Source of the DNA: Planctomycetota bacterium
GTDB lineage: Bacteria; Planctomycetota; GCA-002687715; DRQF01
Reading direction: 5' to 3'
Assembly (NCBI GenBank): GCA_036479435.1
Contig: JAZGFI010000224.1
Span: 1-47,532, forward strand
Length of the DNA: 47,532 bases
In this document: positions 1 to 47,532 of the stretch, one piece after another
Position numbering within the stretch: the first letter of the stretch is position 1
Layout of the letters: the number at the start of each line of letters is the position of its first letter
Notes under the pieces: model-generated
Database searches by the model: none
Seen by the model: only the letters and a program-made list of their open reading frames with translations
What the model was told of the DNA's origin: nothing
Program-made: the position numbers and the translations under genes

Positions 1-139
1 TCTAGATCAAAGTGGATGCGAATTTGCTTTTTGTCTACGACGAAACAAAAGTCGTTGAAAACGGCCTCGAAATGAGGGTTACGGGAGGTTCGCCTCAGTC
101 ACTTTTTCTCGATGCGGAATCGCTGGCCAAAGCGGTCCT

Positions 140-682
140 TCATCCACGCACGAAGATCCAGTGCATCCACGCCGCCCAAGCCGTGCCGTTGCCGAATACG
201 AGCACACGATGGAGCCCAGCCTCATACGGCCTGCAGCTACGGCGATGAAATACAAATTCGCCGTAGCAGATCATCACGGTCGTAAAGAGCACCGCACCCA
301 GGATGGGAATTAGGAGCCATTCCGGCCGAGCCACGCCACTGGCTGCCATCATCAACAAAAACAAGGGTGCACCACCAAGCCCCAGCGCGATCAGCTCCCC
401 TTGCCTTTCGCGCTTGCCAACGATGCGACGTCCCGTGACGTGATAATGCCAATCGAGAAACCCGCAAACCGTTGCCGCGATTCCACACGCTCCGATCAGC
501 CACAACTGCCAGGGGATCGTGGATGCGTTTGAAAGATCGGGAAACCCAGTTCGCCCCGAAACGATCATAAGACCGAGGACAAATCCTGCCCCCGGAAGCG
601 CGAGCGAACCGAGGCCGATGATCGTATCGCGAAGGGGGATGTATAAGGTGGTTCGAGAGACCGCATCAAGAGCAACGGACAT
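140..682 (-). CDS. Hypothetical integral membrane protein with His/Glu motifs
   Basis: 180 aa with about 5 hydrophobic segments. Motifs DWHYH, EFVFHRR and YEAGLH. GGAGG RBS just upstream of the ATG. Confidence 0.7.
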   Translation of the reverse strand: MSVALDAVSRTTLYIPLRDTIIGLGSLALPGAGFVLGLMIVSGRTGFPDLSNASTIPWQLWLIGACGIAATVCGFLDWHYHVTGRRIVGKRERQGELIALGLGGAPLFLLMMAASGVARPEWLLIPILGAVLFTTVMICYGEFVFHRRSCRPYEAGLHRVLVFGNGTAWAAWMHWIFVRG

Positions 683-816
683 GGCGACTCCTCCGAAGAC
701 ACGTACTTTGTGCTGCGCACGATACTTTGCATTGAAAAGTTACGCAAACAGATTCTTCGAATTCCATTCCACGCGACCGGCAAAGGCTCAGCCCGATCCG
801 TCCGCAATCCAGGCTG

Positions 817-1041
817 GCCGGACTGAGCCTTCAGATCATCCAAGCCCAGGGCGGATCGCGGGGCTGTCCTCCCTCCGCGAAACACTGGTCATCCAAACAT
901 GCTGTATGGATGACCACAATGACCCGCCTTACGCCTCGTCAAATTGAAGTCTTGGCCTTCATCCGACGCTTTATCGCCGAGAGAGGGTTTGCGCCCACGC
1001 TGGCGGAAATTGCCGCGGGGTTGGGGTTTCGCTCGGCAAAT
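817..1041 (+). repeat. Direct repeat copy 1 of the lexA operator and first 41 codons (copy 2 at 2332-2555)
   Basis: Manual alignment gives 17 substitutions and 1 indel over ~225 bp (~92% identity). Confidence 0.95.
885..917 (+). promoter_or_regulatory. Putative tandem LexA boxes (copy 1)
   Basis: CTGG-TCATCCAA-ACAT (885-900) and CTGT-ATGGATGA-CCAC (902-917) are degenerate CTG-N10-CAG sites. They form the inverted repeat TGGTCATCCA/TGGATGACCA directly before the ATG. Confidence 0.6.
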
Positions 1042-1131
1042 ACAAATGGGCGGTACCCCATGATTGGCGCTCATGCTTCATCAGACCCTTCGATCCCACT
1101 TGGGCAAAACGCTGGCCAAAGAAATGACTGA
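919..1131 (+). pseudogene. lexA: 3'-truncated lexA fragment (41 homologous codons, then unrelated sequence)
   Basis: MTRLTPRQ...LGFRSAN is identical to the full LexA N-terminus; similarity stops at 1041. Confidence 0.9.
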
Positions 1132-1169
1132 TTCGCTGTCACGCAGCAAAATCGAGACACCGCCGAACG

Positions 1170-2295
1170 ATGTCTAAAAATCTCATTCCAAAACCCGACG
1201 GCTACGACACCGTACTGAATGGCATCACCGTGATGCTCGAGGCCGCCCGTCGCGCAAGCGCGCGCGCTGTCAACTCTGTCATGACCACGACCTACTGGGA
1301 AGTGGGGCGGCGCATCGTTGAATTCGAACAAGGTGGTGAAGACCGGGCTGAATATGGCGAGAACTTAGTTCGCAACCTGGCGAAGGATCTCACTTCACGT
1401 TTCGGAAGAGGTTTTGGCCGTGCCAACCTCTACCAGATGCGAGCTTTCTACAGGACGTGGACCCTAGGAACGCTGAACGACGGGGAAACACGGAAAGTCC
1501 AGACAGCATCTGGATTATCTGGATTGGAAGGAAAATTCCCACTGCCCTGGTCCCATTATGTGACCTTGTTGGGAGTCAAGCACGACGGAGCCCGGGCCTT
1601 TTATGAACGCGAGACGCTCGCTGGCGGCTGGACCATCCGGCAGCTCAAAACGCCAAATAGGGAGCCAGTTCTTCGAGCGTGCCGCTTTGTCCAAAGACAA
1701 AACAAACACACTTAGAAAGGGCGAGAAAGCCAAGCCCAGGGATGCCGTCGCACCCGAAGAGGAGATTAAGGACCCGCTCGTACTCGAGTTCCTCAATCTC
1801 AAGGATGAGTACTCCGAAAGTGATCTCGAGGAGGCCCTGATCCGGCATCTTGAGAGTTTCCTGCTTGAGCTAGGCGGTGATTTCACCTTTGTCGGTCGCC
1901 AAAAGCGACTGCGAATCGACGACACTTGGTTCCGGGTCGATCTTGTGCTCTACCATCGCCGGCTACGATACTTGGTAATCGTGGACCTAAAACTCGAAGA
2001 CTTCTCGCACGCCGATGTCGGACAGATGAATGTCTATCTGAACTACGCACGGCGGCACTGGACACACGACGACGAAAACCCGCCGGTTGGCCTCATTTTG
2101 TGCGCCGCAAAGAAAAAGGAGCTGGCGGAATACGCCCTGCAAGGCATCGAGAATACGATGCTCGCCACTGAATACCGCACGAGACTTCCCGATGCCGGGG
2201 TACTTGAGGAAGAGCTCCGAAAGCGTCGCGAAGAACTCGAGTACCACGGGCTGCCCCCTTTGGCAGCAAAGAGCGAAGGCGGCATTGATGAGTGA
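1170..2295 (+). pseudogene. YhcG/DUF1016 family PD-(D/E)XK nuclease, split by a +1 frameshift (or sequencing error)
   Basis: N-part has YWEVGRRIVE, YGENLV and LPWSHY; C-part has IKDPLVLEFL, RVDLVLYHRRL..VDLK and GQMNVYLNY. Removing one A from AAAA at 1647-1650 restores WTIRQLKRQIGSQFFER. Confidence 0.85.
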
Positions 2296-2331
2296 CCTAT
2301 CTCACAGAGCCCCGGTGGACCAATAAGGATC

Positions 2332-2555
2332 GCCGGACTAAGCCTTCGGATCACCCAAGCCGAGGCTGATCGCGGGGCTGTCCTCCCTCCGCGAAATACT
2401 GGTCATCCGAACATGCTGCATGGATGACCACAATGACCCGTCTCACGCCTCGTCAAATTGAAGTCTTGGCCTTTATCCGGCGCTTTATTGCCGAGAGAGG
2501 CTTTGCGCCCACTCTGGCGGAAATTGCCGCGGGATTGGGGTTTCGCTCGGCTAAT
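2332..2555 (+). repeat. Direct repeat copy 2 (operator and 5' end of the intact lexA)
   Basis: Matches 817-1041. Confidence 0.95.
2399..2431 (+). promoter_or_regulatory. Putative tandem LexA boxes upstream of the intact lexA
   Basis: CTGG-TCATCCGA-ACAT and CTGC-ATGGATGA-CCAC, ending 1 nt before ATG 2433. Confidence 0.6.
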
Positions 2556-3125
2556 GCCTCGGCTCAGCACGTTCGTTTGCTGGTGAAGAAAGGGGCGCTG
2601 GCGGTCGATCCGGGGGTGGCGCGGAGCCTGCGGGTTTTGGAGGCGAAGGACGATTTTGGCGACGGCGCCAGCAACTCGAGTGCAAACTCGAATGCCAATT
2701 CGAGTGCTAATTCGGATGAGGAACGCGGGCTACCTTTGATTGGTGAAGTCGCGGCGGGCCAGCCGATCCTGGCTCAAGAGCAGATCGAAGGGCGCGTTGA
2801 TGTGCCCGGAAAACTGTTTCAACCGGGAGCCAACTACCTGCTGCGGGTGCGCGGCGACTCCATGATCGACGCCGGATTGCTGCCGGGAGATCTGGTGGCC
2901 GTACACCGGCAAAGCGAGGCCCGAGACGGACAGATGGTCGTGGTGCGGCTGGCGGATGAAGTCACGGTCAAGTATTGGAAAACACCTGACAATATAGTTC
3001 GACTGGTGCCGGCCAACGCGAATTACGAACCCATCGAAGTCGACCCTCGGCGTGAGTCGGTCGAGATTGAAGGTTTAGTGGTCGGTGTGTTACGGCTTGG
3101 CTCCAAAGGGATTTCACGAACATGA
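2433..3125 (+). CDS. lexA: SOS transcriptional repressor LexA
   Basis: wHTH LTPRQ...PTLAEIA..LGFRS.N, cleavage site VAAG, catalytic Ser (GDSM) and Lys (VTVK). Start placed at 2433 by alignment with the E. coli LexA N-terminus; the ATG at 2424 lies inside the operator. Confidence 0.96.
   Translation: MTRLTPRQIEVLAFIRRFIAERGFAPTLAEIAAGLGFRSANASAQHVRLLVKKGALAVDPGVARSLRVLEAKDDFGDGASNSSANSNANSSANSDEERGLPLIGEVAAGQPILAQEQIEGRVDVPGKLFQPGANYLLRVRGDSMIDAGLLPGDLVAVHRQSEARDGQMVVVRLADEVTVKYWKTPDNIVRLVPANANYEPIEVDPRRESVEIEGLVVGVLRLGSKGISRT
2667..2714 (+). repeat. Four imperfect 12-bp in-frame repeats in the LexA linker (ASNS-SANS-NANS-SANS)
   Basis: gccagcaactcg agtgcaaactcg aatgccaattcg agtgctaattcg. 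Confidence 0.8.
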
Positions 3126-3985
3126 CCGGATTTAAGGCCAATGATGAGGCTCCGAAATCACCCGATCGAGATACTGTCATGTGCTTAAGGTCAGCACTCG
3201 CTCGGCGGGCAGGCCCATCCTTGAGCCCGACGGCCTCGCCGGGGCCGCTCGCGTTGCAACACATGACAGAATCAGGATCCGCTGAGAACAATCCGCTCAG
3301 CACTTTGTTCCCCGAGGGCTTTGCGCGCGCTTGTTTGCACGAAGTTTGCCTGAATCGCGGAGGCGATGGAGGGCTCGAAGCTTTGTTGCCGAGCCTTTTG
3401 AGCGCGGTGTCGCCAAGCGGCTCGGCCGCGGCGTCAAGCCCTTCAGATCGATCATCAAGTCGCCGCCCGGGGCTTTGCTTTTGGATTGCCGGATCGAGCC
3501 GCAATCTGCCCTACCCTCCCGCTCTCGCCGACTGGGGTGCTGACCTTTCGCGCTGGGTTTTCCTCAACCCAGCGGACCGAGCGGGGCTTTGGGATGCACT
3601 GGAATTAACCCTCGCCTCCGGCCTCGCCGAGCTCGTGGTGGGAGTTTTGGATGAGGCCCCTCTCAGCGTGTTGCGACGCCTGCAGGTGGCGAGCCGGCGT
3701 GGGGGCGGCGCGGCCCTTTTGATCCGCGGATCTCAACAAGCCGCCGCCGCTTCGGCCGCTCCCCTTCGCCTCAGCCTTCGCGCTGAAGTGGCGCTCTCCC
3801 CCCGCCGGCGGCGCGTCCGCATCGAAGTCTTCAAACGTCCAGGGATGGGTTACTCCCCTCCCCTTAGCTGGGAGTGGGGTTTGGATGCGCTGGATGCACC
3901 TCCGCATGCCCGACTTCGCGATCGATCGTCAACTGCGCGCTCAAGCGGACGCGAACACGACTCGACTCGCGCTTTCGGCGCCTGA
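3122..3985 (+). CDS. imuA: ImuA-like (RecA/SulA-like) mutagenesis accessory protein
   Basis: LHEV, PYPPALADWG, LWDALELTLASG and LRRLQVA..GG motifs. ATGA overlap with lexA; lies before imuB. Start uncertain. Confidence 0.82.
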   Translation: MTGFKANDEAPKSPDRDTVMCLRSALARRAGPSLSPTASPGPLALQHMTESGSAENNPLSTLFPEGFARACLHEVCLNRGGDGGLEALLPSLLSAVSPSGSAAASSPSDRSSSRRPGLCFWIAGSSRNLPYPPALADWGADLSRWVFLNPADRAGLWDALELTLASGLAELVVGVLDEAPLSVLRRLQVASRRGGGAALLIRGSQQAAAASAAPLRLSLRAEVALSPRRRRVRIEVFKRPGMGYSPPLSWEWGLDALDAPPHARLRDRSSTARSSGREHDSTRAFGA

Positions 3986-5405
3986 ACGCGGCCGCGATCT
4001 CATCGTCGCGGCGAGCCCCGCCGCTTGTGCCTGCGGAGTTCGGGCCCGGCAAACGGCGAGTGCTGCCCGTGCGCTCTGCGCGGGGCTTCAGGTCCGCCCC
4101 TACGACGATGAGAATGATTGCAGCGCTTTGGAAGCTCTCGCGGCCCAGTTGATCTGCATCAGCCCGGACCTTGCGCTCGATCCTCGCCTGAGTGGCTCAC
4201 AACGCGGCATCTTTGTGGAGATCAGCCGCACCCAGGATCTTTTTGGCGGCGAACTCGCCACCCTTCAAGGCGCGCACCGCTTGGTCCACAAACTCGGGTA
4301 CCGCGCGGTGGTGGCAGTGAGCCCGGGTTTTGCGAGTTCACGGATTTTGAGCTGGAGCCAAGCCAAACTCCCCCTGCGGATGAAAGAAGGCGAGGCCCGC
4401 AAAGCTTTGGGGCCTTTGCCCTGGGCCGCTTTGGAATTGCCGAGCGCCAAAGCGCGCGACTTGCAGGAACTCGGCGTTCAGACTTTGGCAGACCTATTAG
4501 CCCTGCCCCGCGCCGGACTCGCCGCACGCTTCGGCGACGAGGTCGCCAAAGCCTGCGACCAGGCCTTGGGAGAAGGCGGCGGCGATGAGCAGCTCCCCCG
4601 CTTCAAAGCGCCGAAGATCTACCGCGAACGTTTGGAATGGTGGCCGCCGCGCGGCGACCTCGGCCCGATTCTCTTTGCGGCCAAACGACTTTTTGATGCC
4701 GCCGAGAACTGGCTCAGCGCCCAGCAAAAAGCCCTGGTGGAGGCACGACTGACCATCGGGCTCAGCGAAAAAGGACAAAAGCTCCCGCTCAGATTACGCC
4801 CCTCCGCTCCCCTTGCCAGCGCTGAAAGCTTGAACCGCTTGCTGCAGTCGCGGCTCGAATCCATCGAGCTGCCCGCCGCAGCCGAAAACGTCGAGTTGTT
4901 GTTCATCGAAACGAGCTCGCTTTGTGCTGAGCAAGGTGAACTGTTTGAAGCGCCTCAGCGCGCTTGGCAGCAAGAGAGCTATCAGCTTTTGGATCGCCTG
5001 CGTGGACGCTTGGGCGAACATCGTGTTTTGCGGGCTGAACTTTTGGCCGAGAGTCGTCCGGAATACGCCTTTGCCTGGCGAGAGTTTGGGGGCGCGGGGC
5101 AGACTTTTGAATCCAAGGTAAAGACCTTAGTCCCCTCGCTACGCCGCCCGCTATTCCTTGAGTCTCCGCCGCGCCCTCTGCAGGTAAGTTGCGATGCTGC
5201 TGGCCGCCCCCAAAGTATCGAGAAAGGACCTCAGCGAGGGCCTCTGCGCTGCGCGAGTGGCCCTGAGCGTATCGAAGGGGGTTGGTGGGAAGGTCGGCCG
5301 GTCCGGCGCCACTACTTTGAGGTGGAGACGAAAAGCGGCGCCCATCTTTGGATTTTTCGCGATCTGTTGAGCGGCGCTTGGTTCCAACACGGGACCTTTG
5401 ACTGA
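3885..5405 (+). CDS. imuB: ImuB, catalytically inactive Y-family polymerase
   Basis: Y-family-like N-terminus, LPRAGLAARFG, clamp-binding-like QGELF, and C-terminal GPERIEGGWW...RRHYF...LWIFRD...WFQHG. Confidence 0.93.
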   Translation: MRWMHLRMPDFAIDRQLRAQADANTTRLALSAPERGRDLIVAASPAACACGVRARQTASAARALCAGLQVRPYDDENDCSALEALAAQLICISPDLALDPRLSGSQRGIFVEISRTQDLFGGELATLQGAHRLVHKLGYRAVVAVSPGFASSRILSWSQAKLPLRMKEGEARKALGPLPWAALELPSAKARDLQELGVQTLADLLALPRAGLAARFGDEVAKACDQALGEGGGDEQLPRFKAPKIYRERLEWWPPRGDLGPILFAAKRLFDAAENWLSAQQKALVEARLTIGLSEKGQKLPLRLRPSAPLASAESLNRLLQSRLESIELPAAAENVELLFIETSSLCAEQGELFEAPQRAWQQESYQLLDRLRGRLGEHRVLRAELLAESRPEYAFAWREFGGAGQTFESKVKTLVPSLRRPLFLESPPRPLQVSCDAAGRPQSIEKGPQRGPLRCASGPERIEGGWWEGRPVRRHYFEVETKSGAHLWIFRDLLSGAWFQHGTFD

Positions 5406-8400
5406 TGCGCGATCCGGTAGATTTCAAAGCTCATCCTCATCCGGCGCAACGCGGGCAAAAAGATGCTGATGCAAGCTTCGAGAACGCGGGGAAGCCGAGG
5501 TTTGACAAGTCGGCACCAAGGGCGGGCCCCGCCTACGCCGAGCTCTACGCTCAGAGCAACTTCAGCTTTTTGCGCGGCGCTTCGCACCCGGACGAACTCG
5601 TCGCGCAGGCCGAAAATCTCGGCTACACCGCCTTAGCCCTTTGCGACGAGCAAACGCTCGCTGGCGTGGTGCGCGCCCACAGTGCGGCCAAAAATATCGC
5701 CTTCCCCTTTATCGTCGGAGCTGAAATCCACCCAATAGGAAGCCCTCGCTTGGTGTTACTCGCTCCGAATCACACCGCCTACACCAAACTCTCTCGCTTA
5801 ATCAGTCTCGGCCGAACGCGGGCGGATAAAGGCAGCGCGAAGATTTTCCGCGACGACCTCGATCGTTTTCGCGAAGGCTTACAAGCCATCTTGGTGCCGC
5901 GCGACCGTGCTTTAAGTCCGCGCACGACAAAAAATGAGGTCGACGCAGAAGCTGAAGCTTTGCGTCCTTTGCTGGAGATCTTCGGCGACCGCTGTCATTT
6001 AGCGGCGACGCTTAGCGAAGGACCCGACGACGAAGCCAAGCTCAAGCGTTTAGCACAGCTCGAAACGACACTGGATTGCCCCTTGGTTGCCGTGGGGGCC
6101 ACCGAGGCGCACAGCCTAAAGCGCCGCTCCTTGCGAGATGTTTTGGTCGCCTTGAATCGCAAAACAAGCATTGCGGCGCTCGCGGGGTCTTTAGCACCCT
6201 TGCGTTACTTGCGAACCCGCGAGCATCTCGGTCGGCTTTACCGCGATCGCCCTCAGCTTCTTCAACGCAGCGTTGACCTGGCGGCTCTGTGTAAGTTCTC
6301 GCTCGACGAACTCCGCTACGTTTATCCCGATGAAGTGGGCGAATACGACCTCGCCACCTTAGTGGCGCAAACCGCCGCGGCGCGCTGGCCCGAAGGCGTA
6401 TCCAAAAAAGTTCAGGGCCTCATCGACTACGAGATGAAGCTCATCGCCGAGATGCGCTACGAAAGCTACTTCCTCACCATCTACGACATCGTGCGCTTTG
6501 CGCGTTCGCGCGGCATCCTTTGCCAAGGGCGCGGGAGTGCCGCGAATTCGGTGGTCTGTTTTTGCCTCGGCATCACCAACGTCAATCCTGAGCAGTTTGA
6601 AATGCTCTTCGAGCGTTTTATCTCCAAAGACCGCAATGAGCCGCCGGACATCGACGTCGATTTTGAACACGAACGCCGCGAGGAAGTCCTCCAGTACGTC
6701 TACGAACGCTATGGCCGCGAGCGCGCCGCCTTGGCCGCCACGGTCATCAGTTATCGCGGGCGCAGCGCCGTAAGAGATGTAGGTAAAGTCATGGGGCTTT
6801 CGCTCGACCAGGTCGAACGCTTGTCCAAAAGCATCTCCGACCGCCACTCCCACGGACGTTTCGAAGATGAGCGCATCCTCGAGGCGGGCTTAGATCCCAA
6901 AGACGAACATTTGCAGCGCATCTTGAAGCTCGTGCGCGAGATCCGCGGCTTCCCCCGCCATCTGTCGCAACACGTCGGCGGCATGGTCATCACCCAGGGG
7001 CGGCTCGATGAGATCGTCCCCATCGAGAACGCGGCGATGGAAAACCGCAGCGTCATCCAGTGGGATAAAGACGATTTGCAGGCTTTGGGGTTGATGAAAG
7101 TCGATTGCTTGGCCCTCGGTATGCTCACCGCCATCCGCAAAGCATTTGCTTTGATCAAAGACTATCGCGGGCGAGATTTAACCCTCGCCACCGTACCTCG
7201 CGAAGTACCCGCGGTTTACGAAATGGCGGGGCGCGCCGACACGATTGGCGTGTTTCAGATCGAAAGCCGCGCACAGATGGCCATGCTTCCGCGCTTTTTA
7301 CCGAAGTGCTTTTACGACCTCGTCATCGAAATCGCGATCGTTCGCCCCGGCCCCATCCAGGGTGGCATGGTGCACCCTTACCTGCGCCGCCGCGCCGGGC
7401 GCGAGAAAGTGGAGTATCCTTCCGAGGCCGTGCGCGGCGTCTTAGGGCGCACCTTGGGAGTTCCGATTTTCCAAGAGCAAGTGATGAAGCTCGCCGTCGT
7501 TGCCGCGGGGTTTTCGCCCGGTGAAGCCGACCAGCTCCGCCGCGCGATGGCCGCTTGGCGCAAGCGCGGCACGATTGGGCACTTTCGGGAACGGCTCCTT
7601 AGGGGCATGGCCGAGCGCGGTTATCGAGAGGATTTTGCGGAGGCTTTATTTCGACAGATCGAAGGCTTCGGCGAGTATGGTTTCCCCGAAAGCCACGCCG
7701 CGAGTTTTGCCCACCTCACCTACGTTTCCCTTTGGCTCAAACGCTTTGAACCCGCGGCTTTCACCTCTGCCTTGCTGAACAGTTTGCCGATGGGTTTTTA
7801 CGGTCCCTCTCAACTCATTGGCGATGCGCGCCGGCACGGGGTCGATGTCCGTGCGGTCGACGTGATGAAAAGCGGATGGGATTGTCATTTAGAGATTGAT
7901 GAGAACGACGATGCCGAAGCCGATGACGATGGCAAAACAATAGATCGCAAGGCGCTCTCTCCCTCGTCCGAGAGCCCAAGCCTTTTGCCTTCGCGCTACG
8001 GATACGGCGGCCCCGCCTTGCGCCTCGGCCTGCGCACCTTGCGCGGCTTTGCCAAAAAGCGCGCCCAAACTTTGATCCGCGCTCGCAAAGAACAGCCCTT
8101 CCGTTTTGTTGAAGACTGCGTGCAGCGCTCGGGGCTCAACCGCCGCGAGGCCGCCCTTTTGGCCTCCGCCGGAGCCTTCGATGCGCTGAGTCAGCATCGC
8201 CGCGAAGCCTACTGGCAAGCGGGTTCCCCCCGCGTCACGGCTCCACTTTTTGATGCCGAGGCCCTTCGCGAACCCGCCCCCAACCTGGCCGAACCCAGCC
8301 TCCGCGAACAGGTTTTTGCTGACTACCGCAGCTTGGGCTACTCCTTGACCAGCCATCCGGTGGCTTTGGTCCGCAAAGAACTCGACCGCCGGCGCATCCT

Positions 8401-8716
8401 CGGCTTCAAAGCTTTAAGCGCTGTCGATTCGGGTCAGCCGGTGGCGGTAGCCGGTCTTTGCATTTGCCGCCAAAAGCCTGCCACGGCCTCTGGCATCATG
8501 TTCGTGACTCTAGAAGACGAGGACGGAGCCATCAATGTCATCGTTCGAGTAAAGGTCCAAGAGCGGTTTCGCAAAGCTTTGTTGGGAGCGACTTTCATGA
8601 TGGCGAAAGGGGTCTTGGAGCGAGCAGACGGGGTCACGCACCTGATGGCGGGCTATCTTGAGAACATGGATTTTCTGCTCACTAGGCTCGACATCCCTTC
8701 CCGTGATTTCCACTGA
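5405..8716 (+). CDS. dnaE2: Error-prone DNA polymerase DnaE2 (ImuC)
   Basis: SNFSFLRGASHP, GRGSAANS, PPDIDVDFEH, YGFPESHAASFA and C-terminal SRDFH. TGATG coupling to imuB. Confidence 0.97.
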   Translation: MRDPVDFKAHPHPAQRGQKDADASFENAGKPRFDKSAPRAGPAYAELYAQSNFSFLRGASHPDELVAQAENLGYTALALCDEQTLAGVVRAHSAAKNIAFPFIVGAEIHPIGSPRLVLLAPNHTAYTKLSRLISLGRTRADKGSAKIFRDDLDRFREGLQAILVPRDRALSPRTTKNEVDAEAEALRPLLEIFGDRCHLAATLSEGPDDEAKLKRLAQLETTLDCPLVAVGATEAHSLKRRSLRDVLVALNRKTSIAALAGSLAPLRYLRTREHLGRLYRDRPQLLQRSVDLAALCKFSLDELRYVYPDEVGEYDLATLVAQTAAARWPEGVSKKVQGLIDYEMKLIAEMRYESYFLTIYDIVRFARSRGILCQGRGSAANSVVCFCLGITNVNPEQFEMLFERFISKDRNEPPDIDVDFEHERREEVLQYVYERYGRERAALAATVISYRGRSAVRDVGKVMGLSLDQVERLSKSISDRHSHGRFEDERILEAGLDPKDEHLQRILKLVREIRGFPRHLSQHVGGMVITQGRLDEIVPIENAAMENRSVIQWDKDDLQALGLMKVDCLALGMLTAIRKAFALIKDYRGRDLTLATVPREVPAVYEMAGRADTIGVFQIESRAQMAMLPRFLPKCFYDLVIEIAIVRPGPIQGGMVHPYLRRRAGREKVEYPSEAVRGVLGRTLGVPIFQEQVMKLAVVAAGFSPGEADQLRRAMAAWRKRGTIGHFRERLLRGMAERGYREDFAEALFRQIEGFGEYGFPESHAASFAHLTYVSLWLKRFEPAAFTSALLNSLPMGFYGPSQLIGDARRHGVDVRAVDVMKSGWDCHLEIDENDDAEADDDGKTIDRKALSPSSESPSLLPSRYGYGGPALRLGLRTLRGFAKKRAQTLIRARKEQPFRFVEDCVQRSGLNRREAALLASAGAFDALSQHRREAYWQAGSPRVTAPLFDAEALREPAPNLAEPSLREQVFADYRSLGYSLTSHPVALVRKELDRRRILGFKALSAVDSGQPVAVAGLCICRQKPATASGIMFVTLEDEDGAINVIVRVKVQERFRKALLGATFMMAKGVLERADGVTHLMAGYLENMDFLLTRLDIPSRDFH

Positions 8717-8907
8717 TGGTTCGAAAAGACCTAAGCATTGACTCTGAGAAGCCAAAGCGCCAAGCTGTGGCAACGATTCGTCGCCGTAAACACTTAAGGG
8801 CCCCAGGGCTCTGGACTTTGCGCCCCCATCACCCAGGGTCATAAGGACGTCTTTGTTGCCGCCCAAGTCCAAAAAGTCGATCAAGCCCATCTATCCCGGA
8901 GGAGCCC

Positions 8908-10617
8908 ATGACTCGCCAGTTTACGATCCCAGGGATGACCACCGCCGCCTTGTCGGCCGTGCTCATCGCCGGATTCTTTGCGCCCATGACCTTTGCGCAA
9001 GGCACTCGGACCGAAGTCACGAGTACCCCGCTTCACCTCGTCATGAACGGATCTGTCGCCAAGACCGATCAGAACGAAACGGATTTCGAAACCGTTGATA
9101 TTGACCTCGACGGCGACCTCGACGTCGTGGTCGGTCGCAAGACGCCTTTCACCTCATCGGTTGTCGGCCTCCCCAATGTCTTGTTGATCAACGACGGCGC
9201 GGGTCACCTCACGGACGAAACGGCTACCTACACCAACTGGAATGCGGTCATCGACCGCACCCGTGAAGTGAAGCACGCCGACATGAACAACGACGGCTGG
9301 CCGGACATCATTTTCTTCAACACCGAAAACGAATCGACCGCCATCAACTTGAACCTCGGCAACGATGCCCAAGGCAACTGGTTGGGAATGGCGAGCACCT
9401 CAACTTTGCTCGGTGCTACAAACGGCAACTTCAACTTTTGCGGCGGCACGGCTTTCGACTACAACCTCGACGGCTTCATGGATCTTTACCGCGTCAACTA
9501 CAGCAGTGGCAGCGTCCCCTCTTCCGCGGGCGACGACCTCATGCGTCAAGACCCCTTGAACCCCATGACCTTCATCGCCACCAACTCGGCCATCGCGCCA
9601 TTTTCAGGTGGCGCCTTGTTCACGCAGCAGCAGAGCTTTGGAACCCGCGCCCAATCTAGGATGCGCGATGGTTCTATCATGGATCTCAATGGCGACGGAT
9701 TCGTCGATCTTAAAATCGCCGGATCGGGACGTTCGGCCGCAACTTTCTCGGACGGAATGGGCGGCTTTTTCGGTTCGAAGAACTTGAGCGACGTCGGCAC
9801 AAGCTACGACTCCGTGGCGGCGGACTTTGACAACGACGGCCTCCCCGACATCATCAAGATTCGTGACGGCAACGACATCTTCACCAAGAACATGGGCGTC
9901 GCCCCCGACGGCACGATCCTCGAAGGCGCTTCCGAAGTGTTGGGAGCAGGCTCGGTTTCGGGCGGTTTTGGTGCCAACCCCAGCGTTTGCGATTTCGACG
10001 GTGACGGCCTCCTCGACGTTTTCGTCTGCCCCGTCGACGTCGATATCCCGAACTGCGGCAACGGTATCACCACGAAACTCTTCATGAACACCGGCGCTTC
10101 TCCGGGTCGATTCGTGGTATCCACCACTTTTACTCTTCCCGATTCGGTCTTCGACATGGCCACCGAAGACTTTGACGGTGACGGCCTCCCCGACGTGCTT
10201 CTTTCGGGCTGCAACGGAACCGGTTGGCACTACTACGTCTCCGACCCCAATGCCCAAGCCGGCGGAGACTTCGAAGTGGTCTTCATCCCCGCTGGCGCAG
10301 GTCTTGATCTGACCATCCGCAACATTCCGGTGCACAGCGGCAACTTCCGTACGCTCTACAACCTCATCTCCTTGGATCTGACCCAGCCCATCGGCAGCGG
10401 CCCGATCTTAGGAATGCCCGGCGATGTTGTCGGCCAGTTCAACGTGGGTCCTCCCTTCAAGACCTTCTTGGCCCCGAACGTGGACGAGTACGTGTTCTTC
10501 ATCCCGCCTGTCGTCGCCGCCCTGGGGCTTGACGTCCGCACCATGTCGATCGCGATCGATGCTGGCACGGGCAACATCGACCTCACGGAGATCACCGACA
10601 CACTCGCGAATCCCTAG
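8908..10617 (+). CDS. Secreted FG-GAP/VCBS-repeat beta-propeller protein (paralogue 1)
   Basis: Signal peptide ending TFA-Q. About 7 DxDxDGxxD motifs (e.g. DIDLDGDLD, DMNNDGWPD, DFDGDGLLD). GGAGG RBS. Confidence 0.88.
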   Translation: MTRQFTIPGMTTAALSAVLIAGFFAPMTFAQGTRTEVTSTPLHLVMNGSVAKTDQNETDFETVDIDLDGDLDVVVGRKTPFTSSVVGLPNVLLINDGAGHLTDETATYTNWNAVIDRTREVKHADMNNDGWPDIIFFNTENESTAINLNLGNDAQGNWLGMASTSTLLGATNGNFNFCGGTAFDYNLDGFMDLYRVNYSSGSVPSSAGDDLMRQDPLNPMTFIATNSAIAPFSGGALFTQQQSFGTRAQSRMRDGSIMDLNGDGFVDLKIAGSGRSAATFSDGMGGFFGSKNLSDVGTSYDSVAADFDNDGLPDIIKIRDGNDIFTKNMGVAPDGTILEGASEVLGAGSVSGGFGANPSVCDFDGDGLLDVFVCPVDVDIPNCGNGITTKLFMNTGASPGRFVVSTTFTLPDSVFDMATEDFDGDGLPDVLLSGCNGTGWHYYVSDPNAQAGGDFEVVFIPAGAGLDLTIRNIPVHSGNFRTLYNLISLDLTQPIGSGPILGMPGDVVGQFNVGPPFKTFLAPNVDEYVFFIPPVVAALGLDVRTMSIAIDAGTGNIDLTEITDTLANP

Positions 10618-10638
10618 GTCGAGTTCGCCAACTAAATT

Positions 10639-11094
10639 TTGTTTCAGAGCAGGCCCCGCGTTTTCGCGCGGGTCTTTTTGCTTTTGGAAAAGCTCGGCCG
10701 ACGCGACGACTTGGTCTTGGGCCTTTTGACCGGCAACTATGAGTTCAGTGGTCGCATGAAGCTCAAAGCCTGCGGCGTCAAGAATGCTGCGTTTACACTC
10801 GGCGCCTTTGGGGAGGACGCTTCATTTCCTCACCCCCATCGCCGAAATCTGCCGCCAGTAGCGCAGCGGCGCTTCGAACTCAGCTTCGGTCATGCGGCTG
10901 AGAACACCATCATCATTGGTGACACGCCACACGACGTCGATTGCGCTCATGCCCATGGCTTGCCGGCTCTTGGGGTCGCCACCGGCACCGCGAGCTTGGA
11001 AGAGCTAAAGGCCGCTGGCGCGGACTTGGCGATCGAGGACCTTAGCGACGTAAACTCCGTCTTCGATTGGATCGCTAACGCTTCTCGAAGATAA
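10639..11094 (+). pseudogene. HAD-superfamily (phosphoglycolate phosphatase-like) hydrolase lacking its N-terminus
   Basis: Motif II (LLTGN) and motif IV (IIIGDTPHDV) are present. Motif I DxDGT is absent, with an in-frame TAA at 10633-10635 and no RBS. Confidence 0.75.
10651..10679 (+). terminator. Rho-independent terminator after FG-GAP gene 1
   Basis: aggccc-cgcg-tttt-cgcg-c-gggtct stem-loop followed by a T run. Confidence 0.6.
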
Positions 11095-12946
11095 CGAAGC
11101 GACCGTTTTGGCTGTCGTTTTCGAAGCCGAACTTGCCCAGAAAATCCATGCCCAGCAAACCGCGCTGACCCGTACCCGGCAAGTCGCCGACGATGACGCT
11201 GATGTTGGCGACTTGGAGCGCACCCACGCCAAGGCTCGATACCGGTGTGTAGGGCAAGCGGCGCTCATTTCCTGCGGTTTGCACTCGAACGTGTGGCACG
11301 CGATTGCTGAGGTCCAACCCGGCACGGCGGCCGAGAATCTCGGGAACAAAACTCGAGGTGGCCCCGGTGTCGATGATGAACTCTCCACGGAAGCGGCCAT
11401 TGATCGTGACTTCGGCGATGATGGATCTGGAACCTGGGCGGTAGTCGATGACAACCTTGCCGGGGCCCTCCGCGAAACGGTAGGCCCGTTTGGCTTTTTC
11501 ATTCAGTTCATCAGCACGAGCGGGATCAAGGGCGAGAGCGTCTTCGAAGGCGGCTGCCGCGGTGGCGTAGTCGCGCACTTTGAGCAAAAGATCACCGTAG
11601 AGGGCCCACATCACCGCGTCCCCATTGACCTCTCTTCGCGCTTCTTCTAAGACCGCCAAGGCATCTTCAAGTCGCCCTTTGGCGACGAGCGCATCGGCCC
11701 ATCGACGGTAGACGCCGGTCTTCGCGACGTCCAAGTTCCCGACCCGTTGTGAATTTAACGACCAGGCCGTGCTGAAGGCCTCGAGGGCACGGCGGTATTC
11801 GGCGTGGGCCAAGGCGGTGTCAGCGAGGTCCAAAAGAAAGCTGACGTCGTCGGGGAAATCAAGGAGCGCGTCGTCGAGGGCTAGCAGTCTTCGAACCCGG
11901 CGGGTGCGGGGGATGTCGTCGAGAATGCCCGCGTGGGCGGCGAGCCAGCCTTTGTCGTGGCGCGGACGCCAACTCGTATCAAGCCGAAGCGCGCGTCGAA
12001 AAGCCTCGATCGCGTCTTCGTAACGACGCTCGGCAAGGGCTTTCGTTGCTCGCGCCAACAAGGCGGCAACACTGCCCTCGTAAAACTGGCGCTGGTAGTC
12101 GCCGAGGCTGAGGTCAATTCTCTCGCCCACTTCGAGCAAATCGGCGGTGATGCCAAAGGCGGCGCGACGCGCCTTGGCTGGCTCGCCAACCCGCAGAGCC
12201 GGAATGAGGCCGCACACGCGCCCGTCTTTTTTACGGATGACCACCGCACCAACGGCGGCGGCAGCACCGTCGAGATCGAAGGCGGTCCGGCGCCGTAGGT
12301 ATTGGCTCGGCCCTTCGACGCGACCAGAGCGGCGATCCAGAGCAGACGATTCTGGCTCGGTCCACGACAAAAGCCACACGCGTTCGCCAGCAGCAGCGAG
12401 CTTGGTCACCGGCTCAAGATATTTCGCCGCGTCTCCTTCCAAAGTCAAAAGAGCCAACTCCGTCCCCGGCAGTCGTGAGTACACCCGCTGCACCGCGTTA
12501 TCGGGTCCCCTAAATCCCAGCGCCCGCGCCGAGTAGGCGCCAGAGAGAAAATGCAAAGGCACGAGAATTCTGCAGGGTGCTCGGCCCAGCAAGACTGCGG
12601 GCGCCTTGCCGATCTTGTCGCCATTCGAGCCGAAAAACTCGACGCGGCCGATCAGGCCAGAAAACTCACGGCGGTCCAATGGGCCCTTGGAGTCGGAATC
12701 CGAGCTCCCAGGGGTCGCTAAATCTCGGTCAGCGACTCGGTCATCCACGGGGAGACTTTTTGCTTCAAATCTGCCCTCCTCAGCGAACGCCTTCGTCCTA
12801 TCTTGAGGCCCAGACTTCAGTTCTAAAAGATCCGGACCCACACTATCCTTCGTCGCCGCCAAGTCTTTCCAACACCAACCCAGCGGGAAACCCAGGATTA
12901 GGGCCCCAGCGATGAAAACCAGCAGGTGAGAGACGACGGAACGCAT
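11075..12946 (-). CDS. Membrane-anchored TPR protein with C-terminal retropepsin-like (clan AA) aspartic protease
   Basis: N-terminal TM segment, Ala/Leu-rich TPR helices, FIIDTGATSS and LLGMDFL motifs. Confidence 0.85.
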   Translation of the reverse strand: MRSVVSHLLVFIAGALILGFPLGWCWKDLAATKDSVGPDLLELKSGPQDRTKAFAEEGRFEAKSLPVDDRVADRDLATPGSSDSDSKGPLDRREFSGLIGRVEFFGSNGDKIGKAPAVLLGRAPCRILVPLHFLSGAYSARALGFRGPDNAVQRVYSRLPGTELALLTLEGDAAKYLEPVTKLAAAGERVWLLSWTEPESSALDRRSGRVEGPSQYLRRRTAFDLDGAAAAVGAVVIRKKDGRVCGLIPALRVGEPAKARRAAFGITADLLEVGERIDLSLGDYQRQFYEGSVAALLARATKALAERRYEDAIEAFRRALRLDTSWRPRHDKGWLAAHAGILDDIPRTRRVRRLLALDDALLDFPDDVSFLLDLADTALAHAEYRRALEAFSTAWSLNSQRVGNLDVAKTGVYRRWADALVAKGRLEDALAVLEEARREVNGDAVMWALYGDLLLKVRDYATAAAAFEDALALDPARADELNEKAKRAYRFAEGPGKVVIDYRPGSRSIIAEVTINGRFRGEFIIDTGATSSFVPEILGRRAGLDLSNRVPHVRVQTAGNERRLPYTPVSSLGVGALQVANISVIVGDLPGTGQRGLLGMDFLGKFGFENDSQNGRFVIFEKR

Positions 12947-13061
12947 GACAATCCAAATCTCAGAAAAGAACTGGGGTCCCCGAGCGGCACAAAGCCGGTC
13001 AGACCGCCCGTTAAGGACAACATAACGCCTCGGGAGTATCCCCGGTCCTAATTGGATTCTT

Positions 13062-13090
13062 TTGACTTATGGGGACCCAAGCGACACAAT
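13062..13090 (+). promoter_or_regulatory. Putative sigma70 promoter of FG-GAP gene 2
   Basis: TTGACT-N17-CACAAT. Confidence 0.5.
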
Positions 13091-13272
13091 ATTGGGGTTG
13101 CTGGCTGGGTCCATAGGGCCAGCCGACCATCACCCACACAATGCCCGTTATTGGGAATGAGGTTCGGCGTCCCCTTGGGGAGCGAACCTCCAACTCTGCT
13201 CTGATGCTGCTGAGATAAGATCGCAGCGTAGCGGATCGAATGAAACACCTGTTAGGGACTGGAGTTCAGCAA

Positions 13273-15006
13273 ATGGCAAAATTCAGGATGGCGCGCTTCG
13301 CGATCGCCTTGATCGCCTTCGGAATGTTTGCGTCCTTCGCGGCCGCACAAGTGACGAGGACGGACGTGACCAACACGCCCAACCACCTCACCATGAATGG
13401 CCTCATGGCGAAAACGGATGGCAACGAAACGGACTTCCTTTCGGTTGACATCGACATGGATGGTGACAAAGACGTCATCATCGCACGCAAGACGCCGTTT
13501 ACGTCGAGCGTCAATCCCCTTCCCAACGTGCTGTTGATCAACGACGGCGCCGGTCACATGACCGACGAAACCGCCAACCTTACTCAGTTCAACGCCAATG
13601 TTGACCGCAGCCGCGAAGTTCTTTCCGGCGACCTCAACAACGATGGCTGGCCCGATGTGATCGTCTTCAACACTGAAAACGAACCCACCAAGATCTACTA
13701 CAACCTTGGCAACAATGCCCAAGGCATTTGGCTGGGGCTCGGTGTAGCTACCAACATCGGTTCAACCGGGAACTTCAACTTCTGCTCCGGCGCGCTTCTC
13801 GACTACAACGTCGACGGCTGGTTGGACATCTACCGCGTTGATTACTCAAGTGGAGCTAACCCCTCTGCGCATGGCGACGACCTTTTGGAGCAAAGCTCCG
13901 CGACGCCCGGCACCTTCAGCAACGTCATTAGCCTCATTCCGGCGATGGTCAACCCTCAAGGTGCTACGGGAATCTTCCCCTTTGAAGGTAACCAGGTCAT
14001 GGCTACTGACATGAATTTCGGGGCACGCGCTCAGGCAAGACTCAGCGACGGCTCGATGCTTGACATCAATATGGATGGCAACGTCGACATCTTCGTCTCC
14101 GGTCGCGAGAAAACCCGCGCCACCTACTCGGACGGCATGGGCGGCTTTTTGATCTCCCAGGAGTTCTCCTCCGTCAGTGGCAACACCTACGACGGCAGCA
14201 TGCGCGACATCAACAACGATGGTCGCCCCGACGTCATGAAGGTCGAAGACGGCTTTGACGGCTGGAGCGCCAACCTGAGTACGCTCCCTGACGGCTCGAT
14301 TGTCGAATCCGCCAACGAAGTGGTTGGTGCGGGATCGTCGTCGAACGGCTTCGGCGCCAACTCAAAACTCGTTGATTGGGATGGCGATGGCAACGTGGAC
14401 GTCTTCGTCTTCGACGTCGACATCGATATTTCCAACTGTGGCTTCGTGCAGGGCGCCAAGCTCTTCCTCGGTGACCCCGCGGGCTCGCGCTACTTCACCC
14501 AAAACACCGCCCTCAACATGGGCGCAGGCATCTTTGACGCCGCGATCGACGATTTCGATGGCGACGGCATCCTCGACTTCCTCGGTTCGGACGGTTGCGG
14601 TGGCTCACAAGGCATCCGCTACTTCGTCTCCGACCCCAATGCGCTGGCCGATGTCTTCGAATCGGAGTTCGTGCCCAACGGCGCCGGCCTCGACTTCAAC
14701 GTCAGCAACGTTCCGGTCCATAGCGGCAACTTCCGTCGCCTCTACAACCTCTTCTCGCTGGACTTAAGCCAGCCGCTTGGCGCCGGGCCCATCTTGGGCA
14801 TGCCCAGGGATATCATCGGCCAGTTCGCTGCGGGCGCGCCCTTTAACAACGTCATCGGGATCAACCAGACGAGCTTCAGCTTCTTCATCCCGCCGGTCGT
14901 CGTGAACCTCGGACTTGACGTCCGCACGATGTCCATCGCCGTCGATCCGGGTCTTGGCATCGTCGATCTCACCGAGATCTACGACGAGATTAGCCCGAAT
15001 CCCTAA
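13273..15006 (+). CDS. Secreted FG-GAP/VCBS-repeat protein (paralogue 2)
   Basis: GGAG RBS 8 nt before ATG 13273. Signal peptide ending AAA-Q. DxDxDG repeats. Collinear with 8908-10617 over its whole length. Confidence 0.88.
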   Translation: MAKFRMARFAIALIAFGMFASFAAAQVTRTDVTNTPNHLTMNGLMAKTDGNETDFLSVDIDMDGDKDVIIARKTPFTSSVNPLPNVLLINDGAGHMTDETANLTQFNANVDRSREVLSGDLNNDGWPDVIVFNTENEPTKIYYNLGNNAQGIWLGLGVATNIGSTGNFNFCSGALLDYNVDGWLDIYRVDYSSGANPSAHGDDLLEQSSATPGTFSNVISLIPAMVNPQGATGIFPFEGNQVMATDMNFGARAQARLSDGSMLDINMDGNVDIFVSGREKTRATYSDGMGGFLISQEFSSVSGNTYDGSMRDINNDGRPDVMKVEDGFDGWSANLSTLPDGSIVESANEVVGAGSSSNGFGANSKLVDWDGDGNVDVFVFDVDIDISNCGFVQGAKLFLGDPAGSRYFTQNTALNMGAGIFDAAIDDFDGDGILDFLGSDGCGGSQGIRYFVSDPNALADVFESEFVPNGAGLDFNVSNVPVHSGNFRRLYNLFSLDLSQPLGAGPILGMPRDIIGQFAAGAPFNNVIGINQTSFSFFIPPVVVNLGLDVRTMSIAVDPGLGIVDLTEIYDEISPNP

Positions 15007-15031
15007 GACGAGCGGGAATCATCCCAAACGC

Positions 15032-15066
15032 AAAGCGCCCATTCTCATCGGAGAGTGGGCGCTTTT
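15032..15066. terminator. Bidirectional intrinsic terminator between convergent genes
   Basis: aaagcgcccattctc-atcg-gagagtgggcgctttt. Confidence 0.8.
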
Positions 15067-15098
15067 CTTATCTCGGCCAAAAGGGACTTATCCCTATC

Positions 15099-15803
15099 TT
15101 ATTCTTGGTCGGGCTCCGAGATCTCCGTGAGGTAATCACAGACGGTGCGCGTCAAAAACTCATAGCTCGCCGTCAAGCCGGACGTCAAAGGGTCGAGGTC
15201 GACCTGCTGGATCGGTGCCGTCGCCACTCGCGTTGCCTCAAGAAACAAAGATCGCGGATCGCGCCCAAAAGACTCGACCCGAATATTGTGGACCGCCGGA
15301 TCAAGCGGCGGGTTCGCCGGAAAAGCCAGCCTGAAACCCAGCAGGTTTGGTTCGCGCCCAAAAGCCGATTCTTCGAACTTTGGAGCGCCCAGCAAACCAG
15401 CCAGAAAAGCGCGGCTGTCACCCTGCCCCCTCACGCTGACGAGGCAGCGCATCGTGGATTGGAGCACCGAAAACTGGGGGATTTTCAATTCATCCATGGA
15501 AATCTCGACGATCTTGCGAGCCCTTTCCAACCAGTCATCGAAGCCGACGCGTGGCCATTCGTCGCGGATTTGCAAACGATCCGGAAAAAAGGCCAAACTT
15601 GTGTGGGAAGTCTCACCTGATTCGCTCTGACCAAAGACAGTGGACATCTGAGCCCCACCGTTTTGTTGATTAAAATTTTGATAATTGAGACCGCTCTCTT
15701 TAGCCAACCGTCCGTAGAGGGACTGCAAAGCCTCAGAGCTGAACCGCAGCTGAGGCTGCACAAGTTCGCAAATAAAAGCAATCGACCGAGGGTCGCTGAG
15801 CAT
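15099..15803 (-). CDS. Hypothetical cytoplasmic protein (weak resemblance to TIGR04255-like proteins)
   Basis: Globular alpha/beta composition. Start assumed at MLSDPRSIAF (ORF is open from 15842). Confidence 0.65.
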   Translation of the reverse strand: MLSDPRSIAFICELVQPQLRFSSEALQSLYGRLAKESGLNYQNFNQQNGGAQMSTVFGQSESGETSHTSLAFFPDRLQIRDEWPRVGFDDWLERARKIVEISMDELKIPQFSVLQSTMRCLVSVRGQGDSRAFLAGLLGAPKFEESAFGREPNLLGFRLAFPANPPLDPAVHNIRVESFGRDPRSLFLEATRVATAPIQQVDLDPLTSGLTASYEFLTRTVCDYLTEISEPDQE

Positions 15804-15829
15804 GGAAGGCCGGGCCCTTTCCGCGGGAT

Positions 15830-17719
15830 GTGGTGGCGGCAAGTCCGAAAGGACGAACCGCAGCTCGGAGTAAAATGGGAATCATCCAGGCTGTGATTAC
15901 TGTATCCGCGTTGGGCGGAAGGGAAAACCGACCCTCATGCCACTTTGTTTGGGTCGCCTTGGCGCTCATCGTCGTGTCCTGCGGTGGCGGCGAAAGCGCC
16001 TTCAGGGTTGACTCTATCGAACCCGCCACCGGCAAGATCGCCCAAAACGAGCCCATTGTCATCGGCTTTAGCGCCGAGATCGCGCCCGATGCGTTTTTGA
16101 CCTCATTGGTGACCCTTCACGATTCCAAGGGTCGACCGATCCCCTACTCCCCTCAGATCAGCGGGCGCAGCCTTTTGTTGCGACCGCGAAGCAAACTTTC
16201 TTGGCCCCTTAACGCCGAGATGGAATTGGTCATCCAAAAAGGCTGGGCTCTTTCTTTGGAGAGTGTTGATGGCCGAACCTTCGACACGGAGTACCGCACT
16301 CGGCTCACGGTCGAGGCTCGCTATCGAGACTATGGTGACCCCTTTGAATTGGTCGAAGTTATCCACCCCCGCAGTGGCCGCCTCGGCCCAGGGACGGCTT
16401 TGGTCTTGAATTTTAGCCTTCCTGTCGATCCGACCTCGGTGGCAAAGGCCTTTAGGATCAAAGACCATCAAGGTGGTGAGGGCTGGGCCAAAGTCGAGTG
16501 TCAAGACGACGGGCGCAAAATACTGGTGTACCCTCACGCCGTTGGTGGCGGGCTCAATCCACAACAACACTACGAGCTCATCGTCGACAAGACGGCTCTG
16601 CGTTCTTTGACCGGCCGAAGCCTCGACCGACTTCAGGAGTTGATTTCTTTTTGGAGTTCGCCGGTAACGGCACAGCAAGAAGGCGTGGTCGAATTCGAAT
16701 TCAAGTTGGAGAATAGTTCCGGTGAAAATAAATCCCGTTGGGCCCGGCCGATCTCCTCTCCGTTTCGAACCGTGCGGCTAAATCGAGAGTACACCGACTT
16801 CTCCCGCGAAAAAGAACGACACTTGTCGGCACAACCTTTTTCAAGGCTACCGTCGCGACTGCAGGTGCTACTGGCCGGGAAATTCCTCGGCGACGAGCCC
16901 GGCCTCATCACCGGGCTGTCGTGGTTTGCGACGGAACTGCCCACCTTTGATCTCATTTTTCCTCGCATCATCTTGGAGATCGGCTACGCCGCCCAAAGGG
17001 TCGGTCAGCCTGGACTCAGTACCTTCTTCGACGACAATTTCGCCGAAGTCGATGCGTCAACGATGGGATCGGCGCGGCTCCGTACCGTCCCCTTCGGATC
17101 GGAAGAGGGCGAATGGATGCCGTCTTTTGCCCACGCCAAGATAAATTCAGATGGTCGCGGCCAAGGCTGGATCTCCCTGCGCTTTGACCGGCCTTTTTAT
17201 TACGGCGGGGCCTCAAGAGACCTTATTCTCGACATCGACAACCTGGGTGGCTGTTTCCCTCTGGACCCGTCTGGACTCCTGCCGGACGATTTTGAGGGCC
17301 TTTTTTGGGCGGGAGGCCGTCCGGCGACGTCCGGCCAGTTCTCGTCTTTGAGCGCCTCAAGCGGGATGCTGGAGGGAATCGCCGACAAAACCGTTTTTGC
17401 GACGAAAATCGAGATTGAACGCTACGAGGAGTTCGTGACCCTCTGGGTGCCGGTTCCCGCAGAACGCCCCTCCTTTTTCCAGTTGCCGAGTTCCGGCTCA
17501 TTGGACACGGACGGCGTCTCGGGAGTCGACTTCGAATTCGAGTTTCAGGGTAAGCGGTCAGACGGTAAGCTGACGCCCTGGGGACAGTTGGGGACCTTGG
17601 CCGGATGCCGTACTATCCGGGCAAAGCTGAAGTTCTTACCTCTGGCGGGTCGATATGCGAATCGTCCTCCGGAAGTTCGACGCCTTCGGGTCCGATACAA
17701 AGATACGTCCAGGCCTTGA
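15830..17719 (+). CDS. Ig-like (Big_5/SbsA-type) domain lipoprotein
   Basis: Lipobox-like IVVSC-GGG. Two Big_5-like segments (IVIGFSAEIAP, LVLNFSLPVDPTSV). True start probably downstream of 15830. Confidence 0.72.
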   Translation: MVAASPKGRTAARSKMGIIQAVITVSALGGRENRPSCHFVWVALALIVVSCGGGESAFRVDSIEPATGKIAQNEPIVIGFSAEIAPDAFLTSLVTLHDSKGRPIPYSPQISGRSLLLRPRSKLSWPLNAEMELVIQKGWALSLESVDGRTFDTEYRTRLTVEARYRDYGDPFELVEVIHPRSGRLGPGTALVLNFSLPVDPTSVAKAFRIKDHQGGEGWAKVECQDDGRKILVYPHAVGGGLNPQQHYELIVDKTALRSLTGRSLDRLQELISFWSSPVTAQQEGVVEFEFKLENSSGENKSRWARPISSPFRTVRLNREYTDFSREKERHLSAQPFSRLPSRLQVLLAGKFLGDEPGLITGLSWFATELPTFDLIFPRIILEIGYAAQRVGQPGLSTFFDDNFAEVDASTMGSARLRTVPFGSEEGEWMPSFAHAKINSDGRGQGWISLRFDRPFYYGGASRDLILDIDNLGGCFPLDPSGLLPDDFEGLFWAGGRPATSGQFSSLSASSGMLEGIADKTVFATKIEIERYEEFVTLWVPVPAERPSFFQLPSSGSLDTDGVSGVDFEFEFQGKRSDGKLTPWGQLGTLAGCRTIRAKLKFLPLAGRYANRPPEVRRLRVRYKDTSRP

Positions 17720-17736
17720 CACCACGCGGGAGCGCG

Positions 17737-19245
17737 ATGATGACCTTACGACTCTACTGGCCCTTGGTGGCCCTTATGCTCGCCCTGACGGCGCAAGCAT
17801 CTTTTGCTCAGTTCGACGAAGATAGTCCGATTAACCTTCCCGACCTTAGGGAATCGGACCTCGTCATCCATGAGATCGAATATCCAAAGACCCTGCCTAC
17901 CAAAGAGGTCGCCCAAGTCGACGGACATGTGCTCACGCAGGCCGACTTATTGAAGCAGCTCTTGGAAACCAACGTCAGCATCATCGCGAACACTTTGCTG
18001 ATGACGAAGATGGCTGACCTCGAACTCGAGCGCAATAAGATCGACATTTCCGACGAGGAAATCAAAGAAGAACTCGGCGACATGATGAATCGAATGTCGC
18101 CCGGGCAGTCAGCCGACGACCTCATCAAAAGTGGCGCCTACAGCCGCTCCTATCTCAATCGTGTCGCGAGAATGCAGAGAGCCTGGAATAAGCTCTACTG
18201 GAAACTCAAAAACATCCCCGATGACAAGCGCGACGAGCAAACGAACCAACTGCTGAAGCAGATCTTCATCAACGAAGTTCGCGCTCGCTACCAGTTGGCT
18301 TTGCGGGGTCGTAGCCCGGCGCCGCCCAAAGGCGCCATCGCCAGCTTGAATACCATCGTCAAAGGCAAGCGCGTTTCCTACGTGATCTCCGCCGAAGAGG
18401 CGATCGAGTTCTTGGTGGGACTTTTGCGTCCGGCTACGATCATCGATTCACAACGCAAACTCATCGATGACTACATCGTGCGACGCGAAATGGACAATAA
18501 CGGCGTCACCGTCCCGGAAGCTGAGATCGAATCTTGGGTACAGGCCATGATGGAGAAGTACCCGCCGCCGTTTACTTGGGAGACGATCCTTAAGATCAAG
18601 GGCACGAGCCCCGACGCTGAGCGCATCCGTTGGCGCAACGTCCAAGCCTGGAAACGCGCCACGCGCCATCAAATAAAAAATGAAGAGCTCGATGCCTTCC
18701 GTCAAGAGCACGAGGACTTCTTCCGTTCCAGGCACGTCAAAGTCGCTCACATCTTGGTGAAAACCACCGACACCTTGACCGGCCTACCGCTATCCGAAGA
18801 AGAGCAAGAACGCGGGCGCTTGAAGGCCGAACGGATCTACACCTTAGCTCACGAAGGCGTCGAGTTCGACAAGCTGGCCAAGCTCTACTCCGATGATGCG
18901 GCGACCGCCAATGGTGGCGGCGCGCTTCAGCAGCCCATCAAAAAATGGGGCGGCGGCTACGCGAAGGCCTTCCAGGACGTCGCCTATGGGCTTAAGAAAG
19001 ATGAATTGTCGAAGCCGGTCAAGACTCAATTCGGCTACCACATCATCTTGTGCAAAGAGCTAAGCCCGCCCACCGCCCGCCGTATCAACTGGAACGAAGC
19101 GCGCTACTCGGAATGGGTGCTCGAGGAGTACGAAACTGTCCGCGCCGACAAATGGCTAACAGGGCTGCGTGAAAAATCCAAAATCACGAGCGTCTCGGAT
19201 CAGGCACTGCTGCAGCTAAAGCAGGAGGCCTTCCCCGACAAGTAG
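17737..19245 (+). CDS. SurA/PrsA-like parvulin (PpiC-type) peptidyl-prolyl isomerase
   Basis: Signal peptide (ASFA-Q). VAHILVK, FDKLAKLYSDD, GGAL and LSKPVKTQFGYHII motifs. GGGAG RBS before ATG 17737. Confidence 0.88.
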   Translation: MMTLRLYWPLVALMLALTAQASFAQFDEDSPINLPDLRESDLVIHEIEYPKTLPTKEVAQVDGHVLTQADLLKQLLETNVSIIANTLLMTKMADLELERNKIDISDEEIKEELGDMMNRMSPGQSADDLIKSGAYSRSYLNRVARMQRAWNKLYWKLKNIPDDKRDEQTNQLLKQIFINEVRARYQLALRGRSPAPPKGAIASLNTIVKGKRVSYVISAEEAIEFLVGLLRPATIIDSQRKLIDDYIVRREMDNNGVTVPEAEIESWVQAMMEKYPPPFTWETILKIKGTSPDAERIRWRNVQAWKRATRHQIKNEELDAFRQEHEDFFRSRHVKVAHILVKTTDTLTGLPLSEEEQERGRLKAERIYTLAHEGVEFDKLAKLYSDDAATANGGGALQQPIKKWGGGYAKAFQDVAYGLKKDELSKPVKTQFGYHIILCKELSPPTARRINWNEARYSEWVLEEYETVRADKWLTGLREKSKITSVSDQALLQLKQEAFPDK

Positions 19246-19253
19246 GGACCTAA

Positions 19254-19385
19254 GGGCTCAGTCAAGAATAACTTCACATTCTCGCCGCTCAGCTTCACGC
19301 CATCTTCGGTCCGTGCTCAATCGCCCGAATCGAATTTGACGCAAATCTGAGTGCGAACTCTGCGAACTTATTCTTGACCGAGCCC
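19254..19385. mobile_element. MITE-like non-autonomous element, 132 bp
   Basis: 25-bp terminal inverted repeats at 19254-19278 and 19361-19385 (22/25 match), flanked by a TAA direct repeat at 19251-19253 and 19386-19388. Confidence 0.75.
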
Positions 19386-19424
19386 TAAGAGCGGGCCAAA
19401 AAAGACTGGCTTGATCAAAACAGG

Positions 19425-19463
19425 AGCGGCGCAATCCCTCGAGGATAGAGCGCCGCTTTTTTT
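19425..19463 (+). terminator. Intrinsic terminator downstream of the parvulin gene and MITE
   Basis: agcggcgc...gcgccgct stem followed by a T run. Confidence 0.75.
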
Positions 19464-19568
19464 CGTCGTCAGATTGTGGGTCACTTCCGTCCTGCCGATT
19501 CGACATGTAGTTGCACGCCCGTTGCCGCCGGCGCGATGAGTATTCCTGAACTACTGGAGTCAATCTAA

Positions 19569-20828
19569 ATGAGAATTTCATACGGCAGCATCACCGCATT
19601 GATGCTGGTTCTTTTTGTGTCCAACCTCGACGCCCAGGGTCTCGTCCTGACGACGCGAGGCGCAGCGAACGCCAACTCGATGGCCTTGGAAGGCAACGAT
19701 CTGTTGTTTTGGAACCCGACAGTCCAGGCGCCTCTCGTGCCCTGGTACGGTCGCCGCAGCCTCGACGTTATCTCCGGCGACCGCAACTCAGACGGTATCT
19801 ACAACGATGCCCCTGCGGTGGTGGATGCTCTGAGCGCATTCGCCGTCAGCCCGAGCGGAGAGGCTATCGGCAGTCTTTTGAGTTTCGCCGCCAATTTCAC
19901 CAGTCTTGATGGCACCAGCATCAAAGACGGCGACATCGTTAGTTTTCAAGGAGGCGGCGTCGTCAATGTTGTCTACCCAGAGACTTTCTTTGCGCAGATC
20001 ACCTCAACGACAAGCATCGACGTCGACGCTTTTCATCTCGCTGCAAACGGAGACTTGTATTTCTCTTTCGCCCAAGACGAAGCCACGAGCGATCCCGTCC
20101 TGATCAGCCAAAACAACGGAGAGCCCTCTTTGGACGAAACGACAGTTTTTCGCCTCAACGCCAGTGGAGTGCTTGAGATCTTTTTCGATCGCAGTGCCAT
20201 CTTGGCCTTCGTCAACCAAGCCATCGGCGCATCGCTCACCACGGTGGTCGACCTCACGGCTTTTACCGCAGATCCCGAGCACCCGGGCGAGTTTTGGTTT
20301 GCCCTCGGCTCTTCCAACAACAGCATCGAAGGCAGCGTCTTCAGCACTTTCATGGGCGGCACCTTGGCCCAGTTCGGAGGCGTTGATTTAGCGTCGGCGA
20401 GTTTCGGATTTGACGACCTCGAGATTCTGGAGGGTCTCGCCTGGATCGGTGATGCCAGGCCGCCGCTTGCGCTCCTCCACCCCGAAGACCAAAGCGCACC
20501 AGTCGGGATGGCGACTTTCCAGGTCCGCGGAGCGCTGCCCTTTTCAACGGTCCAGATGGCGCTCTCCCTAAGTCAGTTTCCATCTGAACCGGTCGAGTTC
20601 TTCACCGAATTCCCCGGCCGTGGCTACGTCCACCTGGACATTCACCAGATCCTTTTGCAGTCGAGTTTGACAGACCCAGCCTTTGCGCTGATGACCAATG
20701 GGGTTGGAGACGGCCAAAAGACTTTCTCCTTGTCGGGCGTACCTGTTGGCTTGCACCTCACATTCCAGGCTTTTGACACTGCCTCCTTCGAGCTGGCTCC
20801 TCCAATCGCGGTGGTGACTAGCCCCTAA
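19569..20828 (+). CDS. Secreted hypothetical protein, probable beta-propeller plus C-terminal beta domain
   Basis: Signal peptide ending LDA-Q. Repeated VDAL/DVDAF/VDLTAF-x-LYFSF motifs. GGAG RBS. Confidence 0.78.
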   Translation: MRISYGSITALMLVLFVSNLDAQGLVLTTRGAANANSMALEGNDLLFWNPTVQAPLVPWYGRRSLDVISGDRNSDGIYNDAPAVVDALSAFAVSPSGEAIGSLLSFAANFTSLDGTSIKDGDIVSFQGGGVVNVVYPETFFAQITSTTSIDVDAFHLAANGDLYFSFAQDEATSDPVLISQNNGEPSLDETTVFRLNASGVLEIFFDRSAILAFVNQAIGASLTTVVDLTAFTADPEHPGEFWFALGSSNNSIEGSVFSTFMGGTLAQFGGVDLASASFGFDDLEILEGLAWIGDARPPLALLHPEDQSAPVGMATFQVRGALPFSTVQMALSLSQFPSEPVEFFTEFPGRGYVHLDIHQILLQSSLTDPAFALMTNGVGDGQKTFSLSGVPVGLHLTFQAFDTASFELAPPIAVVTSP

Positions 20829-20914
20829 ATCGGCGTTCTCAGCACAGGGCGATCCCAAAGGGCAAGCTGGCTAAGGCGCGCCTGAACCAGCCAAACCGCC
20901 CAAATGCCCAAAGT

Positions 20915-20959
20915 TAAGGGTCGCGATCGATATCGGATCGCTCGCGGCCCTTATTTTTT
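20915..20959 (+). terminator. Intrinsic terminator
   Basis: taagggtcgcga...tcgcggccctta followed by T6. Confidence 0.7.
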
Positions 20960-21088
20960 CGATTTCCGAGTGAACGGAAGGTGAGTCTCGGACGTCTCAC
21001 AAACAACAGATAGCTAGCCGCAATATGATTGCCACCAGAGGCCTGGCCGTTTAGGCTACTGGCTGGAATGGGCATCAGTCGGAGTGCG

Positions 21089-23935
21089 ATGTCGGGCACA
21101 GAGAAAATACTGGCTGCATTCATCATCATCGCCGTCTTGGGCGCGGGGTCCTACCTCGTCTCCATTTTCATGGATGATGCTTCGTCAGAGTTGAAAAACA
21201 GTGGCCAAGACGTCGAACTGGACGTCGAAACTGACGACACAACCCAGGCACGCCGTAAGCGCCGCTCGCTACGCAATCCCACTGAGATTGTAGATACCGG
21301 CCCCCTGATCCCCCAAAAACCTGCCAAGATCGTCATCGCGAGCGCGAAGACGATCATCGGACGTGTCACTGCGATCGCCGAGTCCGCCGTGTTCGACGAC
21401 TCCACATTGGAATCCAAAAGTGATCCAAAACCCGACATGCCGGCGTCCGATCTCAACGCAGATCTCGCCGAGCCCGTGGTTGTCGGAGTCGAAGGCGCCA
21501 AGATTAACTGCCGGCTTTATTTTCCCGACGCCGAGCAAAACTACGGCACCGTTTCAAAGTTCAAGACCAAAGATGACTCCGGCCCCGAAGGCAATTTCTC
21601 CTTGGACGTGCCCGGTCACGGGTCTTACTTCATCACAGTTTCCCACCCGAACTACTCACCGGTCATCGTCGAAAAAGTAAAAGCCGGCGCCGAGCTCGAG
21701 ATCAAACTGACCAAGGGTGCGATGCTCGTCGGAGTCGTCACATCAAAAGGCAACGGCAAACCGGTCGCCAATGCGACCATGAAACTCTGGAAGAACGGGA
21801 CATCATGGTCGAAAACCGTCAAGAGCAACGACGAAGGCCAGTACCGTTTTGAGGGCATCTATCCCGAAACGCTCTACCTTTCGATTGATCACGATTCCTA
21901 CGTCCCCATCCTGGACGAAGAGATCATCATTGCGCTCGACGGCAAAAACGAAAAGGACATCATCCTCGACGAAGGCAAGACGATTCGAGGCACGATCAAA
22001 GACCCTCGCGAACAGTTTGTCGCCAACGCCACCATCAAGATCGGCAAAAAGAAAGGCTTCAGCAACGAGCTCGGCGAGTTTCGAGTATCGGGTCTCGCCA
22101 CCTCACAGCACTACACCGAGGTCGTCGCGGAGGGTTTTTTAACCTTCAATCAGACGGTCAACCTTTCCGGGAGCCGCGATGAAGCGGTCTTGGAAGTTGC
22201 GCTTTCCGAAGGCGGAATCATCGAAGGCGACGTCATGAGTGACACCGGCGACTTGCTCAAAGACGTCGAAATCAAGATTTTCCAGACCTGGGGTGGCAAC
22301 CACATGTGGGATACTGGAAACACCCGCTTCAGTGCCAAGACAGACGAGGATGGACACTTCAAGATTACCGGCTTCAGCAAGAGTACTTGGAATGGCTACG
22401 CCGTCCGCGCGCAGCACAAAGACTACGCGGACACCTACTCCGATCAGATCAAGATCAAAGACATTAAAAAACCGGAACGAATTCGGCTGATCATGGGCGC
22501 CGGCGGCACCATCAGCGGCCGGGTCACTAACCGTGACGAGCAAGCCATCGCGGGGGCCAAGCTCTCTTTGAATCCCAACAACGTTTACGAGTGGAACAGC
22601 AACGGCAATAGTAGCCTGCGCACGACGATCAGCGACAAAGACGGTCGCTACGAGTTTACGAGTCTGGGCCCAAAGACCTACCGCATCTCCTTGATCGCCC
22701 CCGGATATGCCTCGCAGTACAAGTCGGGATTCAAGATTCAAGGCGCCCTCATCCTCGACAAGCAAGACTTTACTCTGGAGGGCGGTGAACCCATCGTGGG
22801 TACCGTCAAGACCGAAGACGGTGAAGGCATCCCTAAGGTCAACATTTCGATCTGGTCCAAAAAGAGCTATGCGCGCGCCGTGACCGACGAGAACGGCGAG
22901 TACACGATCACGAATGTCGGTGATGGGCCCTTTACCGCAACCGCCAGCACTAAGGGCTATTCCCACGAGCGAAAAAAAGACATCTATCCCGACGAGGGCA
23001 AGATCGACTTTGAGCTGAAGACCAACGGCTACGTTTGGGGCGTCGTCACCGACAAGGCGAGCAAAAAACCGGTACGACGATATCGCGTGGAGCTACAGGC
23101 TCCGGATGAAAAGCGCGGCGGCAACAACTGGCGAACCAAAGCATCGACTTGGATCAACAGCCCTGACGGCAAGTTCAAACTCTACACCAAAGACGGCAAC
23201 TACAAGATCATCGTTCGATCAAAGGGACACATCCTCTACGAAAAGCAAGGCATCAACATCAACGTCGATGCCGAACCGGAGGAAATGAAGATCATCTTAG
23301 TTCCCGGCGGCGCGGTCGAAGGCTGGGTCAAAGACGGGCAAGGCGAGCCGATGCAACAGGTCGCGATCTACGTTCGAAACATGGATAAGCCGGACGACCC
23401 GACGTTTTCGCGAAAAGGCAATACAGAGCGCGACGGCTACTTTTACCTCGACTCGCTTGAAGCCGGGTCCTACGAATTTGCGTTTTATCAGCACGGGCGC
23501 ATGCCGCTCGTCATTAAGTCCTACGTCAATGTCCAGGGTGGTGAATTACGACTCATCGACGTCGGTCTCTCCTTGCCTTCGATCGTCACGATTGTCGTTC
23601 AAGACGAAAACGAAAAACCAATACGCAGCGTTAACGCATCGATCGAGGCCTTGGGATCCAACCCGATTCTCATGAGCCATCATCGCTGGGATAAGACACG
23701 CGGCAGCCTCTACAAACCTGGCTATCGTCGCGGGCAATGGATGGGGAGCAAGGGCTACGTCACCCTCAGGGACCTTGCTCCGGGCCTTTATCGCCTGACC
23801 GTACGCCGCGGTGGCTACGAAACTTGGAGCGAGGAGTTCCTCGTGAGGTCCGGCAACAACATGGAAGTGATGGCGACCATCATCAAAAAGAAGAAGAAGA
23901 AACGGACGAAAACTCGCACCACTAGCACGCGATGA
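21089..23935 (+). CDS. Membrane-anchored protein with many carboxypeptidase-regulatory-like (transthyretin-like) repeats
   Basis: N-terminal TM segment. Repeated I.G.V....G.PI..A / TD..G.Y.F..L..G.Y units. GGAG RBS before ATG 21089. Poly-Lys tail. Confidence 0.85.
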   Translation: MSGTEKILAAFIIIAVLGAGSYLVSIFMDDASSELKNSGQDVELDVETDDTTQARRKRRSLRNPTEIVDTGPLIPQKPAKIVIASAKTIIGRVTAIAESAVFDDSTLESKSDPKPDMPASDLNADLAEPVVVGVEGAKINCRLYFPDAEQNYGTVSKFKTKDDSGPEGNFSLDVPGHGSYFITVSHPNYSPVIVEKVKAGAELEIKLTKGAMLVGVVTSKGNGKPVANATMKLWKNGTSWSKTVKSNDEGQYRFEGIYPETLYLSIDHDSYVPILDEEIIIALDGKNEKDIILDEGKTIRGTIKDPREQFVANATIKIGKKKGFSNELGEFRVSGLATSQHYTEVVAEGFLTFNQTVNLSGSRDEAVLEVALSEGGIIEGDVMSDTGDLLKDVEIKIFQTWGGNHMWDTGNTRFSAKTDEDGHFKITGFSKSTWNGYAVRAQHKDYADTYSDQIKIKDIKKPERIRLIMGAGGTISGRVTNRDEQAIAGAKLSLNPNNVYEWNSNGNSSLRTTISDKDGRYEFTSLGPKTYRISLIAPGYASQYKSGFKIQGALILDKQDFTLEGGEPIVGTVKTEDGEGIPKVNISIWSKKSYARAVTDENGEYTITNVGDGPFTATASTKGYSHERKKDIYPDEGKIDFELKTNGYVWGVVTDKASKKPVRRYRVELQAPDEKRGGNNWRTKASTWINSPDGKFKLYTKDGNYKIIVRSKGHILYEKQGININVDAEPEEMKIILVPGGAVEGWVKDGQGEPMQQVAIYVRNMDKPDDPTFSRKGNTERDGYFYLDSLEAGSYEFAFYQHGRMPLVIKSYVNVQGGELRLIDVGLSLPSIVTIVVQDENEKPIRSVNASIEALGSNPILMSHHRWDKTRGSLYKPGYRRGQWMGSKGYVTLRDLAPGLYRLTVRRGGYETWSEEFLVRSGNNMEVMATIIKKKKKKRTKTRTTSTR

Positions 23936-24729
23936 TCATGACTCTGAGTGGTTTTGGCCGCATCTACTTGGTGGTGGGCTTGGTTCTAATCGGCCTCCTT
24001 CTTTGGATGGCATTCCGTAGCCAAGAGCTCTTTGAAAAGCACTTTGAGGTTCCCAAACGGGAATCAAGCCGAACCCACCGGCCAAAAGCGAAACCCAGCG
24101 ACCCCTTAGACGCCAAGTCTTTTGCCCTCGGTGATATTGTCTTGCGCTACGATCGCCGCTTGGAAACAAAGCCCGACTTTTTCTTGCCAGTGGTGAAGAT
24201 CAAAGGCAATGGCGTGATGGTTTCGAAGGTAGACTGGCAAGACCTCAGCTTGAACTACGAAAGCCGCCAGGTTTCTCGGCGCTACCTTGCCGCTTTACTG
24301 CCGCAGCTGAAGCTGGCGAGTTCAAAGATCACCAAGACATCCGCCGCTCTCGATTCTGAGTGGACTTTGACCATCCTCAACGAGCGCATTCTGCCTACGC
24401 CGCCAGCAATGGAGGTCGCCGGAATCCTGAAAGAGATCCTGGCGAACAACAAGGCCCGCCCTTACCGTGTCCACGCTGTTTCACTGCTAATTGTCAAGGG
24501 CCGCATCGATGCCCCCCTGACAAGCTGGCCTTTGATTCGACCAAGCTTGAAACGCGTCGTCAGCAGCAGTTTGCTGCGCGTAACGCGACCCGAGGCCTTA
24601 AAAGCGCTTCAGTCGAAGTTGCCCGCGACGGCCGTTTACGCTAGCAAGAAGTCCTGGCGCGTTCGCGGGGTCAAGAAAACCTGGCGCGTTCGCACTCAGG
24701 TTGAGATTTTCGCAGGCGAGGGCCCATGA
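23932..24729 (+). CDS. Hypothetical basic protein with N-terminal TM segment
   Basis: ATGA overlaps with both neighbours. Confidence 0.65.
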   Translation: MIMTLSGFGRIYLVVGLVLIGLLLWMAFRSQELFEKHFEVPKRESSRTHRPKAKPSDPLDAKSFALGDIVLRYDRRLETKPDFFLPVVKIKGNGVMVSKVDWQDLSLNYESRQVSRRYLAALLPQLKLASSKITKTSAALDSEWTLTILNERILPTPPAMEVAGILKEILANNKARPYRVHAVSLLIVKGRIDAPLTSWPLIRPSLKRVVSSSLLRVTRPEALKALQSKLPATAVYASKKSWRVRGVKKTWRVRTQVEIFAGEGP

Positions 24730-25145
24730 CGACTCCTTTGCAACGTTTCTTAGAGTTATCTGCGCTTTGCGGGTGCCTTTGGCTCCTGGCCACGGCTTGG
24801 AGTCTGACGCCGGATGACCGCGGTTTTGGAACGCATGAACAACTAGATCTTGCGCCCTGCGGGTTCCTTGAAACGACCGGTCACCCTTGCCCTTCTTGTG
24901 GCATGACGACCTCTTTCAGCTACATGGCCGCGGCCCGCCCGATGTCCGGGGTAAAAACGAATCCCGCGGGTGCGATCTTGTTTTTGGGGGTCTTGGTCGC
25001 GCCGTTTTGGATCTTATACGCTTGGGCGAACGGTCTGTCGACGCTTCGGTTTTTGGCGGGCAACCGCGGAGGCTGGTGGCTGCTGGGGACGATCTTGATG
25101 GTGCTCGTCAGCTGGTACTACAAAGACCTGGCGATGCCGCACTAG
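24726..25145 (+). CDS. DUF2752 family membrane protein
   Basis: GTHEQL..PC....TG.PCPSCGMTTSF...NPAG motif. Confidence 0.85.
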   Translation: MTTPLQRFLELSALCGCLWLLATAWSLTPDDRGFGTHEQLDLAPCGFLETTGHPCPSCGMTTSFSYMAAARPMSGVKTNPAGAILFLGVLVAPFWILYAWANGLSTLRFLAGNRGGWWLLGTILMVLVSWYYKDLAMPH

Positions 25146-26095
25146 TAGTCTTTGTCGAGCGAGTTGATGATTCTCAGGTAGGAGTCGTAACGAAGCGGGT
25201 CAATGTCACCGCGGTCACAGGCCGCCTTCACTTCGCACTTTATCTCGTGGTCGTGGGTGCAAGTCCGAAAGCGACAGGCGTTCAAGTGCGGGTGGAACTC
25301 GCGAAAGCAGTGGGAAATCTCGGCGGCCGTCATGTCGATAACGCCAAACTCTCGCACGCCAGGCGTGTCCACGACGTAGCCGCCGCCTTCGAGTTCCAAA
25401 AGGGAAACCCGAGTTGTCGTGTGGCGCCCTTTCCCGGTGGCATCGGAAACTTCGGCAGATTTCAAAGAAAGGTCCGGTTGGATCGCCGTCAAAAGCGCGG
25501 ACTTGCCAACGCCCGACATCCCCGCGAAGACCGAGATGCCCTCGCTGAGATCTTGGCGTAGGCCAGCGGTGCCTTCCCCGGTGACCACGCTGGTCAAGTG
25601 AACCGCGTACTCCAAGCCGCGATAAAGCTCGGCGAGTTCTTCGATCGGTTCGCGATTGGCGAGCAAATCAGCTTTGTTGAAAACGATGACCGCGCGGTAG
25701 CCGGAGCGTTCGCAGGCCACCAACATCCGATCGATAAGCCGAGGGTTAATCGGCGGTTCGGCGCAAGCCGTCACCAAAACCGCCAGATCGAGGTTGGCTG
25801 CGATAATGTGGTTGTGGCGAGTGCCGTAACGCGGGCGCGCCAAGACGTTGCGCCGCGGGAGAACCGACTCCACGACGTAGGGCAAAGTGCTGAGACGGCG
25901 CACCATGACGAGGTCTCCGACCGCGACGGGCTTGCCGTAGGTCTTCTCTTTGCGAAAGAGCAAGCCGCGTACACGGCAATCAAAAGTGTCGCTGTCAATG
26001 CGGACCCGGCAAAGCCGCGAGTCGACGCGAACGACGAGTCCTTCGCTCAGATCTTCGTCCTTGGGCTCAGCGGGCGCTCGGGGGGGTCTTGGCAT
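25142..26095 (-). CDS. rsgA: Ribosome small subunit-dependent GTPase A
   Basis: OB fold with VGD.V, NKADL, GMSGVGKS, GRHTTT, DTPG, and Zn finger CRFRTCTHDHE..C. Confidence 0.96.
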   Translation of the reverse strand: MPRPPRAPAEPKDEDLSEGLVVRVDSRLCRVRIDSDTFDCRVRGLLFRKEKTYGKPVAVGDLVMVRRLSTLPYVVESVLPRRNVLARPRYGTRHNHIIAANLDLAVLVTACAEPPINPRLIDRMLVACERSGYRAVIVFNKADLLANREPIEELAELYRGLEYAVHLTSVVTGEGTAGLRQDLSEGISVFAGMSGVGKSALLTAIQPDLSLKSAEVSDATGKGRHTTTRVSLLELEGGGYVVDTPGVREFGVIDMTAAEISHCFREFHPHLNACRFRTCTHDHEIKCEVKAACDRGDIDPLRYDSYLRIINSLDKDY

Positions 26096-26233
26096 GCTGG
26101 GAGTATGTGGACTTCGGCCCAGGGGGCAAAACGGCGAAAAATTTTGGCGCGAGTCGGGTACTTGCCGTCAAGGGAGCTGGGCAACTCTTGCTACACTGAG
26201 AAAATTCATTGTCATCACGCCACGAGAAGGTCC

Positions 26234-27475
26234 ATGCCCTTCAGTCCAATTCCAGAGATTATCGAAGACCTCAAAGCGGGCCGAATGGTCGTCCTTACCG
26301 ACGACGAGGACCGCGAAAACGAGGGTGACCTGTTGGTCCTCGCCGACTGCATCACGCCTGAGCAGATCAACTTCATGGTCAAAGAAGCCCGAGGCGTGCT
26401 TTGTTTATCCCTGAGCGCAGAAATCTGCGACCGACTTGGGCTGAAACTACAGGCTCAAGATCATCCCCACAGCCCCCTTGGCACCGCCTTCACCGAGTCG
26501 ATCGACGCCGCCGACGGCGTTACGACGGGAGTCTCGGCGACGGATCGCTGGCAGACAATCAAGGTTGCCATCGACCCCGATTCTTCGGCGATGAACCTGA
26601 CAAAACCCGGCCACATCCAGGCTCTGCGCGCGCGACGCGGTGGAGTCTTGGTACGCCCTGGCCAGACCGAAGGCAGTGTCGACCTCGCACGACTTGCGGG
26701 CTTCAGTGAGGCCGCGGTCATCATCGAAATCATGAATGAAGACGGATCGATGGCACGGCTGCCCGATCTGGAAAAATACAACGCCAAACACAGTCTGAAG
26801 ATGGGCTGCATTGCCGATCTCATCGAGTACCGTCGCCAACACGAAAAACTCGTTGAGCGCGTCGCCACCACGCGCCTGCCAACGCGTTACGGCGACTTCA
26901 CGGCGCATCTTTATCGCTCACCCTTCGATGAGTACGACCACCTCGCCTTGGTGCGGGGGATCGAGGTGCCCGCAGACGGCGCCGCGCCTCCGATCATGGA
27001 ACCGGTGCTGGGCCGCGTGCACTCCGAGTGTTTGACCGGTGACATTTTCGGCAGCTTGCGTTGCGATTGCGGCGAGCAACTCGATTCGGCCCTGAAATTC
27101 TTGTCGGGCGAGGATCGGGCTTTTTTGCTCTACATGCGCCAAGAGGGGCGCGGCATCGGCCTTGAGGGCAAACTGAAGGCCTACAGCCTCCAAGACCAAG
27201 GCCTCGACACCGTCGAAGCCAATCAGCGGCTCGGCTTTTTACCAGACCAACGCAACTACGGCACCGGGGCGCAGATCCTCTACGACCTCGGCCTAAGAAA
27301 GCTGCGCTTGCTCACCAACAACCCCGGCAAACGCGCCGGTCTCGCTGGCTACGGTCTTGAGATCACCGAACGAGTGCCCCTAGTCATCGAACCCAACGAA
27401 GAAAACCAGCGCTATCTTGAGACCAAGCGGAACAAACTCGGCCATTTGTTCGGTTCCCGCGAAGAATTGATCTGA
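26234..27475 (+). CDS. ribBA: Bifunctional DHBP synthase / GTP cyclohydrolase II
   Basis: DDEDRENEGDL, TTGVSA.DR, RVHSECLTGD, CDCGEQL, QEGRGIG and LLTNNP. Start at ATG 26234 after GAAGG. Confidence 0.96.
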   Translation: MPFSPIPEIIEDLKAGRMVVLTDDEDRENEGDLLVLADCITPEQINFMVKEARGVLCLSLSAEICDRLGLKLQAQDHPHSPLGTAFTESIDAADGVTTGVSATDRWQTIKVAIDPDSSAMNLTKPGHIQALRARRGGVLVRPGQTEGSVDLARLAGFSEAAVIIEIMNEDGSMARLPDLEKYNAKHSLKMGCIADLIEYRRQHEKLVERVATTRLPTRYGDFTAHLYRSPFDEYDHLALVRGIEVPADGAAPPIMEPVLGRVHSECLTGDIFGSLRCDCGEQLDSALKFLSGEDRAFLLYMRQEGRGIGLEGKLKAYSLQDQGLDTVEANQRLGFLPDQRNYGTGAQILYDLGLRKLRLLTNNPGKRAGLAGYGLEITERVPLVIEPNEENQRYLETKRNKLGHLFGSREELI

Positions 27476-27625
27476 TTTAAACCACTGCGTTGACATCAGT
27501 TACAGTTTTTTCGGATCAAGCGGAAGAAATGCGGCGAGGCGCCGTCGAATCTAAAGTTGGAGCAGTCACCCTGGAGGGTGGATACTTTGTCTTTAGTCCT
27601 GCGGCGAGAACGAGCGGTCAAGCGC

Positions 27626-28192
27626 GTGAATAACGCTGCTACGATTCCCAGCGATTCCGAACTTATCGAAGCGGCTCAGTCCGGCGACGATGCGGCTTTC
27701 GCTAGCTTGGTGGAACGTTACACCGGCCGGGTTTACGCCTTGGTTGGCGGAATGGTCCGCGATCGGCTATCCGCCGAGGACATCGTTCAGGACGTCTTTT
27801 TCAAAGTCCACCTCAAACTTCCCACCTTTGAAGGTAAGTCACGGTTCTACACCTGGCTCTATCGAGTCGCGTACAACACTGCGACCGACCATTTGAAGAA
27901 GAAGCGGCTCGATAAGAGCCACTCCGTTGAAGACTTCTCCTACCTCGACCTCGAAGCCTGCGATACCGGTCCGGAGCGCAGAATGGCGACTTCAGAACTG
28001 CGACGGCGTCTCGCCGATGCTGTCGCCGAATTGCCGGAAAAGTATCGCGACATCCTCGTGCTCCGCGAGTACGAAGAGTGCAGCTACGAGGAAATCGCTG
28101 AGATCTTGCAGTGCTCTAAAGGCACTGTGGAATCTCGATTATTCCGAGCCCGGGCTCGGCTCAAAGAGAAGCTCAAGGGCTTTTTGACCTGA
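27626..28192 (+). CDS. ECF RNA polymerase sigma-70 factor
   Basis: AEDIVQDVF, FYTWLYRVAYN and SYEEIAEIL..SKGTVESRLFRAR. Start uncertain (GTG 27626; ORF open from 27557). Confidence 0.93.
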   Translation: MNNAATIPSDSELIEAAQSGDDAAFASLVERYTGRVYALVGGMVRDRLSAEDIVQDVFFKVHLKLPTFEGKSRFYTWLYRVAYNTATDHLKKKRLDKSHSVEDFSYLDLEACDTGPERRMATSELRRRLADAVAELPEKYRDILVLREYEECSYEEIAEILQCSKGTVESRLFRARARLKEKLKGFLT

Positions 28193-28232
28193 TCTCCATG
28201 GATCGGGGCCAAAAGGCCACAGGAGAATTGCC

Positions 28233-28814
28233 ATGAACCGCGACGACGACGTCGATATCACCCGCTTCACCCGTCTTATTCAAGCTGAACTCGACGGCGA
28301 GATTAGCGCCGAAGACGAAGCCCATCTGCAGCAGGTGCTCGCCGAACGCCCGGAGCTGTCGCAGCTCTACGATGAGGAGAAAAGGCTATCTCGCCTTTTC
28401 GCCGAAGATCGCGAGGAATTCGCTCGCGCTCCCGCGGGGTTAGCGCTTCGAATCAACGCCGCGATCGCCGAGAGGGCTCCCGTCGGTGGTAAGGGTAAAC
28501 TCATTGCCTTTTCCTCCTTGGTCCGGCCCCTGGCGGCCGCGGCAGCGATTTTGGTCTTGGTGACGGGGGCCTTTTGGAGCGGCCGGACAACCACTTCGGC
28601 GCAAGTCCCTGACTTTGAGGAGCGCGTACTCGAGAAGTTTCGGGATTCCGTCAAGAGCGAGAGCCTAGACCCCGAACAGGCCGATGCCCTCTTGGCCACT
28701 TTTAAGACCGAAAGCGAACGTATTAAGTCCGAAAAGCAGGCTGAATTGCGCAAGGTTGCGCGCGATCTTGAGCAGGGACTTCAGAGCTTGGTGGAAAAGC
28801 GCCGGCGGCGCTGA
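28233..28814 (+). CDS. Putative transmembrane anti-sigma factor
   Basis: N-terminal LIQAELDGEIS..ASD-like helices without zinc ligands, single TM segment (LAAAAAILVLV), follows the ECF gene. Confidence 0.78.
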   Translation: MNRDDDVDITRFTRLIQAELDGEISAEDEAHLQQVLAERPELSQLYDEEKRLSRLFAEDREEFARAPAGLALRINAAIAERAPVGGKGKLIAFSSLVRPLAAAAAILVLVTGAFWSGRTTTSAQVPDFEERVLEKFRDSVKSESLDPEQADALLATFKTESERIKSEKQAELRKVARDLEQGLQSLVEKRRRR

Positions 28815-28894
28815 TCCTCGATTTTAAACTTGCCTTGAGTTAGGCTCTCGGCGGTGTCGATCTCCTTTGAGGTCAAGAGTTTGGGGAGCAAAAG

Positions 28895-30754
28895 ATGGCA
28901 AGAGCCACCGGCGTTCAGATCAGTGGATCGGCGGTACGGATTGTCGACCTCGAGGGGTCCGGCAAGAAGTTCAAGATCCGCGGATTCGGCGAGAGCGCCA
29001 TCGCTCCCGACGTGGAACGCGGTCCAGCCCTGGCCAAGGCAGTTAAGGATGCCTTCAAAACGGCCAAGGCTAGCCGTGAGCATGTCATCCTTGGCATCCC
29101 CACTCGCGATTGCATCATTCGCGAGATCACCATCCCCTTTTCCAACCCAGACCAGATCAAAAAGGTCATCAAGTTCGAGAGTGAATCACACCTCCACTCT
29201 TGTTCCATCGACGAAGTCGTCATCTGTTTCAAAAAAGTCGTAGACCTCGGCAACCGCAGCACCGTCTTGGTGTTTGCAGCCCGCAAAACTGTCATCCAAG
29301 AGGCTCTATCCGCACTTGAGAGCTTTGGAATCGACCCGCTGGCCATCGATCTCGATTCGTCGGGTTTGTTTTGCCTGATGAAGGCCATGCCGCAAATCGC
29401 CGAGCGCAAAAACTACGTGGTTTGCGAAATCGGCTACACCTCGACCTTGATCATGTTGGTTCAAGACGGAGACCTTCGCATTGTTCGCTCCGTACGGATG
29501 GGCACCGATTCGATTTTGTCGCGGGTTAGCAAAGACCTCGATATCGGCCGCGACGAAGCGAAAACTCGCACGCAGGAAATCCTGCGCGAAGATCTGTCTT
29601 TGGATGACGACCTCTTCGTTCAACGCGGCGACGTCGAAGACCTCGGCCGCGAAACCGGAAAGACTGCCGGAGAACTCGAACGCGACATCATCCGCCAGCG
29701 CCAGGCTGAGCTATTGGTTCGCTTGAAGCAAGAAATCTACCGCTCGCTAAACCCCGCCAAGCTGGAAGAGCCTATCGAAGCGATCTTCCTCACCGGGCCC
29801 GGAAGCACTCTGCCGCGAATCCGCAAAGAGCTCTCAGAGGCGATGGAGCTCAAGGTCGAAACGCTCGATGTTCTCGACTTCATGAGCCACAAGTTCGCGT
29901 CTTCAGAAACCGAGGTTTTCAACTCGGTGATCCCGGTCGCGGCGGGAATGGCGATCAAGTTCGCCGGCGAAGACGCCTTGGGCTTGGACTTTCGGCAAGA
30001 GGAATTCGTCTTCGCCAAGAAGTTCGATCGCCTCAAGGTCCCCTTGTTTTGCTTAGCCATCCTCTTCACGGCGCTGAACGCGCTTTGGTTCTACAAAGAA
30101 AAACAAGAGGCCGTGGGCCGCGAGTCATCGATCAGCGCCATCGCGCAGAGAGCCGACGAGTACTTTCGCAAAGTCATGGACCCAAAAAAGCTGAAGCGTG
30201 GTGCGCTTGAAAAGTACCCCTACGACAAGGCCAAGCTACAACGAACCTATCTCGGCAGCTCGAGCAGCATGAAAGGGATGGCCCGTCTTCGGTACATGAA
30301 CCGAGAGATCAAAGACATCCACTCCGAGTTGCGCAAAGTCTACGGCCTAAACGAAGGCGGGCGAACAAGAAGCCGTCGCGGCGGGCGCCCGGGTGGTAAT
30401 CGCAAAAAGGCCGCCCAAGGCATCAACGATTTCGTTTCCGCGCTCGAACGCGCCGAGCAAGTCCTCAACGCCGTCTACGAGACTGGTGTTCGCGACATCT
30501 CGTTGAACCAGTTTAAGGCGACGCCCGTTGAAGTCCGCTTCGCCCTAACGGTGCCCAAACAGACGTCCAGTAGCGACGGAACCACCAAGACTTTTGACCA
30601 GATCGTCGGCATGTTGATCGCCAACCTCGAAGCCTTGCCAAAAGAGGCGCGTTTCAAGGAATTCGACGATCGCCAACCTTATGTGCCTGGTGCCGACGAT
30701 CGAGGGATTGACTATCCGCTGTTAGTCGCCGTCTTTGAGAAGGAGGCGCGCTAG
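28895..30754 (+). CDS. PilM-like actin-fold protein fused to TM and PilN/GspL-like periplasmic part
   Basis: GVQISGSAVRIV, EIGYTST and IFLTGPGS actin-fold motifs, then DFRQEEF, a TM segment and a periplasmic tail. Confidence 0.8.
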   Translation: MARATGVQISGSAVRIVDLEGSGKKFKIRGFGESAIAPDVERGPALAKAVKDAFKTAKASREHVILGIPTRDCIIREITIPFSNPDQIKKVIKFESESHLHSCSIDEVVICFKKVVDLGNRSTVLVFAARKTVIQEALSALESFGIDPLAIDLDSSGLFCLMKAMPQIAERKNYVVCEIGYTSTLIMLVQDGDLRIVRSVRMGTDSILSRVSKDLDIGRDEAKTRTQEILREDLSLDDDLFVQRGDVEDLGRETGKTAGELERDIIRQRQAELLVRLKQEIYRSLNPAKLEEPIEAIFLTGPGSTLPRIRKELSEAMELKVETLDVLDFMSHKFASSETEVFNSVIPVAAGMAIKFAGEDALGLDFRQEEFVFAKKFDRLKVPLFCLAILFTALNALWFYKEKQEAVGRESSISAIAQRADEYFRKVMDPKKLKRGALEKYPYDKAKLQRTYLGSSSSMKGMARLRYMNREIKDIHSELRKVYGLNEGGRTRSRRGGRPGGNRKKAAQGINDFVSALERAEQVLNAVYETGVRDISLNQFKATPVEVRFALTVPKQTSSSDGTTKTFDQIVGMLIANLEALPKEARFKEFDDRQPYVPGADDRGIDYPLLVAVFEKEAR

Positions 30755-31285
30755 ATGGGCTCCTTCACTCCACTCAAGATCATCCTCGGGGTCTTTCTCC
30801 TCGGGAACTTGATTTTCTTCGGCTACAACGCTTACACCACCTACCAGCGCTTTCAGAACGAAGACCTAACACGGGCTGGCGATGGCGCCGTGGTCATCAA
30901 GCGAAATCAGCAGCGTTTCAAAAGTGACCTCAAAAAGATCACTTCGCAAAACATCATCAAGGTCGAAAGCGCCAGCGAGCACTTCCAAGAGACCGCCCGA
31001 CGTTTGGGATTCGACACCGTCCGCGACGTCTACATCCCCGCTAAGCCCAACACCATCAAAAAGACGAACTTCATCGAAGAGTCCTGGAAGATCGAATTCC
31101 GCAACAAGGAAAAGACCTTCTCCCTCAAACAGATCGCCAACTTCGGTAACGCCATCGAAATTTCAGCCCCTGGCTTCCAAGTCAAAGAAATCGACATGGG
31201 CAAACGCATCTCCACCTGGGGCAAAGACGAGTGGAATCCCTCCTACATCACCATCCGCCGCCTCGAAAGAAAACGCACCGGCTAA
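30755..31285 (+). CDS. Hypothetical bitopic membrane protein (PilO/GspM position)
   Basis: N-terminal TM segment and coiled coil; abuts the PilM-like gene. Confidence 0.65.
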   Translation: MGSFTPLKIILGVFLLGNLIFFGYNAYTTYQRFQNEDLTRAGDGAVVIKRNQQRFKSDLKKITSQNIIKVESASEHFQETARRLGFDTVRDVYIPAKPNTIKKTNFIEESWKIEFRNKEKTFSLKQIANFGNAIEISAPGFQVKEIDMGKRISTWGKDEWNPSYITIRRLERKRTG

Positions 31286-31321
31286 GCCCCATAGCGAAGC
31301 AGGAGCCTCGGTTACCCGAAC

Positions 31322-31474
31322 AACCGGATTAACGGAGTCGATTAAGATTAAGATTAAGATTAACGGAGTCAGGCTACTTTCTCCCACTTAGCCGCCCAAA
31401 TCGACTAACCGGATTAACCGCGACGATTAACCGCGTCAGACGTCTTTCTCCCACTTTCGCCGCCCAACTCGGCT
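31322..31474. repeat. GATTAA-rich nested direct repeat (two units)
   Basis: Seven GATTAA copies. Units 31322-31406 and 31407-31474 share aaccgGATTAA...gtcag...ctttctcccactt..gccgcccaa.tcg.ct. Confidence 0.85.
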
Positions 31475-31531
31475 CCGCGTACTCCTCGAAAACGCCCGAC
31501 GGCAGCGCTTCGCCACCGTCAACCGCCGTCG

Positions 31532-32071
31532 TCAAAACTGAAACGCGCTCAGCCGAACCTCATGTGTAAACTGCTGCGCACCGCTCTCGTCGGTGATACT
31601 CAAGGAAATCGTGGGGTCGTCATCGTCCCAGTTGATCTTCACCGAGCCAAAGTTCGCGCCTAAGTAGACCATGTCTTCTAGGCGAAACCGGTTGGGTGAC
31701 ACCTCTTTCCAAACTTCGGTGAGGCCGCTACTCGTCAAATCGTACAGCGGATAGCAGTCCTCCCATTCGCGCCTTGTCAGCTCTGCCCAGTGGGTATCGC
31801 CCGTTAAGAACATGACGCCGTTAGCACGGGTCTTTTTGATGAGCGCCACGAGCCGTTCCAATTGAAGCGGAAAGTTGGCCCAGGCCTCATAGCCGTTGTG
31901 CTCGCGAAGGATCTGGGTGCCGCCCAAAATCAAACGAATCTTCGCTTTTCTCCTCTTTTCGGATTCCAACCAGTTCCATTGAGAGATCCCCAGCATCGTC
32001 GCCGAAAGGTCCGTCGTTGCTTCGTAGAACCCGCCCTTTTCGATGCGCTGGCCCGACTTAAGTGGCGACCG
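31532..32071 (-). pseudogene. 5'-truncated alkaline phosphatase D (PhoD-like) remnant
   Basis: RSPLK...TMLG..QWNWLE, EAWANFP, FLTGDTH, YPLYDLTSSGL and NFG motifs. The frame is closed by TGA at 32072-32074, and the N-terminal part and signal peptide are absent. Confidence 0.8.
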
Positions 32072-32164
32072 TCAGCGCTAAGAAGCCTGGCCGAATTGGC
32101 GTCAAGCCAAGGGCCCAAAAACTTCTTATGCTAGGGGACTAGTTGATGTCAAAGGGAGTTTGAG

Positions 32165-32707
32165 ATGAGCGACGATCATTCGGAAAAACGAAAAGGAATC
32201 TTGTCGGTATTCGGCCCGCCGGAGTCAGGCCCGGCAAGGGCTCTTTGGCTGGGCTTGGTGTTGATCGTCATCCCTTTTGCGCTGAAGCAGGTCATGGTGA
32301 GCACTTCAATGTCGAGCCTGGGCACGGTCCTCGAAAAGCCCCGCCTCCAAGCGGCCCGGGCGGCGGAGTTTGCCAAGATTGAGCGTGACAACATCGCCGT
32401 TGAGCGCGGCCGCAAGGATGATCGCTGGCAAGAGATCGACCGGCGTTACGATAAGCTCTTCGAGGAAATACGGGGCGATGAGCAAGAAGCCGCCGCCGCC
32501 GCAATTCTCAAACTTCAGTGGTTTTTCTACCTGAAGATCGCTTTTGACCTCTGCCGCCTCCTCGGCTCCTTGCTCATCTTATTCGGCGCCATCCACATCG
32601 CGATCGACCCGAAGTGCAACACCTGGGTCAAAGCCTACGGAGTTGCCTGCGGCGTCGCCGTCATGTTGACCATGACCATCGGAAGCCTCGTTACGCTCAT
32701 CGGCTAA
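32165..32707 (+). CDS. Hypothetical membrane protein
   Basis: Three TM segments with a charged helical loop. GGGAG RBS. Confidence 0.7.
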   Translation: MSDDHSEKRKGILSVFGPPESGPARALWLGLVLIVIPFALKQVMVSTSMSSLGTVLEKPRLQAARAAEFAKIERDNIAVERGRKDDRWQEIDRRYDKLFEEIRGDEQEAAAAAILKLQWFFYLKIAFDLCRLLGSLLILFGAIHIAIDPKCNTWVKAYGVACGVAVMLTMTIGSLVTLIG

Positions 32708-32759
32708 AGCAAATCCCTAGCATGAAGGACCCAGGGCCCGCACCCTGAAACTGAACCGT

Positions 32760-35700
32760 CTAATCGCTTGCGGTCGTGTCGTAGTCCTGGAGGGCTGCGA
32801 CGCGGACACCAAGGCGTTTTTTGGCGTCGATAGCGGAGATGAGGGCTTGGGCGGCGGGCAAGGTCGTCAGGCAGGGAATGCCGCGCGAGATGGCAACGCC
32901 TCGGATTTTGGCTTCGTCAGTGCGGGGGCCGGTACCCGAGGGAGTGTTGATGACGAGAACGACCTCCCCGTTTTTGAGGTAGTCGGCGACGTTGGGACGA
33001 CCCTCCGCAATCTTGTGGATTGCGGTGTTGGGGACGCCGTTGCGAGTCAGGATTTTGGCGGTGCCGCCCGTGGCGATCAATTTGAATCCGAGGGAAACGA
33101 GTTGGCGGGCCATGGGCGGGATATGGCGTTTGTCGGCGTCTTTGACGGAGATAAAGACGGTGCCTTCGAGGGGCAATGAACTTCCGGTCGCTTCAAATGA
33201 CTTGCCAAAGGCCGACCCGAGATCGTAGTCGAGCCCGATCGACTCGCCGGTCGAGCGCATTTCCGGGGACAAAATGATGTCGGTGCCGGGAAACTTATCG
33301 AAGGGAAACACAGGCTGTTTGACCGCCATGTGCTCGGGAATGATCTCTTTGGTGAAGCCGAGTTCTTTGAGAGTCTTTCCGGCCATCACCAAAGCACCAA
33401 TTTTCGCTAAAGGCACACCAATCGCCTTGCTGACAAAAGGGATAGTTCGAGAAGCCCGCGGGTTGACCTCGATGATGAAAATCTCGGCGTCGCGCACCGC
33501 CCATTGCACGTTCATCAGGCCGCGCACCTTGAGCGCAAAGGCTAGCTTGCGCGTGAGGTCACCGAGCTCTTCGACGATCGCGTCGGACAAAGTGTAGGGC
33601 GGAATCACGCAGGAACTATCACCGCTGTGGATTCCAGCTTCTTCGAGCTGTTCCATGATGCCGGCGATGACGCAGATCTCGCCGTCACACACGGCATCCA
33701 CATCGACTTCGATAGCGTGCTCTAAGAACTTGTCGATCAAAACCGGGTGAGACCTGGACAATTTCGTCGCACGATTCATGTAGTCGCCGAGTTCGCGCTC
33801 GTTATAGACGATGGCCATGGCGCGACCGCCTAAGACGTAGCTTGGACGCACGAGCACCGGGTAGCCAATTCGATTCGCAATCAACCGGGCCTCGTCGCGA
33901 GAGGCGGCCATGCCGTTCGGCGGTTGACGAACGCCGAGTTTGTCGACGATTTCCTTAAAGCGCTCGCGGTCTTCGGCGGCATCGATGGCATCGGGACTGG
34001 TGCCGATGATAGGTACGCCGGCGGCTTCAAGGCGGCGAGCGAGGTTAAGTGGGGTCTGGCCACCGAACTGCACGATAACCCCATCAGGGCGCTCGCGGTC
34101 GACGACGTTCATGACGTCTTCGAAGGTCAGAGGTTCGAAGTAAAGGCGATCGGTGGTGTCGTAATCGGTTGAGACGGTCTCGGGATTCGAGTTGACCATG
34201 ATGGTCTCGTAGCCTTCTTCGCGCAGCGCGTAGGCGGCGTGGACACAGCAGTAGTCAAACTCAACGCCCTGCCCGATTCGATTGGGACCACTACCGAGGA
34301 TCATGATCTTTTTGGCGGACGTTGGCGGAGATTCGTCTTCGGACTCGTAGGTCGAATAAAGGTAGGGCGTGTAGGCCTCAAATTCGCCTGCACAAGTGTC
34401 GACGAGCTTGAAGACCGGCTTGATGCCCCGTTCCAGGCGATGGCTGCGCACCTGTTGTTCACTGAGGCCAAAGATCTTCGCCAGTTGCGCATCCGAGAAC
34501 CCATAGCGCTTGGCTTCGTACAAGATGTCATTCGAAAGCGACTCCAGGGTACCCGCTTCGAGCAGGTAACCTTCCATCTCGACGAGCTCGCGGATGTTGC
34601 TTAGATACCAAGGGTCGATGTGCGAGGCCGTTTGTATCTCGGCGTCGCTAAGACCGCTCTTCATGGCGTAACGGATGTAGTCGAGCCGGTCGCGGTTGGG
34701 AGTCTGCAGCTTCGGGATGATCTCCTCGCGGGTCGGCTCGGTGTCCGTGCCCCACAAGTCGCTGTCGTCTTGGCCCAGTCCATCGCGGCCGCGTTCCAGC
34801 GAGCGTAGTGCCTTTTGCAGGGATTCCTTGAAAGTTCGACCGATCGCCATGACCTCGCCGACCGACTTCATCTGGGTGGTTAGAACCGCATCGGCGTCGG
34901 GAAACTTTTCAAAGGCGAATTTCGGAATCTTGACCACGCAGTAGTCGATGCTGGGTTCAAAACAGGCCGGAGTAACGCGAGTGATGTCGTTGGAGATTTC
35001 GTCCAAGGTGTAGCCAACCGCCAACTTCGCGGCGATCTTGGCGATCGGAAATCCGGTAGCCTTGCTGGCCAAAGCCGACGATCGCGAAACTCGGGGGTTC
35101 ATCTCGATCACGACCATGCGGTCGCTGTGGGGATCGAGGGAGAATTGAATGTTGGAGCCACCGGTCTCAACGCCGATCTCGCGGATGATGGCCAAAGACG
35201 CATCGCGTAGGCGCTGGTATTCTTTGTCCGTGAGAGTCTGAGCCGGAGCCACGGTAATGCTATCACCGGTGTGCACACCCATGGGATCGAGGTTTTCGAT
35301 CGTGCAGACGATAACGACGTTGTCTTTGACGTCGCGCATGACCTCCAGTTCGAATTCTTTCCAGCCCACCAAGGACTCTTCGATGAGAACTTCGCCCACC
35401 AAAGAAAGATCAAGGCCGCGGGTTACGATTTCTACAAACTCTTCGTGGTTGTAGGCGATGCCGCCGCCGCTGCCACCGAGGGTGAAAGCCGGGCGGATGA
35501 CACAGGGCAAACCCAAGCCGTCTTTGATCGCCACCGCTTCTTCGAGGGTCTTCGCGACGCCGGATTCGGCATTGTCGAGGCCGATGCGATCCATGGCCTG
35601 CTTAAAGGCGTCGCGGTCTTCCGCGCGGTGAATGACGTCCTCTTGAGCTCCGATGAGTTCGACCTTGTGTTTTTTCAGAACACCACTTCTTGAGAGTTCG

Positions 35701-35999
35701 AAAACCAGATTGAGGCCGGTCTGCCCGCCTAAAGTCGGCAAGATGACATCCGGCTTTTCGAGGGCGATGATCTTTTCCAGGTATTCGACCGTCAGCGGTT
35801 CGACATACGTTCGGTCCGCGAGGTCCGGATCTGTCATGATCGTCGCGGGGTTCGAGTTGACCAGAATCGTTCGGTAGCCTTCTTCTCGAAGGGCTTTGAG
35901 CGCCTGGGTTCCGGAATAATCGAACTCGCAAGCCTGACCGATGACGATCGGTCCGGAGCCAATAACGAGGATAGATTTGATGTCGTCGCGTCGGGGCAT
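32760..35999 (-). CDS. carB: Carbamoyl-phosphate synthase large subunit
   Basis: [30 protein letters not shown], two ATP-grasp halves and an MGS domain. Confidence 0.98.
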
Positions 36000-36126
36000 C
36001 GACTAGTTTTTCTCTGGGGGTCTCAGCAAAATTTGGGGATGTTATCGCCCGCGATCTTGTCGGACAATCCAACCGAAGTATTACTGCCGTGGGGGTCACT
36101 GACCAGACCCACTTTTGAGGGACCTC

Positions 36127-38055
36127 GTGACCCAACTCGCATCCTACGTTCTCGAGCGCATTGCGGAGGCGCCCGACCGCGTCCTTTTGCTTGGAAACGG
36201 CTCCTGTACCCACAAACAATGGTCTGCGCGGCAGCTGGAGCTGGCCGTTCGACAATTCGCCGCAGGGCTCATGGACCTGGGAGTCGGCAAGGGCGATCAT
36301 GTGGGATTGGTCGCCTGCAACTTCGATCTTTGGCTGGTAGCCGATCTCGCCTGCCTGCTCATCGGCGCGGTCGACGTGCCGCGAGCCGGCGATGCTTCGG
36401 TTGAAGAAATCGCCTTCGTCTTGGGGCACAGCCGCTGCCAGTGGCTCATCGTCGAAGATAATGCCCAATACGCGCGCTTGTTGGCGGCCTGGCCCGCCAC
36501 AATCGCCGAGTTTAGGGCAACCATCATCCTTAAGTCGCAGAAAGAGCAAGCTCCTCCACCCGCTCTCAGCTTCGAGGAAGTTTGCCGTCGCGGCGCCGCC
36601 TTGCCACCTTCGCAACTCGAGTCCCGCGCCGCGACCGTCGACCGCGATTCCCTCGCCTCGATCGTCTACACCTCGGGCACGACGGGCAACCCTAAAGGTG
36701 TCATGCTCAGCCATGGCAACTTTTTGCATAACGTTGAGACCTTGCCGGGCATCGTCGACTTCAACTCTCGTGACCGCTATCTCAGTTTTTTGCCGACCTG
36801 GCACGCCTTCGAGCGCACCGTTGAGTACTGCGCGCTCGTGGCAGGCATGAGCCTTCACTATTCATCAAAAACGGCACTGCGAAAAGACCTGCTGCGCGTC
36901 AAGCCGACCGTCGTCGCCGGCGTGCCCAGGCTTTGGGAGTCAATTGCCGCCGGAGTCCTCGCCAAGGCCAGCAAGCTCAAGTTCCCCCTTAAGCAAATCA
37001 TCGCGGCTTCATTGCGTTGCAGTGCCGTCTACTGCGCCGCCCGCCGCCAACTTAGGGGGCTCGAACTCGATGATGCGCATTGCCGATGTTCGCCCTCGGG
37101 TGCCGGACGGATCGGACTTCAGCTGCGCCGGATTTTTTGCGCCCCCGGCCATTTCATCGCTGATGGCTTGATCTACAAAAAGCTCCGCGACGCCGTCGGC
37201 GGTGAAATCCGTTTCCTCGTCAGCGGCGGCGGTGCCTTGCCACGGCATGTCGACGAGTTCATCAACCGCGCCGGAATCATCCTCGTGAACGGCTACGGCC
37301 TCACGGAAACCTCGCCAGTCGTCAGCCTCAGGCGCCTCGAACGAAACGTGCTCGAAAGCTCCGGCGAGCGTTTGCCAAAAACACGATGGCGCGTCCTCGA
37401 CGACGAAGGCGACAACGAACTCCCAGCGGGAGAAAAAGGCGCCCTCTGGATCAAAGGCCCTCAAGTCATGCTGGGCTACTATCGCAACGACGCCGCCACG
37501 GCACTGGCTCTGCGGGACGGTTGGTTTTGCAGCGGCGACCTTGCCTACCTCAGCGACCAAGACGACGTCGTGATCTGCGGCCGGGCAAAGGACACCCTTG
37601 TCCTGCGCGGCGGCGAAAACGTCGAACCAGAATTGATCGAGGCCGCCATCATGGAAAGCCCCTATGTCCGTGATGTCCTGATCTGTGGCCACGGCCAAAA
37701 GCACCTCGCGGCGCTCATCCTTCCCGAACCCGTGACCCTCGCCTCCGTGGTTCCGGGCCTCGATGCTGACGACACCGCTGCCGCGGCCGACCATCGAGAC
37801 GTCGGCTCCCTTCTCCACCGCGAACTCAAAGAACGGCTTTCGGCCGCGCGAGGTTTTCGGATCTTTGAGCGCGTGCCGAAACTGACGACTCTGGGGCGGC
37901 CCTTCAGCGAAGAGGACGGCACGCTAACCGCCACTTTCAAAAAAAAGCGCCACCGAATCGAAGAACTCTACGCGGACGATATTCAGCGCATGTTTGAAGA
38001 GGGCGCCCCATCGTGTGCGCGCGCGAGGTCTACAGAAAGGCGAGACCGAGGCTGA
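36127..38055 (+). CDS. Long-chain acyl-CoA / acyl-ACP synthetase (AMP-binding, Aas-like)
   Basis: YTSGTTGNPKG, GYGLTETSP, GWFCSGD, GRAKD..GGENVEP and LTATFKKKR. GTG start after GAGGG. Confidence 0.9.
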   Translation: MTQLASYVLERIAEAPDRVLLLGNGSCTHKQWSARQLELAVRQFAAGLMDLGVGKGDHVGLVACNFDLWLVADLACLLIGAVDVPRAGDASVEEIAFVLGHSRCQWLIVEDNAQYARLLAAWPATIAEFRATIILKSQKEQAPPPALSFEEVCRRGAALPPSQLESRAATVDRDSLASIVYTSGTTGNPKGVMLSHGNFLHNVETLPGIVDFNSRDRYLSFLPTWHAFERTVEYCALVAGMSLHYSSKTALRKDLLRVKPTVVAGVPRLWESIAAGVLAKASKLKFPLKQIIAASLRCSAVYCAARRQLRGLELDDAHCRCSPSGAGRIGLQLRRIFCAPGHFIADGLIYKKLRDAVGGEIRFLVSGGGALPRHVDEFINRAGIILVNGYGLTETSPVVSLRRLERNVLESSGERLPKTRWRVLDDEGDNELPAGEKGALWIKGPQVMLGYYRNDAATALALRDGWFCSGDLAYLSDQDDVVICGRAKDTLVLRGGENVEPELIEAAIMESPYVRDVLICGHGQKHLAALILPEPVTLASVVPGLDADDTAAAADHRDVGSLLHRELKERLSAARGFRIFERVPKLTTLGRPFSEEDGTLTATFKKKRHRIEELYADDIQRMFEEGAPSCARARSTERRDRG

Positions 38056-38344
38056 CCAAGTTGGCAAGGCCGGAGAGGACGAAGGCACGTTGCCAGCTCA
38101 AACCAGCCAAGACGCGGTAGCCAAGACCCTCCGCGATAACCACAAAGAACTCGATAACCCAAAAGTTGATGTCTTGGATCGACAACACAAAAGCCAGCGG
38201 ATGCGTAATCAGGTTGAGAGTGAACAACTGAATTAAGGGGCAAGGACAACGAGCCCATCGCGCCCAGGCTAGAGCAACCAAGGCCTCCGTAACCAGCGTT
38301 GCCGCAAAAGCGGCCATCCAGGACTCCTGAAACACGTCAGGCAA
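38030..38344 (-). CDS. Small 4-TM membrane protein with E / NxxTHP / E..V..E / ANxxS motif
   Basis: TLVTE, NLITHP, IEFFVVIAEG and LANLVS inside hydrophobic helices. Confidence 0.65.
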   Translation of the reverse strand: MPDVFQESWMAAFAATLVTEALVALAWARWARCPCPLIQLFTLNLITHPLAFVLSIQDINFWVIEFFVVIAEGLGYRVLAGLSWQRAFVLSGLANLVSLGLAFL

Positions 38345-38395
38345 CCTCGATCATTGTGGCCGTCCGCGAGCGAAGGCTGAAACCTCCGCCGGGTT

Positions 38396-39202
38396 TCACC
38401 GCGGCCTTTGTTGATCCGATTCGATCCGGTCTCGACGGCGAAAATAAACGCCGACAAAGAGCATAATTCCTAAGCCGGAAAAGGCGAGCAGCGGAGCGCG
38501 GGACGATTCTCGCCAAGTTAGCAATTTGCCTTTGGCGTTAAGGCGCTCCTCAATCACCTTGGTGGTAATGACGCCCTCAGAAATCGAGGAGATCTTGATG
38601 GTCGATCTGACGGTTGCCGAAAGATCCGCTATCTTGACGAATCCTCGAGTAGAGATCCGCTTTGACTTCGCGAATCCTGGCAGCATGCTCCAAGCGACGA
38701 GCTGGCGTTTTTTGGCCAAAACGTCGAATTCTTTTTTTCGCTCGTGCGGGATCGCAATGAGAAACGCGCCGTAGCGTGGCCGATCATGGACACCGTTTGC
38801 ACGAAGCAAGATCGGCTTGGATGTCGCCAAACCGACAGGTGCCCACCAGTAAATTCGCCAAGCCGTGAGTTCTCGCCTCTTTCCGTCTTTCGCCACGAAG
38901 GTCTTTTGGGGCGGCAGTTCGATTCGACGCCCGATTTTCAGTTTCGCGGGATCAATCCCAGGATTCGCCTTCGCGATCTCCTTCCATCGAACCGACGTCC
39001 CAAAGTGACCTTTTGAGATCGATGAGAGGGTTTCCCCTTTGGCGATGACGTGAGCCGTCCATGATTGATCGGCCAACCCGGACAAATCGATAATCGTCTC
39101 GGTTGGCACCGCTCTCATCCCGTTTGGAATGACGTCAGCACGAACCCAGGGCGCGGCCAAAAGAATGAAGACAAGGAAAAGTGCAGCTGGCTTTGTCGGC
39201 AT
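38396..39202 (-). CDS. LysM-domain exported protein with C-terminal TM anchor
   Basis: Signal peptide (VRA-D). LysM HVIAKGETLSSIS...WKEIAKANPGIDP..LKIGRRIELP. C-terminal TM segment followed by RRR. Confidence 0.85.
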   Translation of the reverse strand: MPTKPAALFLVFILLAAPWVRADVIPNGMRAVPTETIIDLSGLADQSWTAHVIAKGETLSSISKGHFGTSVRWKEIAKANPGIDPAKLKIGRRIELPPQKTFVAKDGKRRELTAWRIYWWAPVGLATSKPILLRANGVHDRPRYGAFLIAIPHERKKEFDVLAKKRQLVAWSMLPGFAKSKRISTRGFVKIADLSATVRSTIKISSISEGVITTKVIEERLNAKGKLLTWRESSRAPLLAFSGLGIMLFVGVYFRRRDRIESDQQRPR

Positions 39203-39451
39203 ACGAATTCATCCCACTTCTGTGCCAATTCAGAGTTTAACGTCTCTCCGGCGACTTGGACGTTCTTCCTCGGCCCGAGTTCAGCCAATTTCGAACAAAT
39301 CGGCCGATAAATCGCAGCCTCGTCGACCAACATCGAAAAGGCCGTTTGTTTGATTTTTGGACGCGGGAACTCCCCAATGAAGAGATCTGCAGCCTCAGTT
39401 GAGCCCTGAGCCCACTGTCTTATCATCTAGGACTCAAACACGGAGGACCTC

Positions 39452-40570
39452 ATGAGCCTACAAACCGCGCTGTCTGGTCCGAGCGGGCAGATCCCCTTGG
39501 CGTCAAAGTACACCGAGACCGACCCCAAGGTGGTGATCGCCAAGATCGCCGCCATTAAGAAACGTATGGGTGATCGCCTGCTCATCCTCGGGCATCACTA
39601 TCAGTGCGATGAGGTGGTACAGTTCGCGGACTTTCTCGGCGACTCTTTCAAACTCGCTCAACTTGCGACGCAACGCCCTGAAGCCGACTACATCGTTTTT
39701 TGCGGTGTGCACTTCATGGCCGAGTCAGCGGATATCTTGGCATCTGACCACCAGGTCGTGGTCCTTCCGGACATGAACGCCGGCTGCTCGATGGCCGACA
39801 TGGCGAACATCGACCAACTCGAAGAAGCCTGGGCCGAGCTCACCGCGATCAATGGTGAGGACTCTTACCTGCCGATCACCTACATGAATTCTGCCGCGTC
39901 TATCAAAGCCTTTTGCGGCCGGCACGGCGGCACCGTCTGTACCTCCTCCAACGCCGAAACCGTTTACCGCTGGGCGCTCGATCAAGACAAGCGCATCATC
40001 TTTTTGCCCGACCAACACCTCGGTCGCAACGTCGGCTTCAAGATGGGAATCCCTCTCGAAGAAATGGTGCTTTGGAATCCCTTGACCATTGCTGATGACA
40101 ACCTCGCCAACGGGGTCGCTGACGCCAAGGTCGTGCTGTGGCAAGGACACTGCTCCGTCCACGGTCGTTTCCTTCCCGAGCACGTTGACGAAGTTCGTGA
40201 GAAGTTCCCCGGCATCCGCGTGATCGCCCACCCCGAGTGTACTTTTGAAGTCGTGCAGCGCTCCGACGAGAGCGGTTCGACAGAACGTATCATCAAGGCC
40301 GTCAGCGAATCTCCCGTAGGCAGCAAATGGGCCATTGGCACCGAGATTCACCTCGTCCATCGTTTGGCCGCCGAAAACCCCGACAAGACCGTCGTGAGCC
40401 TTTCCGGAATTGCCTGCCTCTGCGCCACGATGTATCGCATCGACCCGCCGCACTTGTTGTGGTCGTTGGAAGCCTTGGAACGTGGCGAACCGGTCAACGT
40501 GGTGAAGGTTGATGAGCAGACGGCGGCAGATGCGCGTTTGGCGCTGAACAAGATGTTGGAGTTGGCTTGA
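39452..40570 (+). CDS. nadA: Quinolinate synthase
   Basis: ILGHHYQ, GDSF, FCGVHFMAE, AGCSMAD, YMNS, CTSSNA, HPEC and C.TM. Confidence 0.97.
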   Translation: MSLQTALSGPSGQIPLASKYTETDPKVVIAKIAAIKKRMGDRLLILGHHYQCDEVVQFADFLGDSFKLAQLATQRPEADYIVFCGVHFMAESADILASDHQVVVLPDMNAGCSMADMANIDQLEEAWAELTAINGEDSYLPITYMNSAASIKAFCGRHGGTVCTSSNAETVYRWALDQDKRIIFLPDQHLGRNVGFKMGIPLEEMVLWNPLTIADDNLANGVADAKVVLWQGHCSVHGRFLPEHVDEVREKFPGIRVIAHPECTFEVVQRSDESGSTERIIKAVSESPVGSKWAIGTEIHLVHRLAAENPDKTVVSLSGIACLCATMYRIDPPHLLWSLEALERGEPVNVVKVDEQTAADARLALNKMLELA

Positions 40571-40620
40571 GGCTGGGATTTTCTGGGCAAAGGGTGGTGA
40601 CTTTGGTCTGACCCAAGTGT

Positions 40621-41604
40621 TCAGGGTTTGCGAGGAGGGTTGAGGAGGAGGTGGGCGTAGCGTTGGGGGTCGACGTTGCGGCCGGTTAGGACGATCACTA
40701 AGGGTGGCTTTAGGTTGGGGAAGGCGCCCGCCAAAACGGCGGCGAGGCCGACGGCGGCGCTGGGTTCGACGGCGAGGCCCTCTTGGGACGCCAAGAGACC
40801 CATCGCGTTGCGGATCTGATCATCGGTCGCAAGGCCGCCGACGGCCCTGAGGCGCTTGGCTTGGGCGAAGCCGAGTTGACCCGGAAGATCTGCCGTCAAA
40901 CCATCCGCGATGCTGTCGACTTTGGGATTGTGCCAAGGCTCACCCGCCGCGAGTGAGCGCACGAAAGTCGGGTTGCCTGTGGGCTGGGCCGCCAACAGAG
41001 CGACTTTTTTCCCTGATCTCTCAACGGCCAAGGCCAGGCCCCCGAGTAAACCTCCCCCGCTCGTCGGCACCACGATCGAAGCACAGGCCGGCAACTGTTC
41101 CAAAATTTCATCACCGCAAGTCGCGTTGCCCGCGAGCGTTTCGACGGAGCTGTGAGGGTGCAGAGCTAAGGCTCCGGTTTCGGCGACGATGGCGTCCACC
41201 AACTCTTGCCGCGCCGCGTAGCGATCTTCAGAGAAGACAACTTCCGCGCCGCGCGCGCGCGTTCGTTCAACTTTGAAGGCCGCCGTGCTGGGCGTCATGA
41301 CGATCTGCGCCCGGACGCCACATCGTCGGGCCGCCTCCGCCAAGGCGGCGGCGTAGTTACCCGAAGAAGAAGCCACGACTCCGCGCTGACGCTGGTCTGC
41401 ACTCAGGGCCAGCACACCGTTCAAAGCCGCGCGGTACTTAAACGAACCTGTGATCTGCCGCGTTTCGAGTTTGAAAAAAAGATCGCCACCGGCGGGCAGC
41501 TCCAAAGAGCTTGCCCGCCACAGCGGCGTCGGGGTTAATTCTCTACTCAGGCCTTGCCTTGCGGCCGCGAGAGCCGTCGACCAGTCGTTTGATGACGCAT
41601 CCAT
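40621..41604 (-). CDS. PLP-dependent threonine/serine dehydratase family protein
   Basis: KLE..Q.TGSFKYR, SSGNY, PTSGGGL, EPSAA and LTGRN. Start MDASS at 41604 after GAGGAG. Confidence 0.88.
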   Translation of the reverse strand: MDASSNDWSTALAAARQGLSRELTPTPLWRASSLELPAGGDLFFKLETRQITGSFKYRAALNGVLALSADQRQRGVVASSSGNYAAALAEAARRCGVRAQIVMTPSTAAFKVERTRARGAEVVFSEDRYAARQELVDAIVAETGALALHPHSSVETLAGNATCGDEILEQLPACASIVVPTSGGGLLGGLALAVERSGKKVALLAAQPTGNPTFVRSLAAGEPWHNPKVDSIADGLTADLPGQLGFAQAKRLRAVGGLATDDQIRNAMGLLASQEGLAVEPSAAVGLAAVLAGAFPNLKPPLVIVLTGRNVDPQRYAHLLLNPPRKP

Positions 41605-41636
41605 CGACAACTCCTCGCTGACCGCAACCGAATGTC

Positions 41637-42851
41637 TTACTTCACTTCGAGAAGCTCGACGTAAAAGATGAGGTCGCACTCGGCGGGGATGCCGGCGCGG
41701 GGGTTCCCTTTGGCGCCGTAGGCATCTTTCCAGGGAATCCTGAAGCGATAGATCGCCCCTTCTTTCATCAGGGGGATGCCCTCTTGCCATCCCTTCACGA
41801 CGCGCGCCAAAGCGAACTCAGACGAAGTGCCGCGGCTGTAAGAGCTGTCAAAATTGTGGCCATCTTTGGTCCAGCCACAATAGTGCGCCTTCACCGTGTT
41901 GGCGATCGAGGGCTGTAGTCCGTCGGCACTGCCTTTTTTGATGACTTCATACTCAAGACCGCTCTCAGTCTTGTGCAACTCCAAAGCGGGATCAAAGTCA
42001 AAGGGAATGACCTGGCCGACCTCAAGCGTCCACACCGTCGTGGTGTTGGGCGGGCACATGGGTCCAGCAGCTTTGCCCTTGAAGCAAATCTCTGGTGGAA
42101 CCTCAACGTGGTAGACGCCACCCGGGTGTACTTGCTCGATAAAGGAGGCGAAAAAGGGCAGCCTCTTGTTGAACGCCGCAGCGGTCACGCTCATGAGCCT
42201 GTCAGCACCGTTGACGCGACTACTGTCGCAGTAAGCGCTATCTTTGTTCCAAAAAGTGTAATGCAACTTGATCAGGTCGTGTTGCCCAATCTTCCGATTG
42301 GGATCTTTCGGCGCCTTCGCCGTCTTGATGCGCATTCCGTTCTGCAGTGTCACGATGGATTTGTCGTACGCGCGGAAGACCGGAAACATCGGCACGTTCG
42401 CACCGGCATCTTTGAAGCTGACCAAATCTACAGTGAAGATCAGGTCAGACTTGGCGGGGATCTTGGGACCTTGGGCTTTTTCGCCGTAGGCAAGTTTCCA
42501 GGGAATGGTGAACTTGAACATGTCACCTGGGCTCATCAACTGTAGGCCCTCATTCCAGCCTGGAATGACTCGCCCTAACGTGAAGGTGGCGGGTGCCCCG
42601 CCCGGTTTGTCGTAGGAAGCGTCAAAGACCGTGCCGTTTTTTAGCCAACCGCGGTAGTGACAGGTGACCGAATCACCCATCCCCGGGTGGCCCGTGCCCT
42701 CGCCTTTTCTGAGGATGCAGTACTGCAGACCCGTCTTCGTGACGATGATCTTGGTGTCCTCCGGAATCGGCGGATCCTTCTTTTCATCTTGGGCGACAAC
42801 AGTCAGCGCCATGAGGCCAATCAGGGCCAATGTCGAGATCTTGCGAATCAC
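41637..42851 (-). CDS. Exported FKBP-type peptidyl-prolyl isomerase with three FKBP domains
   Basis: Signal peptide. HYRGWL..GTVFDAS, VIPGWNEGL and HYCGW...FDSS, VVKGWQEG. The middle domain is degenerate. Confidence 0.92.
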   Translation of the reverse strand: MIRKISTLALIGLMALTVVAQDEKKDPPIPEDTKIIVTKTGLQYCILRKGEGTGHPGMGDSVTCHYRGWLKNGTVFDASYDKPGGAPATFTLGRVIPGWNEGLQLMSPGDMFKFTIPWKLAYGEKAQGPKIPAKSDLIFTVDLVSFKDAGANVPMFPVFRAYDKSIVTLQNGMRIKTAKAPKDPNRKIGQHDLIKLHYTFWNKDSAYCDSSRVNGADRLMSVTAAAFNKRLPFFASFIEQVHPGGVYHVEVPPEICFKGKAAGPMCPPNTTTVWTLEVGQVIPFDFDPALELHKTESGLEYEVIKKGSADGLQPSIANTVKAHYCGWTKDGHNFDSSYSRGTSSEFALARVVKGWQEGIPLMKEGAIYRFRIPWKDAYGAKGNPRAGIPAECDLIFYVELLEVK

Positions 42852-43056
42852 GTCAGTTTCCTTTCAGACGAAGCTCTAGAAGGCCGAGGATAACGCCGGG
42901 TGAGGAGCCAGAAAAATAGCGGTCAGGCTCAGGGTGAAAAAGGACCCAAGTTCTCGGCGAGAATTCGCTCTGAGGCTCAGGTCACCGCCGATTGGCCCAT
43001 CCCCCGAAGGCCGTATCATGATCGCAGTCAAGAGCTTGTAAGCGGAGAAGGAAAAC

Positions 43057-44643
43057 ATGGGGACTCCCCGTATCATCATCATCGGCGGCGGATTTGCCGG
43101 GGTCAAATGCGCAAAAATCTTGCGCAAGAAGCTCCGCGATCACGAGGCCGAGATCGTGATCTTCAACCGCGAAAACCACATGGTGTTCCACCCCATGTTG
43201 GCCGAAGTCGCCGGAGGCTCTCTCAACCCTGACGTCGTGGCGGCCCCTTTGCGCCAAATGTTGCCCAAGGTTAAATGCCGCACCGAAGAAGTGCAGGGTG
43301 TCGACCTGGTGAACAAAGAGGTTGTCTACGAGGCCCACGACGGCCGCGAGGCAACGATGACCTATGACCACGCGGTACTGGCCTGCGGCGGCGTGGTGAA
43401 CTTGGGCCTGGTACCCGGCATGGCGGATCACGCCTTTCCGCTCAAGACCGTAGGCGATGCCGTCGCGCTTCGCGCCCACATCATGCAACAGCTCGAAAAA
43501 GCGGAAGTCTGCGAAGACGAGGAGCGGCGACGTTGGTACTTGTCTTTCGTGGTCGTCGGCGGAGGCTACAGCGGCGTTGAAGCTGCAGGCGAGATCAATG
43601 ACCTCGCGCGAGGTTCCGTCCGCTTTTTCCAGAACATCCACGACGACGATATCAGCGTCGTCATTGTTCATTCACGCGATCAGTTGCTACCCGAGATCGG
43701 CTCAAAGCTCCGAGATTTCACTCGTGAGAAAATGCAACAAGCGGGCATCGAGGTCGTGCTCAATTCTCGGGCTGCGCTCGCGACGCCCGACGGCATCATC
43801 CTCAAAGACGAACGCGTTATCCGCGCCGCGACCGTCATCTGCACCATCGGCAGCATGGCCTCACCCGTCATCAAAAAACTCGACGTCGAGATGGAGCGCG
43901 ACCGCCCCATCACCGAACCCGACATGAGGGTCAAAGGACACGATTCCCTGTGGGCTATCGGTGATTGTGCCCTCATCATCAATGCCGAAGACGGCAAGCC
44001 CTCGCCGCCGACGGGGCAGTTTGCCGAGCGCGAAGGCAAGCAAGCCGCTTACAACATCATCCGCACGCTCAAGGGCGAAGAGACCAAGCCCTTTTCTTTC
44101 AAGCCGCTGGGACAGCTGTGTTCCATCGGGGGCCACCGCGCCGTCGCAGAAGTCTTCGGCTTGCGGATCTCAGGGTTTTTCGCCTGGGTCATGTGGCGCA
44201 TCATCTACTTGATGAAGATGCCTTCGTGGTCGAGGCGCTTTAAGGCGGCCTTTGACTGGGCTTGGCAAATCGTCTTCTCGCGCGACTTGACTCACCTAAA
44301 ACCCGACAAGACCGCCCGCGTATCCCACGCCTTCTATCGAGACGGGGATTGGATCTTCCGCGAGGGAGATCCGGCGGCCGACTTCTACGTGTTGGAAAAG
44401 GGCGAAGTCGAGATCGTGCGCGGCAGCGGTGAAAAGGAAATAGTGTTGGCCAAGCTTGCCGCTGGCGAGTTCTTCGGCGAAATGGCGCTCTTGAAAGACG
44501 AGCCTCGCAACGCTGGCGTAAGGGCGAAGGGCAACGTTGAAGTCGTCACCATGGGCAAAAACGTCTTCCAACAGATCTCGAGTTCTCTGGGTCCGCTGCA
44601 GGAACTGTTGGAACAATCGATGATCGAACGATCGCGGTCATAA
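43057..44643 (+). CDS. Type II NAD(P)H dehydrogenase (NDH-2) family FAD oxidoreductase fused to a C-terminal cNMP-binding domain
   Basis: GGGFAG, GGGYSGVE.AGE and WAIGDCA motifs. C-terminal IFREGD...FYVLEKGEVEI...GEFFGEMALL..EPRNAGVRA. Confidence 0.9.
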   Translation: MGTPRIIIIGGGFAGVKCAKILRKKLRDHEAEIVIFNRENHMVFHPMLAEVAGGSLNPDVVAAPLRQMLPKVKCRTEEVQGVDLVNKEVVYEAHDGREATMTYDHAVLACGGVVNLGLVPGMADHAFPLKTVGDAVALRAHIMQQLEKAEVCEDEERRRWYLSFVVVGGGYSGVEAAGEINDLARGSVRFFQNIHDDDISVVIVHSRDQLLPEIGSKLRDFTREKMQQAGIEVVLNSRAALATPDGIILKDERVIRAATVICTIGSMASPVIKKLDVEMERDRPITEPDMRVKGHDSLWAIGDCALIINAEDGKPSPPTGQFAEREGKQAAYNIIRTLKGEETKPFSFKPLGQLCSIGGHRAVAEVFGLRISGFFAWVMWRIIYLMKMPSWSRRFKAAFDWAWQIVFSRDLTHLKPDKTARVSHAFYRDGDWIFREGDPAADFYVLEKGEVEIVRGSGEKEIVLAKLAAGEFFGEMALLKDEPRNAGVRAKGNVEVVTMGKNVFQQISSSLGPLQELLEQSMIERSRS

Positions 44644-44688
44644 CGCAGATCGCAGTCTTAGCGAATGTCGCAGGATCGACGCCGATCG

Positions 44689-46335
44689 CTAGTCGCGAAC
44701 ACTCTTGACGAGATAAGGTTGCACCGCCTTGGTCTTGCCCTTCAGCGGGACAACATCTGTCGCCTCACAATCAAAGTAGTCACCAATCATCTCGAAGGTT
44801 AAGGGCCCAATCACCACCTGGCCCGGTTTCGCCACCGTCGACTCAAGGCGCGATGCCGTGTTCACCGTATCTCCGATGACGGTGTAGTCTTTTCGCTCGG
44901 GAGACCCGATATCACCGGCCACCACCGGGCCGGAGTTGATGCCGATACGCATCGCGACTTCTTGGCCCTCGTGTTCTGCATTCCAGAGTTTTAGTTCTTG
45001 CTGCATGCGCAGCGCCGCCCTCACCGCACGCTCGGCGTGGTCGGGCTGTTCGATGGGGGCTCCGAAGAACGCCATCATTCCGTCACCCATGAACTTGTCG
45101 AGAGTGCCGTCGAACTCAAAAATGCAGTTTGTCATCTTCTCAAAAATGACATTTAGCATCGCCGCCGTGTCCTGAGGCGTCATGTTCTCGGACATCGCCG
45201 TAAAGCCGGAGAGGTCGCCAAAGAGGATGGTGACCTCGCGCTCTTCGGTCATCATCCCGCCGATTTGATGGAGGCCGGTCTTGTTTGATCTCGCATCAGA
45301 CAAGATCTTGTCAACAACGTGTTTCGAGTTGTACTTAGCGAGCTTGTCGCGACAACTTTCTTCGAAGATGATGCGTTCTTGTAAGCGACGTTGCTCCACC
45401 GCGACGGCCGAAAACACCGCCAAGGCTGAGAGCAGCCGTAAATTCTCTTCGCTGAAGGGCTTCAAGCGGCTTACATAGTCGACGTACAAGATCCCGCAAA
45501 CGCCATGATCAGCGCTATCAGGGGCAAACATCGGCGCACACATCGCCGATTGAATATTGAGATTGATGATGCTCTCTTCTTGCCCAAATCGCTGGTCGGA
45601 AAGGGCATCTCCTACCCGAAACGCCTGCTTGCAACGTATAGCCTCCATCGCAATCGAATGGCTAACCTTGATGGGATCCATGTTCCGATCGTCGCGGGTG
45701 CGCGTCACCCGCGGGATAATCTCGTTTTTCTCCGAATCAAAAAGCGCCACGACGGCGCGTTCGGCCGGCAGGTTTTTGAAAATCAAGTCGATGATCTTGT
45801 CGAACATCTCGTCCAGCCCACCGGAGGCGAGCAAGGCCTGCGCTGCTTCGGCAAAGAGGCTCACGGCCCAGGCTGCAGCTTGCGAAGAGTCGCCAATGCT
45901 GAGGTCCGAGGAGTCCGAACCCAAGTTGAGATCCGCCATGTTGAAGATGGCGGTCTTGTTGCTGCGCGCCGCATCTTCTTCAAAAACAACGCGATGGCCT
46001 CGGGAACCCGAAAGGCGAGACGCGGGCAACTTTTCCAACTCAAACTGAAGCCTGACTTCGCCCAACCAAATCGTGTCGCCGCTTTTGATTTTGCTCTTAA
46101 TGACCGGCGCTTCGGCGTCATTGACTTTGGTGCCATTGGCACTCTGCATGTCGAAAACCGACCAACCGCTGGGCTCACGAATAATCGTGGCGTGCTTACG
46201 CGAGACGCGTTCGTCTTTGACCGTAAGGTCACAGCTCGGCGATCGGCCAATGACGATACGGTCTTGAACCAACGTTTCCGATGATTCACGACCGTTGATC
46301 ACAAAAGTCAATTTGACTCGGGGAATCTCCGACAT
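44689..46335 (-). CDS. FHA-GAF class III adenylate cyclase
   Basis: FHA (IGRS, VSRKHA, SANGT), GAF (SAMCAPM..GILYVD) and cyclase (LFGDLSGFT, DKFMGDG, YTVIGDTVNTASRLE). The Lys/Thr pair implies ATP specificity. TGATG coupling to the PDE gene. Confidence 0.92.
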   Translation of the reverse strand: MSEIPRVKLTFVINGRESSETLVQDRIVIGRSPSCDLTVKDERVSRKHATIIREPSGWSVFDMQSANGTKVNDAEAPVIKSKIKSGDTIWLGEVRLQFELEKLPASRLSGSRGHRVVFEEDAARSNKTAIFNMADLNLGSDSSDLSIGDSSQAAAWAVSLFAEAAQALLASGGLDEMFDKIIDLIFKNLPAERAVVALFDSEKNEIIPRVTRTRDDRNMDPIKVSHSIAMEAIRCKQAFRVGDALSDQRFGQEESIINLNIQSAMCAPMFAPDSADHGVCGILYVDYVSRLKPFSEENLRLLSALAVFSAVAVEQRRLQERIIFEESCRDKLAKYNSKHVVDKILSDARSNKTGLHQIGGMMTEEREVTILFGDLSGFTAMSENMTPQDTAAMLNVIFEKMTNCIFEFDGTLDKFMGDGMMAFFGAPIEQPDHAERAVRAALRMQQELKLWNAEHEGQEVAMRIGINSGPVVAGDIGSPERKDYTVIGDTVNTASRLESTVAKPGQVVIGPLTFEMIGDYFDCEATDVVPLKGKTKAVQPYLVKSVRD

Positions 46336-47096
46336 CAAAAATCATAGTCCTTGTTCGCAGCTCCAACTTGGACCATCGGGTCCTGGAGCGATTCCAACTC
46401 AGCCACAATTTCGTCGCGATAGCGAGCCTTGATGTGGAATGCGATAAAAGGCAAGTCGCGCTGGAGCTTACCTTTTTCCAGCGCGAAAAGCTCTGGAGTC
46501 AGGTGTTTCGTCAACGCCGCCATCTTGGCTTGCCCATTGGGGAAACTCGCCTCTAGAAAGACAGCCTTCAGATTCTCCTCTTGGCGGGCGAGGTCCCAGA
46601 CTTCTGTTGTCGGCCCGGTATCGCCCACAATAAGAACGCTCGTATCACCCTCTCGGATCATGTACGCCAAGGTTGGAACCGGGTGGGACACCGGGATCGC
46701 CGTGATTTCTTTGTCAGCAATTCGAAAAGTCTGCCGTGGCTCGACCTCAATCAACTCGAAAAATGGGCGACCGGCGGGGGCCCGATTGAGCAGATCCGGC
46801 CAAAGGCGGTCATTGAAAAGATCCTCTTTGAGGCAATCCATCACCGCGTGGCTCGCGTGAATTCGAACCGGCTCTGAACGATCTTCCCAAGTATTCTCAA
46901 GCCATACCGGGAGGCTCGAAATATGATCTGCGTGGCTGTGGGTAATGAGGAGGTCTTTAACCCCTAGCTGCTGATCTGCGCTCGCGACGTAGCCGATCGA
47001 GCCCGCGTCAACCGCGATGTGGTCATCAACCAAAAAAGAGGTCAGGTACCCCTCAAGCCGCGAATCGCACAGGGAGCCGAGTAGCCGAATCTTCAT
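46335..47096 (-). CDS. Class II (metallo-beta-lactamase fold) 3',5'-cyclic nucleotide phosphodiesterase
   Basis: TSFLVDD..AVDAG, THSHADH, VSHPVP, GDTGPT, EASFPN, HLTP and HIK. Confidence 0.85.
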   Translation of the reverse strand: MKIRLLGSLCDSRLEGYLTSFLVDDHIAVDAGSIGYVASADQQLGVKDLLITHSHADHISSLPVWLENTWEDRSEPVRIHASHAVMDCLKEDLFNDRLWPDLLNRAPAGRPFFELIEVEPRQTFRIADKEITAIPVSHPVPTLAYMIREGDTSVLIVGDTGPTTEVWDLARQEENLKAVFLEASFPNGQAKMAALTKHLTPELFALEKGKLQRDLPFIAFHIKARYRDEIVAELESLQDPMVQVGAANKDYDF

Positions 47097-47241
47097 GGTT
47101 CCCTTTCCGCGTCAGCTGGTCCTTGGCTGAGCATAAGTGCTTACTTACTAAGGCTCAACGACTAAACGAGGCAATTCGCGCCGCGACTTCGCGTCAACGC
47201 CCCTCCCTTTTCTCGTCCGCCACGGGCGATAAGCTGAAATC

Positions 47242-47532
47242 ATGATCGTCCCCATGTTCCCCCTCCCGGGGGTTTATCTATTTCCCAACGCCATCATGCC
47301 GCTGCGGATCTTCGAGCCGAGGTATCAGGCCATGATCGAAGACCTCTTGGACACCGCTGGCCGTTTTGTGTTGGCCTCGATCCAGGCAGGACATGAATCG
47401 GAGATCGTTGGATCTCCTCCGGTCGACAGGGTCGTCGGGCTGGGAGAGATCACCCGGCACGAGAAACTCCCCAACGGAGACTTCCTCATCGTGCTCCAAG
47501 GACTAGGTCGCTACGCGATCGAAGAGGTCGAA
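47242..47532 (+). CDS. LON peptidase substrate-binding (Lon N-terminal) domain protein, runs off the window end
   Basis: Not in the ORF track. Translates as MIVPMFPLPGVYLFPNAIMPLRIFEPRYQAMIED...LPNGDFLIVLQGLGRY. Confidence 0.85.
   Translation, partial: MIVPMFPLPGVYLFPNAIMPLRIFEPRYQAMIEDLLDTAGRFVLASIQAGHESEIVGSPPVDRVVGLGEITRHEKLPNGDFLIVLQGLGRYAIEEVE

Follow-up and report, generated by a model that had tools for sequence, protein, structure and literature searches.

Insertion with long target duplication was reportedly first described by Nobusato et al. in 2000. According to the sections of the survey by Furuta, Abe and Kobayashi (2010, PMC2853133) drawn on here, the repeats that flank such insertions measure 24-423 bp, often lie across the start or stop site of a gene and are found mostly in naturally competent species. 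The screen in that survey required cargo with both restriction and modification genes, and its quoted sections also report lone nuclease or methylase genes, e.g. mcrA. In a C. jejuni case described there, one copy of the repeat equals the empty site (208/208) and the other one matches it at 195/208 (PMC2853133). A related footprint was obtained by E. coli conjugation, where 56/60 recombinants had partial lacZ duplications, 109-950 bp long in the 14 that were sequenced. In the parts of that work cited here (Amarir-Bouhram et al. 2011, PMC3240628), the duplications are attributed to a single crossover of a trimmed and recircularised donor molecule, a route given as ten times commoner than homology-facilitated illegitimate recombination. 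The latter process, as outlined in the cited parts of PMC3240628 and PMC5361080, combines one homologous anchor with one illegitimate junction and involves no integrase. A further layout is left by integrase-driven islands such as the dusA island, which, in the section of PMC8409611 used here, supplies a new promoter together with an N-terminal part of 61% identity over 35 residues.

Here we analysed the window, a stretch of 47,532 nt from a Planctomycetota bacterium (assembly GCA_036479435.1, contig JAZGFI010000224.1), in which a cargo is flanked on both sides by the start of lexA, the gene of the SOS repressor. The lexA locus has the footprint of an insertion with long target duplication, a known type of gene gain. 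As in the described cases, the insert is short (1284 bp, i.e. <20 kb), the repeat is unique and of sufficient length (231 bp, i.e. >30 bp), no integrase or transposase is present, the repeat spans the translation start, the target gene is intact and the cargo is of nuclease type. Unlike the restriction-modification pairs of Furuta, the cargo is a lone and broken YhcG, and the target, the SOS repressor with its operator, differs from those in the portions of PMC2853133 compared here. No report of lexA as an insertion target was found in a literature search, most subscription papers and supplements being outside its scope. The locus also resembles the E. coli conjugation route, as far as described in the parts cited, by a partial gene duplication around foreign DNA, by the lack of integrase and by a repeat length of 231 bp that falls within 109-950 bp; that system is, however, a laboratory one in which donor and recipient carry the same lacZ and a marker is selected for, whereas the donor allele in the window would be about 9% diverged. 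Homology-facilitated illegitimate recombination, in the sections cited above, usually removes an amount of resident DNA similar to that inserted, whereas a resident stretch was duplicated instead in the window. Finally, the order of an orphan 5' end, a cargo, then a working promoter with N-terminus recalls the dusA islands and SXT at prfC, but these islands, in the quoted part of PMC8409611, encode an integrase and an excision factor and provide the host gene with a new promoter and an N-terminus of divergent sequence; none of these features is seen at the lexA of the window.

Results

Anatomy of the repeat

The initial annotation, made from the sequence alone, had noticed two direct repeats of about 225 bp flanking a DUF1016 gene. 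The repeats are real and slightly longer: local alignment of the two copies (Table 1) gave 231 columns with 91.3% identity and one gap (E 5e-88), corresponding to ~107 nt upstream of the ATG at 919 or 2433 plus 41 codons, or 44 codons when counted from the ATG at 910 or 2424. When the whole genome was searched for further lexA 5' fragments, the repeat proved to be unique, with two copies and no third. Copy 1 is joined to the cargo inside the conserved GFRSxN stretch of LexA and its reading frame stays open past the repeat to a stop codon at 1129-1131; the exact 70-aa peptide that this frame encodes is absent from the protein collection.

Table 1. Features of the lexA locus and of the other gene-end duplications of the genome.
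Feature	Location	Strand	Remarks
Window	start of contig C224		5.47-Mb, 299-contig genome
Copy 1 (orphan): lexA upstream region, operator and first 41 codons	811..1041	+	local alignment
Two tandem SOS-box-like sites, copy 1	885..917 (885-900, 902-917)	+	score 22.4, predicted
Truncated lexA frame	919..1131	+	41 LexA residues + 29 unrelated residues = 70 aa
Copy 1/cargo junction	1037-1041
Cargo between copies	1042..2325		1284 bp; 55.3% G+C vs 58.1% for the genome
YhcG/DUF1016 N-terminal piece	1170..1715	+	DUF1016_N; PADLOC PDC-S02
YhcG C-terminal PD-(D/E)XK nuclease piece	1603..2295	+	YhcG_C; other frame
Copy 2: upstream region, operator and first 41 codons of intact lexA	2326..2555	+	local alignment
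Two tandem SOS-box-like sites, copy 2	2399..2431 (2399-2414, 2416-2431)	+	score 15.6, predicted
Intact lexA	2433..3125	+	230 aa from ATG 2433; 233 aa from ATG 2424
imuA-like, imuB-like, dnaE2	3122..8716	+	downstream of lexA; below cut-off, weak IMS match and above cut-off, respectively
parE/gyrB-like gene	C2		3' orphan; silent:replacement 6:1 (one silent change is a stop-codon swap)
Uracil-DNA glycosylase gene	C117		3' orphan; silent:replacement 6:0 in last block; later deletion in orphan
Lipoprotein-like gene	C154		silent:replacement 6:5
DUF218 gene	C206		silent:replacement 3:9
Unannotated gene	C217		silent:replacement 8:12
Unannotated gene	C199		silent:replacement 16:16
DJ-1 gene	C261		silent:replacement 2:3, with stop; cargo is another YhcG

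Integrity of the assembly

A chimera of two strains joined around the repeat had been named at the outset as one of the cases that would speak against the reading of the locus. The 299-contig assembly, the position of the repeat near a contig start and the presence in the bin of at least one foreign-looking contig (C101) are compatible with such an artefact, which nevertheless appears extremely unlikely. The stretch 98-4200 is crossed by single contigs from run X2 (19,181 nt, depth 65), which is the possible source of the assembly, and from run X5 (4,218 nt, depth 6.8), which belongs to another study, with 0 other letters and 0 gaps; the depth is flat across the repeat region and no joint is listed in 4/4 runs examined, out of ten runs listed. 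X2 and X5, whose contigs have lengths and loose ends in common, probably stem from one strain and do not represent independent biology, and contigs of this kind drop rare variants. The two copies share at most 29 nt of uninterrupted identity, less than the 31-letter words of the run contigs, and should therefore not be merged there. Furthermore, LexA is found on 3 contigs and so is the frameshifted 181-aa YhcG piece, the longest contig measuring 633,746 nt. Runs X4 and X8 were left out of the evidence: X4 contributes a small share, the pieces of which match copy 2 exactly, and X8 gave short pieces, with two of the breaks at GATC, and was read as a ligation-type library.

Positions 1-127 of the window are the end of a repeat common to at least 13 other contigs, mostly at contig ends and with 90-100% identity, the summed depth of which in run X2 is 2333 vs 65. 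This segment looks like an insertion-sequence end, which explains the contig break at the start of the window. It is followed on the minus strand by a 180-aa membrane-protein-like gene (140-682) without a match in Pfam; it shares 73-74% identity with genes of two relatives, in which it lies away from lexA, so that synteny does not mark the native side of the locus. The C101 contig consists over its whole length (1-6551) of one frame of 1785 aa, in which domains of an aspartic protease, a reverse transcriptase, Pao peptidase A17 and DUF5641 were matched, flanked by 197-nt direct repeats of 95% identity; it is an LTR retrotransposon and probably represents host DNA binned into the genome.

The cargo

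The cargo holds one gene, YhcG/DUF1016 of the PD-(D/E)XK nuclease family, which is listed by PADLOC as candidate defence system PDC-S02; no methylase gene is found in the cargo and YhcG stands alone. The DUF1016 gene reported initially is present but it is not intact: the DUF1016_N and YhcG_C domains are both there, yet they are split over two frames instead of forming one open frame. Relative to the paralogue on contig C52, the frameshift consists of one extra base near 1647-1650, and it is present in both run contigs spanning the site. The cargo gene is a broken one for a candidate anti-phage nuclease. The genome has five YhcG loci, on C52, C217, C161, C261 and in the window; next to the frameshifted window copy, the C52 copy has an early stop.

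lexA, its cassette and its predicted operators

The product of the intact lexA is a full-length match to TIGR00498 (200 bits, cut-off 110.95) with the PF01726 (DNA-binding) and PF00717 (S24 peptidase) domains. The gene heads a mutasome cassette (imuA-like, imuB-like, dnaE2) with the same gene order as in relatives. The linker between the two LexA domains contains a low-complexity Asn/Ser/Ala insertion of ~25 residues (2640-2720). A second and distant lexA, 34% identical, is found at C90:19363-19947, and two LexA matches are also present in all 8 other genomes of the family.

Upstream of the start codon, both copies show a pair of CTG-N10-CA boxes with a spacing of 17 nt, an arrangement also seen in 7/13 lexA upstream regions of relatives; these boxes resemble the E. 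coli SOS box. A perfect CTG-N10-CAG is found within 90 nt upstream of lexA in 8/13 relatives and in 1.5% of random windows. With a scoring matrix built from the boxes of relatives' lexA upstream regions, the window copies rank first (22.4) and second (15.6) among 46 tandem candidates genome-wide, the third scoring 8.5; the second box is weak in copy 2 (0.4) vs 6.8 in copy 1. By this comparison with relatives, the lexA operator initially proposed in both copies holds as a predicted element. A sigma-70 promoter scan of 600-3200 returned 0 sites. As judged by these scores, the stronger operator is predicted to stand now in front of yhcG and the weaker one in front of lexA-imuABC.

Divergence between the two copies

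The count of silent differences on which the initial annotation relied was repeated: the coding part of the repeat shows 9 differences in 41 codons, all at third positions and all synonymous. The ninth (position 1038) comes only 3 nt before the match ends and possibly lies beyond the junction, leaving 8 that are safely internal. In the non-coding part, 10/107 columns differ, plus one gap. In the null model, a local duplication leaves copy 2 under constraint while copy 1 evolves neutrally, at kappa 1-4. Under it, the probability of seeing only synonymous changes is 0.0009-0.0023 with 8 differences (0.0004-0.0011 with 9), and a neutrally decaying local duplicate was rejected (P about 0.001-0.002 for 8 silent differences). 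These values suggest that both copies were selected as LexA while diverging, or that the orphan peptide is still under selection. Since the neutral local duplicate is rejected, two once-functional alleles are the likely reading, in agreement with the functional alleles initially proposed. Codon preference sums of +0.96, +1.11 and -1.09 at three loci did not distinguish donor from host copy.

The same footprint at other genes of the genome

The genome was compared with itself and searched at the protein level with the ends of 4327 ORFs. The repeat census comprised 82 pairs, 29 of them two-copy, from which tandem paralogues, 127-nt contig-end overlaps, IS-like ends, the C101 LTRs and pairs without a gene end were dropped. 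Seven further gene-end duplications were retained (Table 1), and all eight cargos measure 1.1-5.8 kb. The resident gene stays whole at each site; the seven others all lie at 3' ends with the orphan downstream, and at lexA the 5' orphan is upstream. A clean silent bias was observed only at lexA, the parE-like gene and the glycosylase; four others are decayed and the DJ-1 gene gives 2:3. The eight sites form an age series. No YhcG is present in 6/8 cargos, and the annotated non-YhcG cargos encode surface proteins, enzymes or toxin-antitoxin pairs.

The genome has 13 tyrosine-recombinase, 3 resolvase and 1 serine-recombinase matches, all of them on contigs other than these eight, which confirms for the window the lack of integrase reported initially, no recombinase match of any kind being found in it. 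With 14 recombinases as queries, no recombinase remnant was detected in the eight cargos, including that of lexA (best E 0.048), and no common motif was seen by eye at the 7 junctions inspected. As a background for the repeat detector, 133 kb of relatives' loci gave 0 pairs and 1.45 Mb of other loci gave 8 unclassified pairs, this sample being small and biased.

Two other arrangements were observed in the genome. On C117 (L141:1394-1776 and 4876-5258), the first 116 codons of a 381-aa HTH-type gene are repeated upstream around a 915-aa gene; the repeat (383 nt, 78%, silent:replacement 45:28) makes this locus a possible second 5' case. On C121 (L048:2129-4512), an AbiEi/AbiEii toxin-antitoxin pair lies between 123-nt direct repeats of 96% identity that have >2 copies in the genome.

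lexA loci of other genomes

A lexA 5' duplicate was found in 0 of 22 other genomes of the order (the class-level search covers the same 23 genomes), in 0 of 14 fetched relatives' loci, two of which have little upstream DNA, in none of the 150 listed of 377 matches from 401 genomes of the phylum, and in 0/88 further loci, mostly of Pseudomonas and 83 of them with >3 kb upstream, the window serving as positive control; samples of this kind would miss a rare element. In the same 14 loci, with the same restriction for two of them, yhcG was never near lexA. The relatives have a single lexA start, but they belong to other genera and give no DNA match to the lexA upstream region of the window. No empty site was found among the relatives' loci or in 4 runs of contigs, the genome set containing no other member of the genus. 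A metagenome scan with whole LexA yielded 3 loci, all distant, and a viral contig scan yielded 8 loci, none with a lexA 5' duplicate. The phage search with LexA residues 1-56 returned 111 records, all <60% identical; the 40 of 111 listed cover 95-100% of the query and look like whole LexA-type DNA-binding domains rather than attP fragments. In two genomes of one genus, a tandem duplication of 1.4-2.1 kb lies directly upstream of lexA (L022:875-4452, 72%; L026:810-5299, 89%).

The initial annotation had viewed lexA as a dedicated island site comparable to a tRNA gene. This view is not supported: the same footprint is found at seven unrelated genes with no recombinase nearby, and no 5' duplicate was seen at any other lexA locus examined (0/14 relatives, 0/88 further). 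Given these two observations, lexA is probably not a special landing site.

Discussion

We consider it probable that the yhcG piece was added beside lexA by the homologous recombination of the host, from a close relative in which yhcG lies just upstream of lexA. The most likely origin of the lexA locus would be one crossover with a donor fragment that had recircularised. In the proposed sequence of events, a donor fragment made of yhcG, the lexA promoter and lexA codons 1-41 would enter the cell and its two ends would be joined illegitimately, creating a single new junction at 1037-1041. A RecA-dependent single crossover within the ~230-bp shared stretch would then duplicate this stretch around the cargo and leave lexA-imuABC whole, with its promoter; yhcG would have been frameshifted later. 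The outer edge of the repeat would mark where the donor and recipient neighbourhoods diverge, and the inner edge the new junction. Alternatively, a linear donor with one homologous and one illegitimate end would give the same product, but this route usually deletes resident DNA. Both routes yield the observed structure, and the circle with a single crossover is favoured as about twice as likely. The cargo is predicted to be able to loop out again through the repeats.

The presence of recA, comEC and dprA in the genome is in favour of a recombination origin, though comEC (10/14 control genomes) and dprA (11/14) are too widespread to show competence. Against it, MutS is present, the longest identical run is 29 nt and a crossover at 91% identity is expected to be rare. 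A Ku gene was not found in the genome, which is 92% complete, and neither the donor nor an empty site was found among the 14 relatives' loci and a genome set with no other member of the genus. As to the two routes initially suggested, homology-assisted recombination fits best, and an element restoring the disrupted 5' end lacks any recombinase or remnant.

The orphan 5' end, the cargo and the restored 5' end are nonetheless the layout that integrase-driven islands leave, as described in the cited part of PMC8409611. The locus might be the remnant of such an island with its attachment site at lexA codon 40-41, which would have supplied a new promoter and 5' end and whose integrase would have been lost or would act in trans. 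The junction within the conserved GFRSxN stretch, a cargo that is a candidate defence gene and the 13 tyrosine-recombinase matches of the genome, which could act in trans, are compatible with this proposal. We regard it as unlikely, because no recombinase or remnant is found on the contig or in the cargo, the eight target genes would each require their own lost integrase, and the identical peptide and the promoter region, about 90% alike, are unlike the dusA island; a lexA 5' duplicate is likewise absent from 22 genomes of the order, from the 150 of 377 phylum matches listed and from 88 further loci. Its stronger form, in which lexA is a true attachment site, is more doubtful still: an element recombining at codon 40-41 would swap the operator allele, put a nuclease under SOS control and retune lexA-imuA-imuB-dnaE2 (15.6 vs 22.4), and the locus would be a minimal remnant that loops out on RecA induction.

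That copy 1 keeps an open frame, a better-scoring operator and 41 codons with no replacement change could also reflect a local duplication of the lexA start, a separate yhcG insertion and a 70-aa peptide kept by selection, for instance as a LexA modulator. We hold this for very unlikely. The product has no dimerisation domain and is absent from the protein collection, no relative has it, and its 41-codon LexA part presumably stops at the start of the recognition helix. Selection on the peptide is further weakened as an explanation because the 3' orphans, which have no start codon, show the same silent bias without such selection. A last proposal is that the YhcG nuclease itself triggered the event by cutting DNA, as the group of Kobayashi proposed for restriction genes; 2/5 YhcG loci of the genome (lexA and DJ-1 on C261) lie inside such repeats, and flanking repeats are enriched at restriction-modification genes in the sections of Furuta et al. 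(2010, PMC2853133) used here. With 6/8 cargos carrying no YhcG, a broken gene and a nuclease activity that is only predicted, a triggering role of YhcG seems highly improbable.

Capture of an allele is the reading that is supported, whereas lexA as a dedicated island site is not. If lexA were such a site, the switch that controls mutagenesis would itself harbour a mobile element, which the evidence makes unlikely. The lexA locus is a clean case of integrase-free gene gain, a process that is described yet still poorly explained, and its silent-only divergence points to the capture of a relative's allele and not to a copying of the target. Eight such sites, differing in age, are found in this one genome, lexA being the clearest at a 5' end. 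Such events can move an operator: here SOS control is predicted to extend to the cargo, and the cassette with the error-prone polymerase would stand behind a different allele of the operator.

Follow-up and report, generated by a model that had tools for sequence, protein, structure and literature searches.

The locus described here raises the question of whether cAMP can act directly on a respiratory-type flavoenzyme, and whether the cyclase and phosphodiesterase (PDE) genes beside that enzyme form a dedicated circuit with it. Bacterial cAMP is known to act on respiration mainly through CRP-dependent transcription. The window, i.e. the whole stretch of DNA that was analysed, is 47,532 nucleotides long and comes from a Planctomycetota bacterium. 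Its relevant features are as follows.

43057..44643, + strand: NDH-2-cNMP fusion gene, 528 aa (ORF list, Pfam)
44644..44688, no strand: 45-bp intergenic gap between the convergent stop codons of the fusion and the cyclase
44689..46335, - strand: FHA-GAF-class III cyclase gene, 548 aa from the ATG at 46335 (the open frame reaches 46338)
46335..47096, - strand: class II PDE candidate gene, 253 aa (PDEase_II)

As the initial annotation had it, the three genes and the 45-bp spacing are real by ORF coordinates, and Pfam agreed with its domain calls (NDH-2, cNMP, FHA, GAF, cyclase and PDE) on all three proteins. The proposed translational coupling of PDE and cyclase was also borne out by the sequence TGATG at 46337..46333, in which the PDE stop codon overlaps the cyclase ATG. 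The ORF coordinates show that the fusion and cyclase genes are convergent and therefore not on one transcript. A promoter and terminator scan, which considered consensus matches only, found no consensus intrinsic terminator in the 45-bp gap.

Pfam assigned Pyr_redox_2, NDH2_C and cNMP_binding to the fusion protein. In the AlphaFold model (pLDDT 79), a flavoprotein core (residues 1–410) is followed by a low-confidence linker (410–422) and the cNMP domain (∼423–527). The nearest solved structures to the core are NDH-2s, both by sequence and by fold, and the top Foldseek matches of the model were NDH-2s with a TM of 0.83 by target. NDH2_C (PF22366) scored 48 bits against a cut-off of 27.7, and the model contains the membrane-anchoring helices 374–385 and 391–406. 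Conservation in the window's clade was counted in an alignment of 195 rows, which are partly redundant. The first GxGxxG motif (G10/G12/G15) was found in 190 rows, the remaining 5 being gaps, and the second (G168/G170/G173) in all 195. R325 is near-invariant (193/195), and several Cys residues (C18, C74, C152, C304 and C355) are conserved across the rows. The quinone-site motif of NDH-2 is AQxAxQ. In the window's clade this motif reads GQFAER(Q/E)G: its first Gln, Q321, aligns with the conserved quinone-site Gln and is present in 195/195 rows, but the remainder departs from the NDH-2 pattern, which counts against the quinone reading. The motif of a second fusion clade, 38% identical to the window's clade, is AQHALRQA.

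In C. thermarum NDH-2, E198 excludes NADPH and sets the donor preference rather than membership of the family (PMC5220320). H205 of the fusion aligns with E198 (His in 187 and Gln in 8 of the 195 rows), and His-Ser-Arg stands where the NADH-selecting Glu would be. Since this Glu is absent, NADPH is predicted as the donor and is more likely than NADH. Thus, of the NAD(P)H oxidation suggested initially, the NDH-2 family assignment stood and the donor was narrowed to probable NADPH. The host genome also has complex I, and the fusion is its sole NDH2_C gene.

The cNMP_binding match covers residues 427–507 (78 bits), and the model of this domain shows a beta-roll with two helices. The cassette sequence is FFGEMALLKDEPRNA, and its G474, E475 and R484 align with the cassettes of the PKG/PKA CNB domains matched among PDB sequences. 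The fusion C-terminus does carry the intact phosphate-binding cassette first noted there. In the window's clade the cassette Glu is kept in 185/195 rows and the Arg in 173/195; the sister clade kept the cassette in 117/120. Against a cAMP-gating reading, the Arg is missing in 22/195 rows, and the cassette is degenerate in some sub-branches of the window's clade. R525 on the C-helix is present in 182/195 rows. A long C-terminal tail follows in 149/195 same-clade rows and is a CBS pair where checked. PF00027 was found in 120/120 of the top homologues listed, which is more than a chance fusion. Members of the family occur in Planctomycetota, Verrucomicrobiota, Nitrospirota, Melainabacteria and Acidobacteriota, among others. 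Cassette decay was compared with cyclase loss by a hand count, which was uninformative: at E≤1e-15, 5/17 degenerate and 11/33 intact genomes showed no cyclase, and at E≤1e-3 the numbers were 4/17 and 3/33. Complex prediction of the core (1–412) with the CNB domain (420–528) gave a score of 0.00 and was not weighed either way.

Pfam found FHA, GAF and Guanylate_cyc (PF00211, 115 bits) in the cyclase. D374, K414, D418, N492 and R496 are invariant in 9/9 aligned orthologues, and Thr485 is intact. We take Asp374 and Asp418 to bind metal, Lys414 and Thr485 to form the purine site, and Asn492 and Arg496 to be catalytic. The FHA residues G30-R31, S45-x-x-H48 and N67-G68 are also intact, and phospho-Thr input through this domain is plausible in a genome with 46 kinases. 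Judging from a maximum hydropathy of 1.3, the cyclase is soluble. The PDE matched PDEase_II with 53.3 bits (cut-off 23.7) over profile positions 82–175 of 340, and its best PDB match was the class II enzyme PDE1 (4ojv, E 3.8e-06). The motifs HxHxDH and FNDxxWPD are invariant in an alignment of 5. No signal peptide is evident in its 253 aa, and from its hydropathy it is predicted to be a cytoplasmic class II candidate with a metallo-beta-lactamase fold.

Within the window's family, the cyclase adjoins the fusion in 8/8 genomes and the junction is unbroken in 9/9. However, this synteny was rejected as proof of a circuit because a housekeeping block (carB, acyl-CoA ligase, nadA, PALP, FKBP) is conserved beside the fusion too, and its nadA-PALP-FKBP junctions, found in 7/7 loci, are as stable as the fusion-cyclase junction. 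The PDE is present in 3/8 same-family relatives. Among the loci compared, fusion, cyclase and PDE occur together only in G000, G001, G003 and G005, all of one family, and the three-gene cluster is a local arrangement of that family. Genome G013 has the same PDE-cyclase pair and no NDH-2 match, and in G672 a class II PDE is divergent to a fusion. A profile of our own making suggested further PDEs at L112, L144, L150, L179 and L205; these were rejected because Pfam gave Lactamase_B only, without PDEase_II.

Outside the family, 67 distant same-clade loci had no cyclase near the fusion in a total flank of 956 kb, with 3 kb of downstream sequence present in 56 of them. The 67 are the best 80 of 586 matches minus family member L055 and minus 12 without a cNMP match. 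Pfam positions in 50 distant same-clade genomes put the nearest cyclases 31 and 45 kb away. A class III cyclase exists somewhere in 43/50 fusion genomes and was not found in the other 7, which are incomplete MAGs. None of 6 further Planctomycetota fusions had a cyclase nearby. Cyclase and PDE together were near none of these 67 and 6 loci, nor any of 79 sister-clade loci (from the best 80 of 463 matches). In 13 Verrucomicrobiota loci, among the best 80 of 586 matches, sufU-sufS lies directly downstream of the fusion.

The sister clade gave a different picture; its counts here all refer to the best 80 of 463 matches. A class III cyclase was a neighbour in 29/79 metagenome loci, at ≤150 bp from the fusion frame in 28 of the 29, whereas chance alone would give ∼0.8–1.4 over 352 kb of flanking sequence. 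Fifteen were upstream on the same strand, 7 convergent, 5 downstream on the same strand and 2 divergent. When loci were restricted to those with 2.5 kb on both sides, 8/13 had a cyclase. Clustering at 90% identity left the pairing in 19/53 clusters, but at 80% it remained in 4/21, so it rests largely on kin. The adenylyl-type Lys was present in 26/26 adjacent cyclases with the motif in view. These neighbours share 29–41% identity with the catalytic domain of the window cyclase and show three other architectures (dCache_1, dCache_3-HAMP and GAF-PAS). A single clade for all adjacent cyclases was rejected with a p-AU of 0.0011 (25 of 39 cyclases used). Since relatives repeatedly adjoin unrelated adenylate cyclases, cAMP likely switches the enzyme directly. 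The synteny check suggested at the outset was positive for the cyclase in the sister clade and negative in the window's clade outside its own family, and the PDE linkage proved local.

How should the locus then be read? A dedicated, self-contained circuit in which all three genes pass kinase input through a local cAMP pool to NDH-2, as originally envisaged, would fit the unbroken family junction, the coupling of PDE with cyclase and the intact FHA and catalytic residues. However, housekeeping junctions are equally stable, 3/8 relatives have the PDE, the PDE-cyclase pair exists without NDH-2, and the convergent genes do not share a transcript. The host genome also has two further near-complete cyclases and four further cNMP-domain proteins. 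With no cyclase at the 67 distant loci (best 80 of 586 matches) as well, we do not find a conserved three-gene circuit supported and regard a dedicated one as quite unlikely.

The cNMP-like domain might instead sense another ligand or be structural, making dimer or membrane contacts often together with a CBS adenylate sensor, and the cyclase neighbour would then be an inherited accident. The same 67 loci, the long tails (CBS pairs where checked) and the cassette loss in some sub-branches point this way; we nevertheless find it doubtful, given that the cassette Glu and Arg persist in ∼90% of rows and in two clades 38% identical, and that cyclase adjacency recurs in the sister clade. It is also conceivable that cAMP is bound and the acceptor is not a respiratory quinone, the protein being an NADPH oxidoreductase, soluble or peripheral, that serves a different partner, e.g. 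an Fe-S or sulfur-handling system. The altered quinone motif with R325, the conserved Cys residues and the sufU-sufS neighbours agree with such a role. This is very unlikely, in our judgement, when NDH2_C, both C-terminal helices and Q321 are retained and all best sequence and fold matches are NDH-2s. Our preferred reading, held with slightly better than even confidence, is an NDH-2-type flavoprotein whose fused CNB domain is intact. The protein is predicted to transfer electrons from NADPH onto quinone, and cAMP likely tunes it by binding directly; the FHA-GAF cyclase next to it is a likely, non-exclusive source of this cAMP. For cAMP as the ligand, the sister-clade cyclases (29/79 loci; best 80 of 463 matches) give indirect support. 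Control without a transcription factor, also proposed earlier, agrees with the host genome, 92% complete, in which no CRP-type HTH (HTH_Crp_2) was found.

Under this preferred reading, cAMP would occupy the cassette and shift the C-helix. This helix comes after the membrane-anchoring helices, and its shift may alter quinone access or turnover. The outcome would be a non-pumping NADPH valve alongside complex I. We read the PDE-cyclase cassette as an independent unit that became established next to the fusion in the family's ancestor; several genera then lost the PDE or never acquired it. More tentatively, at a little under even confidence, NDH-2-cNMP fusions may be widespread cAMP-gated NADPH:quinone oxidoreductases for which sensor cyclases (Cache, GAF-PAS, FHA-GAF) were recruited several times, so that the messenger directly opens a non-pumping respiratory valve, here without CRP. 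If true, a cAMP-switched respiratory flavoenzyme means fast post-translational control of NADPH oxidation. The gating claim is directly testable, since the fusion is a single chain with a simple spectrophotometric assay and has a cultured carrier, Oleiharenicola lentus. No description of an NDH-2-cNMP fusion was found in the literature searched, which excluded NDH-2 family surveys behind subscription (e.g. Marreiros 2016). The main text of an NDH-2 evolution preprint (10.1101/2025.10.14.682086) has no occurrence of "cyclic", "cNMP", "CBS" or "fusion", and its supplements could list such sequences.

Compared with bacterial NDH-2s (C. thermarum 4nwz, mycobacterial 9mqy and S. aureus 5na1), the window protein has the same fold, two GxGxxG Rossmann motifs and NDH2_C helices at 26–29% structural identity. 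It differs in the added C-terminal cNMP domain (relatives often with CBS), in the His/Gln of the fusion clade at Glu198 and in GQFAERxG at the quinone motif. The cyanobacterial adenylyl cyclases CyaD and Cya1 have the domain order FHA, GAF, class III catalytic domain. The window cyclase has this order too, yet its gene is coupled with that of a class II PDE candidate and lies beside an enzyme effector gene. Vibrio CpdP is a class II cNMP phosphodiesterase (cited in PMC4858519). The window PDE shares PDEase_II, HxHxDH and FND..WPD with CpdP and yeast PDE1, but is a short candidate with no evident signal peptide. Plant NDB1 senses Ca2+ through an internal EF-hand. The activity of external NDB1, a type II NADPH dehydrogenase, depends on this second messenger (PMC4587368). 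A cAMP-switched fusion would be its bacterial parallel, although NDB1 is eukaryotic with Ca2+ as messenger and the window fusion carries a C-terminal CNB sensor. In the mycobacterial acetyltransferases Rv0998 and MSMEG_5458, a fused CNB domain binds cAMP and thereby controls the enzyme without a transcription factor (PMC5861322). Their output is a GNAT domain with an N-terminal CNB, whereas the window fusion joins a flavoenzyme to a C-terminal CNB.

The three genes under study are arranged in the window as follows.

43057..44643, + strand: fusion ORF, matching Pfam Pyr_redox_2, NDH2_C and cNMP_binding
44689..46335, - strand: cyclase ORF, matching Pfam FHA, GAF and Guanylate_cyc
46335..47096, - strand: PDE ORF, matching Pfam PDEase_II with a score above cut-off

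The stop codons of fusion and cyclase are convergent with 45 bp between them; PDE stop and cyclase ATG share bases in the sequence TGATG. The host belongs to Planctomycetota, judging by how the closest homologues are named. These coordinates agree with the positions, gap and PDE/cyclase coupling of the initial annotation, and Pfam confirms its domain identities (NDH-2 plus cNMP; FHA-GAF class III cyclase; class II PDE). In alignments, 9/9 orthologues of the cyclase retain its two metal Asp, its purine-site Lys and its Asn/Arg pair; its FHA motifs are intact, and HxHxDH and FNDxxWPD of the PDE are kept in 5/5. We take the cyclase residues to have the catalytic roles their names indicate. Hydropathy found no transmembrane stretch in the cyclase. 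An FKBP-type isomerase gene (window 41637-42851; three FKBP_C stretches matched) is divergent from the fusion, and four relatives have an inositol-monophosphatase gene inserted between the two.

By fold and motifs the fusion is an NDH-2-family member; its quinone motif keeps the first Gln but departs from the NDH-2 pattern. The nearest solved structures of its core are NDH-2s, both by sequence and by fold, and those of its tail are PKG/PKA nucleotide-binding domains. The cNMP domain was present in 120/120 top homologues among the matches listed, with CBS added in most. In the window's clade, the cassette Glu is kept in 185/195 aligned rows, the Arg in 173/195 and a long C-terminal tail in 149/195, the rows being partly redundant. 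Unusually many cysteines are also kept (C18, C74, C110, C152, C262, C304 and C355; 163-194/195 rows). A CBS tail is kept in the closest relative's fusion (73%; L031:8957-10963) and is lacking in seven family members, the window's own protein included, a distribution pointing to its loss within the family.

Blaza et al. (PMC5220320) credit E198 of C. thermarum NDH-2 with shutting out NADPH and cite a Glu-to-Gln change that moves donor specificity. In our alignment His205 of the fusion occupies the E198 position; together these predict NADPH as donor. The AlphaFold model is confident in both domains and without confidence in linker 410-422, and is therefore uninformative on coupling between domains.

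In the window's family (its genome and eight related genomes), fusion and cyclase converge in 8/8 other genomes, one being interrupted by a contig end. However, carB, an acyl-CoA ligase gene, nadA, a PALP gene and the FKBP gene accompany the pair and are equally linked. Thus the family linkage is ordinary synteny, and we rejected it as evidence for a circuit. A Pfam profile search found the PDE in 3/8 other family genomes and not in the remaining 5/8, which are 83-92% complete. G013, a genome outside the family, has a matching PDE-cyclase pair yet no NDH-2 match; the pair (L134:5480-9156) is convergent on an ORF that resembles a ferredoxin reductase, judged by sequence only.

Among the best 80 of 586 matches, fusion loci occur in Verrucomicrobiota, Nitrospirota, Melainabacteria, Acidobacteriota, Dadabacteria and gammaproteobacteria. 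These 80 fetched loci hold 67 fusions outside the family, and the flanks of all 67 (956 kb) contain neither a class III cyclase nor a class II PDE, against about 0.4 cyclases expected by chance. In Pfam searches, 43/50 genomes carrying such fusions hold a cyclase somewhere, never nearer than 31 kb. Fetched flanks of six further Planctomycetota fusions (401-genome sample) contained no cyclase; in one of these, G672, the divergent neighbour of the fusion is a class II PDE. At 13 Verrucomicrobiota loci, including L054:5022-6715, sufU- and sufS-like genes directly follow the fusion in its own direction; about 6 of these loci also have a nuo operon divergent upstream.

In genome G042 a second fusion lies immediately behind a Cache-type cyclase; it shares 38% identity with the window's protein and falls in a large sister clade with its own branch in the core tree, where relatives lacking the CNB domain lie beside both fusion clades. 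Among the best 80 of 463 sister-clade matches, a class III cyclase was present at 29/79 metagenome loci (8/13 of those with 2.5 kb on either side), 28/29 no more than 150 bp away from the fusion ORF, and the 79 yielded no class II PDE. The cyclase gene precedes the fusion on its strand at 15 of these loci and follows it on that strand at 5; at 7 the two genes are convergent and at 2 divergent. After clustering of this set, a cyclase remained in 19/53 clusters at 90% identity and 4/21 at 80%. Its cyclases are of dCache_1, dCache_3-HAMP and GAF-PAS types, and the adenylyl-type Lys is present in 26/26 whose motif is visible. A single clade for the 22 fusion-adjacent cyclases was rejected (AU test, p 0.0011; 25/39 cyclases used, long branches in play). 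In whole genomes, a cyclase was adjacent in 2/5 sister-clade carriers (251 searched). Hence the pairing of fusion and cyclase is a recurrent arrangement, but the set of three genes is not. Further cNMP-domain genes are common at sister-clade loci (L181:10099-11763; L195, L198, L200, L203, L209, L211), of cNMP-thioredoxin-reductase-like, FHA-cNMP-CRP, cNMP-4Fe-4S and cNMP-histidine kinase types.

Three class III cyclases in the window's genome are near-complete and two more are fragments. Its five cNMP-domain genes encode the fusion, an MscS channel, an aspartase/fumarase-type lyase, a 4Fe-4S protein and a stand-alone domain. A profile search gave no HTH_Crp_2 match in this genome, with 14/14 control genomes positive; among the eight relatives only G004 had a full-length match. 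Fused effectors thus seem to be the route of cAMP signalling in this genome, which is consistent with the proposal of a circuit with no transcription factor. The other cyclases and four other cNMP-domain genes contradict the claim that the circuit is self-contained. A dCache-HAMP class III cyclase gene abuts the MscS gene, whose cNMP domain is C-terminal, as a second cyclase-effector pair (L129:7434-11161; G000:C90:47433-51160). The lyase carries its domain N-terminally (L131:4520-6625; G000:C148), and the 4Fe-4S gene adjoins an FHA-multiheme cytochrome gene (L132:7806-8954; G000:C195). Elsewhere in the window (2424-8716), lexA is followed by two ORFs without Pfam match and a gene for DNA polymerase III alpha, arranged like a lexA-imuA-imuB-dnaE2 mutagenesis cassette. 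A YhcG/DUF1016 gene (1170-2295) spans two overlapping frames, with N-terminal and nuclease domains, possibly by frameshift.

We lean slightly towards a mechanism in which cAMP would occupy the C-terminal cassette and modulate NADPH:quinone oxidoreductase activity, the fusion acting as a non-pumping valve alongside complex I. The genome has the complex I 49-kDa subunit, 46 Ser/Thr kinase matches and no second NDH2_C gene that we found. Architecture, motifs and neighbourhood counts are the observed part of this proposal. The ligand, the donor, the acceptor, the existence and direction of allostery, and kinase input are inferred. The neighbouring cyclase and PDE would be likely contributors to the cAMP pool, not a sealed circuit.

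A dedicated circuit of the three genes would suit the translational coupling of PDE and cyclase; given the patchy PDE and the other cyclases, it is quite unlikely. The cNMP-like domain might instead be structural or bind something other than cAMP, the cyclase adjacency being accidental. The cyclase-free flanks of the 67 loci outside the family fit that explanation, the kept cassette and sister-clade pairing speak against it, and we consider it unlikely. An acceptor other than quinone would fit the altered quinone motif; with a core closest to NDH-2s, it is very improbable.

Searches of the open-access literature found no published description of an NDH-2-cNMP fusion; a 2025 preprint on NDH-2 evolution likewise contains none in its main text. 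The Pyr_redox_2, NDH2_C and cNMP architecture is already visible in automatic databases. The fusion would work like mycobacterial Rv0998/MSMEG_5458, a CNB-fused enzyme (PMC5861322), and like plant NDB1, a Ca2+-dependent NADPH dehydrogenase (PMC4587368).
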